64,000 nucleotides of DNA, from NCBI GenBank assembly GCA_019637175.1, contig JAHBWD010000010.1, positions 126,715 through 190,714 on the forward strand, read 5' to 3'. The translations under genes were made by a program, and so were the position numbers. Below the pieces are notes generated by a model that saw nothing but the letters and a program-made list of their open reading frames with translations, was not told the origin of the DNA and made no database searches. The first letter of the stretch is position 1, and each line of letters opens with the position of its first letter. This document shows positions 1 through 64,000 of this stretch, piece after piece. This DNA is from Labilithrix sp. (lineage in GTDB: Bacteria > Myxococcota_A > Polyangia > Polyangiales > Polyangiaceae).

Positions 1-2
1 TC

Positions 3-623
3 TGCCGCAAGGCCTTCGACACGCCGCTCGGGGCGATCGAGGCCGACAAAGACGCGATCGACACGATCGCCTCGGCGTGCACGTTCGATCCCTACGCCGA
101 TCAGTTCAATCACAAACGCGAGCACTCGCTCGAGTTCCAGGCCGTCTTCCTCCGCCACCTCCTCGGCGCGCGGAAGGCGAAGATCATCCCGATCCTCACG
201 GGCCTCGGCGACCAGCAGTCGAGCGGCAAGAGCCCGAGCCACAGCAAGGCGGTCGAGCGCTTCTTCGACGCGGTGCGCGGCGTCGTGCGAGACAAGCGCG
301 CGATCATCGTAGCCGGCGCCGATCTCGCGCACGTCGGCCCGCGCTTCGGGGATCCGAGGCCCTTCGACGAGGGCGAGCGCCGGCGCCTCGACGCGACCGA
401 TCGCGAGTCGCTCGATCGCGCCGAGCGCGGCGACGCCGAGGCCTTCTGGGAGCACGTCGCCCGCGATCTCGACACGCGACGCGTCTGCGGGCTCGCGCCG
501 ATCTATTCGCTCCTTCGCACGGTGAGCGACGACGTACGCGGCCGCGTCGGCCACTACGAGCAGACGGTCGATCCCGAAGAAGGATCGATCGTGAGCCACG
601 CCGCGGTAGGCTTCTTCACGTGA
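3..623 (+). CDS. Memo-like protein (AmmeMemoRadiSam system protein B family), 5' partial
   Basis: The in-frame translation from the window edge reads as a Memo family protein (...ILTGLGDQQSS...IIVAGADLAHVGPRFGD...CGLAPIYSLL...) with high GC3. No start lies within the window. Stop TGA at 621-623. Confidence 0.7.
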   Translation, partial: CRKAFDTPLGAIEADKDAIDTIASACTFDPYADQFNHKREHSLEFQAVFLRHLLGARKAKIIPILTGLGDQQSSGKSPSHSKAVERFFDAVRGVVRDKRAIIVAGADLAHVGPRFGDPRPFDEGERRRLDATDRESLDRAERGDAEAFWEHVARDLDTRRVCGLAPIYSLLRTVSDDVRGRVGHYEQTVDPEEGSIVSHAAVGFFT

Positions 624-1501
624 TCGGCCCCGACGCGATCCCGCCTCGCCCGCCCGCGCGCGACTCCGGCCAAGACGGCGGCGTCGCCGAGCTTCGCCCG
701 CGCTACGAAGACGTCGCGCAAGACGGGAGCATCCAGCCCACCGCGTTGATGCACGGCATCGGCCACGCGGTCTGGCGATCGCTCGTGATGAAGAACCCGG
801 CGATCGAGGTCTTCCGCGCGAAGGGCATCCTCCCGATCTTGCGGCGCCTCGTGATCGTCGTCGATCGCCGCTCGGTCTCGGTCAACGTGCCGATCCGCTA
901 CGAGGGCGCCTACCGCTTCGCGCGTGAGAAGGGCGGCGACCGCCTCTTCGTGAACATGTGGGTCGAGGCGTCGGCGCCGATCAGCAACACCTTCCTCCCG
1001 ACGCCGCGCGACGCGCCCTTCGAGCGGCTCGGACGCATCTTCGCCGAGCACGTCATCTCGCGCCCCTTCGAGCCACCCGACCGGCGCAAGGTCACGCGCC
1101 TCGAGGGCGGCCCCGGCGTCCCGGAGATCCCGGAAGACGAGCACGTCTTCGAGCCCGCCGAGGCTCTCTTGCGCGATCGCGCGCTCGACGATCTCGGCGC
1201 GATCTCGTTCGGCATGATGCACACCGACTCGAACCAGCACGTCAACTCGCTCGTCTATCCGCGCGTCTTCGAAGAGGCGCTCGTGCAGCGCTTGGCCGAG
1301 ACCGGCCGCGACTACAAAGCGCTGCTCGCGAACGCCGTCGAGATCCGCTGGCGCAAGCCCTTCTTCAGCGGCGAGCGCGCGCAGATCCGCGCGGCCATGC
1401 TCGAAGCGCCCGCGGGCTCCCCGTGGACGGTCGGCGCGGCCGGCGCCTTCTTCGGCGCGGGCGACAAGCCGAACAGCACGATCCAGACGTGGCTGGCCTG
1501 A
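620..1501 (+). CDS. acyl-ACP thioesterase-like hotdog protein
   Basis: A GTG start overlaps the upstream stop. The C-terminal half of ORF 77..1501 carries the D-x-N-Q-HVN motif (MMHTDSNQHVNSLVY) typical of acyl-ACP thioesterases. The 5' part of the listed ORF is out-of-frame shadow. Confidence 0.5.
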   Translation: MIGPDAIPPRPPARDSGQDGGVAELRPRYEDVAQDGSIQPTALMHGIGHAVWRSLVMKNPAIEVFRAKGILPILRRLVIVVDRRSVSVNVPIRYEGAYRFAREKGGDRLFVNMWVEASAPISNTFLPTPRDAPFERLGRIFAEHVISRPFEPPDRRKVTRLEGGPGVPEIPEDEHVFEPAEALLRDRALDDLGAISFGMMHTDSNQHVNSLVYPRVFEEALVQRLAETGRDYKALLANAVEIRWRKPFFSGERAQIRAAMLEAPAGSPWTVGAAGAFFGAGDKPNSTIQTWLA

Positions 1502-1584
1502 CGCCGCAGAAACGGCCCGCAAAGAAGCGCTCGACTCCGCCGTTGACCGGACCCAACGGGCCGCGCTATGAAGCACGAACCACT

Positions 1585-1656
1585 GCGGGAGTAACTCAGT
1601 GGTAGAGTGCCACCTTGCCAAGGTGGACGTCGAGGGTTCGAATCCCTTCTCCCGCT
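1585..1656 (+). tRNA. tRNA-Gly (anticodon GCC)
   Basis: GCGGGAG acceptor, D-arm AGTGGTAGAGT, anticodon loop CTTGCCAAG, T-arm GAGGGTTCGAATCCCTT and matching 3' acceptor CTCCCGC form a cloverleaf by eye. Confidence 0.85.
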
Positions 1657-1661
1657 CAAGA

Positions 1662-1692
1662 AAAGGCCGCCGATGGCGGCCTTTCGCGTTTC
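1662..1692 (+). terminator. intrinsic terminator after tRNA-Gly
   Basis: GC hairpin GGCCGCC-gatg-GCGGCC followed by TTTCGCGTTTCT. Confidence 0.5.
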
Positions 1693-1813
1693 TGGACGTC
1701 ACGGAGCGTTACGCCAGGATGGTGTGACCGGTGGCGTGGGGGCCGAGCCGCGTGGTGTCAGGTCGTAAGCCTCAGGCGGCCCGGACACGCGCTCATCCTT
1801 GCACCCGTGTGCG

Positions 1814-2470
1814 TCACGAAGCCGAAGAAGCCGTCGTGCCTGCCTTGCCTCGACGTCCGCTCGCCGCCTTCGGTGGCGTCTTCCCCTGAGGATGGATGGT
1901 CTCGCCCTTCTTCAGCATCTCGACGAAGGCCGCGATCCGCTTCTTTCGTCCGTCCGCCGTCTTCAAGCTCAGCGTGCGAAAGGTCAACGCGAACCGGTTC
2001 TGCGACGAGAGCGTTTCGTACGTCGCGAGAGCCTTCGGCTCCGCGCGGATCGCGGCGATCAGATCCTCGGGCGGCTCGTTCTTGGCGATCCGGTACGCCT
2101 TCTCCCAGCGGCCGTCCGCCTTCGCTGCCTCCACTTGTGCGAGCCCGGGAGGCTGCATCATCCCGGCCCTGTTCAGGCGCGCGACGTTCGCCACGTTGAT
2201 CTGGCTCCAGACGCTCTTCCTTCCGCGCGGCGTGTAGCGCTGGAGGAAGCTCTTCTCGTCGAGGCCCTTCCGAATGCCGTCGATCCAACCCCAGCAAAGC
2301 ACCGCATCGATGGCCTGCGTGGGCGTGATCGACGGGACGCCGGACCGCACCTTGTAGATCCGGATCCAGACCTCCTGCTCCTTGTTCCAATGCTTGCGGA
2401 GCCACGCGTAGAAGGTCTTCTCGTTCTTGAATTCGAGGACCTTGTTGGGATCGACCCGGACCGACGCCAT
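1814..2470 (-). CDS. YdeI/OmpD-associated family protein
   Basis: The 218-aa ORF has a clean start and good codon usage. The sequence is typical of the YdeI/OmdA family (...FYAWLRKHWNKEQEVWIRIYK...). Confidence 0.65.
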   Translation of the reverse strand: MASVRVDPNKVLEFKNEKTFYAWLRKHWNKEQEVWIRIYKVRSGVPSITPTQAIDAVLCWGWIDGIRKGLDEKSFLQRYTPRGRKSVWSQINVANVARLNRAGMMQPPGLAQVEAAKADGRWEKAYRIAKNEPPEDLIAAIRAEPKALATYETLSSQNRFALTFRTLSLKTADGRKKRIAAFVEMLKKGETIHPQGKTPPKAASGRRGKAGTTASSAS

Positions 2471-2699
2471 GCGCGTGATGATAATCGCCCTCGGCGAACG
2501 TAGGCGTCCTCTCCGCGACGACGGTGAGCGTCCCGTCGATGTCCGGGTCGTCGCGGGCGAGCGCGTGACCTCGGCGAACGTTGGTTGCTCGCGCCGAGCC
2601 GGCGGACCTCCTCGGCCTCACCAAGGGAGAGCTTGCCGGGCGAAGGGGTGCGGGTGGGAATCCATCGCCAGGGCGGGAGGACAAACACCGCCCGGCCCT

Positions 2700-3386
2700 T
2701 CAGCCGCGTAGCGCGAAGGCTGCGCCCTGCGGGTCGTCGCACACGGCGAGGCGCTCGCCGTCCGGTAGTGCGAACGGACCGAGCACGATGCCGCGCTCGG
2801 CGTGGACGGTCGCGAGTGCGCGATCGAGATCATCGACGTGCATGTGAAAGAGCCAGTGCGCGTGACGGCCAGCCTGGCTTCGAATGTCGACCATCGTACC
2901 TGCCTCGACGTCCGAGCCTGGCCAGGCGAAATGTCGAAACTCGCCATGCTCGGGATGCGCCACGAGACGTGTGAGGCGCCAGCCAAACAACGTCGTGTAC
3001 GCTCGCTCGACACGCGCTCGGTCGTTGGTGTTCATGTGGTGCCAAACCACCACACGCGACGACTCGTCGTGGGAGCCGGGCGACGTGAGCCCGACGATCG
3101 CTCCGCCCGGATCGCGAAGTACGGCGAACCGGCGACCATCCGGGAACGTCCCGATGGGCCCCAGCGGCTCGGCCCCATGCATGACGAACGCGTCTGACGT
3201 GGCCTCGACGTCGTCGACCTCGATCTGACCGAGCCAATGCGAGCGCGCGCCCCGCGCGAGGGCTTGCTCATGCAGCGGCACGATCGGCATTCGATCGTGG
3301 CCAAGCAACTTGGCATAGAAGCCACGCGCCGCAGGGGCATCCGTGGTGCGAAGCACGAACCGAGCAAACGTGAAGGAAGCGCTCAC
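2700..3386 (-). CDS. VOC (glyoxalase/bleomycin-resistance/dioxygenase) family protein, two-domain
   Basis: The 228-aa ORF contains two glyoxalase-like halves (FYAKLLGH..., HFAWPGSDVEAG...HWLFHMHVDDLD). Confidence 0.65.
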   Translation of the reverse strand: MSASFTFARFVLRTTDAPAARGFYAKLLGHDRMPIVPLHEQALARGARSHWLGQIEVDDVEATSDAFVMHGAEPLGPIGTFPDGRRFAVLRDPGGAIVGLTSPGSHDESSRVVVWHHMNTNDRARVERAYTTLFGWRLTRLVAHPEHGEFRHFAWPGSDVEAGTMVDIRSQAGRHAHWLFHMHVDDLDRALATVHAERGIVLGPFALPDGERLAVCDDPQGAAFALRG

Positions 3387-3581
3387 GGCTCGCGATGGTA
3401 CCGGCGGCTCCTCGCGATCGCACCGCCAGTCTACCTCCGAACGAGGGCCGCTACGGAAGCGGCGGTTCGCTCCCGCGCGCGCCGTGCCATGGCGCGTGTA
3501 CGGTGACGAGGTCGGCTTCGAGCGGCGGCAGCTCGCGGGTGTATGGAAGCGAGGCTGCGGCGGGACATCGGCGCGCGAGGC

Positions 3582-4211
3582 TCACGTCGCGCGACGCCTC
3601 GCGACGATCACGGCGTCGACGCCCGTGCCCGCGATCGCGCGCGGGCGCTCCTCCGCCACCACGAGATCCCACGCGCTCGGCTCCAGCGCGCCGGTCGCGC
3701 TCTCGACGGAGACTTGCACCTGGCTCGCCGCGGCCGTCGGACTTCCCGTCACAGGATCGATCGGACGATGGCCGACCATGAGCAACGTCCCGCCGGGCGC
3801 AACCCCGCTCGAAAGGCGCCGCACCATTTCGTCGACCGAGCCCGCGACATGAACATAGAGGCACGTCACGAAATCGAAGTAGCCGCGCGGCGGCGCCCAC
3901 ACGCCGAGATCGCCCTCGACCCACGTGATGCGCTCCGCGATCTCCGGCCCCAACGCGTCCGCCGTCGATCGTGCGTGCGCGAGTGCGCTCGCCGAGAAGT
4001 CGACCGCCGTCACGTTCCATCCGTGCGCCGCGAGCCACAGCGTCTCCGCTCCATGGCCGCACCCCGCGTCGAGCGAACGCCCGGGACGAAGGCCGGCGAC
4101 CTCGGCGATCAGATGCGCGTTCGGCGCGCGCTGCGCGACCTTGTCCGCGTGCTCGCGCAGCGTCCTCGCCCAAAGCTCTTCCCAGTACGTCCGGTCGTGG
4201 CCCATGCGCAC
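3582..4211 (-). CDS. class I SAM-dependent methyltransferase
   Basis: SAM-binding motif LDAGCGHGAETLWLAAHG; 209 aa. Confidence 0.7.
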   Translation of the reverse strand: MRMGHDRTYWEELWARTLREHADKVAQRAPNAHLIAEVAGLRPGRSLDAGCGHGAETLWLAAHGWNVTAVDFSASALAHARSTADALGPEIAERITWVEGDLGVWAPPRGYFDFVTCLYVHVAGSVDEMVRRLSSGVAPGGTLLMVGHRPIDPVTGSPTAAASQVQVSVESATGALEPSAWDLVVAEERPRAIAGTGVDAVIVARRRAT

Positions 4212-4312
4212 CAGCCTAGGCCGCCGCGTCGCGACGGCGTCGACGAAAGTCGCTTTGCCCCTCGAGCTTCTCGTGGGCGCAACGCGGCCCGAGGATTGCT
4301 CCCCGATCGAGC

Positions 4313-5773
4313 ATGGCCGCCCCTTCGAGTCCGATCCTCGTCACCGGCGCCAGCGGCCGCGTCGGAGGCGTCGGCCGCTCCATCGTCGAGCTGCTTCGGC
4401 AGCGCGGCGCGTCGGTTCGTGCCTTCGTGCACCATGACGACGAACGCGCCGAGCGGCTGCGCTCGCTCGGTGCGGAGGTCTTCGTCGGCGACCTCACGCG
4501 CGCCGAGGACGTCGTCGAGGCCACCCGGGGCTGCCGCCGCGTCTATCTCGGGATGGGCGTCTCTCCCGATTACCTCGAAGCCGCCGTTCTCATGGCAGCC
4601 GCGGCGCGCGAGCTCGACGTCGAGGTCCTCGTCAACATCTCGCAGATGACCGTCTCCCAGATGAGCCTGTCGTCGATGACCGAATCGAGGCAGCAGAGGC
4701 AGCACTGGATGGTCGAGCGGGTGCTCGACGGGTCCGGCTTGCCCGTCGTCGAGGTGCGACCGACGGTCTTCCTCGAGAACCCGTTCTTCTCCGCGTTCGC
4801 GGAGGAGTCGATCGCCGACGACGACACGATCCGCCTCCCCTTCGGCGGCGGGCGAACCTCCCCGATCGCCGCACGCGACGTCGCCGAGGTCGTCGCGACC
4901 ATCCTCGAGAGCCCGGCGAGCCATGTCGGCCGCGTCTACGAGCTCACCGGTCCTGTCTCGCAAGACATGAACGGCGTCGCGGCGGAGTACGCGCGAGCGC
5001 TCGGTCGACCGATCACGTGGGTCGACGTGCCGTTCGACGAATGGAGCCGAAGCCTCCGCGCGCGGCTCCTGCCGGAGCACCTCGAGAGTCACCTGCTCAC
5101 GATGGCGCGCTTGCACGCGATCGGCCGCTACGACCGGTCTTCGTCGGACGTCGAGCGGATCCTCGGGCGCCCCGCGACGAGCGTTCGTGACTTCGTCGCC
5201 GCGAACGCCGCCCGCTTCGCCCGCCGTCCGATCCGTCGAGAGACCGCTGCGGCGTCGCCCGCGCGCGCTCGCGACTACACGGCGCGCCGGATCGATCGTG
5301 CGTTCGACGTGCCGTACGAACGCTTCGTTCGGAGCCTCGCGTCGCTGCTCGGCAGGATGGATCCCGACGCGCTTCATCGGCTCCGCGCGGGGAACGCCGA
5401 CGAGGCGCGACGCGAGCTCGCGAAGCGCGTCGGGCCGTCGGGATTCGCGATCTTCCAGGAGCTCGATCACGGCGCGCTCGTGAGGGCGTTCACCGATCGC
5501 CCGGCGCGCTCGACGTTGTACGTCTTCGGCAACGCGCTCCTGGCGATCGAGATGACGAAGCACGTCGCCGAGGTCGGTCTGTACGTACCGCTTCGGATGT
5601 TCGTCGAAGAGATGACGCCGACGAGCGTGCGCGTCACCTACGACCTTCCCTCGTCGATCCTGGGTCAATTCGGCTCGGCGCCGGTGAACGTGGTCGCGCG
5701 CGATCTCGATCGAAAGGTCGAAGCGTTGCTCACGGACGCCGCCGCCGGGAAGAGACCCCCTCCCCGGCAGTGA
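4313..5773 (+). CDS. NmrA-family NAD(P)-binding protein fused to a C-terminal DUF302 domain
   Basis: N-terminal Rossmann GxxGxxG (ILVTGASGRVGG) with an NmrA-like body. C-terminal ~130 aa (LYVFGNALLAIEMTKHVAEVGLYVPLRMFVEE) matches DUF302. Confidence 0.6.
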   Translation: MAAPSSPILVTGASGRVGGVGRSIVELLRQRGASVRAFVHHDDERAERLRSLGAEVFVGDLTRAEDVVEATRGCRRVYLGMGVSPDYLEAAVLMAAAARELDVEVLVNISQMTVSQMSLSSMTESRQQRQHWMVERVLDGSGLPVVEVRPTVFLENPFFSAFAEESIADDDTIRLPFGGGRTSPIAARDVAEVVATILESPASHVGRVYELTGPVSQDMNGVAAEYARALGRPITWVDVPFDEWSRSLRARLLPEHLESHLLTMARLHAIGRYDRSSSDVERILGRPATSVRDFVAANAARFARRPIRRETAAASPARARDYTARRIDRAFDVPYERFVRSLASLLGRMDPDALHRLRAGNADEARRELAKRVGPSGFAIFQELDHGALVRAFTDRPARSTLYVFGNALLAIEMTKHVAEVGLYVPLRMFVEEMTPTSVRVTYDLPSSILGQFGSAPVNVVARDLDRKVEALLTDAAAGKRPPPRQ

Positions 5774-5934
5774 AGGTCGCCGGCGATGCTGGGTCTCTGA
5801 CGTCATTTGCAGCTCTACATGCAGAGCGTCCCCTCGCCTTGCGTCTCTCATCGAACCAACGACGGCCGCAGAGAAACCGCAGAGAAGCCGCGGCGGCGGC
5901 TGGGCATGCGCGAGCGTTTGGCGAGGCTGAAGAC

Positions 5935-6492
5935 TCAGCGCTTCGACGGAAAGATCGTGCACCCGACGAGCGTCGCCAGGCCGCGGCGTGCCTCCAAGGT
6001 GGCGAGCGGCTCTTTCCGGTCGGCGCCGACCCAGAGGAGGTACGTCGCCCGGCGCGCTGGAGCGCCGTCCAGCTCCGCGCCGACCCGGACGACGTCGACG
6101 AGGTCCTTCGTCGGAGGCGTGATGCTGTCGCCGAAGGAGACCGCGATCGGACCGTAGCGCGCCGTCAAAGCGGGATCCGCGACGAGCACGCAGTCGACCA
6201 CGTACCGCTTCGCTGGATTGGTGTCGATCGAGAGGTAGGCGAGCGAGCCCTCTTCGTCGCGCCCGGTGAGACGAAGGATCTCGTGCTCGCTCCGCCGTGG
6301 ACCATGGCCTGCGATCGCTCGATCGCCGCCTACTATGCCGTCCTCTTCCCTCCCTCGCCCCCGGGCGGCTTCGTGCGACCCTCGTACACGGTCTTCGAAA
6401 CGGCGGCGATCGCGTTTCGCCCGATGGCTCCCCGGCAGTAAACGATCGCCGCCGCTGGATCGAGCGTCGACGACCGTCCACACCAGCCGCAT
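5935..6492 (-). CDS. hypothetical protein (start uncertain; possible frameshift)
   Basis: GC3 is about 90% only for roughly 5935-6270 in this frame. The proposed ATG at 6492 overlaps the stop of the upstream lipoprotein gene (ATGA), but GC3 between 6300 and 6490 favours another frame. Confidence 0.3.
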   Translation of the reverse strand: MRLVWTVVDARSSGGDRLLPGSHRAKRDRRRFEDRVRGSHEAARGRGREEDGIVGGDRAIAGHGPRRSEHEILRLTGRDEEGSLAYLSIDTNPAKRYVVDCVLVADPALTARYGPIAVSFGDSITPPTKDLVDVVRVGAELDGAPARRATYLLWVGADRKEPLATLEARRGLATLVGCTIFPSKR

Positions 6493-6848
6493 CAGCGCGG
6501 GCAGGGCCCGAGCGATCTCGCCTCCTCCTGCGTCGGCCGCCGCCGCGCGCCGTTCTCGCAGACGGAGCCCGGGACGTCCATGCAGGTCCCGACGCGCCAT
6601 CGCGTCCATCGCTTCGCGGTGCCGGACGAGCAACCCACCGTGTCGAGCGGGCTCGCCGGGCCCCAGCGACGGCACGTTCCCGCGAGCTCGTAGGGCCTCC
6701 GCTGGCAGGTCGCGGCTCCGTCGGTGCGGAGCTCTTCGGCGTCGCTCGCCGTCTCGTCGTCGTCGTCGGTCGATCGCGCGGCGCAAGCCGCGACGACGGG
6801 CACGAGCAGGGCGAGCGCGAAGATCGTTCGAGGTGTGTTTCGCTTCAT
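6492..6848 (-). CDS. small Cys-rich secreted lipoprotein
   Basis: MKRNTPRTIFALALLVPVVAACAARS signal with a lipobox, followed by about 7 Cys. The start is M37 of ORF 6492..6956. Confidence 0.5.
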   Translation of the reverse strand: MKRNTPRTIFALALLVPVVAACAARSTDDDDETASDAEELRTDGAATCQRRPYELAGTCRRWGPASPLDTVGCSSGTAKRWTRWRVGTCMDVPGSVCENGARRRPTQEEARSLGPCPR

Positions 6849-7061
6849 GACGAAGGCGAAGGAGCACGCGCCGTGCCGCGAGCGCGCGCGAGCGTGACTG
6901 GTGTCGACCGTCGTCGACACGTCATCCACGCAGGCGCGGCGCAGCGCGAGAAACACTGGCGCCGCGCCGATCGCCTCCTTGGTCTGGGCGTTGCTGTGTG
7001 CTCACCGCGACGAACGACTCGTTCACTGCGAGCGAGAGCGGATCTCGAAAGGTGATGGACC

Positions 7062-7751
7062 ATGCGCAAGAGCAACACCGCGATCGCCCTCTTCGGAGCG
7101 GCCGCTCTCTTCTTCTCCGGATGCGCGGCGGAGCTCGATCCCGAAGACACGCGGAGCGACACGGCCTCCATCGAGGGCGTCCCCGGCTTCACGAACCGCG
7201 CGTACAGCATCGACGTCTCGGCCAAGCGGCTCCCGTCGTGCCTCACGGCCGGGTGCGACCTCCGCTTGCGCCTCGTCGCGCGCAACGTCTTGAACGCGAC
7301 GCAGTTCGAGGCGTGCGTCGTCTTCCCGAACGCCGACGATCCGGCGTACCGCGAGCTCAGGCTCGATCGTCCGCAGCCCGTCGCGACGCTGAGGTACGGC
7401 GGAACGTACGGCTACACGGTCCAGCCCGATCTATCCGTCCCCGTCCTCGGGAACCTGCGCTCGGTCGAGTTCATCGTCGAGGAAGGCGACTTCGAGCGCG
7501 TCCCCTCGAACGCGCTCTGGGATCGCGCCGGGCGCGACGCGTTCGGCAACACCGTCGTCGCGACGTTCTCGCCGCGCGCCTGCGAGGGACCGGCGAGGGC
7601 TCGCCGCGGGGCGCACTGGGCTTGGTTCGACCAAAACCGCGACGCGGTGCAGGCCGACCGCGGAACGCTCTGGAACGCCGTGGTCAGCGAGTTCCGCTCG
7701 ACCGCCGTCTTCGACGGCACGTCGATGACCGTCTCGTTCGCGAAGCCGTGA
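7062..7751 (+). CDS. hypothetical lipoprotein
   Basis: Signal peptide with FFSGC lipobox; 229 aa; good GC3. Confidence 0.55.
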   Translation: MRKSNTAIALFGAAALFFSGCAAELDPEDTRSDTASIEGVPGFTNRAYSIDVSAKRLPSCLTAGCDLRLRLVARNVLNATQFEACVVFPNADDPAYRELRLDRPQPVATLRYGGTYGYTVQPDLSVPVLGNLRSVEFIVEEGDFERVPSNALWDRAGRDAFGNTVVATFSPRACEGPARARRGAHWAWFDQNRDAVQADRGTLWNAVVSEFRSTAVFDGTSMTVSFAKP

Positions 7752-7819
7752 GGTGAGGCGGAGCCGATCCATCGTCGTGGACGTGCGCGGGCCCTCGACC
7801 GGGCGAAATCCACGGCAAA

Positions 7820-8923
7820 GTGCCGTACACCTACATGGCACGACATCTGCTCTCAGTGCCAGACGTGGCCCGTACAGCGCTCCACCTCCTCGTCGTCGCC
7901 GCGCTCGTCGGGTGCGCTCCCGCCGATCCGATCGACGACGACGCCGAATCGGAAGACGCGCTCGCCTCGCACGCGATCTCCGGATACGCGGCGGTCGTTC
8001 CCGCGGAGCGCGTCGTCACCACCGCGCCCCTCCGCGTGCAGCTCGGAGAGCCCATCGTCGCCGGGCGCCGGCTCATGATCCTTCGACGCCTCGTGTTCCG
8101 CGGCGCGCCCGCGAAGCTCGTCGTCGACGCCGACAGCATGATCACCGCGCTCGTCGCCGACAGCGCGCTCGATCAGGGAGCGCGCGCGGCGCGACCGACC
8201 GACGCGCTCGATCAGTCGCCCTTCGCGTCGAGCCTGGCCACGCTCGCGGCGAGCGACGCGACGCTCGCGAGCATCGACGCCGACGCGCCGCTCGCCGCCG
8301 CCGAGCCGTTCGCGTTGACGATCGACATGTGTCAATCGCGCCGCCTCTGGGACGCAAAGCTCTTCGAATGGGCCGTCGCGCTCTCGAACCAGCTCGGCAA
8401 GCCCGTTCCCGTCGGCATCGCGATGACGGGGGGCTGGGCCAAGGCGCACCCCGACGAGCTCGGGCGCATCGACGCGTGGGCGCGTGAGGGCAAGCTCGCG
8501 ATCACGTGGATCAACCACTCGAGCACGCATCCGCTCCACTGCCGCGACGCTTCCTGCGCGCGCGCCGAGTTCCTCACCGCGAGCGGCGTCGACTTCGACG
8601 AAGAGGTCATGGGCCTCGAGCGATCGCTCCTCGCGCGCGGCCTCCTGCCGTCGGTGCTCTTTCGCTTCCCCGGCCTCGTCCACGACGCGCGCCGGCGCGG
8701 CCAGCTCTCGCGCCTCTCGCTCATGCCCCTCGACGCCGACGCGTGGATCGCGAAAGGTCAGCCCATCAAGCCGCGCGGCGTCGTCTTGGTCCACGGCAAC
8801 GGCAACGAGCCGCCGGGCATCACGCGGTTCTTGTCGCAAGTGGAGACGCGCGCGGACGCGCTTCGCGCCGGGCGGAGCGCGCTCGTGTCGCCGCTCCTCG
8901 CCGCGCCCACGCCTCCTCGCTGA
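7820..8923 (+). CDS. hypothetical lipoprotein, possible polysaccharide deacetylase (NodB-like) fold
   Basis: LVVAALVGCAP lipobox. TIDMCQS and INHSSTHP motifs loosely resemble NodB motifs 1 and 2. The start could be MARHLL at 7835. Confidence 0.4.
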   Translation: MPYTYMARHLLSVPDVARTALHLLVVAALVGCAPADPIDDDAESEDALASHAISGYAAVVPAERVVTTAPLRVQLGEPIVAGRRLMILRRLVFRGAPAKLVVDADSMITALVADSALDQGARAARPTDALDQSPFASSLATLAASDATLASIDADAPLAAAEPFALTIDMCQSRRLWDAKLFEWAVALSNQLGKPVPVGIAMTGGWAKAHPDELGRIDAWAREGKLAITWINHSSTHPLHCRDASCARAEFLTASGVDFDEEVMGLERSLLARGLLPSVLFRFPGLVHDARRRGQLSRLSLMPLDADAWIAKGQPIKPRGVVLVHGNGNEPPGITRFLSQVETRADALRAGRSALVSPLLAAPTPPR

Positions 8924-8926
8924 TCG

Positions 8927-9595
8927 ATGCGCGGCGCCGAGCTCCTCGCGTGGCTCGCGGCTCTCCCACCGGACGATCGCGACCGCGCCGTCGAGGAGCA
9001 CCTCCACCTCGCCGATCGCGCTCACGCCTCTTCCGCTCCCGGCGAGCACCTCGTCGGCTACCACGCGAGCGGCGTCGCGCCGATCGTTCGCGCGGTCCTC
9101 GAGATCCCGATCGTCGCCGAAGACGTCTTCGTCGACCTCGGGTCGGGGCTCGGCAAGGTCGTGAGGCTCGTCGAGCTCCTCACGGGCGCGAGGGCCCGCG
9201 GCGTCGAAGTGCAAGGCGCGCTGGTCGATCACGCGCGTGACGCCGCCGCTCGTGACGGAAGCGACGTCGCCTTCACGCACGCCGACGCGCGTGACGCCGC
9301 GCTCGACGACGGCACCGTGTTCTTCATGTACACGCCGTTCACGGGCCACGCGCTCGCCGACGTCACGGAGCGGCTGCTCGCCGTCGCCGAGCGGCGCGCC
9401 ATCGTCGTGTGCTGCCTCGGCTTCGATCTCGATCGTCACGCGCCGTCGCTCGTTCGCCGAGACTTCGACGCCTTCTGGCTGAGCGTCTACGACAGCGTCG
9501 TCGCGGACGTTCCCCCGCGTCCACGCACAGCGCGATCGATCCTCGCCGGCGCCGCCGCCGACGCGGTCGCGCTCGGGCGCGCGCTCTCGCGGTGA
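8927..9595 (+). CDS. SAM-dependent methyltransferase-like protein
   Basis: VDLGSGLGKVV glycine-rich motif; 222 aa; ATG 4 nt after the upstream stop. Confidence 0.5.
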   Translation: MRGAELLAWLAALPPDDRDRAVEEHLHLADRAHASSAPGEHLVGYHASGVAPIVRAVLEIPIVAEDVFVDLGSGLGKVVRLVELLTGARARGVEVQGALVDHARDAAARDGSDVAFTHADARDAALDDGTVFFMYTPFTGHALADVTERLLAVAERRAIVVCCLGFDLDRHAPSLVRRDFDAFWLSVYDSVVADVPPRPRTARSILAGAAADAVALGRALSR

Positions 9596-9600
9596 CGCGC

Positions 9601-10218
9601 TCAGCGACGCGGAGCGCCCGCCGCCAGCGCGGCGGCGGCCGCCAGCTTGTGCTCGGCTCGCCAGGGCGGCCCGATCGATCGGCCCATCGCGGCGAGGAGC
9701 TCGTCGAGGTCGCGGCCGAGCCCGGTCGCCGCGTCGTGAAACACGCGCTCGCGGTCGTACCAGCGCACCGACCACCCCCGCGCCTCGGCGGCCGCCGCGA
9801 GCGCCTGCCGATACATGACGGTGTCGGCGAAGGTCTGCGCGCGGTTGTCGGCGATGCGCTCCTCGACCGTCGGCGGAAGCTCCGGGCACACGCGGATCGC
9901 GACGCCCGCGATCGGCGCGGGCACCGCCGCGGCGAGCGCGTCGAGGCCCTCGCGTGCGCCGCGCGCCGCGGCCGCGCGCACGCGCTCCACGAGCTTCACG
10001 GCGTCGGCGAGCGAGATCCGCCGCGCGCCCGGGGTGCCGAGATAGCGACCCACCGCCCACGATCCCTCGTGGTGGTGCGGGTGCGTCGGCAGACCGTGCG
10101 TGAGGTCGATCCGCCGGCGATCGAGCAGCTCACCGCGCGCGAGCGTGACGAGCACCGCCGAGTTGCCGTGCTCGACGACGCCGACCGTCGCGGCCGGAGG
10201 CCTTCGTGCGCGCGTCAC
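9601..10218 (-). CDS. hypothetical protein
   Basis: 205-aa ORF with good GC3. Its ATG overlaps the stop of the DUF1697 gene (ATGA coupling). Confidence 0.45.
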   Translation of the reverse strand: MTRARRPPAATVGVVEHGNSAVLVTLARGELLDRRRIDLTHGLPTHPHHHEGSWAVGRYLGTPGARRISLADAVKLVERVRAAAARGAREGLDALAAAVPAPIAGVAIRVCPELPPTVEERIADNRAQTFADTVMYRQALAAAAEARGWSVRWYDRERVFHDAATGLGRDLDELLAAMGRSIGPPWRAEHKLAAAAALAAGAPRR

Positions 10219-10766
10219 GAGACCATCCCCAGGAGCTTCACGGTGGTGTTCCAGTTGCGGATGGTGAGGCTCTTGTATACGGGCTGTTGCGCGATCTTCG
10301 CGAGCCGGCTCTGCGTGGCCCTGCGGATCAGACGCCGGAAGTAGATCGCGTGCGCGCCCGCGTGAACGGCGTCGACGCCCGGCTTCGCCGTGATCTGCGC
10401 GAGCGCTTCGCCCGGCGTGACGGGCTCCTTCACGAACAGCACGTCGTAGCGATACTCGCTCGGACGCTTGCCGAACTCGGGTGCCTCGGCGACGACGCGC
10501 GCGAGCTCGTTCGCCGTCAGGACCACGACCCGCGACGCGTAGCCGAACGCCTCGCCGAGGGCCGCTTCGATTTTCGTGGTGAGGGCGGCTTTCTTCGCCG
10601 GTCTCGAGGAGAACACGACGTTGCCGCTCTGGATGTACGTCGCGACCTCGGCGAACCCCATCGCTTCGAAGGCCACGCGGAGGTCGACCATCTTGATGAT
10701 GTTGTTCCCGCCGACGTTGATCCCGCGCAGGAGCGCGACGTGCCTATCGCTCGTCTTCGAAGCCAT
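10215..10766 (-). CDS. DUF1697 domain-containing protein
   Basis: MASKTSDRHVALLRGINVGGNNIIKMVDLRVAFEAMGF is the characteristic DUF1697 N-terminus. Start taken at the internal ATG (M75) of ORF 10215..10988. Confidence 0.65.
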   Translation of the reverse strand: MASKTSDRHVALLRGINVGGNNIIKMVDLRVAFEAMGFAEVATYIQSGNVVFSSRPAKKAALTTKIEAALGEAFGYASRVVVLTANELARVVAEAPEFGKRPSEYRYDVLFVKEPVTPGEALAQITAKPGVDAVHAGAHAIYFRRLIRRATQSRLAKIAQQPVYKSLTIRNWNTTVKLLGMVS

Positions 10767-10836
10767 CGCTCGACGGCGTAGCACACGAACGGCCTCGCGA
10801 CCGCGCACGTCGAGCCGGCGATCGGCTTCAGCGGCT

Positions 10837-11097
10837 TCAGCTCTTCGGCGGGCAGGCCGCGAGGCACTCGGCCTTGCGCTGCACGCAGGCGGCTTCGTCC
10901 GTCGCCGCGGCCTCCGCGAGATCGTGGCATTCCTTGGCGAGACCGCCTTCGTCTTCGTGTGGATCGCACGCGCGATCGATGGCGTCACACGTCGGTCTGG
11001 TGGAGGGTGATGTCGGCACCAAAGGAGGTTTCTCGCTCGCGTTGCACGCGAAGACGAGCAGCGCGATCGCCGCGACGAGCATGGTCGGAAGCTTCAT
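10837..11097 (-). CDS. small Cys/His/acidic-rich secreted lipoprotein (possible metal-binding)
   Basis: MKLPTMLVAAIALLVFACNAS signal with lipobox. The mature peptide has about 8 Cys plus His/Asp/Glu clusters. Its ATG overlaps the rpsD stop. Confidence 0.5.
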   Translation of the reverse strand: MKLPTMLVAAIALLVFACNASEKPPLVPTSPSTRPTCDAIDRACDPHEDEGGLAKECHDLAEAAATDEAACVQRKAECLAACPPKS

Positions 11098-11708
11098 CAC
11101 AGCCTCTGCGAGTAGAACTCGACGACGAGCTGCACGCGCAGCGGAAAGAGCACCGACGTCTCGTCCGGCAGCGCGATCACGGAGGCGCGCCGGGCGTCGC
11201 GATCGACCTCGAGCCACGGCGTCTGGAACGTGTCGGCGACCGCGAAGCCCGACGCGACGGCGCCGAGGCTCTTGCTGCGCTCCCGCAGCGAGACGACCTG
11301 CCCCTCGTCGACGCGGTAGCTCGCGACGTCGACGCGCTCGCCGTCGACGATCACGTGCCCGTGGTTCACGAGCTGGCGCGCCGCCGGGATGGTGCGCGCG
11401 AACCCTGCGCGGAAGACGACGTTGTCGAGGCGCCGCTCGAGCAGCTCGATCAGCTTGTGACCGGTCGTGCCCGCGCTCGCGCGCGCCTCGATCATGAGGC
11501 GGCGAAGCTGTCGCTCCGACACGCCGTAGCCCATCCGCACCTTCTGCTTCTCCATCAAGCGGAGCGCGTACTCGGTGAGCTTCTTTCGGCTCTGCCCGTG
11601 CTGGCCGGGGGGATACGGCCGCTTGTCGATCTTCTTCGTCGACAGGCCGGGCAGCTCCACGCCGAGCGCCCTCATCTTCTTCACGCGCGGTCCTGTGTAA
11701 CGACTCAC
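11097..11708 (-). CDS. rpsD: 30S ribosomal protein S4 (Cys-less, zinc-independent form)
   Basis: MSRYTGPRVKK...PGQHG...LDNVVFRAGFA...EFYSQRL is clear S4. GTG start with GGAGG Shine-Dalgarno 6 nt upstream. No Cys residues. It is not in an rpsM-rpsK-rpoA context. Confidence 0.85.
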   Translation of the reverse strand: MSRYTGPRVKKMRALGVELPGLSTKKIDKRPYPPGQHGQSRKKLTEYALRLMEKQKVRMGYGVSERQLRRLMIEARASAGTTGHKLIELLERRLDNVVFRAGFARTIPAARQLVNHGHVIVDGERVDVASYRVDEGQVVSLRERSKSLGAVASGFAVADTFQTPWLEVDRDARRASVIALPDETSVLFPLRVQLVVEFYSQRL

Positions 11709-11787
11709 GGCGTTCCTCCGTCAGCCGGCCGGCCGACGAAGGCCTTCGTGTCGTGATGCACCATCGGATCTCCTCGCCCCTTCCGTA

Positions 11788-11816
11788 TTGATAATGAAAA
11801 CCGTTTTCAATATCTC
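11788..11816. promoter_or_regulatory. AT-rich palindrome TGAAAAC-CG-GTTTTCA (Zur/Fur-box-like) in rpsD upstream region
   Basis: ATTGATAATGAAAACCGTTTTCAATATC is an isolated AT-rich inverted repeat in a roughly 70% GC genome. It lies about 80-110 nt upstream of the rpsD start and resembles Zur boxes (TGAAAATGATTTTCA). Confidence 0.35.
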
Positions 11817-11850
11817 CCGGAGAGACGGCCGCGTCAAGCCCGAAGGCGAT

Positions 11851-13194
11851 TCAAGCCCCCTTCACACCCGCGCGCCGAAGCGCGTTCTCGAAGCGGCGCG
11901 CGCCGAGCGCGACGAGCTCGGCGTCGATCGTGAGCGGCGGACGAAAGCGCATCGAGCGGGCGCCGCACGCGAGCGCGATCATGTCTTCGTCGAAGCACGC
12001 ACGAAGCACGGCGTCCCTCGTCGCGCGATCGGGCAGATCGACCGCGCACATCAAGCCCGCGCCGCGCGCGTTCTCGACGCCGGAGAAGGTCGCCGCGATC
12101 CGCTCGAGCTCCCCGAGCAGCTCGCGACCGCGGTCGCGCGCGTTCTCGAGCAGCCCCTCGTCGACGATGATCTCGAGGATGCGCGTGCACCGCACCATGT
12201 CGACGAGCGAGCCTCCCCACGTCGAGTTGATCCGGCCCGACTTCGCGAACACGTTCTCGCTCACCTCGTCGATGCGCCTCGAGACGAGGATGCCGCCGAT
12301 CTGCATCTTCTTCGCGAAGCACAAGATGTCGGGCTCGACGCCGTGGTGCTCGTATGCCCACCACTTGCCCGTCAGCCCGAGCCCCGTCTGGATCTCGTCG
12401 TACACGAGGAGCGCCTCGTGCTCGTCGGCGAGACGGCGGAGCTCGCGGAAGAAGCTCGGGCGGAAGTGGTTGTCGCCGCCCTCGCCCTGGATCGGCTCGA
12501 CGATGATCGCCGCGATGCCGTGAGGGTCGCGCGCGAACGCGTTCTCGGCCGCCGCGATCGCGGCGCGCTCGCGCTCCTCGACGTCGGCGAGGTTCTTCCC
12601 TTCGAGCGGGAACGCGATCGCCGGCGCCGGAATGCGCGGCCAGTCGAACTTCGGGAAGTACGCCGTCTTGTTCGGATCCGTGTTCGTGAGGCTCATCGTG
12701 TAGCCCGAGCGGCCGTGGAACGCGCCCTCCAGGTGGAGCACGGCGTGCCCTCGCTCGCCTCGCCCGGCGGCGAGGTTCTTGCGCACCTTCCAATCGAACG
12801 CCGCCTTGAGCGCGTTCTCGACGGCGAGCGCGCCGCCGTCGATGAAGAAGTAGTGCGGCAAATGCGGAGGCGCCGCCGTCCGCGCGAGCGTGTCGACGAG
12901 CTCGGCCATGTACGTCGTGTACTTGTCGGAGTTCGAGACCTTCACCGTCGCCGCGTGCAGCAGGCGCTGCTGCACGTCGGGCTCGAGCATGCCCGGGTGG
13001 TTCATGCCGATCGGGTTCGACGCGAAGAACGAGAAGAAGTCGAGGTAATCGCGCCCCGTACGCGCGTCTCGGATCCATGAGCCGCGGCTCCGCTCCAGAT
13101 CGACGACGAGCGGATAGCCGTCGACGAGCATGTGACGCGCGAGCGTCGCGTGGACGTCGCCCGGGAGAACGCGCGCGCGCTCGAACGTGCTCAT
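11851..13194 (-). CDS. lat: L-lysine 6-aminotransferase-like class III (PLP) aminotransferase
   Basis: 447 aa; class-III aminotransferase motifs (LVYDEIQTGLGLTGKWWAYEH). The N-terminus is LAT-like (YLDFFSFFASNPIGMNHP). Confidence 0.6.
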   Translation of the reverse strand: MSTFERARVLPGDVHATLARHMLVDGYPLVVDLERSRGSWIRDARTGRDYLDFFSFFASNPIGMNHPGMLEPDVQQRLLHAATVKVSNSDKYTTYMAELVDTLARTAAPPHLPHYFFIDGGALAVENALKAAFDWKVRKNLAAGRGERGHAVLHLEGAFHGRSGYTMSLTNTDPNKTAYFPKFDWPRIPAPAIAFPLEGKNLADVEERERAAIAAAENAFARDPHGIAAIIVEPIQGEGGDNHFRPSFFRELRRLADEHEALLVYDEIQTGLGLTGKWWAYEHHGVEPDILCFAKKMQIGGILVSRRIDEVSENVFAKSGRINSTWGGSLVDMVRCTRILEIIVDEGLLENARDRGRELLGELERIAATFSGVENARGAGLMCAVDLPDRATRDAVLRACFDEDMIALACGARSMRFRPPLTIDAELVALGARRFENALRRAGVKGA

Positions 13195-13296
13195 ACGATC
13201 CCTACCCGTTTCATCGCCGTGACCTCCCGTCTGGCATAGCGGGAGGACGCGAGCGCGTCGAGCGACGACGCGTGCGGCGTGGCGCCAGAGACCGCT

Positions 13297-14634
13297 TCAG
13301 CGGTCGTGCTTCGGGATCCCGCCCGCGGGGGCGACGTCGCGGATGCGCGCGGACGCGGCCTTGTAGCGAGCCTTCATGTCGGCGGCGAGCTCCGGCCTCG
13401 AGCGCCACAGATCCTGCTTCTCCTGCGGATCCGCCGCGAGGTCGAAGAGCGAGTATCGAACGTCGTTGCCGAAGGCGATGATCTTCGTCGTGCCGTGAAC
13501 GAGCGCGCGGCGGCGCTCGTTGTACTCGTCTTCCGGCAGATCGACGACGACGTCGCGCGCCGGCGCCGGCGCGCCGTCGAGCTCGGCGACGAGGCTCGCG
13601 CCCGGCAGCTCGACGGAGACGCCGAGCAGCGCGGCGAACGTGGGCGCGAGATCGACGTGTCCGCGCGGCTCGTCGATGGTCCGCGCCGCCCGGCCGGGCA
13701 CGTAGAAAAAGAGAGGCACGTGCACGAGCTCCTCCCAGACCTCGTGCGCGTGGCGCGTCATCCCGTGCTCGCCGAACGCCTCGCCGTGATCGGCGGTGAC
13801 GACGACGATCGTGCGCGCCGCCCACGGCTGCGCGTCGACGAAGTCGAGCAGCTTGCCGATCCACTGATCGGTGAAGAACACCTCCTCGTCGTAGAGATCG
13901 CGCGCGCGCTTGCCGAAGTGCGGGCTCTCCGCGTGCGTTTTGTACTCGTCGTGCGGGTCCATGTAGTGAAACCACGCGAGGAAGGGCTTGGGGCCCTGCG
14001 TGCCCTGTTTGCTCGCGACCTCACCGAGCATCTCGATCGCGAGCGGCGTGAGCTTGTCGCTCGTGACGTAGGGATCGGTCTGGTAGTCGAAGGTGATCCC
14101 CTTGACGATCCGCCAGTCGGAGAAGCCGTGCTCGAAGCCCGACTGCTTCGGGCCGAAGTACGCGTGGGCGTGCCCGCCGACGCAGGGAACGCCGGCGCTC
14201 CCGAACGCCGTGCACACGAAGTCGGTCTTCGTCAGGTAGCGCGTGAAGAACACGCCGGTGCGCGAGAGCTCCGACGGATAGCGGCCCGTGAGCAGGCCCG
14301 CGAGGCTCTTCGACGTGTAGCTCGAGGTGGAGTACGCGCGCGTGTAGCGGGTCGACTTCGCGTGGAGCGCCGAGAGCCGCGGCGCGATCGGGCGCTCGTA
14401 GCCGGCCCACGGCATGTCGGCGCGCAGGCTGTCGACGGTGATGAGCAAGATGTTCCACGGCGCGTCGGTGAGGCTCGCCGTCTTCGCGGCGCCGTCGCCG
14501 CCGTCGTGCAGCGACGCGTCGGCGTGCGCCGACGCGGCCTTCTCCGCCGGAGGCGGAGGTGCCTTCTGCTCGCACGAAGAGCACGCCGCGAGGCTCATCG
14601 CCGCGGCGATCGCGAGCGGTCCGAACCGGATCAT
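13297..14634 (-). CDS. sulfatase-like hydrolase/transferase lipoprotein (alkaline phosphatase superfamily), lacks canonical C/S-x-P-x-R
   Basis: Start MIRFGPLAIAAAMSLAACSS (M141 of ORF 13297..15054). Sulfatase-family motifs ILITVDSLRAD...TADHGEAFGEHG are present. The FGly site is replaced by SSYTSKSLAGLLTGRYP. Confidence 0.7.
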   Translation of the reverse strand: MIRFGPLAIAAAMSLAACSSCEQKAPPPPAEKAASAHADASLHDGGDGAAKTASLTDAPWNILLITVDSLRADMPWAGYERPIAPRLSALHAKSTRYTRAYSTSSYTSKSLAGLLTGRYPSELSRTGVFFTRYLTKTDFVCTAFGSAGVPCVGGHAHAYFGPKQSGFEHGFSDWRIVKGITFDYQTDPYVTSDKLTPLAIEMLGEVASKQGTQGPKPFLAWFHYMDPHDEYKTHAESPHFGKRARDLYDEEVFFTDQWIGKLLDFVDAQPWAARTIVVVTADHGEAFGEHGMTRHAHEVWEELVHVPLFFYVPGRAARTIDEPRGHVDLAPTFAALLGVSVELPGASLVAELDGAPAPARDVVVDLPEDEYNERRRALVHGTTKIIAFGNDVRYSLFDLAADPQEKQDLWRSRPELAADMKARYKAASARIRDVAPAGGIPKHDR

Positions 14635-14703
14635 CGCGGTCACCTTGCCGATTCTTTTCCGAAAGGCCAAGCAAATCATAGCGATGTGGTAGAAAATCCG
14701 GCA

Positions 14704-17001
14704 GTGCGCTGGGTCCGTCGAGTCTTCCTCACGATCTCGGGTGCGGCCTTCGCCGCGCTCTTCGTGGCGATGCTCGAGAGCATCACGATCGGGCGCGCGC
14801 TCTCGGCGGCCGATCAGCGTCCGCCTGGGATCTTCACGCTCCTCGGCAGCGCCGCCGGCGTCATCTTCCCGGTCGCGATGATCGTCGGGCTCGCGGTGGC
14901 GCCGCTCGCGATGCTCGTCGAGCCCGAAGGCAGCACGACGATCGTCCAAGACATCGCCGCGATCCGCGGCCAGCGCGCGCGCAGGCTGCGCGCAGCCGCG
15001 CTCACGCCGCTCCTCGGCCTCGCGATCTTCGTCGCGACCGTCGGCGCGGCGCACTTCGGGCGCGCGCTCATGGTCGCGAAGCGGCCCGTCGAGAGCGGCC
15101 TCTCGATGGGCATCTTGACCGTGGGGCTGTCGCTCGTGATGACCGCGGTCGCCCTCGCGATTCTGCCGACGCTATGGCGCCTCCTCGCGCGGCTCGCCAA
15201 CGTCTCGCGCTACGCCGATCCGCTCGTGACCGGCTCGACCGTCGCGGCCCTCGCGCTGCTCCTCATCGTCATCGGCGTTCGCACCGGCGACACCGGAGGC
15301 ACCGGCGGCGTCGCCGGCGTCGGCATCTTCGGCGTGCTCGCGCGCCCCGAGCTCGACCTCTTGCCCGTCGTGCACGCGCTCGGCATCGCGGCGTCGGCCT
15401 ACCTCGGCGGAACGCTCTCGCGCGGGCGGTTCGTCCGCGAAGCGTCGATCGCCGGCGGCGTCGCGGTGCTGTTGCTGTTCTTCCTCTGCGTGCGCTCGTC
15501 GTCGTCGCTCGGGCGCGAGCCCGACGTCGTCGTCGGCCTCGAGCGCCACGCTTCGCTCGGGCGCGTCTCTCTCGGGATCCTGCGCCGCGCGACCGATCGC
15601 GACGGCGACGGACACTCGGCGAGCTTCGGCGGCGCCGACTGCAACGACAACGACCGCTCGATCAACCCGGAGGCGATCGACATCCCGGGCAACGGGATCG
15701 ACGAAGACTGCTCCGGCGAAGACACCCCGCACGTCGTCGTCGCCCAGCCGGATCCTCCCCCGGTGAAGGATCCCACGCCCGCAGAGCCGGCGAAGCCGCG
15801 CCGCACCTTCAACGTGATCCTCGTCACCGTCGACACGCTCCGCTACGACCTCGGCTTCGCCGGCTACAACAAGCCGGTCTCCGCCAACATCGACGCGCTC
15901 GCCGCCAAGAGCGCCGTCTTCGAGCGCGCGTACTCGCTCTCCTCGTATACCGCCAAGAGCCTCGGGCCGCTGCACATCGGCCGCTACCCGAGCGAGGCGC
16001 TACGCGACGGCGATCACTTCACGACGTACTACCCGGCGAACACGTTCGTCGCCGAGCGCATCCACGAGATCGGCACGCGCAACGTCGGCGGGCATTGCCA
16101 CTACTACTTCATGTGGAACACGGGCTACGCGCAGGGCTTCGACGTCTGGGACACGTCGGCCATCGCGCCAGGCATGGCCGACAACGACTCGAGCATCACG
16201 AGCGAGCGCATGAGCGATCTCGCGATCAAGCTGCTCTCGCGACCGGAGAACGTCACGCCTCCGCCCCTGCCGAGCGGCGAGCCGCGCCGCTTCTTCATGT
16301 GGTTTCACTACTTCGATCCGCACGCGCAGTACGTGAGGCACGCGGGCGCGCCCGACTTCCGCGCGATCCCCGGCGGCCAGCCGGGCCGATGGATCTACGA
16401 CGAAGAGGTCTGGTTCACCGACAAGCACATCGGCCGCGTCCTCGATCACGTCGCGTCGCAGCCCTGGGGCGCCGACACGGCGATCATCATCACCGCCGAT
16501 CACGGCGAGGCCTTCGGCGACCACGGCGTGCGCACGCACGGCCACGAGCTCTACGAGCCGCTCGTGCGGGTGCCGCTCGTCATGTACGTCCCCGACGCCA
16601 AGCCGCGTCGCGTCGGGATCAAGCGATCGCACATCGATCTGGCGCCGACGATCATGGACCTCGTCGGCGCGCCGCCGGCGCCGCCGGGAGAGCTGCGCGG
16701 CAAGACGCTGCTCACCGACGTCTACGCCGCGTCGGACGAGACGCTCGAGGAGCGCGACGTGTACCTCGACATGCCGCAGGGCCCGATGAACGACATGCGC
16801 CGCGGGATCCTCACGGGCAAGACGCCGGGGATGAAGCTGCTCCACTTCGGCGGCAAGCGCTACCAGCTCTACGATCTCGCCGCCGATCCGGGAGAGACGA
16901 ACGATCTCTCCGAAGATCCGGAGAAGTTCAAGCCGGTGATGGATCGCCTGCAACAGCTCCGCGCGGGCCTCGCCGAGGTCGCCATCGGCGCGCGCAAGTG
17001 A
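14704..17001 (+). CDS. membrane-anchored sulfatase-like hydrolase/transferase with MopE-like metal-binding motif
   Basis: GTG start, then a multi-TM N-terminal domain, then GADCNDNDRSINPEAIDIPGNGIDEDCSGED (Myxococcales putative metal-binding motif), then a catalytic domain paralogous to 13297..14634 (ILVTVDTLRYD...SSYTAKSLGPLHIGRYP...TADHGEAFGDHG). The 5' part of ORF 13279..17001 is shadow. Confidence 0.65.
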   Translation: MRWVRRVFLTISGAAFAALFVAMLESITIGRALSAADQRPPGIFTLLGSAAGVIFPVAMIVGLAVAPLAMLVEPEGSTTIVQDIAAIRGQRARRLRAAALTPLLGLAIFVATVGAAHFGRALMVAKRPVESGLSMGILTVGLSLVMTAVALAILPTLWRLLARLANVSRYADPLVTGSTVAALALLLIVIGVRTGDTGGTGGVAGVGIFGVLARPELDLLPVVHALGIAASAYLGGTLSRGRFVREASIAGGVAVLLLFFLCVRSSSSLGREPDVVVGLERHASLGRVSLGILRRATDRDGDGHSASFGGADCNDNDRSINPEAIDIPGNGIDEDCSGEDTPHVVVAQPDPPPVKDPTPAEPAKPRRTFNVILVTVDTLRYDLGFAGYNKPVSANIDALAAKSAVFERAYSLSSYTAKSLGPLHIGRYPSEALRDGDHFTTYYPANTFVAERIHEIGTRNVGGHCHYYFMWNTGYAQGFDVWDTSAIAPGMADNDSSITSERMSDLAIKLLSRPENVTPPPLPSGEPRRFFMWFHYFDPHAQYVRHAGAPDFRAIPGGQPGRWIYDEEVWFTDKHIGRVLDHVASQPWGADTAIIITADHGEAFGDHGVRTHGHELYEPLVRVPLVMYVPDAKPRRVGIKRSHIDLAPTIMDLVGAPPAPPGELRGKTLLTDVYAASDETLEERDVYLDMPQGPMNDMRRGILTGKTPGMKLLHFGGKRYQLYDLAADPGETNDLSEDPEKFKPVMDRLQQLRAGLAEVAIGARK

Positions 17002-17078
17002 TTCGCCCCCGGATCGTCGCCTCCGCGTCGAGCGGCGGGACGCATCGCGCGGCGTCGAGCGTTCCACGAGAGCCGTAG

Positions 17079-18281
17079 ATGCGATCCCTTCCTTGCCTCG
17101 GGCGCCGCTCGTTCCTCGCCGGCGCGATCGTCGGTTGCGGCCGCGCGCCGCGCTCGAACGACGCGCCGCCGCGACCTTCCGCGTCCTCGCCTCGTGAGCC
17201 GCCGCCGACCGACGCCGCGGCCCCTCCCCCTCGGCCGGCGCACGCGCTCTTCGAGGTGTATCCGGCGCTCGCGGCGACCTTGCCGCGCGCCCCCCTCGCG
17301 CGGTTCCCTTCGACGGTCGAAGACGCGAGCGCGGTCACGCGATCGCTTTGGATCAAGCGCGACGACGACTTCACCCGCGGCGCGCCGCCGGCGGATCCGC
17401 TCGGACGGATCTTCGGCGGGGGCAAGGTGCGCAAGCTCGAGCTCTACTTCGGCGAGGCGCGCGCGCAGAACAAGCGAAGGATCATCACGACGGGCGGCGT
17501 GGGATCGAACCAGGCGCTCGCCGTCGCGCTCCTCGGTGAGTCGCTCGGCTTCGAGGTGAGCCTCTACCTCGCGCCGCAGCCGCCTTCTTCGCTCACCGCC
17601 AAGAACCTCGCGGGCGACGCCGCCTCGGGCGCGGAGCTGCGCCTCTTCGACAGCGTCACCGAAGCTCACGCCCGCGCGACGCGCGAAGCGAGAGAGCGCC
17701 GCGACGTGTACGTGATCCCGCCGGGTGGAACGACGCCGCTCGGCACGCTCGGCTTCGTCAACGCGGGCCTCGAGCTCGCCGAGGACGTGCGCGCAGGGAG
17801 GCTCCCCTCACCCCGCCGGATCTACGTCGCGCTCGGCCTCGGCGGGAGCGCCGCGGGCCTCGGCATCGGCTGCGCCCTCGCCGGCCTGCGAACGGAGATC
17901 ATCGGCGTGCGCGCGTCGAGCCCGGCGTCGGTCTCCGCGGCGACGCTCCGCGCGATCCACGACGAGACCGTCGCCTTCGCGCGCGCGCGCGATCCGAGCT
18001 TCCCCACGGTGAAGCACGAGAACGTCCGCATCGACGGGCGCTTCGTCGGCGGCGGCTACGGCGTCCCGACGCCCGCGGGCGACGAGGCCGTCGCGCGCGG
18101 ACGCTCCGAAGGTTGGGAGCTCGACGTCGTCTACACGGGCAAGGCCCTCGCGGCGATCCTCGACGACGCGCGCGCCTCGGAGGCCGAGCCCTGGCTCTTC
18201 TGGAACACGATGAGCTCCCGGCCCGTGCCTTCGGGCGCCGTTCCCGCCGCGTTTCGTTCCTTCGTTCGGAGCTCTCCCTGA
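17079..18281 (+). CDS. ACC deaminase/D-cysteine desulfhydrase family PLP enzyme with Tat/lipoprotein signal
   Basis: RRSFLAGAIVGCG Tat motif plus lipobox. WIKRDD...GGGKVRKLE PLP-lysine motif. Confidence 0.65.
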   Translation: MRSLPCLGRRSFLAGAIVGCGRAPRSNDAPPRPSASSPREPPPTDAAAPPPRPAHALFEVYPALAATLPRAPLARFPSTVEDASAVTRSLWIKRDDDFTRGAPPADPLGRIFGGGKVRKLELYFGEARAQNKRRIITTGGVGSNQALAVALLGESLGFEVSLYLAPQPPSSLTAKNLAGDAASGAELRLFDSVTEAHARATREARERRDVYVIPPGGTTPLGTLGFVNAGLELAEDVRAGRLPSPRRIYVALGLGGSAAGLGIGCALAGLRTEIIGVRASSPASVSAATLRAIHDETVAFARARDPSFPTVKHENVRIDGRFVGGGYGVPTPAGDEAVARGRSEGWELDVVYTGKALAAILDDARASEAEPWLFWNTMSSRPVPSGAVPAAFRSFVRSSP

Positions 18282-19462
18282 TGCGACGCTGGCTCGTCAC
18301 CCTCGCGGCATGCCTCGGATGCAGCACCGCGCACGATCCGCCGAGGCACGCGCCCGCGCCTCCCAGCGCGACGACGATCGCGAGCGACGCCGGAGATGCC
18401 GGAGACGCCGGAGGCGCGAGCGACGCCGCGCTCGCCGGCGACAAGCTCGTCCCCGACGAGGCCGTCGGCCCGCTCCTCGCGCGCCTCTCCGAGAACCCGG
18501 GGAGCTTCCCCAGCGAGAACTACGTGACGAACGAGACCTCGCTGCTCCACGTCGCGCCGACCCTCCGCGATCCTCGGCTCCGCGGCCGCGCCTATGTCGG
18601 CGTGGGACCGGAGCAGAGCTACACCTATCTCGCGATGCTCGAGCCGCGCGTCGCGTACGTGGTCGACATCCGGCGCGGGAACTTCCTCGAGCACTTGATG
18701 TTCCGCGGATGCTTCGAGGCCGGTGAGACGCGCGCCGCGTTTTTGACCGCGCTGCTCTCCCGCCGCCCGCGATCGATCGCCGAGACCGCCGGCGCGGGCT
18801 TCGCCCCGCTCGACGCGGCGCTCCGCGGCGTCACCGCCGACGCCGCGCTCCGCGACGAGGGCGTCGCGCGAACCAGGGCGGTGCTCGATCGGCTCGCCGT
18901 CGTTCGCGCGGCGGGCGACGACAAGGAGATCGCGCGCATCCACGAAGCCTTCGCCAAGCACGGCCTCTCGATCGCCTACACCATGCTCAACAGCGATCGG
19001 AAGTACCCCACGCTCGCCGAGAACTTCGCCGCGCGCGATCCCGACGGCGCGCCCGCGAGCTTCCTCGCCTCCGAAGAGACCTACGCGCGCGTTCGCCGCC
19101 TCGTCCTCGCCAACCGCGTCTTGCCCGTCGTCGGCGACTTCGGCGGATCGCATTCGCTGCGCGCGGTCGCCGACGACATGCGCGCGCGAAACCTGCTCCT
19201 CGGCGTGTTCTACACCTCGAACGTCGAGCAGTACCTCTTCGAGTCGCGCAAGCACGGCGCGTTCGCGGGGAGCGTCGGCGCGATGCCGTACGACGAGCAG
19301 AGTCGGCTCGTACGCGTCTGGTTCGATCAAGGACGGCCGCACCCCGCCCAGCGGCCAGGCCACCGCACCACGCAGATCACCGTCCCGGTGACGGCCTTCC
19401 TCGATCGCGCGGCGAAGAAGCCGTTCCGCTCCTACTGGGACGTCGTCACTCGCGCGGAGTGA
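18281..19462 (+). CDS. hypothetical lipoprotein
   Basis: ATG overlaps the upstream stop (TGATG). MRRWLVTLAACLGCS lipobox; 393 aa. Confidence 0.55.
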   Translation: MRRWLVTLAACLGCSTAHDPPRHAPAPPSATTIASDAGDAGDAGGASDAALAGDKLVPDEAVGPLLARLSENPGSFPSENYVTNETSLLHVAPTLRDPRLRGRAYVGVGPEQSYTYLAMLEPRVAYVVDIRRGNFLEHLMFRGCFEAGETRAAFLTALLSRRPRSIAETAGAGFAPLDAALRGVTADAALRDEGVARTRAVLDRLAVVRAAGDDKEIARIHEAFAKHGLSIAYTMLNSDRKYPTLAENFAARDPDGAPASFLASEETYARVRRLVLANRVLPVVGDFGGSHSLRAVADDMRARNLLLGVFYTSNVEQYLFESRKHGAFAGSVGAMPYDEQSRLVRVWFDQGRPHPAQRPGHRTTQITVPVTAFLDRAAKKPFRSYWDVVTRAE

Positions 19463-20149
19463 CTAGGCGACGCGCAGCTCGGGCTCGCCGACCACCTCGA
19501 CGGCGGGGACGTAGCGGCCGTCCTTCTCCGAGTACGCGAGCATGCGCCCCGCGCCGATGTCGAACCACCACGCGTAGAGGCGAACGTCGCCGCGCGCGAC
19601 GCGTTCGCGGACGAACGAGTGCGTCTCGAGGTTCGCGACCTGCTGGCGCGTCGCGATCTGCGAGAGCTGATCATGCTCGGCGAGCGTGGAATCGAGCGGC
19701 CCCTTGGTGCGCCACGTCTCGACGGACCCGCTCGCGAGCGCGAGCCAGCGCCGAAGAGCCGGCGACGGCGGAGGCTCGGGCGCGAGCGCCGCCTTCATTC
19801 CTCCGCAGCCAGAGTGACCACACACGACGACGTTCCGCACGCCGAGGACCTCGAGCGCGTACCAAACGGCGGCGGTGACGCTGCAGTGCTCCGCTTCGTC
19901 GCCGTCTTCCCGAGCCGCGGGCACGAGGTTGGCCACGTTGCGCACGATGAACAGCTCACCGGGCTCGGCTGACGCGACGAGGTTCGGCACGAGCCGGCTG
20001 TCGGCGCACGTGATCAGCATCGCGAGCGGAGCTTGACCATCCGCGAGCGCAGCAAATCGATCGCGGTACTTCTCCCGCGTCTGTTGTTCGTAGCGCTCGA
20101 GCCCTTCGACGAGAGTTTTCACGGGGCGGCGCCAATTCACGCCCCGTGC
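19463..20149 (-). CDS. beta-class carbonic anhydrase
   Basis: CADSRLVP and VCGHSGCGG zinc-ligand motifs. Start MARGVNW is M of the C-terminal 229 aa of the spurious 1134-aa ORF 19463..22867. Confidence 0.8.
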   Translation of the reverse strand, partial: ARGVNWRRPVKTLVEGLERYEQQTREKYRDRFAALADGQAPLAMLITCADSRLVPNLVASAEPGELFIVRNVANLVPAAREDGDEAEHCSVTAAVWYALEVLGVRNVVVCGHSGCGGMKAALAPEPPPSPALRRWLALASGSVETWRTKGPLDSTLAEHDQLSQIATRQQVANLETHSFVRERVARGDVRLYAWWFDIGAGRMLAYSEKDGRYVPAVEVVGEPELRVA

Positions 20150-20308
20150 CATGCGGGAGCTCCGACGATCTGGGCCTACGCGAGCCGTAGTGTCGGGCAG
20201 CACCGACACTTCGCCGTCCGCCGAAGCCGACTCTCGTAATGTTGCGAAATCCATCACGTCGATCACCGTGCGTGCCGCGTTCTCCGTGGCTAAAGTCAAA
20301 CCCACGCA

Positions 20309-21802
20309 ATGTCGATGAACGCCTCTGCCGCACGATCTACTCGGCCCCCGCGAGCGACCGGCACGAGCTCGACTCGACCGCACGTTCTGCTCGTCGAAGA
20401 CGATCTCGACCTCTGCGAGCTGCTCTCCATCCGGATCGAAGCGGCGGGCTACGACGTGTCGGTCGAGCACAGCGTTCAGGGAGCCCTCGAGCACGTCGGC
20501 TCCGAGCGCGTCGACGCCATCCTCCTCGACCTCCGCCTCGGCAACGAAGACGGCTTCGAGGTGCTCGAGGGAGTCGCCAAGCGATCGGCGCACGTCCCGG
20601 TCATCATCCTCACGGCGCACGGATCCATCGACCTCGCGGTCGAGGCGATGAAGAAGGGCGCCTATGCGTTCGTCACCAAGCCCTTCCACGACCACGATCT
20701 GCTCGAGAAGCTCAAGCACACGGTCGAGAGCCACCGGCTCCGCCGGGAGATCGCGGGCCTCCGTCGCATCGTCGGCGTGCACGACGAGCGCACGCGCCTC
20801 GTCGGCGTGAGCCCGGCGATCGAGCGCGTCCGCGAGATGATCGGGCTCGTCGCCCCCACCGACACGACGGTCCTCATCCTCGGCGAGTCGGGCACGGGCA
20901 AGGAGATCGTCGCGCGGTCGATCGCGGCGCTCTCGCCCCGCAAGGACGGCCCGTTCATCGCGGTCAACTGCGCGGGCCTCTCGGCCGAGCTCCTCGAGAG
21001 CACGCTCTTCGGCCACAAAAAAGGCGCCTTTACGGGCGCCGTGTCCGAGCGCGAGGGCCTGTTCGGCGCCGCGCGCAAGGGCACGCTCTTCCTCGACGAG
21101 ATCGGCGAAACCCCGCTCGAGGTCCAGGCCAAGCTCCTCCGCGTGCTCCAAGAGCGTCGCTTCACCGCGCTCGGCTCGACGGTCGAGCAAGAAGCCGACG
21201 TGCGCATCATCACCGCGACCAACCGCGATCTCCGCCAGGAGGTCGTCGAGAAGCGCTTCCGCGAAGATCTGTTCTACCGGCTCCACGTCGTGCCGCTCGC
21301 GATGCCCGCGCTCCGTGAGCGCCGCGAAGACGTGACGCTGCTCGCCGAGATGTTCCTCGAGCGCGCCGCCGCACGCGCCGGGATCACGACGCCGCAGCTC
21401 GGCGCCCGCGCGCTCGGCGCGCTCAACGCGCACTCGTGGCCGGGCAACGTGCGCGAGCTCGAGAACGTCATGGAGGCGGCCGTTTTGCTTTGCCGCAACG
21501 GCGAGATCGATCTCGATCACCTCCCCGGCATCGGAACGAGCAGCCCCGGCCCCGCCGACGCGCGCACGGCGGATCTGGCGCGCGGGGCCGCGAACCTGCT
21601 CTCGATTTACGCGTCGTCCGACGGTCCGGCGCCTCCTCCCTTGCGCGACGCACGCGAGGCCTTCGAAGGGGCGTACCTCGACGTGGTGCTCGCGCGCTCG
21701 GGCGGAAACGTGACGACCGCGGCGAAGCTCGCGGGCCGTAACCGCACCGATTTTTACGACTTGATGCGCCGCCACGGCCGGTCGCCGCAGCGCGACGGTT
21801 GA
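20309..21802 (+). CDS. sigma54-dependent response regulator (NtrC/Fis family: REC + AAA+ + HTH)
   Basis: REC domain (VLLVEDD...ILLDLRLG). GESGTGKE Walker A, GAFTGA sigma54-contact motif, and a C-terminal Fis-type HTH. Confidence 0.85.
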   Translation: MSMNASAARSTRPPRATGTSSTRPHVLLVEDDLDLCELLSIRIEAAGYDVSVEHSVQGALEHVGSERVDAILLDLRLGNEDGFEVLEGVAKRSAHVPVIILTAHGSIDLAVEAMKKGAYAFVTKPFHDHDLLEKLKHTVESHRLRREIAGLRRIVGVHDERTRLVGVSPAIERVREMIGLVAPTDTTVLILGESGTGKEIVARSIAALSPRKDGPFIAVNCAGLSAELLESTLFGHKKGAFTGAVSEREGLFGAARKGTLFLDEIGETPLEVQAKLLRVLQERRFTALGSTVEQEADVRIITATNRDLRQEVVEKRFREDLFYRLHVVPLAMPALRERREDVTLLAEMFLERAAARAGITTPQLGARALGALNAHSWPGNVRELENVMEAAVLLCRNGEIDLDHLPGIGTSSPGPADARTADLARGAANLLSIYASSDGPAPPPLRDAREAFEGAYLDVVLARSGGNVTTAAKLAGRNRTDFYDLMRRHGRSPQRDG

Positions 21803-21817
21803 GTGCTGTATTTCGCA

Positions 21818-21835
21818 TCGTCGGAAGAATCCGAC
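21818..21835. promoter_or_regulatory. perfect palindrome CGTCGGA-AGAA-TCCGACG (candidate enhancer/UAS)
   Basis: 7-bp arms, about 85 bp upstream of the sigma54 promoter; seen directly in sequence. Confidence 0.35.
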
Positions 21836-21909
21836 GGTGTCGGCCCGAGGCGACGCTCGCGCAGACGTCGTAAGGCCTGAATTTGCCTGAGATCCTCGCG
21901 TCCGGCAGG

Positions 21910-21925
21910 TGGCACTTAGGTTGCT
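21910..21925 (+). promoter_or_regulatory. sigma54 (-24/-12) promoter TGGCAC-N5-TTGCT
   Basis: TGGCACttaggTTGCT matches the RpoN consensus exactly. It lies between the activator gene and the SulP gene. Confidence 0.6.
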
Positions 21926-22069
21926 CCTAACGCGCGCGATGGAATCTTCGAAGGCGACCGCGCTCGCGCTCGTCACGCTCCTCGGGATGCTCCTCGTGGC
22001 GCAGACCGACGGGGCGCGAGCCACGGCGCTGTCGCTGCGCCCGCGCAAGCCGGTCACCCAGCCGGTCCG

Positions 22070-23539
22070 ATGCGAGCCGGCCTCGACGACGCCAGCCACC
22101 TCTCTCGACGCTCCCCTCTCGCCCGACGCTCCGAGGAACCCGTGACCACCGAAGCCCCGACGACGAGCGCCGCCCGGCTTCGTCTCTTCTTCAAGTTCTT
22201 CGACAGCCGCTTCGAGGATCTCGACAGGCGCTCGTGGAAGAAGACCGTCTATCGCGACCTCAGCGCCGGCCTCGTCGTCGCGTTGACCGCGATCCCGATG
22301 GCGATGGGCTTCGCGATGGCGATGGGGCTCAGGCCGGAGCAGGGCATCATCGCCGGCGCGCTCGCGTGCGCGGTCGGCCGCACGTTCGGCGGGTCGAAGT
22401 ACCAGGTGTACGGCCCCACGGCCGCGTTCATTCCGGTCATCGCCAGTCTGATGGCGAAGTACGGCGAGGCCAACGGCGGCTCGTTCGCCGCCGCGCACGG
22501 CATGCTCGTCTTCGTGTCGATCCTCGCGGGCGTCGTGCTGATGGCCTGCGGCGTCGCCGGCCTCGGCAAGGTCGCGAAGAAGGTGCCGCCGTCGATCGTC
22601 GTGGGCTTCACCGTCGGCATCGCCGTCGCGATCGCCCTCACGAACTCCACCGACGCGCTCGGGCTCGGGGCGAGCTCGGGTTCGATGCGCGCGCGCCTCG
22701 CGTTCATCGCGGCCAACCTCGGGCAGATCAACTGGTGGGCGCTCGGGCTCGCCGCCCTCACGTTCGCGCTGACGAAGGGACTGCTGCGCGTCTCGATCTT
22801 CATCCCCGCGCCGCTCATCGCCCTCGGCGTGTGCACGCTGCTCACGGCCACGGTGCTCGACGGGCACGGCGTCACGCTGGTCCGCGATCGCTTCGGGAGC
22901 ATCCCGAACCAGTTCTTCGTCTTCACGCCGCCGATCCTCCCGCCGGCCACCCTCGCGGTCGTGATCGACTGCGTCTACTACGTCTCCGCGATCGTCTTCG
23001 TGTCAGGCATCGAGAGCCTCCTCTGCTCGTCGATGGCCGATCGCCTCGCGAACAACAAGAAGACGCCGTTCAACCCCGACAAGGAGTTCTGGGGACAGGG
23101 CCTCGTCCAGATCATCACGCCGCTGCTCAACGGCTTCCCCTGCACCGGCGCGCTCGCGCGAACGGCGACGAGCATCAAGGCGGGCGCGGTCACGCCGCTC
23201 GCGGGCTACTTCAAGTTCGCGCTGAAGCTCCTCATGGCCTACTTCCTCGCCTCCTACCTCGAGCGCGTCCCGCTCGCGTGCATCGCCGGGATCCTCTTCT
23301 GGGTCGCGACGAACATGGTGAAGAAGGCCGAGATCCTCGAGGTGTGGAAGCACGCCGGCCGCTTCCACACCGGGCTGATGATCTACACCGCGGTCATGGT
23401 GCCGATGACCGACTTCCTCACGGCGGTCCTCTCCGCGCTCGGCATCTACGTCGTCTACGCGCGGCTCACCCGCAAGCGCGACAGCGACAAGCCCGTCGCT
23501 GCCCCGTCGACGCCCGACATGCAGGCCGCCGCGGAGTAA
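22070..23539 (+). CDS. SulP-family anion (sulfate/bicarbonate) permease lacking a STAS domain
   Basis: About 11-12 TM helices with SulP signature regions (GPTAAFIPVI..., FPCTGALARTATSIKAGAVTPLAG). Ends right after the membrane domain. An alternative GTG start lies at 22142. Confidence 0.75.
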   Translation: MRAGLDDASHLSRRSPLARRSEEPVTTEAPTTSAARLRLFFKFFDSRFEDLDRRSWKKTVYRDLSAGLVVALTAIPMAMGFAMAMGLRPEQGIIAGALACAVGRTFGGSKYQVYGPTAAFIPVIASLMAKYGEANGGSFAAAHGMLVFVSILAGVVLMACGVAGLGKVAKKVPPSIVVGFTVGIAVAIALTNSTDALGLGASSGSMRARLAFIAANLGQINWWALGLAALTFALTKGLLRVSIFIPAPLIALGVCTLLTATVLDGHGVTLVRDRFGSIPNQFFVFTPPILPPATLAVVIDCVYYVSAIVFVSGIESLLCSSMADRLANNKKTPFNPDKEFWGQGLVQIITPLLNGFPCTGALARTATSIKAGAVTPLAGYFKFALKLLMAYFLASYLERVPLACIAGILFWVATNMVKKAEILEVWKHAGRFHTGLMIYTAVMVPMTDFLTAVLSALGIYVVYARLTRKRDSDKPVAAPSTPDMQAAAE

Positions 23540-23544
23540 GCGGG

Positions 23545-24243
23545 TCAGGCCAGCGCGACGTAGATGTTCTGAACGTCGTCGTCTTCGTCGAGCGCGCCGA
23601 GGAAGGCCTCGACCTCCGCGCGCTGCGCGTCGTCGACGCTGACGGGGTTCTTCGCCTTCCAGATGAGCGCGGCGGAGCTGACGACCCATTTGCGATCGGC
23701 GAGCGCCTTGCTCACCGCGTCGAGATCGGTCGGCTCGGTGAAGAACCGCGTCGCGCCCTCGTCGCCCGCCTCGAGATCCTGGGCGCCGCTCTCGATCGCC
23801 GCTTCCTCGGCGTCGACGTCCGCGCTCGGCGGCGTCGCCTCGATCTGCCCGAGGCGGTTGAAGTCCCACGAGACGGAGCCCGAAGCGCCGAGCTGCCCCT
23901 TGCGGAAGAGCATGCGCACGTTCGCCGAGGTGCGGTTTCTGTTGTCGGTCAGACACTCGACGATGACGGGCACCTGATTCGGGGCAAAGCCCTCGTAGGT
24001 CACGACCTCGTACTGCACCTGCTCGTCGAGGAGCCCCGCGCCCTTCTTGATGGCGCGCTCGAGCGTGTCTTTCGTCATCGAGGCCTTCTTCGCCGCCTCG
24101 ACCGCCATGCGCAGGCGCGGGTTCATCGACGGATCGGGGCCGCTGCGCGCGGCCACCATGATCTCCTTCGCGAGCTTCGTGAAGATGCGCCCCTTCGCCG
24201 CGGCCGAAGCCTCACGGCCCTTCTGCTTCCACTGTGCACCCAT
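23545..24243 (-). CDS. YebC/PmpR family DNA-binding transcriptional regulator
   Basis: [13 protein letters not shown]...[10 protein letters not shown]...SVSWDF are typical YebC motifs. Confidence 0.8.
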
Positions 24244-24279
24244 GGTCGTCGACGCCCACGATAGCGCACTCCTCGGTCT

Positions 24280-25860
24280 TCAGTTGAAGCTGTCGACGCG
24301 CGTGGCGCCCGTGGCGCGAGCCACCGTCACGAAGAAGGCGAGATCGCCCCAGACGGAGTAGGCCGCGAGCTGCACCTCGGTCGCGGGGTCGAAGCCGACG
24401 GGCGAATCCGCCGGGGCGACGAGCTCCATGCCGTTCGCGACCGCGAGCATCGCGCTGGTCGAGAGGTAGACCTCGAGCTCCGCGTACGGGCCCGCCTGCG
24501 CGGCGACCGCGAGCGCGCGATCGACGACGAGGTGGCCGGCGAGGCCGCGGAAGGCCGCTTCGTCGTAGACGTACGGAATGACGTTCGACGTCGTCGCGCT
24601 CGTCGCCTCGAGCGCCACGGTCGATCGCGCGCCCGCGCGATCGACGACGAAGTGCCATCGCGGCGCACCGCCCGCCGGCGTTCCGTGCGCGACGATCGTC
24701 GCGCCCGGCATCCCATGCTGCGATCGGAGCTGGCCTTCGAACCGCGCGACTTGCCACGTGTCCTTGAATTCGGGGCGGGAGACGAGCTTCGAGAGCGAGA
24801 CCGTCGGCGCGACGATCCACTCGGCCGATCCTCCGCGCGGGAGCGCGATGAGCGCGATCGTCTTGCCCGCTTCCGTGCGCGTCGTGAGGACGCTCGCGGC
24901 GTAGCGCCGGCCGGTCTTCGCGAGGATGTCGGCGGCGACCTTGCGCTCGATCGACGCCGTGCCCGGATCGGGCGGCGGCTCTTCGTTCTGGCAGGTCGAG
25001 ACCTGACGGTACGATCCGCACTCGCCGAGATCGGCGGCGCGCGCGATGCAGCGGCGCACCGAGGCTTCGCACGTCGCCGTCCACTGCGACTCGGCGGTCT
25101 TCGTCGTGAGCCCGAGCTTCTTCACGCGGATCTCGACCTTCGAGGTCGTCGTCTCCGAAGGGCTGGCCGAGACCGCGAAGCTTCGTTGCTCGAGCACCGG
25201 CGCGACGCCGCCGTACGTCCAGTCGAAGAGCCACTTCCGCGCCGAGAGTCGCCTCGGCTCGGCGCCGGCGACGGTGAGCGTCGGATAGGTCTTCGTCGTC
25301 GTGACGTCGAGCCGGTAGCGTAGCGCGTCGCCGGCGTTCCCCGCCGACACCGGTCGGACGTCGCCGATCCTGATCGACGTCGGTCCGGCGAAGCCGTGGA
25401 GGCGCGCGCCGAGGTGCACGGCCGCCTCGTACCGGCGGATCGCGCCCGAGCTCGTCTCGATCGAGAGCCAGAGCGGGAGCCCGGAGAGCACGGTGTTGAT
25501 CTCGTGATCGCCACGCAACACGAGATCGAACGATCGCGGCCCGCGCATGCGGACCTCGCCGAAGGCGTCGTCGGGAACGAACGAGCGCATCGCGTCGACG
25601 TTGCGGCTGACGCGCCCGGGGACGACGAGCACGCGCCGGCCGTTCGCGACGTCGATGCGCGCCGCGGCGTCGAACGTCATGGTGATGCCGTTGACCTGCG
25701 CGCGCGCGACGCCGGACGCGTCGGCGTCGACGAGCGTCGTGTCGGCGGTGATCGCGCCCTCGGCCTCGGCGGCCTCTTCCTCGATCGGCGCGGCGCAGCC
25801 GACCGGGGCGACGGCCAGGGCGCCAAACAGCACAAACAAGAGGAGAGGGCGAGCCGACAT
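24280..25860 (-). CDS. hypothetical lipoprotein (526 aa)
   Basis: Start MSARPLLLFVLFGALAVAPVGCAAP (M13 of ORF 24280..25896); high GC3 throughout. Confidence 0.55.
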   Translation of the reverse strand: MSARPLLLFVLFGALAVAPVGCAAPIEEEAAEAEGAITADTTLVDADASGVARAQVNGITMTFDAAARIDVANGRRVLVVPGRVSRNVDAMRSFVPDDAFGEVRMRGPRSFDLVLRGDHEINTVLSGLPLWLSIETSSGAIRRYEAAVHLGARLHGFAGPTSIRIGDVRPVSAGNAGDALRYRLDVTTTKTYPTLTVAGAEPRRLSARKWLFDWTYGGVAPVLEQRSFAVSASPSETTTSKVEIRVKKLGLTTKTAESQWTATCEASVRRCIARAADLGECGSYRQVSTCQNEEPPPDPGTASIERKVAADILAKTGRRYAASVLTTRTEAGKTIALIALPRGGSAEWIVAPTVSLSKLVSRPEFKDTWQVARFEGQLRSQHGMPGATIVAHGTPAGGAPRWHFVVDRAGARSTVALEATSATTSNVIPYVYDEAAFRGLAGHLVVDRALAVAAQAGPYAELEVYLSTSAMLAVANGMELVAPADSPVGFDPATEVQLAAYSVWGDLAFFVTVARATGATRVDSFN

Positions 25861-25960
25861 GGTGCGGAAGTATGCGACAAAGTAGCCTTCGTGCAACCGT
25901 GCCTGGCTCTGGCCCGAAAGCCTTTTGAATCAACGGTTTGCGATCATAGCCTCGGAGGTG

Positions 25961-26782
25961 ATGGCGTTCGTTCCCTCGACATCCACCGGCTACGAGCACG
26001 ACAGGCGCACGTGGCTCGTCGTCCATCCGAAGGGAGTCGTCGGCCGCCTCGACGGAGACCGCCTCGTCTTTCCGACCGACGAAGAGGTGTCGGCGCTCGG
26101 CGTCGCGACGACCGAGGCCTACCGGCTCGGCACGCTCGACGGCACCGACGTCGTCACGGCGCCGTGGCCCGATCCGTCGCGCCGCGTGCCGGCGCCCTTC
26201 GAGCCGCACGGCCTGCGCTCGCTCGCGGCCTTCCTCGACGGCGATCTCTTCGGCGTGGTCGGGCGTGCGATGCACACGTGCGACTGGCTCACGACGAGCC
26301 GCTTCTGCGGACGTTGCGGCGCGGCGACCGCGCGCGTCGACGGCGAGCGGTGCGTGGTCTGCCCTTCTTGCGCCCTCCGGGTGTATCCGCGCATCTCGCC
26401 CGCGATCATCACGCTCGTGCGCAAGGGCGATCTCGCGCTCCTCGCGAGCAACGCGAAGTTTCCCGGCGTCTTCTACAGCACGCTCGCGGGCTTCGCCGAC
26501 ATCGGCGAGTCGCTCGAGGAGACGCTCGTGCGCGAGGTGAAGGAAGAGACCGGCGTGAGCGTCGCGAACGTGCGCTACTTCGGCAGCCAGCCGTGGCCCT
26601 TTCCCAACTCGCTCATGATCGGCTTCACCGCCGAATGGGTCGGGGGCGAGATCGCGATCGATCCGACGGAGATCTCCGACGCGAAGTGGTTCGCCGCCGA
26701 CGCGCTCCCGATGATCCCTCCGCCGCTCAGCATCGCGCGGAAGCTCATCGACGCGTGGATCGCCGACGTCACGCGACGTTGA
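25961..26782 (+). CDS. nudC: NAD+ diphosphatase (NudC-like Nudix hydrolase with zinc ribbon)
   Basis: CGRCG...CVVCPSC zinc ribbon and Nudix box GFADIGESLEETLVREVKEETGV. Start may be the upstream TTG at 25925. Confidence 0.75.
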   Translation: MAFVPSTSTGYEHDRRTWLVVHPKGVVGRLDGDRLVFPTDEEVSALGVATTEAYRLGTLDGTDVVTAPWPDPSRRVPAPFEPHGLRSLAAFLDGDLFGVVGRAMHTCDWLTTSRFCGRCGAATARVDGERCVVCPSCALRVYPRISPAIITLVRKGDLALLASNAKFPGVFYSTLAGFADIGESLEETLVREVKEETGVSVANVRYFGSQPWPFPNSLMIGFTAEWVGGEIAIDPTEISDAKWFAADALPMIPPPLSIARKLIDAWIADVTRR

Positions 26783-26894
26783 TCGCGACGCCGGCGCCAC
26801 GGGCGCCGGGCGATCCGGCGGGCTAACCGATCGAGAAGCGCGGCGTTTCGTGACGGGATGACGTGGGGCACGTCGCTTGCTCCTGGTGACGGTC

Positions 26895-27320
26895 ATGCGC
26901 GCTCTCGTGCCGTCGTCCCTCGCCGCGTTCCTTCTCGTCGTCGTCGCTTGCTCGTCGACCCTCCGCGCCGAAGACTACGACCAGTCTTGCGTCGGCGACG
27001 CCGACTGCGTGACGGTCTTCGTCGGCGACGTCTGCGACTGCGCCTGCGACGCCGTGGGGGCCGTCTCCCAAGCCGGGTTCGCGCGGTACGGCGAAGATCG
27101 CGGCAGCATCTCGTGCTCGAACCAGTGCAAGCCGTGCGCGAATCGACATGTCCCCGCGTGCGTCTCGGGCAAGTGCGAGGCGCAGCGATGCGCCGATAGC
27201 GTCGTCTTCTGCAAGAGGTCGTGCGATCAGCCCGACACGTTCACCGCGTGCACGTGCCCACCGGGCACGGTCGACACGACCACATGCTCGACGCGCGCTG
27301 CCGACGCAGGCACCGACTGA
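26895..27320 (+). CDS. Cys-rich secreted lipoprotein
   Basis: MRALVPSSLAAFLLVVVACSS lipobox; about 20 Cys in 120 aa. Confidence 0.5.
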   Translation: MRALVPSSLAAFLLVVVACSSTLRAEDYDQSCVGDADCVTVFVGDVCDCACDAVGAVSQAGFARYGEDRGSISCSNQCKPCANRHVPACVSGKCEAQRCADSVVFCKRSCDQPDTFTACTCPPGTVDTTTCSTRAADAGTD

Positions 27321-27367
27321 CGTCGAGCGGTTGACACGAGCTGAGCCGGCGCGAGACGCTGGGAGAC

Positions 27368-28525
27368 GTGAACAGGCAATCGTTCGCGGCGGTGCTGATC
27401 GCCGTCGCCGCGACGGGTTGCCCGTCGAGAGACGCGCCGACGGCGCCCGTCGAGGCCGCCGCGCCGGAGACCGGAGCGTCGGCGGCGCTCGACGCGGCGG
27501 CCGACGCGACGCCGCTCGCGCCCGCGCCGTCTCGGCGGCCGCTCCCCGCGGGCGAGCGCCTCGTCGCCCCGTTCAAGGGGACGCGCGCGCACGGCTTCGT
27601 CGCGATGTCGAACCTCGATCGCTCCGCGCCGCCGGCCGCGCGCCGCGTCGCGACGCCGCTCGCGCCGGGCGACGCGCTCGATCTCGACAAGCCCGTGCTC
27701 GTCGCTTCGTTCACGAAGCTGTGGACCGCGGTCGCCGCGCTGCGGATGGCCGAGCGCGGCGAGATCTACCTTCACGACACCGTCAAGGAGGCGCTGCCCG
27801 AGCTCGCGTCACGCCCTTGGGCGGAGAGCACGATCCGCGAGCTCTTGACCCACACGTCGCTCGTCCCCGAGCTCTACGACAAAGACGGCTTCGCGCGGAA
27901 GGTCGGCGTCGACTTCTCCGCGCCCGTCGCCGTCCTCTCGACGATGATCCCCGCGACCGCGACCGAGAAGCGCGGGACGTTCAAGTACAGAAACTCCGAG
28001 CTCGCGCTCGTCGGCGCGATCCTCGCCGCGAAGAGCAAGATGTCCGCGGAAGACGTGCTCCGGCGCGAGATCTTCACGCGCGCGCGCATGGAGCACGCGG
28101 GCCTCCTCGTCACCACGGTGCCGCGCGGGCTCGATCTGTCGCCCATGGGGCCCGTGCGACCCCAGAACTTCTTCACGGCGGGCGCGGGCTACGCGTCGGC
28201 GAACGATCTCTTGTCGTTCTTCGAAGCGCTCTCCGGCAGCGATCTGCTCACGCCCGGATCGAAGGCCATCCTCTTCGGCGGCGCCGCCGACCGCGGGCAC
28301 GGCGCGCTCGGCTGTTGGGCGTATCCCTTCGCGCTGCCCGACGGAGGCACGACGCTCCTCGTCGAGCGGCCGGGCTCGTTCGGCAACGTCCGTCTCTTCA
28401 GCGCTTACTTCCCCGAGCAAGATCGCGCGATCGTCGCGTGGACGGGCGACGGCGTCGACATTCCTCGACCGCGCGTGCAAGCCAAAGGGATCGGCGCCGC
28501 GCTCGTACGCGCGGCGCTCGAGTGA
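27368..28525 (+). CDS. serine hydrolase (beta-lactamase/transpeptidase-like) lipoprotein
   Basis: Lipobox AATGC; S-x-x-K motif (VASFTKLW). Confidence 0.65.
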   Translation: MNRQSFAAVLIAVAATGCPSRDAPTAPVEAAAPETGASAALDAAADATPLAPAPSRRPLPAGERLVAPFKGTRAHGFVAMSNLDRSAPPAARRVATPLAPGDALDLDKPVLVASFTKLWTAVAALRMAERGEIYLHDTVKEALPELASRPWAESTIRELLTHTSLVPELYDKDGFARKVGVDFSAPVAVLSTMIPATATEKRGTFKYRNSELALVGAILAAKSKMSAEDVLRREIFTRARMEHAGLLVTTVPRGLDLSPMGPVRPQNFFTAGAGYASANDLLSFFEALSGSDLLTPGSKAILFGGAADRGHGALGCWAYPFALPDGGTTLLVERPGSFGNVRLFSAYFPEQDRAIVAWTGDGVDIPRPRVQAKGIGAALVRAALE

Positions 28526-29374
28526 TCAATCGAACGCCGTGAGCCTCGCGCGCGCCGCTTCGCGCCCGCGCTGGAGCGCGCGCTCCCAGAGCGCGACGCC
28601 TGACGGCGCGCTCTCCGCCCGCGCGAGCTCGGCGCAGATCGCGATCGCGAACGCGTCGCCGCTGCCGAGGAGGCTCTCGTCGCTCCTCTGGACGACCTCG
28701 CCGAACGGGCCCGTCGCCCACGCGCGCGCGCCGTCGCTCATCGCGAGGATCGCGTTCGGGCGGAGCGCCGCGCTCATCGACGCCGCGTCCATGTTGAGCC
28801 CGAAGAGATCTTCGACGGCGCAGAAGACGACGTCGGCCTCGCGAAGGACCATGCGGATCGTCCTCGCGTCGCGCCCCGCCCAGAGGTGCCAACGTGCGTT
28901 GACGTCGAGCACCACGATCGTGCCCGCGCGACGCGCCGCGCGCGCCGCCTTGCAGAGCGCGCCGGCGTGCGCGACGACCGGCGAGAGCCCCGACAACAAG
29001 AGCACGCGCGACGACCAGCCTTCGGGGATCGCGATCGGCTCTTCTCGCTCGCGATAGGAGACGACCTGGCGCGCGCCGCCGATGCGCTCGAGGAACACGA
29101 GGCCGCTCTCGGGCTCGCCGAAGGCCACGCCGCCGGTGTCGACCGCGCTCGCCTTCATCCTCTCGAGCAGCGCGCGACCGGGACGATCGTCGCTCAACGT
29201 CGTCGCGAGGCCCACGCGGAGCTCTCGACGCGCGAGCGCGAGGGCGGCGCTCACCGCGCCGCCGCCCGGACGAAGCCGCATCGACCGAGCCTCGCTCCGC
29301 GCGACGTTCCAACGCGCCTCGCCCGCGCAGATCACGTCGAAGCTCTTGGCGGCGGTGCGGAGCAGCTCGCGCAT
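28526..29374 (-). CDS. PfkB-family carbohydrate/nucleoside kinase
   Basis: Ribokinase-like fold with C-terminal GSGDAFAIAICAEL (DxxAG-type) motif; 282 aa. Confidence 0.65.
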   Translation of the reverse strand: MRELLRTAAKSFDVICAGEARWNVARSEARSMRLRPGGGAVSAALALARRELRVGLATTLSDDRPGRALLERMKASAVDTGGVAFGEPESGLVFLERIGGARQVVSYREREEPIAIPEGWSSRVLLLSGLSPVVAHAGALCKAARAARRAGTIVVLDVNARWHLWAGRDARTIRMVLREADVVFCAVEDLFGLNMDAASMSAALRPNAILAMSDGARAWATGPFGEVVQRSDESLLGSGDAFAIAICAELARAESAPSGVALWERALQRGREAARARLTAFD

Positions 29375-29392
29375 GGGGCAAAGTGTAGCGCA

Positions 29393-30059
29393 TCAGAAGT
29401 CGCCACGAAGGTACTCCTTGAGGCGCCACGTGCGGCCCGTCGGGTGATCGACGACGACGCCTTCCTGACAGCGGATCGTGCGTCGCTTGTCGCCGCGCAT
29501 CCCGCTGCCCACCTGACCGCGGCGATCGGCGGCGCGCGACGCTTCGGCGTGCGCTCGCGCCCCCTCTTCGAGGCGCGCCGCGAGCCGCGCGCGCGCGATC
29601 GCGCGATTGCGGTGCTGCGATCGCTCGGTCTCGCAGTGGACCGAGAGCCCGGTCGGCACGTGGACGAGATCGATCGCCGAGCACGTCTTGTTGCGGTGCT
29701 GCCCGCCGGCGCCCGAGCCGCGCGTCGCGCGCCACGCGAGATCGCGCGGGTCGACGCTGACGGCGATGCCCTCCTGCTCCGGCAGGACGGCCACGGTGAT
29801 CGTGCTCGTGTGAACGCGGCCGCGCCGCTCGCCCGGCGGGATGCGCTGCCAGCGATGACCGCCGGCTTCGTCGGCGAACGCCTCCGCGACGCCCTCCCCG
29901 CTCACGCGCAGGATCGCGAGCCCGGGTTGATGATCGACGAGGGCGATCTCAAAGACGCCTCCGCTGCGCGCGCCTCTCGTAGATCGCCATCTGCTCGACG
30001 ACGAGGGCCTTGGCGTCGGCGCCGCCCTCGGCGGCGCGGATCTCGACGATGATGCTCAT
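29393..30059 (-). CDS. RF-H-like class II peptide-chain release factor paralog (no domain 1) requiring a programmed +1 ribosomal frameshift
   Basis: Frame 0 (ATG 30057-30059, SD GGAGG) gives MSIIVEIRAAEGGADAKALVVEQMAIYERRAQRRRL then UGA. The +1 frame continues EIALVDHQPG...GSGAGGQHRNKT... to the stop at 29393. The junction is colinear with RF2 domain 2 (EIRAGAGGTEA...WAERRGF|KTEII). Shift site GGAGG-CGT-CTT-TGA-G matches the prfB site AGGGGG-UAU-CUU-UGA-C. Confidence 0.75.
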
Positions 30060-30157
30060 GATGTGCCTCCTTCGAATCTCCACTTCTGACGCAGCACGAC
30101 CGGAGCGCCCGCCTCGAGCGGGCACGGCTCACGGGAACGCGTAGGGAGAGCGCGAGG

Positions 30158-30940
30158 TCACGATGCCCTCTTCTTAACACCGCCGCCGCGCGACGCAAGG
30201 AGGCGCGCGCGAATCGCGAGGTGGTCGGAGGGCTCGGTCGGCGAAGGGAGCGGCGTCATGTCGTCGATCGCGGGCAGCGGCGCCGGCGTCGCCTCGAAGT
30301 GATCGGTGTGGAGGATGAAGTCGATGCGCTTGCGCTTGGCGTTCGAGTTCGCGGTGCACGCGTCGGGCAACGTCGCGTACGCGTCGCGAAGGCCTCGGTC
30401 GAAGGCGACGCGCAGCACGGGCGAGCTCGCGTCGGCGTTGAGATCGCCGCACACGATCCACGGCTCGCCCGGCCGAAGCCACGCGCTCACGAGCTCGAGC
30501 AGCTCGCCCCTGCCGAGGCGCTCCTCGGGCGGCACCTCGGGCTTCTCCCACTTGAGGTGCGTCGTCGCGATCCCGATCCCGCCGAAGCGCGCCGCGAGCG
30601 CGACGTGACCCGTCCCGTCGCCGTACGCGTGCTCGGCAAAGTCGACCGCGCCGAGCGATCGCCGCACGAAGATCGCGCAGCCGTCGGGCTTGCCTTGTTT
30701 CTTCACGAAGCCGCCCTCGAACGGCGCGCCGAGCCGCGCCTCGGCCGCGGCGAACATCGCGGGCTCGATCTCCTGAAGACAGACGACGTCGACGTCGCCG
30801 ACGTACGTGCCGAGGCGATCGAGCAGCGCCGCGCGGCGGCGCTGCGGCTCGAGCAGCTCCGGCGGCGTGTTCGGCCAGTACTCCGGCTTCACGTACGAGT
30901 CCGCCAGCACGTTCCAGGAGACGACGTCGATCGCGTTCAC
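30158..30940 (-). CDS. endonuclease/exonuclease/phosphatase (EEP) family protein
   Basis: GTG start overlaps the upstream stop (GTGA). EEP motifs: VVSWNVL...VVCLQE...IVCGDLNAD...SDH. Confidence 0.7.
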   Translation of the reverse strand: MNAIDVVSWNVLADSYVKPEYWPNTPPELLEPQRRRAALLDRLGTYVGDVDVVCLQEIEPAMFAAAEARLGAPFEGGFVKKQGKPDGCAIFVRRSLGAVDFAEHAYGDGTGHVALAARFGGIGIATTHLKWEKPEVPPEERLGRGELLELVSAWLRPGEPWIVCGDLNADASSPVLRVAFDRGLRDAYATLPDACTANSNAKRKRIDFILHTDHFEATPAPLPAIDDMTPLPSPTEPSDHLAIRARLLASRGGGVKKRAS

Positions 30941-31572
30941 TGCGCGCGCGTCCTCGATCGGAGGCGCGCGAAGACGATGGGCGCCGCCTTCTTCGAGGTG
31001 CCGAGGACCTCGGCGACGCGGTCGGCGTGGGCGTCGAGCCACGCCTGCCCCTCTTCGCGGCGCGGCTCGAGCCAGGTGATCTCCGACTCGGCCAGCGTGG
31101 CCTCGAGCTCCGCCTTCGTCGCCGGGCGCGCGTCGGCGTACTGGCCGTTGCTGCACTCGCGCGCGCTGACCCGCGCGGCGACGAGGATGATCCCGTCCGG
31201 CGAAGGCGGAACCACGACGTCGGCCGACGCCGTCCAGCTCGCGCGCGGCGCCGTCACCTCGATGCTCGAGAACGTGATCAGCGCGCGCGTGCGCGCGGGG
31301 ATGCTGACGAGCGACGCCGATCCCGGCGGCACCGCCGCGAGGAAGTTGCCCTCTTCGTCGGCGAGCACGGTGCTCGCCGAGCCCGAGCACGCCGAGGTCG
31401 GATACACGACGAGGAGCGCGCGTCGCTCCGTCTCCCCGTCCGCGCGCGCGAGCTCGTCGAGCGAGGGCTCGATCGCGTGGGCGCGGGGCGTCGTCGCGAT
31501 CATGCCCGGTGTCCGCTGCGCGGGCATGCACCCGACGAGCGCGCACACCGCGAGGGCGATGACGAACCTCAC
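30937..31572 (-). CDS. hypothetical lipoprotein
   Basis: GTG start giving MRFVIALAVCALVGC lipobox. It is the C-terminal 212 aa of ORF 30937..32340; the upstream part is shadow. Confidence 0.5.
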   Translation of the reverse strand: MRFVIALAVCALVGCMPAQRTPGMIATTPRAHAIEPSLDELARADGETERRALLVVYPTSACSGSASTVLADEEGNFLAAVPPGSASLVSIPARTRALITFSSIEVTAPRASWTASADVVVPPSPDGIILVAARVSARECSNGQYADARPATKAELEATLAESEITWLEPRREEGQAWLDAHADRVAEVLGTSKKAAPIVFARLRSRTRAQ

Positions 31573-31610
31573 CGTTCGATCGTAGCGCAGAACGCCGCGC
31601 GCGGAAGCGG

Positions 31611-33911
31611 CTACCAGGTCGGATGCGCGGGGTCCATGAAGGCGATCGGCGCCGCCAGGCATGCGTCGGGGATGCCGAACGCGTCGACGAGCTCGCGCGC
31701 CGCAGGGACGAGCTCGCGGATGAGCCGATCGCTCTCCTTGCGGAGCGCGCTCTCCTTCGTCGCGTCGAAATAGCCCTCGGACAGGTAAAATCCGGCGTCG
31801 GCGCGCAGCGCCCCGATGCCGTGCAGCGCCCCGACCTCGTCGAGCAGCGCGCGCAGCGCGTCGTCTTCGATCGTCGCGACGGCGTCGTCGAACCACTCGA
31901 GCGCGAGCCGCTCTGCATGAGCCCTCGCGAGCGCGACCATGTGCTCCTGAACCTCGAGCGCGGCCTCCTCCATGGGCTTCTTCGCCGCCAGGCGCTTGCG
32001 CAAGCGCGCCGCCGACGTCGACAGCAGCTGCTCCTCGCGATAGCGCAGCGCCGCGAGGTGGAACGCGCGATCGCGCAGGTGCTCGGGCGCGGTGCGACGC
32101 GCGGCGACGACGTTCTTCTCCAGCACCGCGACCTTCGCGCGCTCGGCGAGGTGGCGCGCCACGGCGGCGAAGCCCGTCCCCTCGAAGCGACGCTTGAAGC
32201 CCGCGAGCAAGCTCTTGGCGACGAGCTGGAGGAGCACGGTGTTGTCGCCTTCGAAGGTCGTGAACACCTCGATGTCGGCGCAGAGATCGGGCAAGCGGTT
32301 CACCGAGAGGTAGCCCTGCCCGCCGCACGCCTCGCGGCACGCGCGCGCGGTGTCGACGGCGTGCGCGGTCGCGATCACCTTGAGCGCGGCGGCCTGGGCC
32401 TCGAGCTCGCGCGTGTCGACGTCGCCCGTCGCCCTCGTCGCTTCGGCGAAGACGCGGCGCAGGCGATCGATCGCGAAGCTGTGGACGTACGTCGTCGCGA
32501 GCCTCGGCAAGAGCCTCCGGCCGTGCGTGGGGTACGACATCAAGGGCAGCCCGTCGCTCGCGCCGAAGGGCCGGCGCGCGGTCGCGTAGCGAACCGCGAT
32601 CGCGAGCGCCACCTTCGACGCGGTGACGCCCGCGGCGGCGACCGAGACGCGTCCGCCGACGAGCGTGCCGAGCATCGTGAAGAAGCGCCGGCTCGGGTTG
32701 GCGATCTCGCTCTCGTAGCGGCCCACGTCATCCATGCGCGCGAAGCGCGCGAGCAGCGCGCTCTCGGGGACGGCCACGTTGTCGAACCAGAGGCGGCCGT
32801 TGTCGACGCCGTTCAGGCCCATCTTGTGACCGGTGTCTCCCGCGCGCACACCTTCGCACATCGCGCCGTTCGCGTCGCGGATCGGAACGAGGAAGGCGTG
32901 CACGCCGTGACGCTCGCCGTGCGCCTCGAGCTGCGCAAAGACCGTCGCCGTGCGCGCGTGCTTGGCCGCGCCGCCGATCCAGTCCTTGCGCGCCGACTCG
33001 CCCGGCGTGTGGATCACGAACGTGCGCGTGTCGGGCTGCCACGTCGCGACCGTCTCGAGATTCGCGACGTCGGAGCCGTGACCGACCTCGCTCATCGCGA
33101 AGCAGCCGGGCGTCTCGAGCGTCGCGATCTTCGGCAAGTGCTCGCGGCGCTGCGCGTCGGTCGCGAGAAAGTACACGCTCCCGCCGAAGAGCCCGAACTG
33201 CACGCCGTAGCGAACGACGAGCGAGAGATCGCCCATCGCGAGCGACTCGAACGTCGCGACGAAGGCGCCGAGATCCGGCTCCTCGCTCGTGACGCCGGGA
33301 TACGCGCGCGCCCCGAAGCCGCGCTTCGCGAGCTCCGCGAGCCAGCCCGCGACCTTGATCCGATACTCGTCGACCGGGAGCCCGTACGCGCGCACGTCGG
33401 GCTGCGCGAGGAACCGCCGCACCTCCTCGCGCACGGCGCTCTGATCGCCGTCGAGCAGCGCCTGGAGCGCGCGAACGTCGAACGCGGGCGCGTCGGGGCC
33501 CGCGCGCTCGGCGACGGGCATCGGCGCGCCGCGCGTCACGCCGACGCGCTCTTCGAGCTCGGCGAGCGCGCGCTTCACGTCGTCGTCCGCGCCGGTCGCC
33601 TCGGCGAGCGACGCGCCGAGCTCGACGAGATCGCGACGCCGCTCCGGCGAGAGCGTCGCCGACACGCGCTCGACCGCGTCGATCAGCGCCGCGCGCTCTT
33701 CGGCGCTCGGCGGCGCCGACGGATCGAGCCACGCGGCGAGCGCGATGCGCGCCGCCGGCCGGAGCCATGGCATGGCCTCCACGCGCGCGCAGAGCGCGGC
33801 GAGATCGTCCTCCTCCATGTCGCCGTCCGACCACGCGACCCACAAGAGCGGCAGGAAGGGACGAAGCTGCGGATCCTCGAGGAGCGTGGTGCGGGAGCTC
33901 TTGTCGGTCAT
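31611..33911 (-). CDS. acyl-CoA oxidase/dehydrogenase (ACOX-like) with ~115-aa N-terminal extension
   Basis: Start MTDKSSRTTLLEDP. ACAD/ACOX core (GCFAMSEVGHGSD...) plus the ACOX C-terminal helical domains. The N-terminal extension is acidic and helical. Confidence 0.75.
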   Translation of the reverse strand: MTDKSSRTTLLEDPQLRPFLPLLWVAWSDGDMEEDDLAALCARVEAMPWLRPAARIALAAWLDPSAPPSAEERAALIDAVERVSATLSPERRRDLVELGASLAEATGADDDVKRALAELEERVGVTRGAPMPVAERAGPDAPAFDVRALQALLDGDQSAVREEVRRFLAQPDVRAYGLPVDEYRIKVAGWLAELAKRGFGARAYPGVTSEEPDLGAFVATFESLAMGDLSLVVRYGVQFGLFGGSVYFLATDAQRREHLPKIATLETPGCFAMSEVGHGSDVANLETVATWQPDTRTFVIHTPGESARKDWIGGAAKHARTATVFAQLEAHGERHGVHAFLVPIRDANGAMCEGVRAGDTGHKMGLNGVDNGRLWFDNVAVPESALLARFARMDDVGRYESEIANPSRRFFTMLGTLVGGRVSVAAAGVTASKVALAIAVRYATARRPFGASDGLPLMSYPTHGRRLLPRLATTYVHSFAIDRLRRVFAEATRATGDVDTRELEAQAAALKVIATAHAVDTARACREACGGQGYLSVNRLPDLCADIEVFTTFEGDNTVLLQLVAKSLLAGFKRRFEGTGFAAVARHLAERAKVAVLEKNVVAARRTAPEHLRDRAFHLAALRYREEQLLSTSAARLRKRLAAKKPMEEAALEVQEHMVALARAHAERLALEWFDDAVATIEDDALRALLDEVGALHGIGALRADAGFYLSEGYFDATKESALRKESDRLIRELVPAARELVDAFGIPDACLAAPIAFMDPAHPTW

Positions 33912-33916
33912 GGCCT

Positions 33917-35203
33917 CTACTCGCGTACGAACTGACCGTCTCCGGTCGTGGTGAGCAAGATGTCTCCGTCGCGCGCGGTCGCGAAGACGCGATCGCTCAC
34001 GTCGATCGAGACCCAGTCGCCGGGCTTCGGCTTCTTGCAGATCCCGTCGAAGACCTCGAGCGGACGCTTGGCCTGCGACGCGGTGAAGCCCTCGAGGCGC
34101 TCCACCGTCGAGCGCCGCGGATGACAGTAGTCGCGGTTCGTTCCTTCGTCCTTCTTGCCCGACGAGATGACGACCCACCCGGGGCGCACGCGCGCGGCGA
34201 ACGCCTCCGACGACGACGTGTCGCTGCCGTGGTGGCCGGCCTGGAGGAGCGTCACCGCGTCGGTGGCGAAGAGCGCCTCTTCCTTGGCCTCGGCGTCGCC
34301 GGTGAAGAGCACCGACGACTTGCAGTAGTCGATGCGCAGCGCGATCGAGCAATCGTTCGGATCCTTGTCGCAGTTGGTCGGCCACTTCGAGGGCACGACC
34401 GGGCGCACCTTCACGTCGCCGACGTCGGCGAGCGGGCTCGCGACGTGCTCGGGATCGACGACGACGATCTTCGTTCCGCGATCGGCCGCGGCCTTGCGCG
34501 CGCGCGCGATCGGCCCGGGCTTGCCGCCGTCTTTCTCGTCGAGCCGCGTGCCGTTGTCGACGTAGGTCGCGACCTCGAACGTCTTGAGCACCGTGTCGGC
34601 GTTGCCCGCGTGGTCGGAGTGTTGGTGCGTCGTCCAGACGACGTCGAGCTTCTTGTCGGGGACGTCTTTGGCGAGCGCCGCGAGCAGGTGCGCGCTCCAG
34701 TCTTTGCACGGCTTGCCGCAGCCGGCGCGCGTGGGCTGCTCGCCGGTGTCGACGAGGATGCGACGGCCGTCGGGCAGCTCGACGAGCGCCGCGAGCGCTT
34801 GGCCCACGTCGTAGAAGCGGACCTTCATCTTCGCGCCTCCGCACGCCGCCGGCGCGGGGAGGCCGCTGTTGGCCGCGAGGAAGCCCGCGCCCTCGTCGCC
34901 GCAGCGACGCTTGCATCTTGCACGCGTCACGCCGCAGAAGAGCTCGAGGTTCTTCATCTCCTCTTCGCTCGGCGGCGCGCCGTCCGTCTTCTCGACGTCC
35001 TTCTGCGCTTGCTCGAGGCACGGCTTCGACGTCGAAGCGCACCAATCGGCGCAGAACTTCGCGCGGTCGGCCTCGTTCTCCGGCACCTCCACGGGCGGCG
35101 GGGGCTCGGCGGCCGGCGGGAGCGGCATCGGCGGCGAGGGCGGAGTCGCGATGCACGCGGTCAGGGCCGAGAGCAAGGCGGCGAACGTGGCCGAGGACCT
35201 CAT
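33917..35203 (-). CDS. MBL-fold metallo-hydrolase lipoprotein (ComEC/Rec2-related beta-lactamase-domain type)
   Basis: Start MRSSATFAALLSALTACIA. HQHSDHAGN (HxHxDH) motif. Cys-rich N-terminal segment. Confidence 0.65.
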   Translation of the reverse strand: MRSSATFAALLSALTACIATPPSPPMPLPPAAEPPPPVEVPENEADRAKFCADWCASTSKPCLEQAQKDVEKTDGAPPSEEEMKNLELFCGVTRARCKRRCGDEGAGFLAANSGLPAPAACGGAKMKVRFYDVGQALAALVELPDGRRILVDTGEQPTRAGCGKPCKDWSAHLLAALAKDVPDKKLDVVWTTHQHSDHAGNADTVLKTFEVATYVDNGTRLDEKDGGKPGPIARARKAAADRGTKIVVVDPEHVASPLADVGDVKVRPVVPSKWPTNCDKDPNDCSIALRIDYCKSSVLFTGDAEAKEEALFATDAVTLLQAGHHGSDTSSSEAFAARVRPGWVVISSGKKDEGTNRDYCHPRRSTVERLEGFTASQAKRPLEVFDGICKKPKPGDWVSIDVSDRVFATARDGDILLTTTGDGQFVRE

Positions 35204-35381
35204 CGACACCGAGAAGACCTCACGTCCGCCGCGTCGGCAAGTCGACTCTGCGCGATCGAAGCGAATCATTTCATGAGATTGCGCACATCGCCGGGCCGCG
35301 GCGCCGCCCTTCCCTCCGATTGGGTGACAGGCGCAGCGCGCGCGCGTGGTCATCCTTCAGGACTCCAACGGAGGTCGAACG

Positions 35382-35900
35382 GTGCTTCGTTTCAAGACGT
35401 GGACGGTGGTGGGGGCGCTCGCGTGCTTGGGCGCGGTTGGCTGCACGATTCAGCCGGTCGCCAAGGACGGCAGCAAGCCGAGCTCGAACGCGAGCGCCGG
35501 GAACGGCGAGAGCGCCGAGAGCGCCGAGAGCAGCGAGGGAGGCGGCAGCATCCCCGCGAGTGTCGTCGGCAGCTGGTCGTTCGCGGGCTCGAGCGCGGGC
35601 GCGGTCTACGACCTGATGGCCGACGGCACCTATCGCTACACCGGCGTGATGGAGAACTCGATCACGTGCACGAAGATCAAGATGTTCCAGGAGGGAACCG
35701 CGACCTTCGACGCCGAGAAGGTGACGTTCCACATGATCGAGGCGACCACGGTGAGCGAGCCCTGCAACGGTGCGCCCACGACGAAGCCGGGCACGGTGGA
35801 AGACAGAGTGAAGAGCTGGCGTGTGGAGGGCGATACGCTCTTCTTGTGGGGGGCCGACTGCGACGGCAGCGCCTCGTGCTCCGAGACCTACTCGCGGTGA
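35382..35900 (+). CDS. hypothetical lipoprotein
   Basis: GTG start with GGAGG Shine-Dalgarno 7 nt upstream. LRFKTWTVVGALACLGAVGC lipobox. Confidence 0.5.
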   Translation: MLRFKTWTVVGALACLGAVGCTIQPVAKDGSKPSSNASAGNGESAESAESSEGGGSIPASVVGSWSFAGSSAGAVYDLMADGTYRYTGVMENSITCTKIKMFQEGTATFDAEKVTFHMIEATTVSEPCNGAPTTKPGTVEDRVKSWRVEGDTLFLWGADCDGSASCSETYSR

Positions 35901-35904
35901 GGCC

Positions 35905-37308
35905 ATGAAGACGACTTCGAAGACGACGGGCGCTCTCCTCTTTTCTCTCTTCGCCGTGCTCGCGGCCGGATGTGAAGACGCCTCCAACTCGGGCGGCGCG
36001 GTCGACGTTCCCGCGCCCGGCGAGACGCCTCCGGGCGAGACGCCGGTCGTGATCAAGTGCGATCCGCCCACGGGCGGCCCGACGAAGCACGACGCCTCGC
36101 GCGTCACCGCCGACGAGACGTGGACGGCCGCAGGCAGCCCGCACATCGTGACGGGCACCGTGGGCGTGAGCAGCGGCGCCAAGCTCACGATCGAGCCGTG
36201 CGCCGAGGTTCGCATGGGCCGCGACGCGGCGCTCCTCGTGTCCGGTCCGCAGAGCCCGACGACCGGTTCGCTCGTGGCCGAAGGCGACGCCGAGCATCCG
36301 ATCAAGATCGTCGCCGACGATCCGGCCAAGCCGTGGGCCAACCTCGCGCTGCGCGCCGGGGCGACCGCGTCGCTCGCGCACGTGACGCTCGAGGGCGGCG
36401 GCGCAGGCAACGGCCCCTTCAGCGACGCGATCCTCCGCGTGACCGGGGATCAGTACCAAGACCCGCAGCAGATGCTGAAGGCGAAGAACGTCACGGTGAA
36501 GGGCTCCAAGAACTACGGCGTCTTCCTCGAGGGCCACGGCACCTTCACGCAAGACTCCGACGCGCTCACGGTGACGGGCTCGACGAAGGCCCCCATCGCG
36601 ACCTGGGCGAGCTCGATCGGTCACCTGCCGCACGGCACGTACACGGGCAACGGCGTCGATCACGTCGTCATCCGCGGCGGCGGCGGCTACGAACGCATCG
36701 ACACCAGCGTGACGCTCAAGAACCTCGGCGTGAGCTACCACGTCGGCACCGAGCAGACGAACGCACCGCTGATCCACGTGAGCGGCGGCGCCAAGGGCCT
36801 CGCGACGTTGACCATCGAGAAGGGCACCCGCGTCGCGTTCGGCGCGGGCGGCATCTTCGAGATCGAGCACTTCACGGGCGACGCGCCGGCCACCGGCGCG
36901 CTCGTCGCGGCCGGCACGCCCGACGCGAAGATCGTCTTCACATCGGCGGCGGCGACGCCTGCCGCGGGCGACTGGGTGGGTCTCCACTACGGCATGGTCC
37001 CCTCTGCGACGAACAAGCTCGATCACGTCGTCGTCGAGTACGCCGGCGGCACGACGGGCACGCTCAACTTCTCCTGCAACGAGCCCTACCGCGACGAAGC
37101 CGCCATCCTCGTCCTCGGCGAGCCGTCGGGCGCGTTCGTGACCAACACCGCGATCAAGCACAGCGCGCGCCACGGCATCGACCGCGGCTGGCGCGGCGCC
37201 CCGATCGACTTCATGGCCAGCAACACCTTCGACGGCGTCGCGGCCTGCAAGCAGACGTTCCCGAAGGACGACAACGGCGGCTGCCCCGCCTCGCCCGCCT
37301 GCCCCTGA
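35905..37308 (+). CDS. secreted lipoprotein with right-handed beta-helix-like repeats
   Basis: MKTTSKTTGALLFSLFAVLAAGCED lipobox. Gly/Thr-rich, repeated beta-strand segments. Confidence 0.5.
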   Translation: MKTTSKTTGALLFSLFAVLAAGCEDASNSGGAVDVPAPGETPPGETPVVIKCDPPTGGPTKHDASRVTADETWTAAGSPHIVTGTVGVSSGAKLTIEPCAEVRMGRDAALLVSGPQSPTTGSLVAEGDAEHPIKIVADDPAKPWANLALRAGATASLAHVTLEGGGAGNGPFSDAILRVTGDQYQDPQQMLKAKNVTVKGSKNYGVFLEGHGTFTQDSDALTVTGSTKAPIATWASSIGHLPHGTYTGNGVDHVVIRGGGGYERIDTSVTLKNLGVSYHVGTEQTNAPLIHVSGGAKGLATLTIEKGTRVAFGAGGIFEIEHFTGDAPATGALVAAGTPDAKIVFTSAAATPAAGDWVGLHYGMVPSATNKLDHVVVEYAGGTTGTLNFSCNEPYRDEAAILVLGEPSGAFVTNTAIKHSARHGIDRGWRGAPIDFMASNTFDGVAACKQTFPKDDNGGCPASPACP

Positions 37309-37362
37309 GCCGCGCCGAGAAGGCGTAGATCTTCCGCCGCCGTCGTACGTCGAAAGGGCCCC

Positions 37363-46685: not shown

Positions 46686-47336
46686 TCAGCGCTTGCGGCC
46701 CTTGGCCGACTTCTGAACCTTCGCGCTCTTGTTCACGTTCTTGGGCGCGCGCGCGCGATCGAGCGTTCTCGCCGGCGCCTTCGGCTTCGCGCTCTTCTTC
46801 TTCGGCGTGGCCGGCGCGTCAGGCGCGTCGGTGACCTGCCAGCCGTACGTCTCGGCGATGAGGCGCGCGGTGTCGCGCGCGAGCACCGTTTTCTCGGAGA
46901 GAGAATAGAAGCCTCGCATCACGAGCGCCGACATCATCTCCTTCGGCGACAGGCCCATCTGCTGCGCGAGATCGGAGAGCGCGATCTCGCTGCCGATCGC
47001 GACCGAGGGCGAAGGCGGCGGCGCCTCGACGGGCGCCGGCTCGGCGGCGGGCTCGGGCTCGTCGTCGGCGCCGAGGATGGCGTCGAGCCGTCGGAGCTCG
47101 CCGACGCGAAGCGAAGCCAGCGCGCGCGCGACGTTGACGGAGGAGGGCGGCCCGTCTTCGTCTTCTTCATTCGCACTCGGCGCGAAGCCGCGCGTGCTCC
47201 CGGTGAACGCGCGCGGCGGAGCGCCGGGCGCCTCGACGATGCGACGCCGCACGACGACGGCGGGACGTAACGGAGCGAGGATGGTGCTGGAGCCTTCCGC
47301 TTCGCGGCGTTCGCGCGTCTTGTCGGCCATGGGCAT
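46686..47336 (-). CDS. IF-2 N-terminal-domain-containing protein
   Basis: Segment SPKEMMSALVMRGFYSLSEKTVLARDTARLIAETYGWQV resembles the IF2_N domain. Lys-rich C-terminal tail. Confidence 0.5.
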   Translation of the reverse strand: MPMADKTRERREAEGSSTILAPLRPAVVVRRRIVEAPGAPPRAFTGSTRGFAPSANEEDEDGPPSSVNVARALASLRVGELRRLDAILGADDEPEPAAEPAPVEAPPPSPSVAIGSEIALSDLAQQMGLSPKEMMSALVMRGFYSLSEKTVLARDTARLIAETYGWQVTDAPDAPATPKKKSAKPKAPARTLDRARAPKNVNKSAKVQKSAKGRKR

Positions 47337-47392
47337 GTGGGAGCGGGGGTCGGGGCGCTCGAGAACGCCTACGCTCTTCGTTCACCTTAGCA

Positions 47393-47956
47393 CTAGTTCT
47401 CCGTGATCGTGATCCGCTCTATCGCGTCGCCCTTGGCGATCTTCTGTGCGACGTCGAGGCCCGAGGCGACCTTGCCGAAGACTGTGTAGCGGCCGTCGAG
47501 CGACGGCTGCGGCGAGAGCGTGATGTAGAACTGGCTGCCGGCCGAGTTGGGAGCGGCGCTCTTCGCCATCCCGACGGCGCCGACGTCGTGGAGGAGCCCG
47601 TTCGCCTCGTCGGCGATCGTGTAGCCGGGGCCGCCGCTGCCGGTGCCCGTGGGATCGCCGCCCTGGATGACGAAGCCCGCTTCGACGCGGTGGAAGACGA
47701 GGCCGTCGTAGTACCGGTCGCGCGCGAGGAAGACGAAGCTGTTGACCGTGACCGGCGCGGCCTTCGCGTCGAGCGTGAGCTCGATCGTTCCCTTCGACGT
47801 GAGCAGCGTCGCCTTGTAGGTCTTCGCCGCGTCGAGCGTCATCGGCGGCGCCGACGCGTAGCGGCCGGGCTCGCCCGACGAGCCCGCGCCGTCACCCTTC
47901 GACGAGCAGCTCACGGCGAGCAGACAGAGCGAGAGCGAGAGCACCTTCGACGACAT
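47393..47956 (-). CDS. cyclophilin-type peptidyl-prolyl cis-trans isomerase lipoprotein
   Basis: Lipobox LLAVSCSS. Cyclophilin motifs YDGLVFHRV...FVIQGGDPTGTG...SAGSQFYIT. Confidence 0.85.
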   Translation of the reverse strand: MSSKVLSLSLCLLAVSCSSKGDGAGSSGEPGRYASAPPMTLDAAKTYKATLLTSKGTIELTLDAKAAPVTVNSFVFLARDRYYDGLVFHRVEAGFVIQGGDPTGTGSGGPGYTIADEANGLLHDVGAVGMAKSAAPNSAGSQFYITLSPQPSLDGRYTVFGKVASGLDVAQKIAKGDAIERITITEN

Positions 47957-47965
47957 GGAGGCACT

Positions 47966-48742
47966 CTACCTCTTCACCGGCGGCTTCGGCGGCGCGGAAG
48001 GCTTGGCCTTGCCCGCGAGCTCCGGCATCTTCACGAGATCCTCGATGTTGGGAACGATGACGATCTCGATCCGTCGGTTCTTCGCCTTGCCCGCCTCGGT
48101 CGCGTTGCTGTGCGCGGGATCGAGCTCGGCGTAGCCCGCCGCCGAGAGCGTGTCCGGGCGTACGCCCTTGTCGATGAGGAGCTTGATCACGGCGAGCGCG
48201 CGCGCCGTCGACAGCTCCCAGTTGGACGCGAACTCCTTGGTCTTGATGGGGACGGTGTCGGTGTGCCCCGCGACCTGGAAGCGGCGACCGCTCACGGACT
48301 TCAAGACGTCGGCGACCTCGCCGAGCGCGGCCTTCCCCTCCGGCTTGATCTCGGTCTTGCCGGTGTCGAAGAGGATGTCGGTGCCGAGCGCGAGGACGAT
48401 CTGACCGCGGCGCACCGTGATGTCGAGCTTGCCGGCCTCGATCATCTTCTTGAACTTCGCGAGGAAGTCTTCGAAGAGCTTGAGGCGCGCGTCGGCTGCG
48501 GCCTTCTGCCGTCGAAGCTCCTCGAGCTCCGCGCGGGTCGCTTCGTCGGCCGCGCCCGCCTTGCCCTCGGCCTCGGCGATCTTCGCCTCGAGCTCGTCGA
48601 TCCTCTTCTGCTTGGCCGCTGCCTCGTCGTCGCAGGCGCGCCGCCGAGCGCTCGCGTCGGCGAGCGCGGCGTCGTACTGGCTCCGGGGAACGCCGCAACC
48701 CACGGCCAAGAGGCACGCTAGAGACACGATGACGCTTCGCAT
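47966..48742 (-). CDS. OmpA-family peptidoglycan-associated lipoprotein with coiled-coil linker
   Basis: Start MRSVIVSLACLLAVGCG. OmpA_C motifs (ILFDTGKTEIKPEG...VAGHTDTVP...NRRIEIV). Confidence 0.8.
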   Translation of the reverse strand: MRSVIVSLACLLAVGCGVPRSQYDAALADASARRRACDDEAAAKQKRIDELEAKIAEAEGKAGAADEATRAELEELRRQKAAADARLKLFEDFLAKFKKMIEAGKLDITVRRGQIVLALGTDILFDTGKTEIKPEGKAALGEVADVLKSVSGRRFQVAGHTDTVPIKTKEFASNWELSTARALAVIKLLIDKGVRPDTLSAAGYAELDPAHSNATEAGKAKNRRIEIVIVPNIEDLVKMPELAGKAKPSAPPKPPVKR

Positions 48743-48772
48743 GCCGGCCAGAGTATGCGAAGCACGCGCTCC

Positions 48773-50518
48773 ATGACACACGCTGCGCCCGCCCGCATCG
48801 GCAACGCCTCCGGCTTCTACGGCGACCGCCTCTCGGCGTTCCGCGAGATGCTCGAGGGCGGCCCGCTCGACTACGTGACCGGCGACTACCTCGCCGAGCT
48901 GACGATGCTCATCCTCGGGCGCGATCGGATGAAGGATCCGAACGGCGGCTGGGCGAAGACCTTCATGAAGCAGATGAAGGAGTGCCTCGCGATCGCCGTG
49001 AGCAAGAAGGTGCGCATCGTGGTCAACGCCGGCGGCCTCAACCCCGCGGGCCTCGCGGGCGCGCTGCGATCGCTGGCGAGCGATCTCGGCGTGAGCGCGC
49101 GCGTCGCGCACGTCGAAGGCGACGATCTCATGGGCCGCGCTGCGGCGCTCGGCCTCGGATCGCCCCTCACCGCGAACGCGTACCTCGGCGCGTGGGGAAT
49201 CGTCGAGTGCCTGCGCGCGGGCGCCGACGTCGTGGTCACGGGGCGCGTCACCGACGCCTCGCTCGTCGTCGGCGCCGCGGCCGCGCACTTCGGATGGAAG
49301 CGCGATGACTGGGACGCGCTCGCCGGCGCCGTCGCCGCCGGCCACGTGATCGAGTGCGGCCCGCAGGCGACCGGCGGAAACTTCGCGTTCTTCACCGAGA
49401 TCGACATGGGCGCTCCGCTCGGCTTCCCCATCGCCGAGATCGACGCCGACGGCTCGAGCGTGATCACGAAGCACCCGGGCACCGGCGGCGCCGTCACCGT
49501 CGACACGGTGACCGCGCAGCTCGTCTACGAGATCGGCGGCGCGCGGTACGCGGGCCCCGACGTGACGACGCGCTTCGACACGATCGAGCTCGCCTCCGAG
49601 GGCGCCGATCGCGTGCGCATCCGCGGCGCGAAGGGCGAGCCGCCTCCGCCCACGCTCAAGGTGTGCTTGAACCACCTCGGCGGGTTCCGCAACGACGTCA
49701 CGTTCGTGCTCGTCGGCCTCGACGTCGAGGCCAAGGCGCGCGTGGTGCGCGCGCAGCTCGAGGCGGCGCTCGCGAAGCGGCCGAGCGAGCTCGTGTGGAG
49801 CCTCACGCGCACCGATCGCGAAGACGCAGACGAGGAAGCGCTCGCGTCGGCCATGCTTCGCGTCATCGCCAAGGATCGCGACGCGCGCGTCGTCGGTCGC
49901 GACTTCAGCTCCGCCGCCGTCGGCCTCGCGCTCGCGAGCTATCCCGGCTTCACCCTCACCTCCCCACCGGAAGACGCGTCGCCCTACGGCGTCTACACCG
50001 CGGCGTTCGTCGACGCGAAGGAGGTCGCGCACACCGCGGTGCTCCCCGACGGCGCGCGCCTCGTCGTCGATCACCCCACGACGACGCGAGCGCTCGAGCC
50101 CGTGCCGCCGCCCATCCTCGCCCCCTTCAGCGAGACGCCCGAAGAGACGGTGCGCGCGCCGCTCGGCCTCGTGCTCGGCGCGCGGAGCGGCGACAAAGGA
50201 GGCATGGCGAACATCGGCGTGTGGGCGCGAACCGACGACGCCTTCGCCTGGATGGCGCACGCGCTCGACGTCGCGACGCTGCGGAAGCTCCTCCCCGAAG
50301 CGTCGGGATACCCGATCGAGCGCCACGTCTTCCCTCGCCTTCGCGCGATGAACTTCGTGATCGACGGGCTGCTCGGCGAAGGCGTCTCGTCGGGCACCCG
50401 CTTCGATCCTCAGGGCAAGGGCCTCGGCGAGTGGCTCCGGTCGCGCCACTGGGAGATCCCGCGATCGCTCGCCGCGCTCGCAACGAAGGGCGCCCTCGGA
50501 CCATCGAAGGGGCGATGA
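48773..50518 (+). CDS. DUF1446 / AtuA (acyclic terpene utilisation) family protein
   Basis: The N-terminal region IGNASGFYGDRLSAFREMLEGGPLDYVTGDYLAELTM is characteristic of AtuA. Confidence 0.7.
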   Translation: MTHAAPARIGNASGFYGDRLSAFREMLEGGPLDYVTGDYLAELTMLILGRDRMKDPNGGWAKTFMKQMKECLAIAVSKKVRIVVNAGGLNPAGLAGALRSLASDLGVSARVAHVEGDDLMGRAAALGLGSPLTANAYLGAWGIVECLRAGADVVVTGRVTDASLVVGAAAAHFGWKRDDWDALAGAVAAGHVIECGPQATGGNFAFFTEIDMGAPLGFPIAEIDADGSSVITKHPGTGGAVTVDTVTAQLVYEIGGARYAGPDVTTRFDTIELASEGADRVRIRGAKGEPPPPTLKVCLNHLGGFRNDVTFVLVGLDVEAKARVVRAQLEAALAKRPSELVWSLTRTDREDADEEALASAMLRVIAKDRDARVVGRDFSSAAVGLALASYPGFTLTSPPEDASPYGVYTAAFVDAKEVAHTAVLPDGARLVVDHPTTTRALEPVPPPILAPFSETPEETVRAPLGLVLGARSGDKGGMANIGVWARTDDAFAWMAHALDVATLRKLLPEASGYPIERHVFPRLRAMNFVIDGLLGEGVSSGTRFDPQGKGLGEWLRSRHWEIPRSLAALATKGALGPSKGR

Positions 50519-51639
50519 AGCTGTTCGATCCCCGGGCGCTCGGCGCCGCGCCCGCGGGGCTTCGCCGCGAGCGCATCGAGGGCTCGCCGCGCTTCAAGGA
50601 CGGGCGCTTCCACAACACCGAGCCTCTCTCGGTGATGCGCCGCGACCGCCCGCTCTCCGAGCGCCTGTCCATCGTCGGCGAGTTCTTCACCGGAGGCGCG
50701 AGCCGCCGGCCTCTACGCGAGCTCCCGGTCGTGAGCCCGCTCGACGCGTGGGCGCGCCCGGCCGAGACGGGGCTGCGCGCGACGTGGCTCGGCCACTCCA
50801 CGGTGCTGCTCGAGATCGAGGGCTTTCGGGTGCTCACCGATCCGATCTGGAGCGAGCGCGTCTCGCCCGTCGCGTGGGCGGGCCCGCGGCGCTTTCATCG
50901 CGTGCCCGTGACGGTCGAAGAGCTCCCGCCGCTCGACGCGGTGATCGTCTCACACGATCACTACGACCACCTCGATCACGCGACCGTGCGCGAGCTCGCG
51001 CGCCGCGAGGTGCCGTTCTTCACGTCGCTCGGCGTCGGCGCTCACCTCGAGGCGTGGGGCGTCGCCCCGCGGCTCGTGACCGAGCTCGACTGGTGGGAGA
51101 GCGCGCTGCTGCCGCGCGCGCGCGGCCGCCTCGGCTTCACGGCGACGCCGAGCCGTCATTTCTCCGGTCGCGGCGCCGGATCGAACCGCACAGCGTGGTC
51201 GTCGTTCGTGATCGAGAGCGATCGCCATCGCGTCTTCTTCAGCGGCGACACCGGCCTCTCGTCCGAATTCGAAACGATCGGCGACAAGTTCGGCTCGTTC
51301 GACCTCACGATGCTCGAGGTCGGCGCGTTCCACCCGGCGTGGGGCGACGTGCACCTCGGCCCCGAGAACGCGCTCGTCGCGCACCGCATGCTCCGAGGCA
51401 AGACGCTCCTGCCGGTCCACTGGGGCACGTTCGATCTCGGTCTTCACCCGTGGGAAGAGCCGGCCGAGGTGCTCGCCGTCCGCGCCGGAGAGGCGCGCGT
51501 CCACGTCGTCACGCCGAAGGTCGGCGCGGCGATCGAGCCTTCTCGCGTCGAGCGGGCCGACACGTGGTGGCGCGAGCTGCTCGATCCGACGCCGCGCGGA
51601 TCGCTCGCGACCGGATCGGCCTCTCCTATTCGTTCATGA
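50515..51639 (+). CDS. MBL-fold metallo-hydrolase (NAPE-PLD-like Zn-dependent hydrolase)
   Basis: ATG overlaps the upstream stop (ATGA). VSHDHYDHLD motif. C-terminal part of ORF 49354..51639. Confidence 0.7.
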   Translation: MKLFDPRALGAAPAGLRRERIEGSPRFKDGRFHNTEPLSVMRRDRPLSERLSIVGEFFTGGASRRPLRELPVVSPLDAWARPAETGLRATWLGHSTVLLEIEGFRVLTDPIWSERVSPVAWAGPRRFHRVPVTVEELPPLDAVIVSHDHYDHLDHATVRELARREVPFFTSLGVGAHLEAWGVAPRLVTELDWWESALLPRARGRLGFTATPSRHFSGRGAGSNRTAWSSFVIESDRHRVFFSGDTGLSSEFETIGDKFGSFDLTMLEVGAFHPAWGDVHLGPENALVAHRMLRGKTLLPVHWGTFDLGLHPWEEPAEVLAVRAGEARVHVVTPKVGAAIEPSRVERADTWWRELLDPTPRGSLATGSASPIRS

Positions 51640-51940
51640 GCGCGTGCATGCGCGAGATCGAGATGGCGACGCTCGCCGCGAGCCTCGCTTGGTTCTTGTC
51701 TTCGCGGAACGTCTTCCACGCCTTTTGCATCGTCTCCTGCGACTCGCGGTAGCCCTCGAGCAGCTCCATGAGCTCGTCGTCGGCGAGCGCGCGCTTGGTC
51801 GTGACGAGGAACCAGCCGTTGAACTCTCGGTCGGCGGCGAGCCACTCGTCGAGCGCCTTCTTGGTGTCGGGATCGACGCCGAGGCTCGGCAGCTCGTCAC
51901 GGATCTCTTCGGCGATCGATCGTGTGCTCACGGCGCCCAC
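51626..51940 (-). CDS. hypothetical protein (~104 aa)
   Basis: High GC3; GTG start chosen to leave room for the divergent promoter of the IMPase gene. Confidence 0.35.
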   Translation of the reverse strand: MGAVSTRSIAEEIRDELPSLGVDPDTKKALDEWLAADREFNGWFLVTTKRALADDELMELLEGYRESQETMQKAWKTFREDKNQARLAASVAISISRMHALMNE

Positions 51941-52021
51941 GACGGTACACGATCCCGCGCGAGGCTCCGAGGCCCGTGTGATCGGCCCGGCGGATCGCGC
52001 CGACAAGCGGTAGCATGGGCC

Positions 52022-52840
52022 ATGCTCGATGCGTCACGAATGAGCGAGCTCGACGCGTTCCTCGTCGAGCTCAACGCGGTGTCGGCCGAGGCGATCCTGC
52101 CGCTCTTCCGCGCGACGGCGGGCGATCAGGCGCTCGAGAACAAGGGCGGCGCGCGCGGCTGGGATCCGGTCACCGCCGCGGATCGCGGCGCCGAGGCCGC
52201 GCTCCGCAAGCGCATCGCCGCGCGCTACCCCGATCACGGCGTCATCGGCGAAGAGTACGGCGACGATCGCCCCGACGCCGAGCTCGTCTGGGTGATCGAT
52301 CCGATCGACGGAACGCGCGCGTTCGTCGCCGGGCTGCCGGTCTGGACGACGCTCATCGGCCTCCGTCACGCGGGTCGACCGGTGCTCGGCTCGATCGGGC
52401 AGCCGTACATCGGCGAGATCTTCATCGGGCACGCGGGCGGCGCGCGTGTGATCCGCGGCGACACGAGCGCGCCGCTCCGCGTGCGGCCCTGCGCGTCGCT
52501 GTCGAGCGCGACGATCGCGACGACCGACGGCGCGATCTACCTCGACGAAACGGAGCAGCGCGCCTGGGGCGAGCTCCGAGGGAGCGCGCAGAACGCACGG
52601 CTCGGGTGCGACGCTTACGCCTACGCGATGGTCGCCGCGGGATGGATCGACCTGGTCGTCGAGTCGAACCTGAAGGCGTGGGACATCGACGCGGCGATCC
52701 CGGTCGTCGAAGGCGCGGGCGGCCTCGTCACGACCTGGCGCGGCGAGCCGGTCGGCGCCCACGGCGGACAGGTGGCGATCGCGGGCGATCGCCGCTGCCT
52801 CGACGAAGCGCTCGCCCTCCTCTCGCGCGCGGCGAAGTGA
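52022..52840 (+). CDS. inositol monophosphatase family protein (HisN-like)
   Basis: IMPase motifs: EEYGDDRP, WVIDPIDGTRAF, WDIDAA. Confidence 0.75.
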   Translation: MLDASRMSELDAFLVELNAVSAEAILPLFRATAGDQALENKGGARGWDPVTAADRGAEAALRKRIAARYPDHGVIGEEYGDDRPDAELVWVIDPIDGTRAFVAGLPVWTTLIGLRHAGRPVLGSIGQPYIGEIFIGHAGGARVIRGDTSAPLRVRPCASLSSATIATTDGAIYLDETEQRAWGELRGSAQNARLGCDAYAYAMVAAGWIDLVVESNLKAWDIDAAIPVVEGAGGLVTTWRGEPVGAHGGQVAIAGDRRCLDEALALLSRAAK

Positions 52841-54430
52841 TCAATCCGGCCCGCCGCCGCCACCGCCGCCACCGCCGCCACCGCCGCCACCGCCACCACC
52901 TCCGCCGCCACCGGGCGTGGAACCGTTGAGGCTCACGGTGACGAGCGCGTCGGGGTTGCAGATCTTGCCCGCGCCGTTCTGGCGCGACTCGGCGGGCTTC
53001 AACGTCGCCGCCGAGGATCCGTTGGTCGGACGGAACTGAATCGTGCGCGTGGTGGAGGTGCCGGGATCGGTCGTCGTCGACTGCGGCAGATCGAGCCACG
53101 CGGGCTCACCCGAGGTTCGCGCGAACGTCCACACGATCCGCGCGCGCTCGTTGCCGCCGGTGTTGAGGATCCTGAACGACTCGTAGTCCGACTGGTTGTT
53201 GCTCGCCTCGAAGGCGAGCGTGGCCGGCTGGATGGCGACGATCGCGCCGCGAACGTCGACCTTGAGGGTGACGGCGTGATCGCCGCCCGACGGAGGCGGC
53301 AGCGCCGGTCCACCGGGCATCGGCTCGACGGTCACGGTGACCGTCTCGCTGATCGTGCCGAGCGCCGACGCGATCGACGGACCATTGAAGTCGATGCTCG
53401 CCTGCCCCGGCGTGCTCCCGTTCGCCGCGGCGACGGTGCCGCTCGTCGCGCTGCCGACGCGCGAGAACTTCTGCGTCGAGCCCTTGAGCGACCACTTCAC
53501 CGCGTTCGGCGAGTAGTTCTTCACGACGACGCTCTTGGCGCCCGACGAGCCCGTGTTGCAGTCCTTCTTGCCCCAATCGGCGCCGGTGACGGTGATCTTC
53601 GTGTCGACGCGCTTGCCGGTGACCTCGACGGCCTGAGGTTCGGCGCAGAGCCCTTCGGCGATCGGCGTGACCATCGCCTTGAGCACGCCGGACACGGTGC
53701 TCTTGCTCGCGAGATAGAGGCTCACCTCGCGCTCGTTCGACGGCGCCGTGACGCCGAGCGTGAAGCCCTGCGGGCCGGCGCTGAACTCGCCGCCCATGCC
53801 GGGAACGGCGAACGACGTCACGTTCACCGCGGCGGTCCCGACGTTGCGCAAGACGACCTTCGTGGTCCCTTGCGTGTTGAGCGGCGTGTCGCCGATGTCC
53901 GCGCTGGTCGTCGCCCACTCGAGCTTGCCGCCGACGCCTTTGACGCCGACCGGCACCGCCACGAACGAGTCGCCCGAGAAGACCGAGATGTTCTCCGTCA
54001 CGTCGCCCGCGACCGTCGGCCGCGCGACGAGCGTGACGGTGTGGAGCTGGCCAACGGGGAGCGTGCCCGTCTGCTGGCTCGGATCGGCGAAGCCGAACGG
54101 CGCGCCGTCGGGGATCTTGATCACGTAGGGGCGCGCGTTGCCCGTCTTGTTCTTGAGCACGAGATCGCGCGTGCCCGTCGCGTTGCAGACCACCGACGCG
54201 AAGTCGAGCGCGCCGCCCGGCGTCTCGACGGAGAAGTCCTTGTCGTTGTTGTCGGTGTTGTCTTTCTCTCGATCGCCGAGCGCGTCGCCCGGCTCCGCGG
54301 GCGCGCTCGCGCCCTTCGCGCGCTTCGACGCGCTCGTGGGGCGCGGATCTTCGAGCCCGACGATCTCGGTGCACGCGAAGAGCGAGCACGCAAGAAAAGC
54401 CACCAGCGTAGAAGACCTACAGCTTCCCAC
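52841..54430 (-). CDS. large secreted lipoprotein with repeated Ig-like (DUF1573/choice-of-anchor-like) domains and C-terminal polyglycine
   Basis: GTG start (SD GGAGGAG) giving MGSCRSSTLVAFLACSLFAC. Repeated beta-sandwich-like segments. C-terminus is G22-PD. Confidence 0.5.
   Translation of the reverse strand: MGSCRSSTLVAFLACSLFACTEIVGLEDPRPTSASKRAKGASAPAEPGDALGDREKDNTDNNDKDFSVETPGGALDFASVVCNATGTRDLVLKNKTGNARPYVIKIPDGAPFGFADPSQQTGTLPVGQLHTVTLVARPTVAGDVTENISVFSGDSFVAVPVGVKGVGGKLEWATTSADIGDTPLNTQGTTKVVLRNVGTAAVNVTSFAVPGMGGEFSAGPQGFTLGVTAPSNEREVSLYLASKSTVSGVLKAMVTPIAEGLCAEPQAVEVTGKRVDTKITVTGADWGKKDCNTGSSGAKSVVVKNYSPNAVKWSLKGSTQKFSRVGSATSGTVAAANGSTPGQASIDFNGPSIASALGTISETVTVTVEPMPGGPALPPPSGGDHAVTLKVDVRGAIVAIQPATLAFEASNNQSDYESFRILNTGGNERARIVWTFARTSGEPAWLDLPQSTTTDPGTSTTRTIQFRPTNGSSAATLKPAESRQNGAGKICNPDALVTVSLNGSTPGGGGGGGGGGGGGGGGGGGGGPD
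52850..52915. repeat. (GGC/GGT)n trinucleotide tract encoding 22 consecutive Gly
   Basis: Directly visible at the 3' end of the 52841..54430 minus-strand gene. Confidence 0.9.
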
Positions 54431-54636
54431 GTCGACCCTCTCCTCCTCAGAGCCCCGGGGAGAGTCGAGTGCAAGATGCGTGACGAGCGCGTGGCCGGAT
54501 TGTTGCGTCACGAGCGACTCGGAAATTCCAATCCGAAGTCGCGACGCGGGATGCCGGCGTCGCCGGTTGCCTTGGTCGACGGAGATCCAGAGATGGGCGC
54601 GCCGACGTCCGCGTACACCGTACGCGGAAGCGCGCG

Positions 54637-55440
54637 TCAGCCCTTCTTCTTCGGCTGCTTCTTGCCGCCGGGCTTCTTGCCGCCGCCCTTGCCGCCGCCC
54701 TTGCCCGCGCCCTTGCCCCCGCCCTTCTTCGGCGGCGGCGGGGTGGCCGCTTCGCCTTCGCCGTCGCCGTCGCCGGCGGCCGGCGGCGCCTCCGCGGGCT
54801 CCTTCTCCTTCGGCGGATCGGCCGCGGCGGTCTCGCTCGCCTCCTTGCCTTTGCCCTTCGGCGCGGACACCGGCTCGGCCTGGAGCGCGACGAGCTCTTT
54901 CTGGATCTCGTCGGCTTCGCTCGGACGATAGCCGTCGTGGATGTAGCGGACCGTGCCGCTCGAATCGAGGATGTACGTCGTCGGCATCGTGCCGACCTTC
55001 CAGCGATTGGCGTTGGCGTGACCGTCGTCCCAACCGATCGCGAACGTCGCGCCGTTCTCCTTCGCCCAGTCGGCGACGCCGTCTTTCGAATCGTCGACCG
55101 ACACGCCGACGATCTCGACTTTGCCGGCGTACTTCTTCGCCATCTCTTCGAGCTTCGGGAACGATTGCTTGCAGGGTGCACACCACGTCGCCCAGAAGTC
55201 GACGATCGCGACCTTTCCGGAGAGCGACTCGTTCGAGATCTTCCCTTTGCCGTTGAGCGACTCCACCGAGAGATCGGGCGCGGGCTTCCCGACCTCCGCC
55301 GGTCCCGAGTGACTGTCGCCGCCTTCACCGCCTTCGCCGCCGCTCGGCGCCTTCGCTTCTTGTTTGCTGCCGCCGCAAGCTGCGGTGACGGAGACGATGA
55401 AGGCCAGTGCCAGCGCTGCGTTCGATCGCGTCGTTGCCAT
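54637..55440 (-). CDS. TlpA-like thiol:disulfide oxidoreductase lipoprotein with Lys/Gly-rich C-terminal tail
   Basis: Start MATTRSNAALALAFIVSVTAACGG. WATWCAPC active site. C-terminal tail PPPKKGGGKGAGKGGGKGGGKKPGGKKQPKKKG. Confidence 0.8.
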   Translation of the reverse strand: MATTRSNAALALAFIVSVTAACGGSKQEAKAPSGGEGGEGGDSHSGPAEVGKPAPDLSVESLNGKGKISNESLSGKVAIVDFWATWCAPCKQSFPKLEEMAKKYAGKVEIVGVSVDDSKDGVADWAKENGATFAIGWDDGHANANRWKVGTMPTTYILDSSGTVRYIHDGYRPSEADEIQKELVALQAEPVSAPKGKGKEASETAAADPPKEKEPAEAPPAAGDGDGEGEAATPPPPKKGGGKGAGKGGGKGGGKKPGGKKQPKKKG

Positions 55441-55518
55441 CGAGAATAGTGTCTCGCAAGAAGGTCGGGCGCGCCAGCGTCTCGGGAACCCCGTGAGAGC
55501 GTCGGTGTCAGCGGGGGT

Positions 55519-56067
55519 ATGCGGGCCGGCGCCGTGATCGCGTGCATCCCGGGCGTACTCACCGGCTGCGGGCTCACGTCGGCCGCCGACCCCGGGTCGC
55601 CCTCGCCCGGCGCGCCCGAGCCGGCGATCGCGATCGAAGCCGAAACGCCGGCTCCGCCTGCGGCCGAGCTTTCGGCGAAGGCCATGCGCGAAGGCCACCA
55701 CCTCGCACATCCCGTCTGCGTCGGGCCGGTCGTCCCGAACGATCCTCCGCACCGGGCGGCGTGCTGCTACCCGTCGAGAGAGCTCATCGTCCGCCCCCTC
55801 CGCGCGGCCTTCCCGGCGCTCCGAGCCTGCTACGAGGCTCGCGCGAACCTGGAGGCCGAAGGCAACGTCGTCTTCCAGTTCCGGATCGAGCTCGACGGAT
55901 CGGTCACGCGCGTCTGCGCGAGCGAGGCCTCGACGATGGACGACGAAGCGAGCGTGCGCTGCATGATCGCGGCGATCAAGGACGTGCGCTTCCCCGGCAT
56001 GTCGCGCGAGGAGCGCGATCTCTGCGGCCTCATTTCGCTCCACTACCCGGTGACTTTCGCGCGCTGA
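55519..56067 (+). CDS. lipoprotein with AgmX/PglI- or TonB-C-terminal-like domain
   Basis: VLTGCG lipobox. GNVVFQFRIELDGSVTRV beta-hairpin motif. Confidence 0.45.
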   Translation: MRAGAVIACIPGVLTGCGLTSAADPGSPSPGAPEPAIAIEAETPAPPAAELSAKAMREGHHLAHPVCVGPVVPNDPPHRAACCYPSRELIVRPLRAAFPALRACYEARANLEAEGNVVFQFRIELDGSVTRVCASEASTMDDEASVRCMIAAIKDVRFPGMSREERDLCGLISLHYPVTFAR

Positions 56068-56096
56068 CCGGCGAAGAGCCTGCGTATCCTCAGGGC

Positions 56097-64000: not shown

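Follow-up and report, generated by a model that had tools for sequence, protein, structure and literature searches.

To our knowledge, the well-studied Cys-less alternative ribosomal proteins are all zinc-sparing and under the control of Zur. Such Zur-regulated C- paralogs (L31, L33, L36, S14, S18, L28, and L32, in B. subtilis, M. tuberculosis, and S. coelicolor) are Cys-less duplicates of zinc-ribbon ribosomal proteins, have an AT-rich Fur-family palindrome overlapping their promoter and are presumed to be derepressed upon metal depletion. The locus described here resembles them in each of these points, but uS4 is absent from the classical set, and the gene context here is one of heme and iron rather than of znuABC or COG0523, which argues that the sensor is probably Fur and not Zur. 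Paralogs of S4 itself are known from the myxobacteria So ce56 and M. xanthus, which each possess a Cys-less S4 of the "C-(IV)" class outside of the alpha operon and a C+ S4 inside it (Chen et al., 2009, PMC3087516). A second Cys-less S4 outside of the alpha operon also occurs in clostridia, but these C-(V) paralogs belong to a different sequence subclass and were reported to be sporulation-induced, without a metal box. Zur sites near S4 paralogs were explicitly sought in that study with none reported, and the regulation of the S4 paralogs was left open. Where Chen, Roberts, and Luthey-Schulten (2009) described no metalloregulator site by these genes, a Fur-family box and linkage to heme operons were found here across Polyangia.

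The window analyzed, a 64-kb stretch of Labilithrix sp. DNA, carries an rpsD paralog at positions 11097–11708 of the minus strand, with a GTG start and a TGA stop, encoding a protein of 203 aa that is 100% identical to NCBI MBX3187472.1. The protein is a full-length bacterial uS4, containing both the Ribosomal_S4 N-terminal domain (PF00163, E 9e-24) and the S4 domain (PF01479, E 1e-18) and scoring above the NCBIfam cut-offs for TIGR01017 (rpsD_bact equivalog; 234 bits, cut-off 177) and NF003717 (242, cut-off 116). A count of its residues gives no Cys. When aligned with alpha-operon S4 proteins, to which it is 47–49% identical, it lacks C9, C12, C27, and C32 together with a stretch of six residues. 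Its neighbors are a class-III aminotransferase gene upstream and genes for a lipoprotein and a DUF1697 protein downstream; no S13, S11, RpoA, or L17 gene is found nearby, and a scan of the 37 larger open reading frames of the window revealed no other ribosomal protein gene. The initial annotation of this DNA, which had described a Cys-less S4 gene outside of the alpha operon, was therefore correct on this point.

By its sequence, this S4 can be assigned to the out-of-operon C-(IV) class of Chen et al. (2009). It shares with the So ce56 and M. xanthus proteins the N-terminus MSRYTGPRVK.MRALGVELPGLS, the C-terminal YSQRL, the absence of the zinc-ribbon Cys residues and the location outside of the alpha operon, and it is 69–74% identical to the copies of Sorangium, Chondromyces, and Pendulispora. 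The proposal that the gene is an alternative S4 paralog is supported by related genomes that also carry a Cys4 copy in the alpha operon, as So ce56 and M. xanthus do. In Sorangium sp. So ce854, the alpha-operon Cys4 S4 and the Cys-less S4 (loci L036 and L024) are located on one chromosome (CP150352.1).

Upstream of the S4 gene is a 12-1-12 palindrome, GATAATGAAAAC-C-GTTTTCAATATC (11790–11814, no strand assigned), which extends AATGAAAACCGTTTTCAAT at 11793–11811 and has 11 of the 12 positions of its arms complementary. The 64 kb of the window contain no other match even when three mismatches are allowed (0.16 expected by chance), and the palindrome is situated in a local minimum of GC content (0.55 compared to approximately 0.70), in agreement with its earlier description as the only strongly AT-rich palindrome of the area. 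A sigma-70-like promoter is predicted on the minus strand at 11809–11837, consisting of a −35 element TTGACG (11837–11832), a 17-nt spacer and a −10 element GATATT (11814–11809), and was the one site found by a consensus scan for which shuffled sequences gave an expectation of 0.0. The putative operator begins inside this predicted −10 element. The 5′ leader of the S4 mRNA (11705–11789, minus strand) contains the Shine–Dalgarno sequence GGAGGA (11719–11714), and with low confidence a hairpin may be drawn at 11742–11715 that pairs the Shine–Dalgarno sequence (fold z = −2.3). A 19-codon uORF (11764–11705) is likewise a low-confidence feature. Its TGA overlaps the GTG start of S4, but little weight was given to this as translational coupling, since any ATGAG or GTGAG start produces such a TGA automatically. 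No Rfam leader or riboswitch was matched in the leader, other than by one sub-threshold chance hit.

An initial scan for S4 recovered five Polyangia loci; the other matches were canonical S4 genes of other phyla and were set aside. The exact box pattern was not found in these first Polyangia loci because the boxes of the orthologs differ at the center, and sites were found with a degenerate scan. In total, 11 of 13 Polyangia loci have the box at the head of their S4 operon (the window, L001, L002, L003, L004, L020, L021/22, L023, L024, L026, and L027), the exceptions being L005 and the Chondromyces locus (L025). The genes upstream of these boxes are unrelated and the contexts non-syntenic, so the retention of the box before orthologous S4 genes is more than would be expected by chance; across 275 kb of Polyangia loci, 13 sites occur at no more than two mismatches, compared to none in shuffled sequences. 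On these sequence comparisons, we regard the palindrome as a genuine Fur/Zur/PerR-type operator that is conserved and overlaps a predicted promoter.

In the loci of the two closest relatives, the S4 gene stands at the distal end of heme operons that are headed by the box. At L021/22, whose S4 shows 91% identity, the box is followed by genes for HmuY, an HExxH protease, an LCM-like methyltransferase, a membrane protein and S4, while at L020 the box heads an operon with a heme ABC transporter and HemS as well as S4. The S4 operons that the box heads in L020 and L026 contain a peroxiredoxin (AhpC-TSA) gene, and at L004 a heme-oxygenase gene is found downstream of the S4 paralog, with no box site of its own. 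The box also occurs at a DUF2271-DUF4266-DUF3570 flavinylation cluster in L001 and L027, a type of cluster that has been linked to iron assimilation (PMC8238504). The box thus recurs at genes for iron and heme acquisition. In approximately 335 kb of Polyangia loci, a partial sampling of the genomes, none of at least 15 box sites is beside a gene for zinc uptake, COG0523 or another C- ribosomal protein. No Fur, Zur, or PerR gene was found by tblastn in any of the loci examined.

The gene downstream of S4 (10837–11097, minus strand) encodes a small Cys/His-rich protein of 86 aa, and its ATG (11097–11095) has one base in common with the S4 TGA (11099–11097), giving TGATG. The coupling of S4 to a lipoprotein gene as originally described is therefore seen in the overlap, although the pairing is specific to the lineage of the window: homologs of the lipoprotein elsewhere are preceded by the box without an adjoining S4 gene, and for this reason a conserved S4–lipoprotein pair was rejected. 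The protein is a predicted bacterial lipoprotein with a signal peptide and the lipobox MKLPTMLVAAIALLVFA-C, whose Cys18 is shared by at least 90% of 21 family members, and contains 7 Cys, 2 His, and 13 Asp and Glu residues, as fits the small, secreted protein rich in Cys, His, and acidic residues that had been proposed. In 71 representatives of the family, C37, C44, C57, H58, C71, C78, and C82 are invariant in addition to the lipobox C18, and many members have His-rich tails. The lipoprotein is a member of a conserved Cys/His family, and other members are box-linked as well; on this point too the initial annotation was right. Its AlphaFold model is a three-helix bundle with a core pLDDT above 90, for which Foldseek gave no match in the PDB, and there was no Pfam or NCBIfam match for the lipoprotein or for the 4-Cys protein, the 148-aa protein and the membrane protein.

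Expression data are available for the second rpsD of M. xanthus, MXAN_6805, which, like the S4 of the window, lacks the Cys ribbon and is located outside of the alpha operon, and which is co-induced with heme and siderophore genes. It carries the annotation 'Putative Fur box' in the supplement of PMC9548883, where it is up by log2 values of 2.2 and 1.8 together with the heme cluster MXAN_1314-1321 and where the zinc ABC binding protein of M. xanthus does not increase until late. In iron-scavenging tan variants, MXAN_6805 is up 6–37 fold with hemin and myxochelin genes, and katB increases along with it (PMC3986340). The gene appears in supplementary tables alone and was never analyzed. It is adjoined by a gene for a putative hydrolase in place of the lipoprotein gene, and as its product is only 39% identical to the S4 of the window, these data carry over by analogy.

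Comparison of the motif with described operators supports a Fur-family site but does not name the metal. The 17-bp core at 11794–11810 differs from WTGAAAATNATTTTCAW, the dFUR-box consensus of delta-proteobacteria, by two symmetric mismatches at the two innermost positions, while the boxes of L020 and L027 match it perfectly and the loci overall show 0–2 mismatches. Like the box described here, the dFUR-box is a 17-bp palindrome of matching sequence tied to iron-acquisition genes, and the Zur boxes of the genomes concerned are different (Rodionov et al., 2004, PMC545781). However, that consensus was derived from Desulfovibrio, Geobacter, and Desulfuromonas, at feoAB and fur, rather than from Myxococcota, and the dFUR regulons contain no ribosomal protein gene, whereas here the box is at S4. 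The box equally resembles the Zur sites of M. tuberculosis and S. coelicolor; the experimentally defined M. tuberculosis site at Rv2059 (TTATTGAAAATCATTTTCGACAA), for example, is almost identical to it. A metagenome scan with the extended box, which returned mostly low-GC and unrelated taxa, placed the identical sequence before ZnuA genes in two unrelated contigs (L078 and L128) and the same box also at promoters of FUR-family, imelysin, and porin genes. The earlier description of the palindrome as Zur-box-like was right as to the operator family, and these ZnuA genes and the near-identical actinobacterial sites keep Zur a candidate on sequence alone, but the match to the dFUR consensus is just as good.

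A Zur regulon, in which zinc-loaded Zur would occupy the box and zinc limitation would induce a Cys-less S4 that takes the place of the zinc-ribbon S4, sparing or mobilizing zinc, is consistent with these motif likenesses, with the C+/C- logic of classical Zur regulons (C- paralogs L31, L33, S14, and S18; PMC3087516) and with the His-rich tails of some lipoprotein homologs. We nevertheless consider it unlikely, given that the box sites in the approximately 335 kb of Polyangia loci sampled head heme-uptake operons and do not adjoin zinc genes, that no Zur sites by S4 paralogs were reported by Chen et al. (2009), and that the M. xanthus paralog tracks iron genes rather than the zinc ABC binding protein. 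Together with the dFUR match and the presence of the box at HmuY, heme ABC/HemS, and DUF2271/DUF3570 genes, this suggests that expression under zinc limitation, as put forward in the initial annotation, probably names the wrong metal.

A PerR-type or other Fur-family sensor of peroxide or heme was also weighed, by which the locus would be an oxidative-stress module and the Cys-free S4 would replace a thiol-sensitive zinc-ribbon S4 once peroxide oxidizes its Cys4 site. The peroxiredoxin genes in the operons of L020 and L026, the rise of katB with MXAN_6805, the PerR homologs present in some Polyangia (PMC12754779) and the control of the S. coelicolor paralogs L33B and L36 by sigmaR instead of Zur (cited in PMC3087516) are all in keeping with such a sensor, but published PerR boxes (TTATAATNATTATAA) and their delta-proteobacterial variants differ from the box of the window (PMC545781, PMC12754779), genes for heme capture, import and degradation are typical Fur targets, and the operon of the window contains no antioxidant gene, which leaves this explanation very improbable. 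It is scarcely credible that the gene is an ordinary housekeeping S4 and the AT-rich palindrome beside it incidental, whether arising by chance or as the terminator of the aminotransferase gene, which ends 37 nt before it. Stand-alone rpsD genes are indeed normal in many phyla, as in the Bacillaceae loci L006–L008, but the box is conserved before orthologs with unrelated upstream genes, its chance expectation is essentially zero, and in relatives the alpha operon has a Cys4 S4 of its own. A role as a terminator was rejected as no terminator-like site was found and the arms would leave a hairpin loop of 1 nt.

The reading that we favor, and hold to be reasonably probable, is that the locus is a Fur-family-controlled two-gene operon with an alternative uS4 and that the iron sensor Fur most likely regulates it, so that the S4 gene would most likely be induced by shortage of iron rather than of zinc. 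Counted against it are the lack of an established rationale for iron control of an S4 without a zinc ribbon, the absence of an iron gene adjoining the S4 of the window, the two innermost mismatches of the window's core to the dFUR consensus, the occurrence of the box at ZnuA genes in other taxa and the loci L005 and L025 with no box. As a working model, the Cys-less uS4 and the Cys/His-rich lipoprotein would be read from a sigma-70-type promoter, with a palindromic operator of 17–25 bp lying over its −10 element and start region. In iron-replete cells, dimers of Fe(II)-Fur would occupy the box and keep RNA polymerase out; under scarcity of iron or heme, Fur would leave the DNA, and the operon would be transcribed along with the other members of the regulon. 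In Polyangia these may include HmuY, an HmuTUV-like ABC transporter and HemS for heme capture and import, peroxiredoxin, the LCM-like methyltransferase, a cluster for flavinylated extracytoplasmic electron transfer and the family of the window lipoprotein. In this model the regulator that binds, the metal that induces and the incorporation of the metal-free but complete uS4 into ribosomes are inferred; there the protein would presumably substitute for the Cys4 (zinc-ribbon) uS4 of the alpha operon.

If the Cys-less uS4 does belong to a Fur/iron regulon, metal-dependent ribosome remodeling would extend to iron, and the metal carried by the Cys4 uS4, or the cause of its failure in iron starvation, would become a directly testable question. 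In the strongest form of this idea, which we think improbable as it stands, iron and not zinc governs ribosomal protein exchange in Myxococcota, with Fur derepressing a metal-free uS4 along with heme uptake. Should this be so, one possibility is that the canonical Cys4 uS4 holds iron (Fe or Fe-S) in vivo, or is otherwise disabled in iron starvation, which would place ribosome remodeling within the iron-sparing response; the other is that the paralog has an extraribosomal role controlling the heme operons in which it is embedded, the S4 paralog being physically joined to heme-uptake operons in some species. The analysis also provides a usable operator motif and a first sketch of a regulon for Polyangia, one that takes in uncharacterized small proteins such as the Cys6-His lipoprotein, the 4-Cys protein and the LCM-like methyltransferase.

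The S4 gene of the window (11708..11097, minus strand) is complete and encodes 203 amino acids with no cysteine, comprising a Ribosomal_S4 N-terminal domain and an S4 RNA-binding domain. Its product scores 234 bits against the NCBIfam equivalog model of bacterial uS4 (TIGR01017, cut-off 177) and is 100% identical to NCBI entry MBX3187472.1 ('MAG: Labilithrix sp.'), which places the source organism in the Polyangia (Myxococcota). The TGA stop codon of the gene has one base in common with the ATG of an 86-aa ORF. The Cys-less S4, its overlap with a small ORF and an AT-rich palindrome had been described in the initial annotation, and each of these observations was borne out in the sequence. Chen, Roberts and Luthey-Schulten (2009; PMC3087516) distinguished S4 proteins with a zinc ribbon (C+) from those without it (C-), and the window S4 shares both termini with the 'C-(IV)_out' S4 of So ce56 in the alignment from that study; it is a member of this known out-of-operon C-(IV) class. 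Orthologs of 203 aa were found at 67-91% identity in Pendulispora, Chondromyces, Sorangium and many Polyangia MAGs, and Cys4 S4 proteins of 209 aa, searched for with the So ce56 C+ protein, are present throughout Polyangia. Identity between the two forms is 47-49%, with C9, C12, C27 and C32 and six intervening residues gone in C-. Both genes are carried on chromosome CP150352.1 of Sorangium sp. So ce854, the C+ copy (L036) within L36-S13-S11-S4-RpoA-L17 and the C- copy (L024) ~6.5 Mb from it, and we infer that a C+ copy is also present in the window's own genome.

The palindrome (GATAATGAAAAC-C-GTTTTCAATATC, 11790-11814) is located 37 nt past the stop codon of a class-III aminotransferase gene, at a local GC minimum, and is the sole such site in the 64-kb window when up to 3 mismatches are allowed (0.16 expected). 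Using a consensus scan, a single sigma-70-like promoter was predicted on the S4 strand (-35 TTGACG, 17-nt spacer, -10 GATATT at 11814-11809), and the start of the palindrome falls within this predicted -10. Repressor operators classically sit over a -10 in this way. The region upstream of S4 holds nothing resembling a terminator and matches no Rfam family. The Shine-Dalgarno of S4 is paired in a hairpin (11742-11715, fold z = -2.3). A uORF of 19 codons (MVHHDTKAFVGRPADGGTP; 11705-11764, minus strand) ends in a TGA overlapping the GTG start of S4, an overlap of the kind that follows automatically from ATGAG starts; short ORFs occur at the equivalent place in Sorangium and Chondromyces.

In the Labilithrix-like loci L001, L002, L003 and L027, whose upstream genes are unrelated to those of the window, this box reads ACTTGAAAATC(G/A)(T/C)TTTCA(A/T) and occurs 32-36 nt before the S4 start. 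In other Polyangia it is found farther upstream, heading an operon that contains S4 or closes with it. It is followed by a 4-Cys small protein and S4 in locus L004, by a 148-aa protein and S4 in Pendulispora (L023), by two small proteins, a peroxiredoxin and S4 in locus L026 and, as two boxes, by a 214-aa protein, an LCM-like methyltransferase and S4 in Sorangium (L024). Across 13 Polyangia S4 loci (275 kb), 2 sites match the 17-mer WTGAAAATNATTTTCAW exactly, 8 differ from it at one position and 3 at two, against none in shuffled sequence, the box being absent only from L005 and Chondromyces (L025). The palindrome of the window is a conserved putative operator of the Fur/Zur box type.

The first genes after the box include two protein families (L020 2952-3185; L004 3385-3639; L023 9463-9909; L020 3224-3563), one of ~77 aa that has four Cys and carries a GVLHVT.G.LTIRLQ.EVVASI.ETLGEAL motif and the other of ~148 aa, neither of which has a match in Pfam or NCBIfam. 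The most constant neighbor of C- S4 in Polyangia, with no counterpart in the window, is the LCM-like methyltransferase of the leucine carboxyl methyltransferase family (L001 10674-11459; L002; L003 10652-11458, with a weak match to PF04072; L021 3978-4823; L024 9071-9859), which could be a modifier of the S4 paralog or of the ribosome. Locus L003 also has a tandem partial duplication (7917-8130 and 8669-9859) of the box, the first ~59 S4 codons and the adjacent histidine kinase.

The neighbors within this regulon are mostly of heme or iron function. In the closest relatives of the window (L020, L021/L022), S4 belongs to a heme-acquisition operon, as its last gene of ribosomal type. That of L021/L022, with an S4 91% identical to that of the window, is tightly packed and runs from the box through HmuY, an MXAN_6640-family HExxH protein, an LCM-like methyltransferase and a small membrane protein to S4, while the distal part of the L020 operon consists of HemS/ChuX, a peroxiredoxin, a membrane protein and S4. 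A heme oxygenase gene is located downstream of S4 in L004. L001 (20273-20289) and L027 (20228-20250) each have a second conserved box-like site, ~10 kb away from the S4 paralog, where a DUF2271-x-x-DUF4266-DUF3570 cluster has its divergent promoter; the proteins of this cluster are ApbE-flavinylated and act in extracytosolic electron transfer, and have been tied to iron reduction and assimilation (Meheust et al.; PMC8238504). The 17-mer WTGAAAATNATTTTCAW is itself the delta-proteobacterial FUR box, derived from feoAB and fur upstream regions, and the delta-proteobacterial Zur boxes (ATGCAACNNNGTTGCAT and TAAATCGTAATNATTACGATTTA) differ from it (Rodionov et al., 2004; PMC545781).

In Myxococcus xanthus, the second rpsD (MXAN_6805), annotated with a putative Fur box, showed log2 changes of +2.23 and +1.81 at the two time points of a co-culture, the heme cluster MXAN_1314-1321, which has the same annotation, was at ~2 at both, and the zinc ABC binding protein MXAN_2951 was up at the late point only (Perez et al.; PMC9548883). 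MXAN_6805 was also up 6-37 fold in 4/4 iron-scavenging 'tan' strains, in which the genes for hemin transport and for myxochelin rose as well (3-43 and 8-55 fold, respectively; Dziewanowska et al., 2014; PMC3986340); the demonstrated repressor of the myxochelin genes is FurA (MXAN_3702; PMC11388931). As MXAN_6805 shares no more than 39% identity with the window S4 (41% with a Sorangium C+ S4), its behavior is analogous rather than orthologous evidence. No main text in the searched literature was found to mention it, and the supplementary-table annotation of this gene is the sole prior hint there of a Fur-box link.

The initial annotation had proposed that the S4 paralog is controlled by Zur for use under zinc limitation. 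Experimentally defined Zur sites of M. tuberculosis are almost the same as the box (e.g., Rv2059, TTATTGAAAATCATTTTCGACAA; Chen, Additional File 3), and in a metagenome scan the extended box TTGAAAATNNNTTTCATTATCA directly precedes two ZnuA genes on unrelated contigs (L078, reverse complement, 4961-4982; L128, 4617-4638). In unrelated contigs, TTGAAAATNNNTTTCATTATCA also precedes a FUR-family gene (L044), an imelysin gene (L118) and an OprB porin gene (L123), and one DNA word thus serves the Zur regulon of some lineages and the Fur regulon of others. Sequence alone is therefore insufficient to assign the metal, and the assignment depends on lineage-specific context and on the expression data from M. 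xanthus. In ~335 kb of Polyangia DNA, however, no zinc-uptake, COG0523 or other C- ribosomal protein gene adjoins a box, and the actinobacterial, Bacillus and gamma-proteobacterial Zur profiles that Chen et al. ran on these genomes gave no sites near S4 paralogs (PMC3087516). The zinc reading of the box probably fails on this lack of adjoining zinc genes and of Zur sites, on the heme and iron context, on the match to the delta-proteobacterial FUR box and on the M. xanthus expression, and Zur is an unlikely regulator. Peroxiredoxin genes within two S4 operons (L020, L026), together with the PerR that some Polyangia encode, leave room for a peroxide-responsive regulator, yet control by PerR or another sensor is judged improbable, and that the arrangement is nothing special is highly improbable. 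The regulator is probably Fur, with iron as the signal.

The ORF overlapping S4 (11097..10840, stop at 10837, minus strand; MBX3187471.1) encodes an 86-aa lipoprotein having a signal peptide (MKLPTMLVAAIALLVFA) followed by the lipobox Cys. Its family (71 representatives at E <= 1e-3) has the invariant residues C37, C44, C57-H58, C71, C78 and C82 as well as the lipobox Cys, with C-terminal His-rich tails (e.g., AHDHDH) in many members. AlphaFold2 (19-sequence alignment) confidently predicted a bundle of three helices (pLDDT above 90 over the core), for which no PDB neighbor was found, and by their spacing the six Cys could form helix-stapling disulfides instead of binding metal. Among the loci compared, homologs never adjoin S4, and the S4-lipoprotein coupling is thus specific to the window lineage. 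The homologs are themselves box-linked: TTGAAAATGGTTTTCAT precedes a DUF2325 gene that lies 4 nt before the lipoprotein gene in L028/L029, TTGAACATGACATTCAA lies 20 nt before that of L033, and weaker sites occur near those of L030-L032. The window operon therefore combines two independent members of one regulon, which backs the reading of the palindrome as an operator, and the lipoprotein is a candidate periplasmic part of the metal response. A different Cys-rich lipoprotein of 115 aa is encoded in L020 (11326-11673, minus strand), ~2 kb from the S4 operon, with a degenerate box (4 mismatches, 11735-11751) just upstream.

Elsewhere in the window, a short release-factor-like gene (29393-30060, minus strand) with PCRF and RF-1 domains is split by what looks like a +1 frameshift, at CTT TGA G (~29954), with GGAGG 4 nt upstream. 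The signal is that of an RF2-type programmed frameshift, but in a PrfH-sized protein, and a MAG indel is equally possible. Two divergent sulfatase-family genes are found at 13297-17001, of which that at ~15100-17001 has a MopE-type putative Cu-binding motif.

Relative to the searched literature, three features are new: a Fur-type box is conserved with this class of S4 across Polyangia, C- S4 is physically fused to heme-uptake operons, and the Cys6-His lipoprotein family has been drawn to the same box. The architecture of the window parallels that of Zur-controlled C- ribosomal protein paralogs. Holo-Fur would sit on the promoter and repress it; when iron or heme is scarce the promoter would be derepressed, and the C- uS4 would enter 30S subunits, replacing the Cys4 uS4 or alongside it. 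As to why such a gene would be under iron control, the Cys4 site may be iron-loaded or mismetallated in these organisms, or iron starvation, with the oxidative or chelator stress that comes with it, may damage the zinc ribbon. The paralog may also have an extraribosomal regulatory role, or may have been passively carried after horizontal acquisition into iron islands.

Follow-up and report, generated by a model that had tools for sequence, protein, structure and literature searches.

A probable sigma-54-controlled activator–SulP locus of Labilithrix sp. with its candidate binding sites and a small upstream ORF

In the stretch of Labilithrix sp. DNA analyzed here (64 kb; the window), the gene of a sigma-54-dependent activator has its own candidate binding sites nearby, together with a sigma-54 promoter ahead of a small ORF and a SulP transporter gene. 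The arrangement raises the question of whether these parts form one regulatory unit and, if so, what the transporter carries. The sequence-only reading had proposed that an NtrC-type activator acts via an upstream palindrome on a sigma-54 promoter of SulP; conservation of the promoter element and the sites supports this proposal, and comparison with related loci indicates that the wiring is real and conserved. We consider it quite probable that the locus type is a two-component, sigma-54-controlled anion-uptake module of Labilithrix-like and other Myxococcota, of which the window carries a kinase-less copy. The features are collected in Table 1.

Table 1. Features of the activator–SulP locus (positions within the window)
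Feature	Position	Strand	Evidence
Beta-class carbonic anhydrase gene, 229 aa	19463–20152	−	Pfam Pro_CA, E=1.9e-41
Candidate activator-site pair, anhydrase/activator intergenic region	20192–20231	none	Motif scan, relatives
TAAAGT, possible sigma-70 -10 hexamer, 12 nt before activator ATG	20291–20296	+	Comparison with L001, L004
NtrC/GlrR-like response regulator, sigma-54 enhancer-binding protein, 497 aa	20309–21802	+	Pfam
Candidate activator sites upstream of SulP promoter	21820–21854	none	Motif scan, density over 15 loci
Sigma-54 -24/-12 promoter TGGCAC-ttagg-TTGCT	21910–21925	+	Consensus match; conservation
Small ORF, 68 codons, signal-anchor-like peptide (MESSKATALALVTLLGMLLVAQTDGARATALSLRP...)	21939–22145	+	GC3, dN/dS, conservation
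STAS-less anion transporter of the SulP/SLC26 family, 465 aa, predicted to carry bicarbonate	22142–23539	+	Pfam

Activator, promoter and candidate binding sites

The activator is composed of a receiver (REC) domain, an AAA+ domain with a GAFTGA motif and a C-terminal Fis-type HTH. Pfam matches include Sigma54_activat (1.5e-67), Response_reg (2e-25) and AAA_lid_14, together with a weak match to HTH_8 (18.8 bits, below the Pfam cutoff of 22). The protein stays under every NCBIfam equivalog cutoff, including those of GlrR, NtrC and NtrX, and a DctD model is absent from the best 25 families listed. Orthologues in related loci share 74–83% identity with it. The TAAAGT hexamer before its ATG, at which a consensus sigma-70 scan made no call, corresponds to GGCTAGATT seen before the kinase ATG in relatives and is a possible -10 element. 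The activator–SulP linkage outlasts rearrangement, with kinase–activator–SulP, anhydrase–SulP–kinase–activator and divergent orders all found in related loci. In one relative (L168), the equivalent cassette of activator, promoter and small ORF precedes a gene for a membrane protein with DUF1275 where SulP would be expected, and so does not serve SulP exclusively.

A -24/-12 element had been read downstream of the activator gene, and its coordinates proved exact: TGGCACTTAGGTTGCT lies at 21910–21925 as the sole perfect TGGCAC-N5-TTGCW of the window; this element, TGGCACttaggTTGCT, is the one perfect match to the sigma-54 consensus in the 64 kb, against an expectation of 0.02. The 16 related loci with an orthologous activator all keep the element ahead of the orthologous gene, 12 of them perfectly and 4 with one mismatch. 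Canonical -12 spacing predicts a transcription start of the SulP operon near 21936. Since the first start codon falls 12–15 nt past the -12 element (TTGCT) in 17 of 17 loci, a near-leaderless sigma-54 mRNA is predicted; this prediction and the fixed promoter-to-start-codon spacing are new here, as is the recurrence of this promoter-to-start geometry at six further sigma-54-like sites of the window.

The palindrome CGTCGGA-AGAA-TCCGACG, correctly recognized by the sequence-only reading and placed one base off (21818–21835), occupies 21819–21836, 17 nt past the activator stop codon. Its conserved core, GTCGG-N6-CCGAC (21820–21835), has 4 perfect copies in the window against 0.6 expected, and a count of 4 was never reached in shuffles; the activator gene has one of these copies on either side. 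Upstream of the SulP promoter, the perfect site GTCGGaagaatCCGAC, which is the palindrome itself, is centred near -108 from the predicted start and the one-mismatch site GTCGGcccgagGCGAC near -90. The anhydrase/activator intergenic region contains a perfect site, GTCGGgcagcaCCGAC (20192–20207), and a one-mismatch site, GTCCGccgaagCCGAC (20216–20231), a pair that likely serves auto-regulation and/or control of the anhydrase. Of the 15 loci scanned, 14 have the core 66–148 bp ahead of the predicted start; over these 15, the 200 bp preceding the promoter contain 8.0 sites per kb versus 0.29 per kb elsewhere, an approximately 28-fold enrichment. The motif also occurs in the anhydrase/kinase intergenic region of L001, L002, L004, L006 and L007, and likewise in that of L161, L164 and L166, and a site precedes a SulP–LbH fusion paralogue with no activator gene next to it.

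Operon products and proposed mechanism

A leader ORF of 66 aa had been suggested ahead of SulP; the ORF exists, with a size of 68 codons. Its ATG is located 13 nt past the -12 pentamer. At its other end, the TGA shares bases with the GTG at 22142 that starts SulP, in a GTGA that is preceded by GAGGA. A small ORF of 47–91 aa is found in 13 distinct loci; the window copy, annotated by NCBI as hypothetical protein KF819_10720, encodes a peptide that looks like a signal anchor.

SulP matches only PF00916 in Pfam (1e-53, profile positions 3–371 of 380), with no STAS domain. Among solved structures, the membrane domain of BicA matches it best (6KI1, 2e-18), and it scores under the BicA, DauA and SulP NCBIfam cutoffs. 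SulP substrates are diverse. The transporter had been described as truncated after the membrane domain; it lacks STAS but is not truncated in the sense of damage: more than 3,800 homologues are mostly 450–490 aa long, and thousands share the STAS-less form. Some homologues are fused to an LbH/gamma-carbonic-anhydrase-like or Usp domain. Judged by these comparisons, the window SulP is a member of a large, naturally STAS-less group often adjoining or fused with carbonic anhydrases. The divergent beta-carbonic anhydrase of the window was confirmed, 156 bp from the activator gene; its translation contains the zinc-ligand motifs CADSR and HSGCGG, and its start codon and GGAG Shine-Dalgarno sequence are legible. 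From the SulP and anhydrase pairing, bicarbonate transport is a reasonable and probable assignment. The prediction is not new here, as it is already in the literature for STAS-less, anhydrase-linked SulP, where can2-sulP expression is CO2-repressed (PMC6458275); in addition, some SulP transporters rescued carbonic-anhydrase-less E. coli (PMC12628692).

We hypothesize that the regulator (REC, AAA+, HTH) binds the tandem GTCGG-N6-CCGAC dyads, whose centres are at about -108 and -90 from the predicted start, and that its phosphorylated receiver leads to ATP-driven opening of the sigma-54 closed complex at TGGCAC-N5-TTGCT. Transcription would begin only ~3 nt before the ATG of the 68-codon ORF, and the effectively leaderless mRNA would be read without a Shine-Dalgarno sequence to yield a conserved signal-anchor-like micro-protein. 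Because the stop codon of the small ORF overlaps the SulP start (GTGA), SulP translation would be coupled to it, and SulP also has its own GAGGA. The STAS-less, anhydrase-associated SulP would most probably move bicarbonate, and the cytoplasmic beta-carbonic anhydrase from the divergent gene would interconvert bicarbonate and CO2. The second site pair, in the anhydrase/activator intergenic region, would probably mediate auto-regulation and/or co-regulation of the anhydrase. The inducing signal may be low CO2/bicarbonate or pH.

Alternative readings of the locus

Parts of this scheme could be read differently. The palindrome could terminate transcription of the activator gene, or be an inverted repeat that arose by chance and lacks a binding function, as its position just past the activator stop and a possible 7-bp hairpin would allow; however, no T-run follows it, a terminator scan did not call it, and its half-sites and 6-nt spacing are conserved, beyond pairing alone, amid variable spacer and flanks. 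The motif also stands in tandem copies, 19–35 bp apart, and where no gene ends, in the anhydrase/kinase divergent region and upstream of the L167 SulP, which makes a terminator or chance repeat barely credible. It is also very doubtful that the ORF is a high-GC by-product and that the ~200 nt from promoter to SulP form a 5′ leader or riboswitch that is not translated. Long spurious ORFs are common in this 70%-GC DNA and the peptide matched no Pfam or NCBIfam family, but GC3 is highest in the ORF frame in 11 of 11 examples, pN is below pS in 44 of 45 pairs, the distance from promoter to start is fixed, and stop and SulP start overlap as ATGA or GTGA in 12 of the 13 small-ORF loci. No Rfam family matched the leader region, and its folding was no better than that of shuffled sequence (z=0.64). 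The substitution pattern points to a genuine peptide under purifying selection, new here. That the ORF acts chiefly as an autonomous micro-protein and is more than a leader for translational coupling, a candidate kinase feedback modulator (MgrB-like) or membrane-protein accessory subunit, can be suggested tentatively: the peptide sequence itself is conserved over the N-terminal 35 residues (dN/dS about 0.36), including the segment GARA-S/T-A-I/L-SLRP right after the hydrophobic helix, and the ORF accompanies activator and promoter even before DUF1275. Against this role, the C-terminal half varies in length and sequence, four loci have lost the ORF, with SulP starting directly at the same position, and the window retains it although the locus kinase is gone.

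The absence of an adjacent histidine kinase, noted earlier, extends to the entire 64 kb, where tblastn detected no homologue. The activator is nevertheless an orphan only at this locus and not ancestrally: in relatives, a HAMP-HisKA-HATPase kinase is encoded immediately upstream of the activator, between anhydrase and activator, and on this comparison the window genome has lost the kinase gene from the locus, the orphan state being local and derived. Activation here therefore hinges on some other partner. A full-length kinase with 57% identity has a GenBank accession only 354 from that of the window SulP and is therefore probably encoded in the same genome, on another contig. The module could also be decaying or rewired, its activator constitutively off or run by acetyl-phosphate or a non-cognate kinase under non-ancestral regulation; the kinase missing from locus and window, flanks that differ from the AhpC...DeoC context conserved in relatives, and a remodelled activator N-terminus that appears to reuse the ATGTCG start region of the kinase would fit. 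Yet all module genes are intact with normal codon bias, the activator keeps its receiver residues (DD, D, T, K), Walker A and GAFTGA, the promoter and both site pairs are perfect or near-perfect, and the related kinase is probably elsewhere in the assembly, so that decay or rewiring seems improbable. A stronger competitor, though still on the unlikely side, keeps the wiring and lets SulP carry sulfate or another anion in a system sensing sulfur or other-anion limitation, the anhydrase being incidental or serving pH balance. PF00916 includes sulfate, dicarboxylate and other carriers, the window SulP is below the BicA equivalog cutoff, and a beta-carbonic anhydrase lies within 5 kb of SulP in 23 of 80 species, leaving 57 of 80 orthologous loci without one nearby; moreover, when one Thiomicrospira pelophila SulP was tested in E. 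coli, it did not transport inorganic carbon (PMC12628692), and the weakness of substrate predictions for SulP proteins is underlined in reviews (PMC10880623). Bicarbonate is favoured by the repeated linkage of the anhydrase in several different gene orders, by L012 and L015, in which the anhydrase gene has a sigma-54 promoter and an activator site to itself, by the LbH/gamma-anhydrase-like fusions among close homologues, and by a published clade analysis that ties STAS-less SulP to carbonic anhydrase (PMC6458275).

Relation to known systems

The switch proposed for the uptake module is familiar in kind, and the locus is a new example with an unusual, predicted near-leaderless transcript. In DctB/DctD-dctA and NtrB/NtrC-glnAp2, a two-component system activates a transporter or assimilation gene with sigma-54 via tandem upstream sites. 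The likeness extends to a membrane kinase and a REC-AAA+-HTH activator encoded beside the target, to tandem dyads about 80–150 bp upstream of a GG-N10-GC promoter, and to sites upstream of the regulator's own gene. The window differs in its motif, GTCGG-N6-CCGAC, in the locally missing kinase, and in a transcript predicted to be almost leaderless and to start with a micro-ORF. GlrK/GlrR (QseE/QseF) of enterobacteria shares the domain architecture and sigma-54 dependence; GlrR is the best NCBIfam model for the activator, with a score far under the equivalog cutoff (413 versus 763 bits), and related kinases are named GlrK by JGI. The target of GlrK/GlrR is the glmY small RNA, whereas here it is a transporter operon, and no QseG-like lipoprotein gene lies between kinase and regulator.

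The small ORF recalls the signal-peptide-bearing leader ORFs of SecM-secA, MifM-yidC2 and VemP-secDF2 and the small membrane feedback peptide of MgrB-PhoQ: it is short, its product has a hydrophobic segment at the N-terminus, it stands directly before a membrane-protein gene, to whose translation it would be linked, and it would give the first product of a two-component-regulated operon. It has no homology to SecM, MifM, VemP or MgrB and, because its C-terminal half is variable, no conserved C-terminal arrest motif; the downstream genes encode transporters rather than membrane-biogenesis factors.

Cyanobacterial bicarbonate-transporter genes are under LysR-type regulators. The cyanobacterial and chemolithoautotroph inorganic-carbon transporters BicA, SbtA and SulP-CS of T. 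pelophila (PMC12628692) are presumed to supply bicarbonate alongside carbonic anhydrase, as the window SulP may do. BicA has a common SulP-family membrane domain with the window protein, at low similarity, and contains the STAS domain that the latter lacks. PexR of Myxococcus xanthus is likewise a myxobacterial enhancer-binding protein with dyad upstream repeats and a sigma-54 promoter, and the mRNA of its own gene is proposed to be leaderless; in contrast to the window activator, it is a GAF-domain protein without a receiver, it serves peroxide defence, and its leaderless transcript comes from a sigma-A rather than a sigma-54 promoter (PMC12754779).

The can2-sulP clusters ('clade C') of Acidithiobacillus ferrooxidans (Esparza et al. 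2019, PMC6458275) have the same SulP membrane domain without STAS, in a gene that adjoins a carbonic anhydrase and with bicarbonate as the predicted substrate; the window SulP is likened to clade C by form and neighbourhood. SulP–carbonic anhydrase fusions, e.g., Rv3273, are credited there to Felce & Saier 2004 (cited in PMC6458275). The can2 transcript drops with rising CO2, and no regulator, promoter type or leader ORF is described for these clusters (PMC6458275). Their anhydrase is co-transcribed and their host is an autotroph, whereas the window anhydrase is divergent and its host a heterotrophic myxobacterium.

Linkage of the activator, its predicted sites and a sigma-54 promoter

The region lies in high-GC DNA of a Labilithrix sp. 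metagenome-assembled genome (Myxococcota) and comprises a response regulator of the sigma-54 enhancer-binding type (the activator), a sigma-54 promoter, a small open reading frame (ORF) and a SulP transporter, with a beta-carbonic anhydrase gene divergent from the activator. The NCBI entries identical to the products of SulP and the small ORF are MBX3187481.1 and MBX3187480.1, the latter annotated "hypothetical protein KF819_10720". That activator, sites, promoter and target belong together is well supported, entirely by sequence comparison; the observation made in the sequence-only reading is confirmed and its interpretation supported.

Features of the SulP/activator region and further sigma-54-like sites in the window
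Feature	Position	Strand	Basis
Beta-carbonic anhydrase	19463-20152	-	sequence/ORF reading, Pfam
Anhydrase/activator intergenic region, 156 bp	20153-20308		
Site pair, anhydrase/activator intergenic region	20192-20207 (perfect), 20216-20231 (one mismatch)		
REC-AAA+(GAFTGA)-HTH enhancer-binding response regulator	20309-21802	+	ORF reading, Pfam
Palindrome	21819-21836		
Site pair upstream of the sigma-54 promoter	21820-21835 (perfect), 21839-21854 (one mismatch)		
Sigma-54 -24/-12 element TGGCACttaggTTGCT	21910-21925	+	
68-codon ORF	21939-22145	+	
SulP, 465 aa, STAS-less	22142-23539	+	Pfam
YebC-family gene, convergent	23545-24243	-	
Sigma-54-like site, same start geometry, 1-2 mismatches	4285-4300	+	
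Sigma-54-like site, same start geometry, 1-2 mismatches	6878-6863	-	
Sigma-54-like site, same start geometry, 1-2 mismatches	7836-7851	+	
Sigma-54-like site, same start geometry, 1-2 mismatches	26866-26881	+	
Sigma-54-like site, same start geometry, 1-2 mismatches	41491-41476	-	
Sigma-54-like site, same start geometry, 1-2 mismatches	42315-42330	+	

Loci with SulP relatives were collected from one genome per species, from metagenomes and by exact look-up of close homologues. The comparison set consisted of 17 distinct loci, including the window, each of which links an activator orthologue, at 54-83% identity, to the cassette; L010 and L011, which have degenerate -12 elements only, and L039 and L051, in which the activator is about 40% identical and the upstream repeat differs from the motif described below, were left out of the counts. 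The metagenome scan with SulP returned chiefly distant Bacteroidota or methanotroph loci or duplicates of genome loci, and L084 and L120 were its only new arrangements. In nine distinct relatives the gene order is AhpC-like, anhydrase (-), histidine kinase (+), activator (+), promoter, small ORF, SulP and DeoC-like, and the activator-SulP linkage persists through gene rearrangements in related loci. The AhpC/MarR context conserved in relatives was not found beside the window anhydrase, whose neighbours (18113-19462 and 17079-18281) encode a DUF7790 protein and a PLP-dependent (ACC-deaminase/D-cysteine-desulfhydrase-like) enzyme; gene order indicates that the cassette was moved or rearranged in this genome.

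The receiver domain of the activator (Response_reg, 2e-25) has readable VEDD, LLDLRL, ILTAHG and VTKPF motifs, corresponding to the acidic pocket, phospho-acceptor Asp, Thr and Lys, and the AAA+ domain (Sigma54_activat, 1.5e-67) carries a GESGTGKE Walker A motif and the GAFTGA loop. At the C-terminus, a putative Fis-type helix-turn-helix scores 18.8 bits with HTH_8, under the 22-bit cutoff, and this end of the protein (GRNRTDFYDLMRRHG) is strongly conserved among orthologues. The activator is not assignable to GlrR, NtrC, NtrX, AtoC, ZraR or others, since all score under the curated cutoffs; the best-scoring named model is GlrR (412.9 bits vs a cutoff of 763).

The sigma-54 promoter begins 108 bp after the end of the activator gene, at exactly the coordinates first proposed for it. 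Its GG and GC doublets are exactly 10 nt apart within TGGCAC-N5-TTGCW, a pattern whose perfect form occurs as a single copy in 64 kb (0.02 expected). A -24/-12 element stands directly upstream in all 17 loci, 13 times perfect and four times with one mismatch, and the two doublets are invariant. Conservation in orthologous loci, on which the sequence-only reading had staked its claim, holds in each of the 16 related loci once the window is set aside (12 perfect, four with one mismatch).

The palindrome noted upstream of this promoter is present, one base away from the coordinates originally assigned to it. Its core, GTCGG-N6-CCGAC, occurs in four perfect copies in the window against 0.6 expected; two of these flank the activator gene, and each is followed after 19-24 bp by a one-mismatch copy. 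The dyads upstream of the promoter are centred at about -108 and -90 relative to the predicted transcription start. Of 15 loci scanned, 14 have the motif 66-148 bp before the predicted start; its density is 8.0 per kb in this upstream region and 0.29 per kb in the remainder of the loci. Relatives also have it in the intergenic region next to the anhydrase. Across loci, spacer and flanks vary but the half-sites and their 6-nt spacing are kept, which fits a protein-binding site and not a hairpin. The palindrome has no T-run after it, and a scan of 19300-23800 called no terminator there. The remaining perfect copies, at 47090 (inside long ORFs) and at 14518 (within the span of the 13279..17001 ORF), have no sigma-54 site near them and were treated as chance occurrences.

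A search of the minus strand in the window gave no sigma-54 promoter for the anhydrase, and relatives that share this divergent arrangement lack one as well. A perfect sigma-54 promoter and a site of its own precede the carbonic anhydrase gene in L012 and L015; in L011 that promoter is degenerate. A locus from another Labilithrix genome (L167, 5640-8205) bears two perfect GTCGG-N6-CCGAC copies and a TGTCTG-N6-CAGACA variant upstream of a 734-aa SulP fusion with a C-terminal LbH (gamma-carbonic-anhydrase-like) domain. This gene lacks an adjacent activator and has a degenerate -12 element and a normal leader of about 20 nt with AGGA; judging from the sites in L167, the regulon probably reaches beyond the cassette.

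Promoter-to-start spacing and the probably coupled small ORF

Each of the 17 loci has its first start codon 12-15 nt, mostly 12-13 nt, beyond the TTGCT pentamer. With the transcription start placed canonically, 12 nt after the C of the -12 element, this spacing predicts a leader of 2-5 nt and thus an effectively leaderless mRNA, a term used here for a start codon no more than about 5 nt from the 5' end, with no Shine-Dalgarno sequence used. The carbonic-anhydrase promoters of L012 and L015 show the same start-codon spacing. A scan of the window for sigma-54-like sites that required GG and GC and tolerated at most two mismatches yielded nine, four of them with at most one mismatch (0.36 expected). 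Seven of the nine, namely 21910 and the six further sites listed in the table, have an ATG or GTG at 12-14 nt from the -12 pentamer, and the ORF starting there shows coding-type GC3; at four of the six further sites this ORF begins with a lipoprotein-like signal sequence with a lipobox (LVGC, VVAC, VAAC). At L051 3672-4250 (Archangium, activator 41% identical), a GTG lies 12 nt after CGGCAC-N5-CTGCT and starts an ORF for a 181-aa membrane protein, ahead of anhydrase and SulP; this operon variant has the same start geometry. Since this geometry recurs at the six other window sites and in L051, leaderless sigma-54 transcripts may be a general habit of the lineage.

The literature search returned no description of sigma-54 leaderless mRNAs; for the Myxococcus xanthus activator gene pexR, a leaderless transcript from a sigma-A promoter has been proposed (PMC12754779). 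A bolder reading is that sigma-54 promoters in this myxobacterial lineage are built as a rule for leaderless mRNAs, with the conserved micro-protein encoded by the small ORF as a possible new kind of regulatory first cistron, and we consider it rather unlikely. On this reading, transcription that depends on an activator would feed straight into initiation without a Shine-Dalgarno sequence, and the micro-protein could either be a feedback partner for the sensor kinase or serve to bring the nascent operon mRNA to the membrane. If general, the fixed promoter-to-start spacing would bear on the co-evolution of leaderless translation and activator-dependent promoters.

The possible leader ORF of the sequence-only reading is present and has 68 codons, not 66. 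Such an ORF (47-91 codons) opens at the first start codon after the promoter in 13 loci; in L003, L012, L015 and L016 that codon is the SulP start itself. GC3 is highest in the small-ORF frame in all 11 examples examined, and over codons 1-35 pN is below pS in 44 of 45 pairs (median dN/dS 0.36), a pattern which marks the ORF as coding. The peptide starts with a short polar segment (M-D/E-x-S/T-K-A) followed by a hydrophobic helix of about 16 residues, Q-x-D/E-G-A-R-A, S/T-A-I/L-S-L-R-P and a variable proline-rich tail, in many cases containing a single Cys. Visual inspection suggests a signal peptide or signal anchor with an AxA site. A word-indexed protein search with the small ORF found nothing beyond the query itself. 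Exhaustive HMMER searching of 1.84 billion representatives gave just six clusters of relatives, each of small proteins whose alignment starts at residue 1, and one spurious low-complexity match. A riboswitch or structured leader was rejected: the Rfam scan of 21750-22250 was empty, and the leader folded no better than shuffled sequences did (z=0.64).

The small ORF overlaps the next gene by stop and start codons in 12 of 13 loci, through GTGA (22142-22145) in the window and ATGA in 11 further loci, with TAGccATG in place of the overlap in L164; such overlaps are classically associated with translational coupling. The first residues of the peptide (MDSSKAA) are, in L003, joined directly to SulP. 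L168 (1-1699; also L169) contains an orthologous activator C-terminus, two perfect GTCGG-N6-CCGAC copies, TGGCGC-N5-TTGCT and a 54-aa small-ORF homologue that is ATGA-coupled to a DUF1275 (YoaK-like) membrane protein, not to SulP. Retention of the small ORF with activator and promoter before DUF1275 argues that it belongs to the regulatory cassette and not to SulP as such. It could serve as a coupling or membrane-targeting leader or as an autonomous micro-protein, e.g., a feedback partner of the kinase.

The sensor kinase and the SulP/carbonic anhydrase target

No kinase homologue was found in the 64-kb window, as expected from the description of the activator as an orphan without an adjacent histidine kinase. 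Nine relatives (L001, L002, L004, L006, L007, L161, L163, L164 and L166), however, carry a kinase directly upstream of the activator, so the orphan condition is a derived local state. This kinase has two transmembrane segments, a periplasmic domain of about 150 residues, HAMP, HisKA and HATPase domains, and its stop codon overlaps the activator start. The activator start region in the window (GGCTAAAGT...ATGTCGATGAAC) resembles the kinase start region of relatives (GGCTAGATT...ATGTCGTGGATC), a resemblance that would fit a deletion joining the promoter and start of the kinase gene to the activator. GGCTAGATT is conserved 8-12 nt before the kinase start codon (L001 1630-1662, L004 1665-1683), with GGCTAAAGT (20288-20311) as its window counterpart before the activator start codon; it resembles a sigma-70 -10 box, positioned as if to give a further near-leaderless transcript. 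A consensus scan of 19300-23800 called no sigma-70 promoter.

A full-length kinase, MBX3187127.1, is 55-58% identical to those of relatives, and its accession is only 354 below that of the window SulP; by this proximity, the candidate kinase is probably encoded on another contig of the same assembly. The cultured relative Pendulispora brunnea also has a homologous kinase. The periplasmic domain of the kinase is a candidate sensor of inorganic-carbon (or anion) supply.

SulP spans the whole PF00916 membrane domain (1e-53, profile positions 3-371 of 380), and the solved structure that matches it best is that of the BicA membrane domain (6KI1, aligned over residues 36-428). No STAS domain was matched in SulP, the Pfam match ending about 55 residues before the C-terminus and leaving a short tail. 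The sequence-only reading was therefore right about the missing STAS domain and wrong in calling the protein truncated, as homologues share the same length: more than 3,800 were found, mostly of 450-490 aa with PF00916 alone, and some are fused C-terminally to an LbH (gamma-carbonic-anhydrase-like) or Usp domain. SulP falls under the BicA, DauA and generic SulP NCBIfam cutoffs, with 114.5 bits against 880 for the BicA equivalog model. The divergent gene is a beta-carbonic anhydrase as first described, with a Pro_CA domain (PF00484, 1.9e-41) and readable zinc-ligand motifs, CADSR (Cys-Asp-x-Arg) and HSGC (His-x-x-Cys).

SulP is associated with carbonic anhydrase in the genome, through the divergent gene of the cassette, the LbH fusions and the 23 of 80 species loci that have a beta-carbonic anhydrase within 5 kb; a response regulator and a kinase are both present in 46 of the 80. 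SulP orthologues with 64-70% identity occur in Bacteroidota, methanotrophic Gammaproteobacteria, Planctomycetota and Verrucomicrobiota. Outside Myxococcota the regulator beside SulP is of the OmpR type, e.g., in Emticicia and Methylotuvimicrobium buryatense, and in the latter the anhydrase precedes a SulP-Usp fusion. Among L013-L080 (e.g., L049 2321-6368 and L024 934-7304), SulP orthologues usually adjoin an OmpR-type regulator and a kinase; in Emticicia (L049 4495-4977), a 160-aa ORF without a Pfam match lies between kinase and SulP, in the position of the small ORF or carbonic anhydrase in other phyla. The cross-phylum conservation of SulP is unusually high, raising the question of horizontal transfer, and the regulator class was swapped between phyla. 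The transporter family is usually under two-component control.

STAS-less SulP proteins have been described as always adjoining or fused with carbonic anhydrase, with bicarbonate as the predicted substrate, and the can2-sulP transcript drops with rising CO2 (PMC6458275). Similar operons were noted in Methylococcus (PMC11423575), and carbonic-anhydrase-less E. coli is rescued by some SulP transporters, not all (PMC12628692). Bicarbonate is therefore our best guess for the SulP substrate, favoured by a modest margin over even chances.

Relation to known regulatory circuits

The literature search gave nothing pertinent on control of SulP or carbonic anhydrase by sigma-54 or enhancer-binding proteins, and regulation of carbonic-anhydrase-linked SulP outside cyanobacteria is essentially undescribed, with no paper found in the literature searched. 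The circuit is complete, from a sensor kinase (in relatives) through the activator, a defined predicted motif and the promoter to the target genes, and could show by what means a heterotrophic bacterium of the soil perceives inorganic-carbon (or anion) supply and responds to it. Its interest would rise if the leaderless sigma-54 architecture is general, or if the kinase senses inorganic carbon.

The core of the circuit is of known kinds, its target being the already-predicted SulP/carbonic anhydrase pair, and the module is the same in kind as DctBD-dctA, the classical circuit of two-component system, sigma-54 and target transporter. Its variant features, as read from sequence, are the loss of the kinase here, GTCGG-N6-CCGAC as a newly defined predicted binding motif, a sigma-54 transcript predicted to be near-leaderless, and a conserved micro-ORF of signal-anchor type that overlaps the next gene in the manner of coupled pairs and accompanies the promoter. 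The small ORF also differs from the arrest-type leaders SecM, MifM and VemP, which have a conserved C-terminal arrest motif and precede a membrane-biogenesis gene, whereas here the C-terminal half varies in length and sequence and the gene that follows encodes SulP or DUF1275.

Follow-up and report, generated by a model that had tools for sequence, protein, structure and literature searches.

The analysed window, a stretch of 64,000 nucleotides from a Labilithrix sp. assembly, carries on its minus strand a gene (30059-29393) that occupies two reading frames and has a joined product of 221 residues (Table 1). The product of its first part, ORF0, aligns as a homologue of RF1 residues ~112-147. 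ORF0 ends at a shift site where the local mRNA reads CAG CGG AGG CGU CUU UGA GAU, and the +1 frame is open from 5' of the junction to the stop codon at 29395-29393 (EIALVDHQPG...GGQ...LRGDF). With the U of UGA skipped, the joined protein reads ...RRRL/EIALVDHQPG... at the junction, and the peptide of the 221-aa protein that spans it is RRRLEIALVDHQPGLAILR. A sequence-only reading of this DNA had held that the gene cannot be read in one frame and needs a +1 shift, and the locus bears this out, since CUU UGA is followed by a gapless +1 frame down to 29393. The prfB-type architecture that it had described was also recovered in full: the Shine-Dalgarno (SD)-like element, the 3-nt spacer, the CUU codon, and the in-frame stop are all present.

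Table 1. Features of the two-frame gene in the Labilithrix sp. window, in window coordinates.
Feature	Position	Strand	Remarks
Shine-Dalgarno AAGGAGG for ORF0 initiation	30066..30072	-	6-nt spacer to ATG; direct sequence reading
Start codon ATG	30059-30057	-	Opens ORF0
ORF0, frame 0: 36 codons + UGA	29949..30059	-	MSIIVEIRAAEGGADAKALVVEQMAIYERRAQRRRL; helix alpha-5 region of RF domain 2
Internal Shine-Dalgarno-like GGAGG	29958..29962	-	3 nt 5' of the slippery codon; putative frameshift stimulator
Spacer and E-site codon CGU	29955..29957	-	Third-position U kept across the family for any amino acid
Shift site CUU UGA G	29948..29954	-	CUU 29954-29952, UGA 29951-29949, G 29948
+1-frame part: 185 codons + UGA	29393..29950	-	Rest of domain 2, domain 3, domain 4
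PPG tripeptide in place of the RF1 PxT stop-codon 'anticodon' motif	29831..29839	-	RF1 alignment
GGQ catalytic motif (GGC GGG CAG)	29699..29707	-	Invariant in the family alignment

Upstream of the gene lies an Exo_endo_phos gene and, 19 nt downstream, a gene for a PfkB-family kinase; a beta-lactamase-family gene is located nearby on the opposite strand. Scans for promoters and terminators around the gene gave no match, and rtcB was absent from among its neighbors as well as from all listed related loci. The NCBI entry for the gene is a 170-aa 'PCRF domain-containing protein' (MBX3187488.1) of a Labilithrix sp. MAG.

Comparison with protein families placed the joined product next to RF1. Pfam matched it with the C-terminal half of PCRF (residues 2-89) and with the RF-1 domain (residues 98-205). 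The best NCBIfam matches were the RF1 models NF001859 (199.9 bits; cut-off 400) and TIGR00019 (197 bits; cut-off 423), the scores being about half of the cut-offs because domain 1 is missing, and the RF1 profile match was confined to positions ~105-338. The prfB model of NCBIfam scored 121 bits, and the prfH model TIGR03072 scored 88 bits, below its equivalog cut-off of 166.65. In a sequence search against the PDB, RF1 was the best match (E=6e-44), with residues 4-219 colinear with residues 112-335 of E. coli RF1, such that the colinearity across the junction noted earlier holds with RF1 as the reference; PrfH reached E~1e-12 over the GGQ domain only.

The AlphaFold2 model of the joined protein (pLDDT 89.7) was continuous at the junction, with a pLDDT of 93-97 over residues 1-40, the part encoded by ORF0. 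The model covered domains 2, 3, and 4 and superimposed on ribosome-bound RF1 with a TM-score of 0.89-0.91 and an rmsd of 2.3-2.5 Å, as against a TM-score of 0.67 with PrfH. The decoding loop (GGHRWQRIPPGERRGRVHTS) was of the RF1 type, reading QRIPPGE..RVHTS here versus QRVPATE..RIHTS in RF1. Residues kept from RF1 included GGQ, the decoding Gln and His-Thr, the Pro of PxT, and the switch-loop motif GSGxRxD[KR]xRT. Where RF1 has the Thr of PxT, the window protein has Gly (PPG), and the relatives have PPT, PPN, or PPS, with PPT in about half of them.

On these profile matches and the predicted structure, the window protein is an RF1-derived class-I release-factor paralogue without domain 1, hereafter mini-RF1. 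The RF2-like or RF-H-like identity proposed from the sequence alone had to be given up, as bit scores, TM-scores, and the decoding loop all favored RF1; the accompanying statements that the protein lacks domain 1, has 221 residues, and has no RtcB neighbor were correct. Identity with ArfB or ICT1 was ruled out, the ArfB model NF006718 scoring 45.5 bits against a cut-off of 100 and a complete decoding superdomain being present. In RF1, domain 1 contacts RF3 and the L11 stalk. Given its RF1-like head, switch loop, and GGQ motif, mini-RF1 is expected to be an A-site-dependent peptidyl-tRNA hydrolase working without RF3.

We scanned metagenome contigs and IMG/VR with the family motif HRWQR[IV]PP, which is encoded ~94 nt 3' of the site, so that the anchor introduced no bias as to the features of the site itself, and counted 114 unique genes in which the N-terminal helix lies one frame behind the body of the protein. 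The codon before the stop was CTT in 113 of the 114 genes and TTT in the remaining one, and an SD core of at least 4 nt was present at 90 of the 114 sites. The check proposed with the sequence-only reading, conservation of the CUU-stop and the upstream SD among orthologues, was thus strongly positive. CGGAGG occupied positions -12 to -7 at 62 of the 114 sites, SD-like matches of at least 5 nt occurred in 55% of the site windows versus 8% of the control windows, and the modal spacing between SD and CTT was 3 nt (29 of 41). About a fifth of the 114 sites were without an SD-like element, such as that of L209 (CGT CGC CGC CTT TGA). The E-site codon ended in T at 82 of the 114 sites, with third-position T at 15.7% overall. 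As for the stop codon itself, TGA was used at 76 sites, TAG at 36, and TAA at 2, and the base following it was C at 87, G at 19, A at 5, and T at 3; the window copy has G after UGA. CTT was found at the site in all 55 unique metagenomic relatives and accounted for 10.7% of the Leu codons elsewhere in the same genes, a concentration well past what chance would give. A scan of genome contigs with a universal GGQ pattern recovered canonical RF1 genes only (L001-L080).

Pairwise protein identity among the relatives had a minimum of 35% and a median of 52%. Before the site, frame 0 showed a mean amino-acid identity of 0.60 and no stops, as compared with 32% and frequent stops in the other frames; after the site, the +1 frame was free of stops, with a mean identity of 0.39. 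The constraint therefore switches frame exactly at the site.

Among the closest 120 protein relatives, 112 were classifiable, and 42 of these were encoded by a single ORF (218-235 aa, covering the whole query). The other 70 either lacked the N-terminus or began with a +1-frame 'junk' start, for example ...RSGGVFEIALL, which is the +1 translation of CGG AGG CGU CUU UGA. The DNA of L081-L083 and L209-L211, on contigs with a GC content of 0.67-0.72 and with ordinary bacterial neighborhoods, also contains CUU UGA, as does that of L168, a locus from the metagenome scan that is likewise high in GC with an ordinary bacterial neighborhood and that groups with the window in the tree; this makes seven such loci. 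A separate 36-aa ORF0 was among the original gene calls in L083, L210, and L211. The joined window protein is matched residue for residue by single-frame relatives, and the two types differ in essentially one extra T (CTC GAC versus CTT T GAC), as is apparent from the single-ORF L204 (CGA AGA GGT CTC GAC GTC) when set against a gene of the frameshift type (CGG AGG GGT CTT TGA CGT C). In more distant members, the CUU-stop is located ~10 and ~16 codons further downstream. The frameshift, UGA/UAG, and single-ORF states were interleaved in a crude neighbor-joining tree, suggesting an old site with repeated losses and stop-codon switches. A search for conserved RNA structure near the site found no consensus with RNAalifold and no match in Rfam. 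Selenocysteine insertion was rejected, since positions and stop types vary and no conserved structure accompanies them, and transcriptional slippage was rejected as well, the T run having only three bases and positions and stop types varying.

In other members of the family, an in-frame UGA, or in some cases UAG, interrupts the gene at positions that recur 17, 22, 25, and 30-31 codons before HRWQR. The base after this premature stop was A or C in all cases, and every such gene checked had TAA as its true terminator. The stop also occurs in cultured bacteria: the gene of Variovorax sp. SRS16 (plasmid 2, 62054-61520), which uses the standard code, contains GGC TGA CTC and is annotated in RefSeq as two proteins, a 'hypothetical protein' of 56 aa and a 'peptide chain release factor-like protein' of 172 aa, and in Bosea sp. 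RAC05 (pBSY19_1), GCT TGA ACA interrupts a gene that is intact otherwise. We assessed the genetic code by counting same-frame ORF pairs split by one stop; ORF coverage under the standard code versus TGA or TAG as sense did not discriminate, long spurious ORFs being common at moderate or high GC, and conceptual translation of the neighboring ORFs with TGA as Trp yielded no interpretable product. The ORFs surrounding these genes were dense in the standard code and were not split by TGA, and in L166, TGA served as a normal stop in a tiled operon. Together with the Variovorax and Bosea genes, these data make an alternative genetic code unlikely.

The mini-RF1 family spans bacterial chromosomes and huge phages and is largely phage-borne. 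Its classifiable members in IMG/VR comprised 66 of the frameshift type, 37 with an in-frame premature stop, and 2 clean ORFs, and 31 of the 66 frameshift-type loci and 18 of the 37 in-frame-stop loci lay inside tRNA arrays (e.g., 36 tRNAs in 14 kb at L123 and 37 in 11.5 kb at L137). Both types are found in huge-phage genomes, the frameshift type in the curated LR745208.1 (485 kb) and the in-frame-stop type in LR745206.1 (634 kb). At 12 in-frame-stop loci, tRNAs with the amber-suppressor anticodon CTA adjoin the gene. Some bacterial copies have toxin-antitoxin or CRISPR genes beside them. The single-ORF relatives P0010, P0012, P0036, and P0064 are situated amid many small ORFs without Pfam matches, in what looks like mobile DNA.

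It is highly probable, in our judgment, that 30059-29393 constitutes one mini-RF1 gene whose synthesis is gated by slow termination through a +1 slip. The gene has a two-frame structure together with the homology and fold of RF1, and the CUU-stop, the SD, the spacer, and the weak stop context are deeply conserved. From the likeness to prfB, we infer that frameshifting would occur, that it would respond to release-factor activity, and that the product would have the following role. The ribosome would start at the ATG behind the strong SD, translate 36 codons, and then pause, CUU occupying the P site and UGA the A site. Fast action of RF2 would release the 36-aa peptide; if termination were slow, the P-site tRNA-Leu would re-pair from CUU to UUU, aided by base pairing between the internal GGAGG and the 16S rRNA anti-SD, and GAG would then be read in the +1 frame to give the full-length protein. 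The lower the termination capacity, the higher the output would be. With its RF1-type decoding head and switch loop, the product would enter the A site and hydrolyze peptidyl-tRNA through GGQ without RF3.

UAG is read by RF1 and UAA by both release factors. In the window copy (UGA G; GC 70%), the factor sensed would be RF2, and for this lineage at most the earlier proposal of a reporter of RF2 activity can stand; it fails for the family as a whole, a third of which uses UAG with no change in decoding residues. The near-absence of UAA from the site and the C after the stop in 76% of the genes both agree with selection favoring a stop that is decoded slowly. Along with the occurrence of the CUU-stop at other positions, the same two features suggest that selection maintains the slow stop itself. 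Since many relatives (42 of 112) have lost the site and have a single ORF, the gate is dispensable.

That the break reflects a sequencing or assembly error, or a freshly decayed pseudogene with a 1-nt insertion, is extremely improbable. The window probably comes from a MAG (MBX3187488.1, Labilithrix sp.), and a run of three Ts could in principle be miscounted, but the same break, with the same codon and CTT-stop, was found in 114 distinct sequences from independent assemblies, including the curated LR745208.1, and protein-coding constraint acts on both frames. We also regard it as very unlikely that no shift takes place and that the locus yields two products, a 36-aa peptide and a truncated factor initiated at an internal GTG (29905; the 170 aa of NCBI). 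The annotation by gene callers takes this form, and some relatives have internal starts in the +1 frame; however, the stretch of 15 +1-frame codons that leads from the junction to the GTG (EIALVDHQPGLAILR) is conserved at the protein level and homologous to RF1 and to the single-frame relatives, and genes differ widely in where their first +1-frame start falls, with called proteins of 170-256 aa. Moreover, the ORF0 helix alpha-5 is integral to the predicted domain 2 and would be lost from a GTG-started product. The conserved site, the frame-switching constraint, and the single-T difference thus render an error, a pseudogene, and two independent products untenable.

The remaining alternatives accept the shift and differ in what it serves. 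A real shift without a regulatory function, giving a fixed, low ratio of full-length protein to peptide or persisting as a 'frozen,' tolerated feature, is unlikely. It would be in keeping with a stop whose identity (UGA, UAG, rarely UAA) is not specific to a single release factor and with a site lost many times while the gene was kept. Against it, the feature was retained among proteins only 35% identical, arose at no fewer than three codon positions, and interchanges with an in-frame UGA at the same positions, which together suggest that the premature stop itself is selected; the avoidance of UAA and the C after the stop would, in addition, tune decoding speed. In prfB, the only system of this kind studied by experiment, shift efficiency depends on release-factor concentration, which also counts against a fixed ratio. 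True prfB-like autoregulation, in which the mini-RF would read the stop of its own site, perhaps with relaxed reading of the second base (Thr of PxT to Gly, Asn, or Ser), seems somewhat unlikely. Feedback is the established logic of prfB, the RF1-like decoding head and switch loop are conserved, and family members differ (T, N, S, G) at the position with which RF1 reads the second base. Yet a perfect PxT motif (PPT) accompanied both UGA (20) and UAG (15) sites, and when stop identity was compared with the protein columns, the trivial junction residue covaried and no decoding column did. The choice between UGA and UAG without a change in decoding residues leaves a strict self-reading loop unsupported, and a sensor of the RF2 or RF1 capacity of the cell is more economical. 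It is possible, though doubtful, that the gene is a mobile, phage-derived module in phage-host conflict, with the window copy domesticated or horizontally acquired; the gate would then sense not housekeeping RF levels but termination disturbed by infection (suppressor tRNAs, code switching, loss of host RFs). The location of about half of the IMG/VR members in tRNA arrays, the presence of the gene in huge-phage genomes, the adjoining CTA-anticodon tRNAs, and the toxin-antitoxin or CRISPR neighbors of some bacterial copies point in this direction, whereas ordinary chromosomal genes and no tRNA array surround the window copy and its relatives in Myxococcota, PADLOC gave no match for the protein, and no conserved partner gene was seen.

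Beyond the gating of the window gene by slow termination, we tentatively propose, at somewhat less than even confidence, that the whole family operates as a 'termination-failure switch,' in which the mini-RFs of bacteria and huge phages would be made only when an early stop is bypassed, either by a +1 slip at the CUU-stop (at least three codon positions) or by readthrough of UGA or UAG at those positions. If so, mini-RF1 would be a back-up or specificity-altering factor for conditions in which RF1 or RF2 is in short supply, trapped, or outpaced by competing suppressor tRNAs, and in phages it would be part of the tRNA-island and code-switch machinery.

The closest known counterpart is the site of prfB, which lies at codons 25-26, in domain 1, and consists of CUU and the RF2-specific UGA with an upstream SD-like element. 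The mini-RF1 site resembles it in the short ORF0 ending at a CUU-stop, in the proposed +1 re-pairing of the P-site tRNA-Leu to UUU, in the SD-like element 3 nt upstream, in the family's preference for C after the stop, and in having no downstream RNA structure. Both genes code for class-I release-factor homologues, and both sites were repeatedly lost in some lineages. Unlike the prfB site, it is located in domain 2, at the end of helix alpha-5 (~RF1 residue 147), in an RF1-derived family that has no domain 1, which indicates that the two sites arose independently and by convergence. Further differences from prfB are the use of UGA, UAG, and occasionally UAA, the unsupported self-recognition of the stop, the presence of sites at three or more positions that alternate with in-frame stops, and the many phage carriers. 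RF1 (PrfA) is the best match in both sequence and structure, from which mini-RF1 differs in the missing domain 1 and, in the window, in PPG for PxT; we know of no recoding reported for prfA.

The release factors of huge and recoded phages (PMC7162821; bioRxiv 10.1101/2021.08.26.457843) are similar in that their genes lie amid translation genes and beside suppressor tRNAs. Both reports treat RF1 and RF2 as such, and neither mentions a domain-1-less form or a frameshift or in-frame stops in a release-factor gene (PMC7162821; bioRxiv 10.1101/2021.08.26.457843). PrfH shares with mini-RF1 the short class-I architecture without domain 1 and the retained GGQ, but mini-RF1 belongs to a different clade, has no rtcB neighbor, and has an RF1-like decoding loop. 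PrfH (RF-H) is the ribosome-repair partner of RtcB, and its diverged decoding domain recognizes damaged 16S rRNA.

Conserved programmed +1 frameshifts outside transposons are very rare in bacteria, with prfB as the textbook case, and to our knowledge the CUU-stop +1 device has so far been known for release factor 2 only. We found no earlier description of mini-RF1 recoding in the open-access literature. A frameshift in an RF1-like gene, or a domain-1-less form besides PrfH, is unmentioned in the paper on prfH (PMC1586002), a review of recoding (PMC5009743), the surveys of GeneTack (PMC3711429) and, from 2025, of prfB (PMC12421855), and a survey of release-factor diversity, whose entries are RF1, RF2, ArfB, and PrfH only (PMC6514570). 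A collection of 15 billion proteins contained no exact copy of the joined protein of either the window or L082. Mini-RF1 would accordingly be a second, independently evolved case of the prfB device, again in a release-factor homologue, and as such would strengthen the view that a CUU-stop with an upstream SD is a general sensor of termination speed. It also defines a class-I release-factor family missing from the open-access surveys consulted, RF1-derived, without domain 1, and common in the tRNA islands of huge phages. The family opens to test what a release factor does when it has no domain for interaction with RF3, whether termination efficiency serves phages and bacteria as a regulatory signal, and how stop-gated genes interact with suppressor tRNAs and stop-codon recoding. 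In databases, its members figure as truncated fragments labelled 'PCRF domain-containing' or 'release factor-like,' for which annotation pipelines should join both frames.

Many relatives of the mini-RF gene, the RF1-derived release-factor paralog lacking domain 1, were interrupted in a manner different from the +1 shift at CUU UGA. In this in-frame-stop type, the N-terminus and the body shared a single reading frame that contained one or two premature stops, mostly UGA and sometimes UAG. The positions of these stops recurred, and the next base was invariably A or C. Two carriers, Variovorax and Bosea, are cultured bacteria using the standard genetic code, and the Variovorax gene is split in RefSeq into two entries, one named 'hypothetical protein' and the other 'peptide chain release factor-like protein'. 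The in-frame stops may represent programmed readthrough with a gating role equal to that of the frameshift.

The CUU-stop +1 site itself occupied at least three distinct codon positions, which differed by clade, and some clades exhibited an in-frame UGA instead of the CUU-stop at the equivalent position. Both elements were found within one gene at locus L094, which carried the CUU UAG shift site together with an in-frame UGA. TAA served as the true terminator of every in-frame-stop gene checked (10/10) and of 32 of 49 genes of the frameshift type, including genes on contigs of 67-75% GC, a composition at which TAA is normally rare; that of the window gene was TGA. The frameshift-type member of the 485-kb huge phage LR745208.1 (L213) had the decoding loop GGHRVQRTSNGRIHSS rather than QR[IV]PP[NT]E.RGR, and the mini-RF family is therefore broader than the scan motif.

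Dense arrays of tRNA genes often enclosed the mini-RF gene, with a maximum of 37 tRNAs in 11.5 kb, and locus L143 also contained a tmRNA. Such arrays are typical of huge-phage translation islands. They frequently included tRNA-Leu(GAG) or tRNA-Leu(AAG), which decode CUU. Additionally, tRNAs with the anticodon CTA, labeled tRNA-Pyl by ARAGORN, were found near the mini-RF gene, and almost every one of them adjoined a gene of the in-frame-stop type. These tRNAs would be predicted to act as amber-codon suppressors; no UGA-suppressor tRNA was seen in the IMG/VR stretches bearing them.

Features of mini-RF loci and of the window
Feature	Locus	Position	Strand
In-frame-stop type	L337, Variovorax sp. 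SRS16 plasmid 2, NZ_LR594667.1	62224-61520	
In-frame-stop type	L338, Bosea sp. RAC05 pBSY19_1	2995-3696	
In-frame-stop type	L109, L116, L117, L126, L137, L151, L154, L166, L175, L176, L183, L193, L200		
In-frame-stop type	37 IMG/VR loci		
CTT TGA C	L105, L198	~10 codons downstream of usual position	
CTT TAG	L094, L196 and 6 IMG/VR loci	~16 codons downstream of usual position	
Within tRNA array	L087, L104, L123, L126, L137, L148, L175, L179, L198 and others		
Often within tRNA array	Among IMG/VR loci L215-L334		
CTA tRNA nearby	IMG/VR loci L228, L243, L261, L262, L268, L271, L278, L289, L302, L306, L319, L321, L322		
RNB or prfC neighbor	L083	8257-10998	
RNB or prfC neighbor	L209	7898-9349	
RNB or prfC neighbor	L211	7617-9281	
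tRNA-like gene	Window	43310-43381	minus

Two Myxococcota-type loci carried an RNase R/II-family (RNB) gene two genes downstream of the mini-RF gene, and a third had prfC (RF3) nearby; these cases are too few to establish an association. Elsewhere in the window, a tRNA-like gene matched the Rfam tRNA model at 34.7 bits (gathering score 29). Its acceptor stem was weak, its anticodon loop comprised 8 nt, and ARAGORN assigned it the four-base anticodon 'caac'; the gene represents a tRNA that is either degenerate or of an unusual kind.
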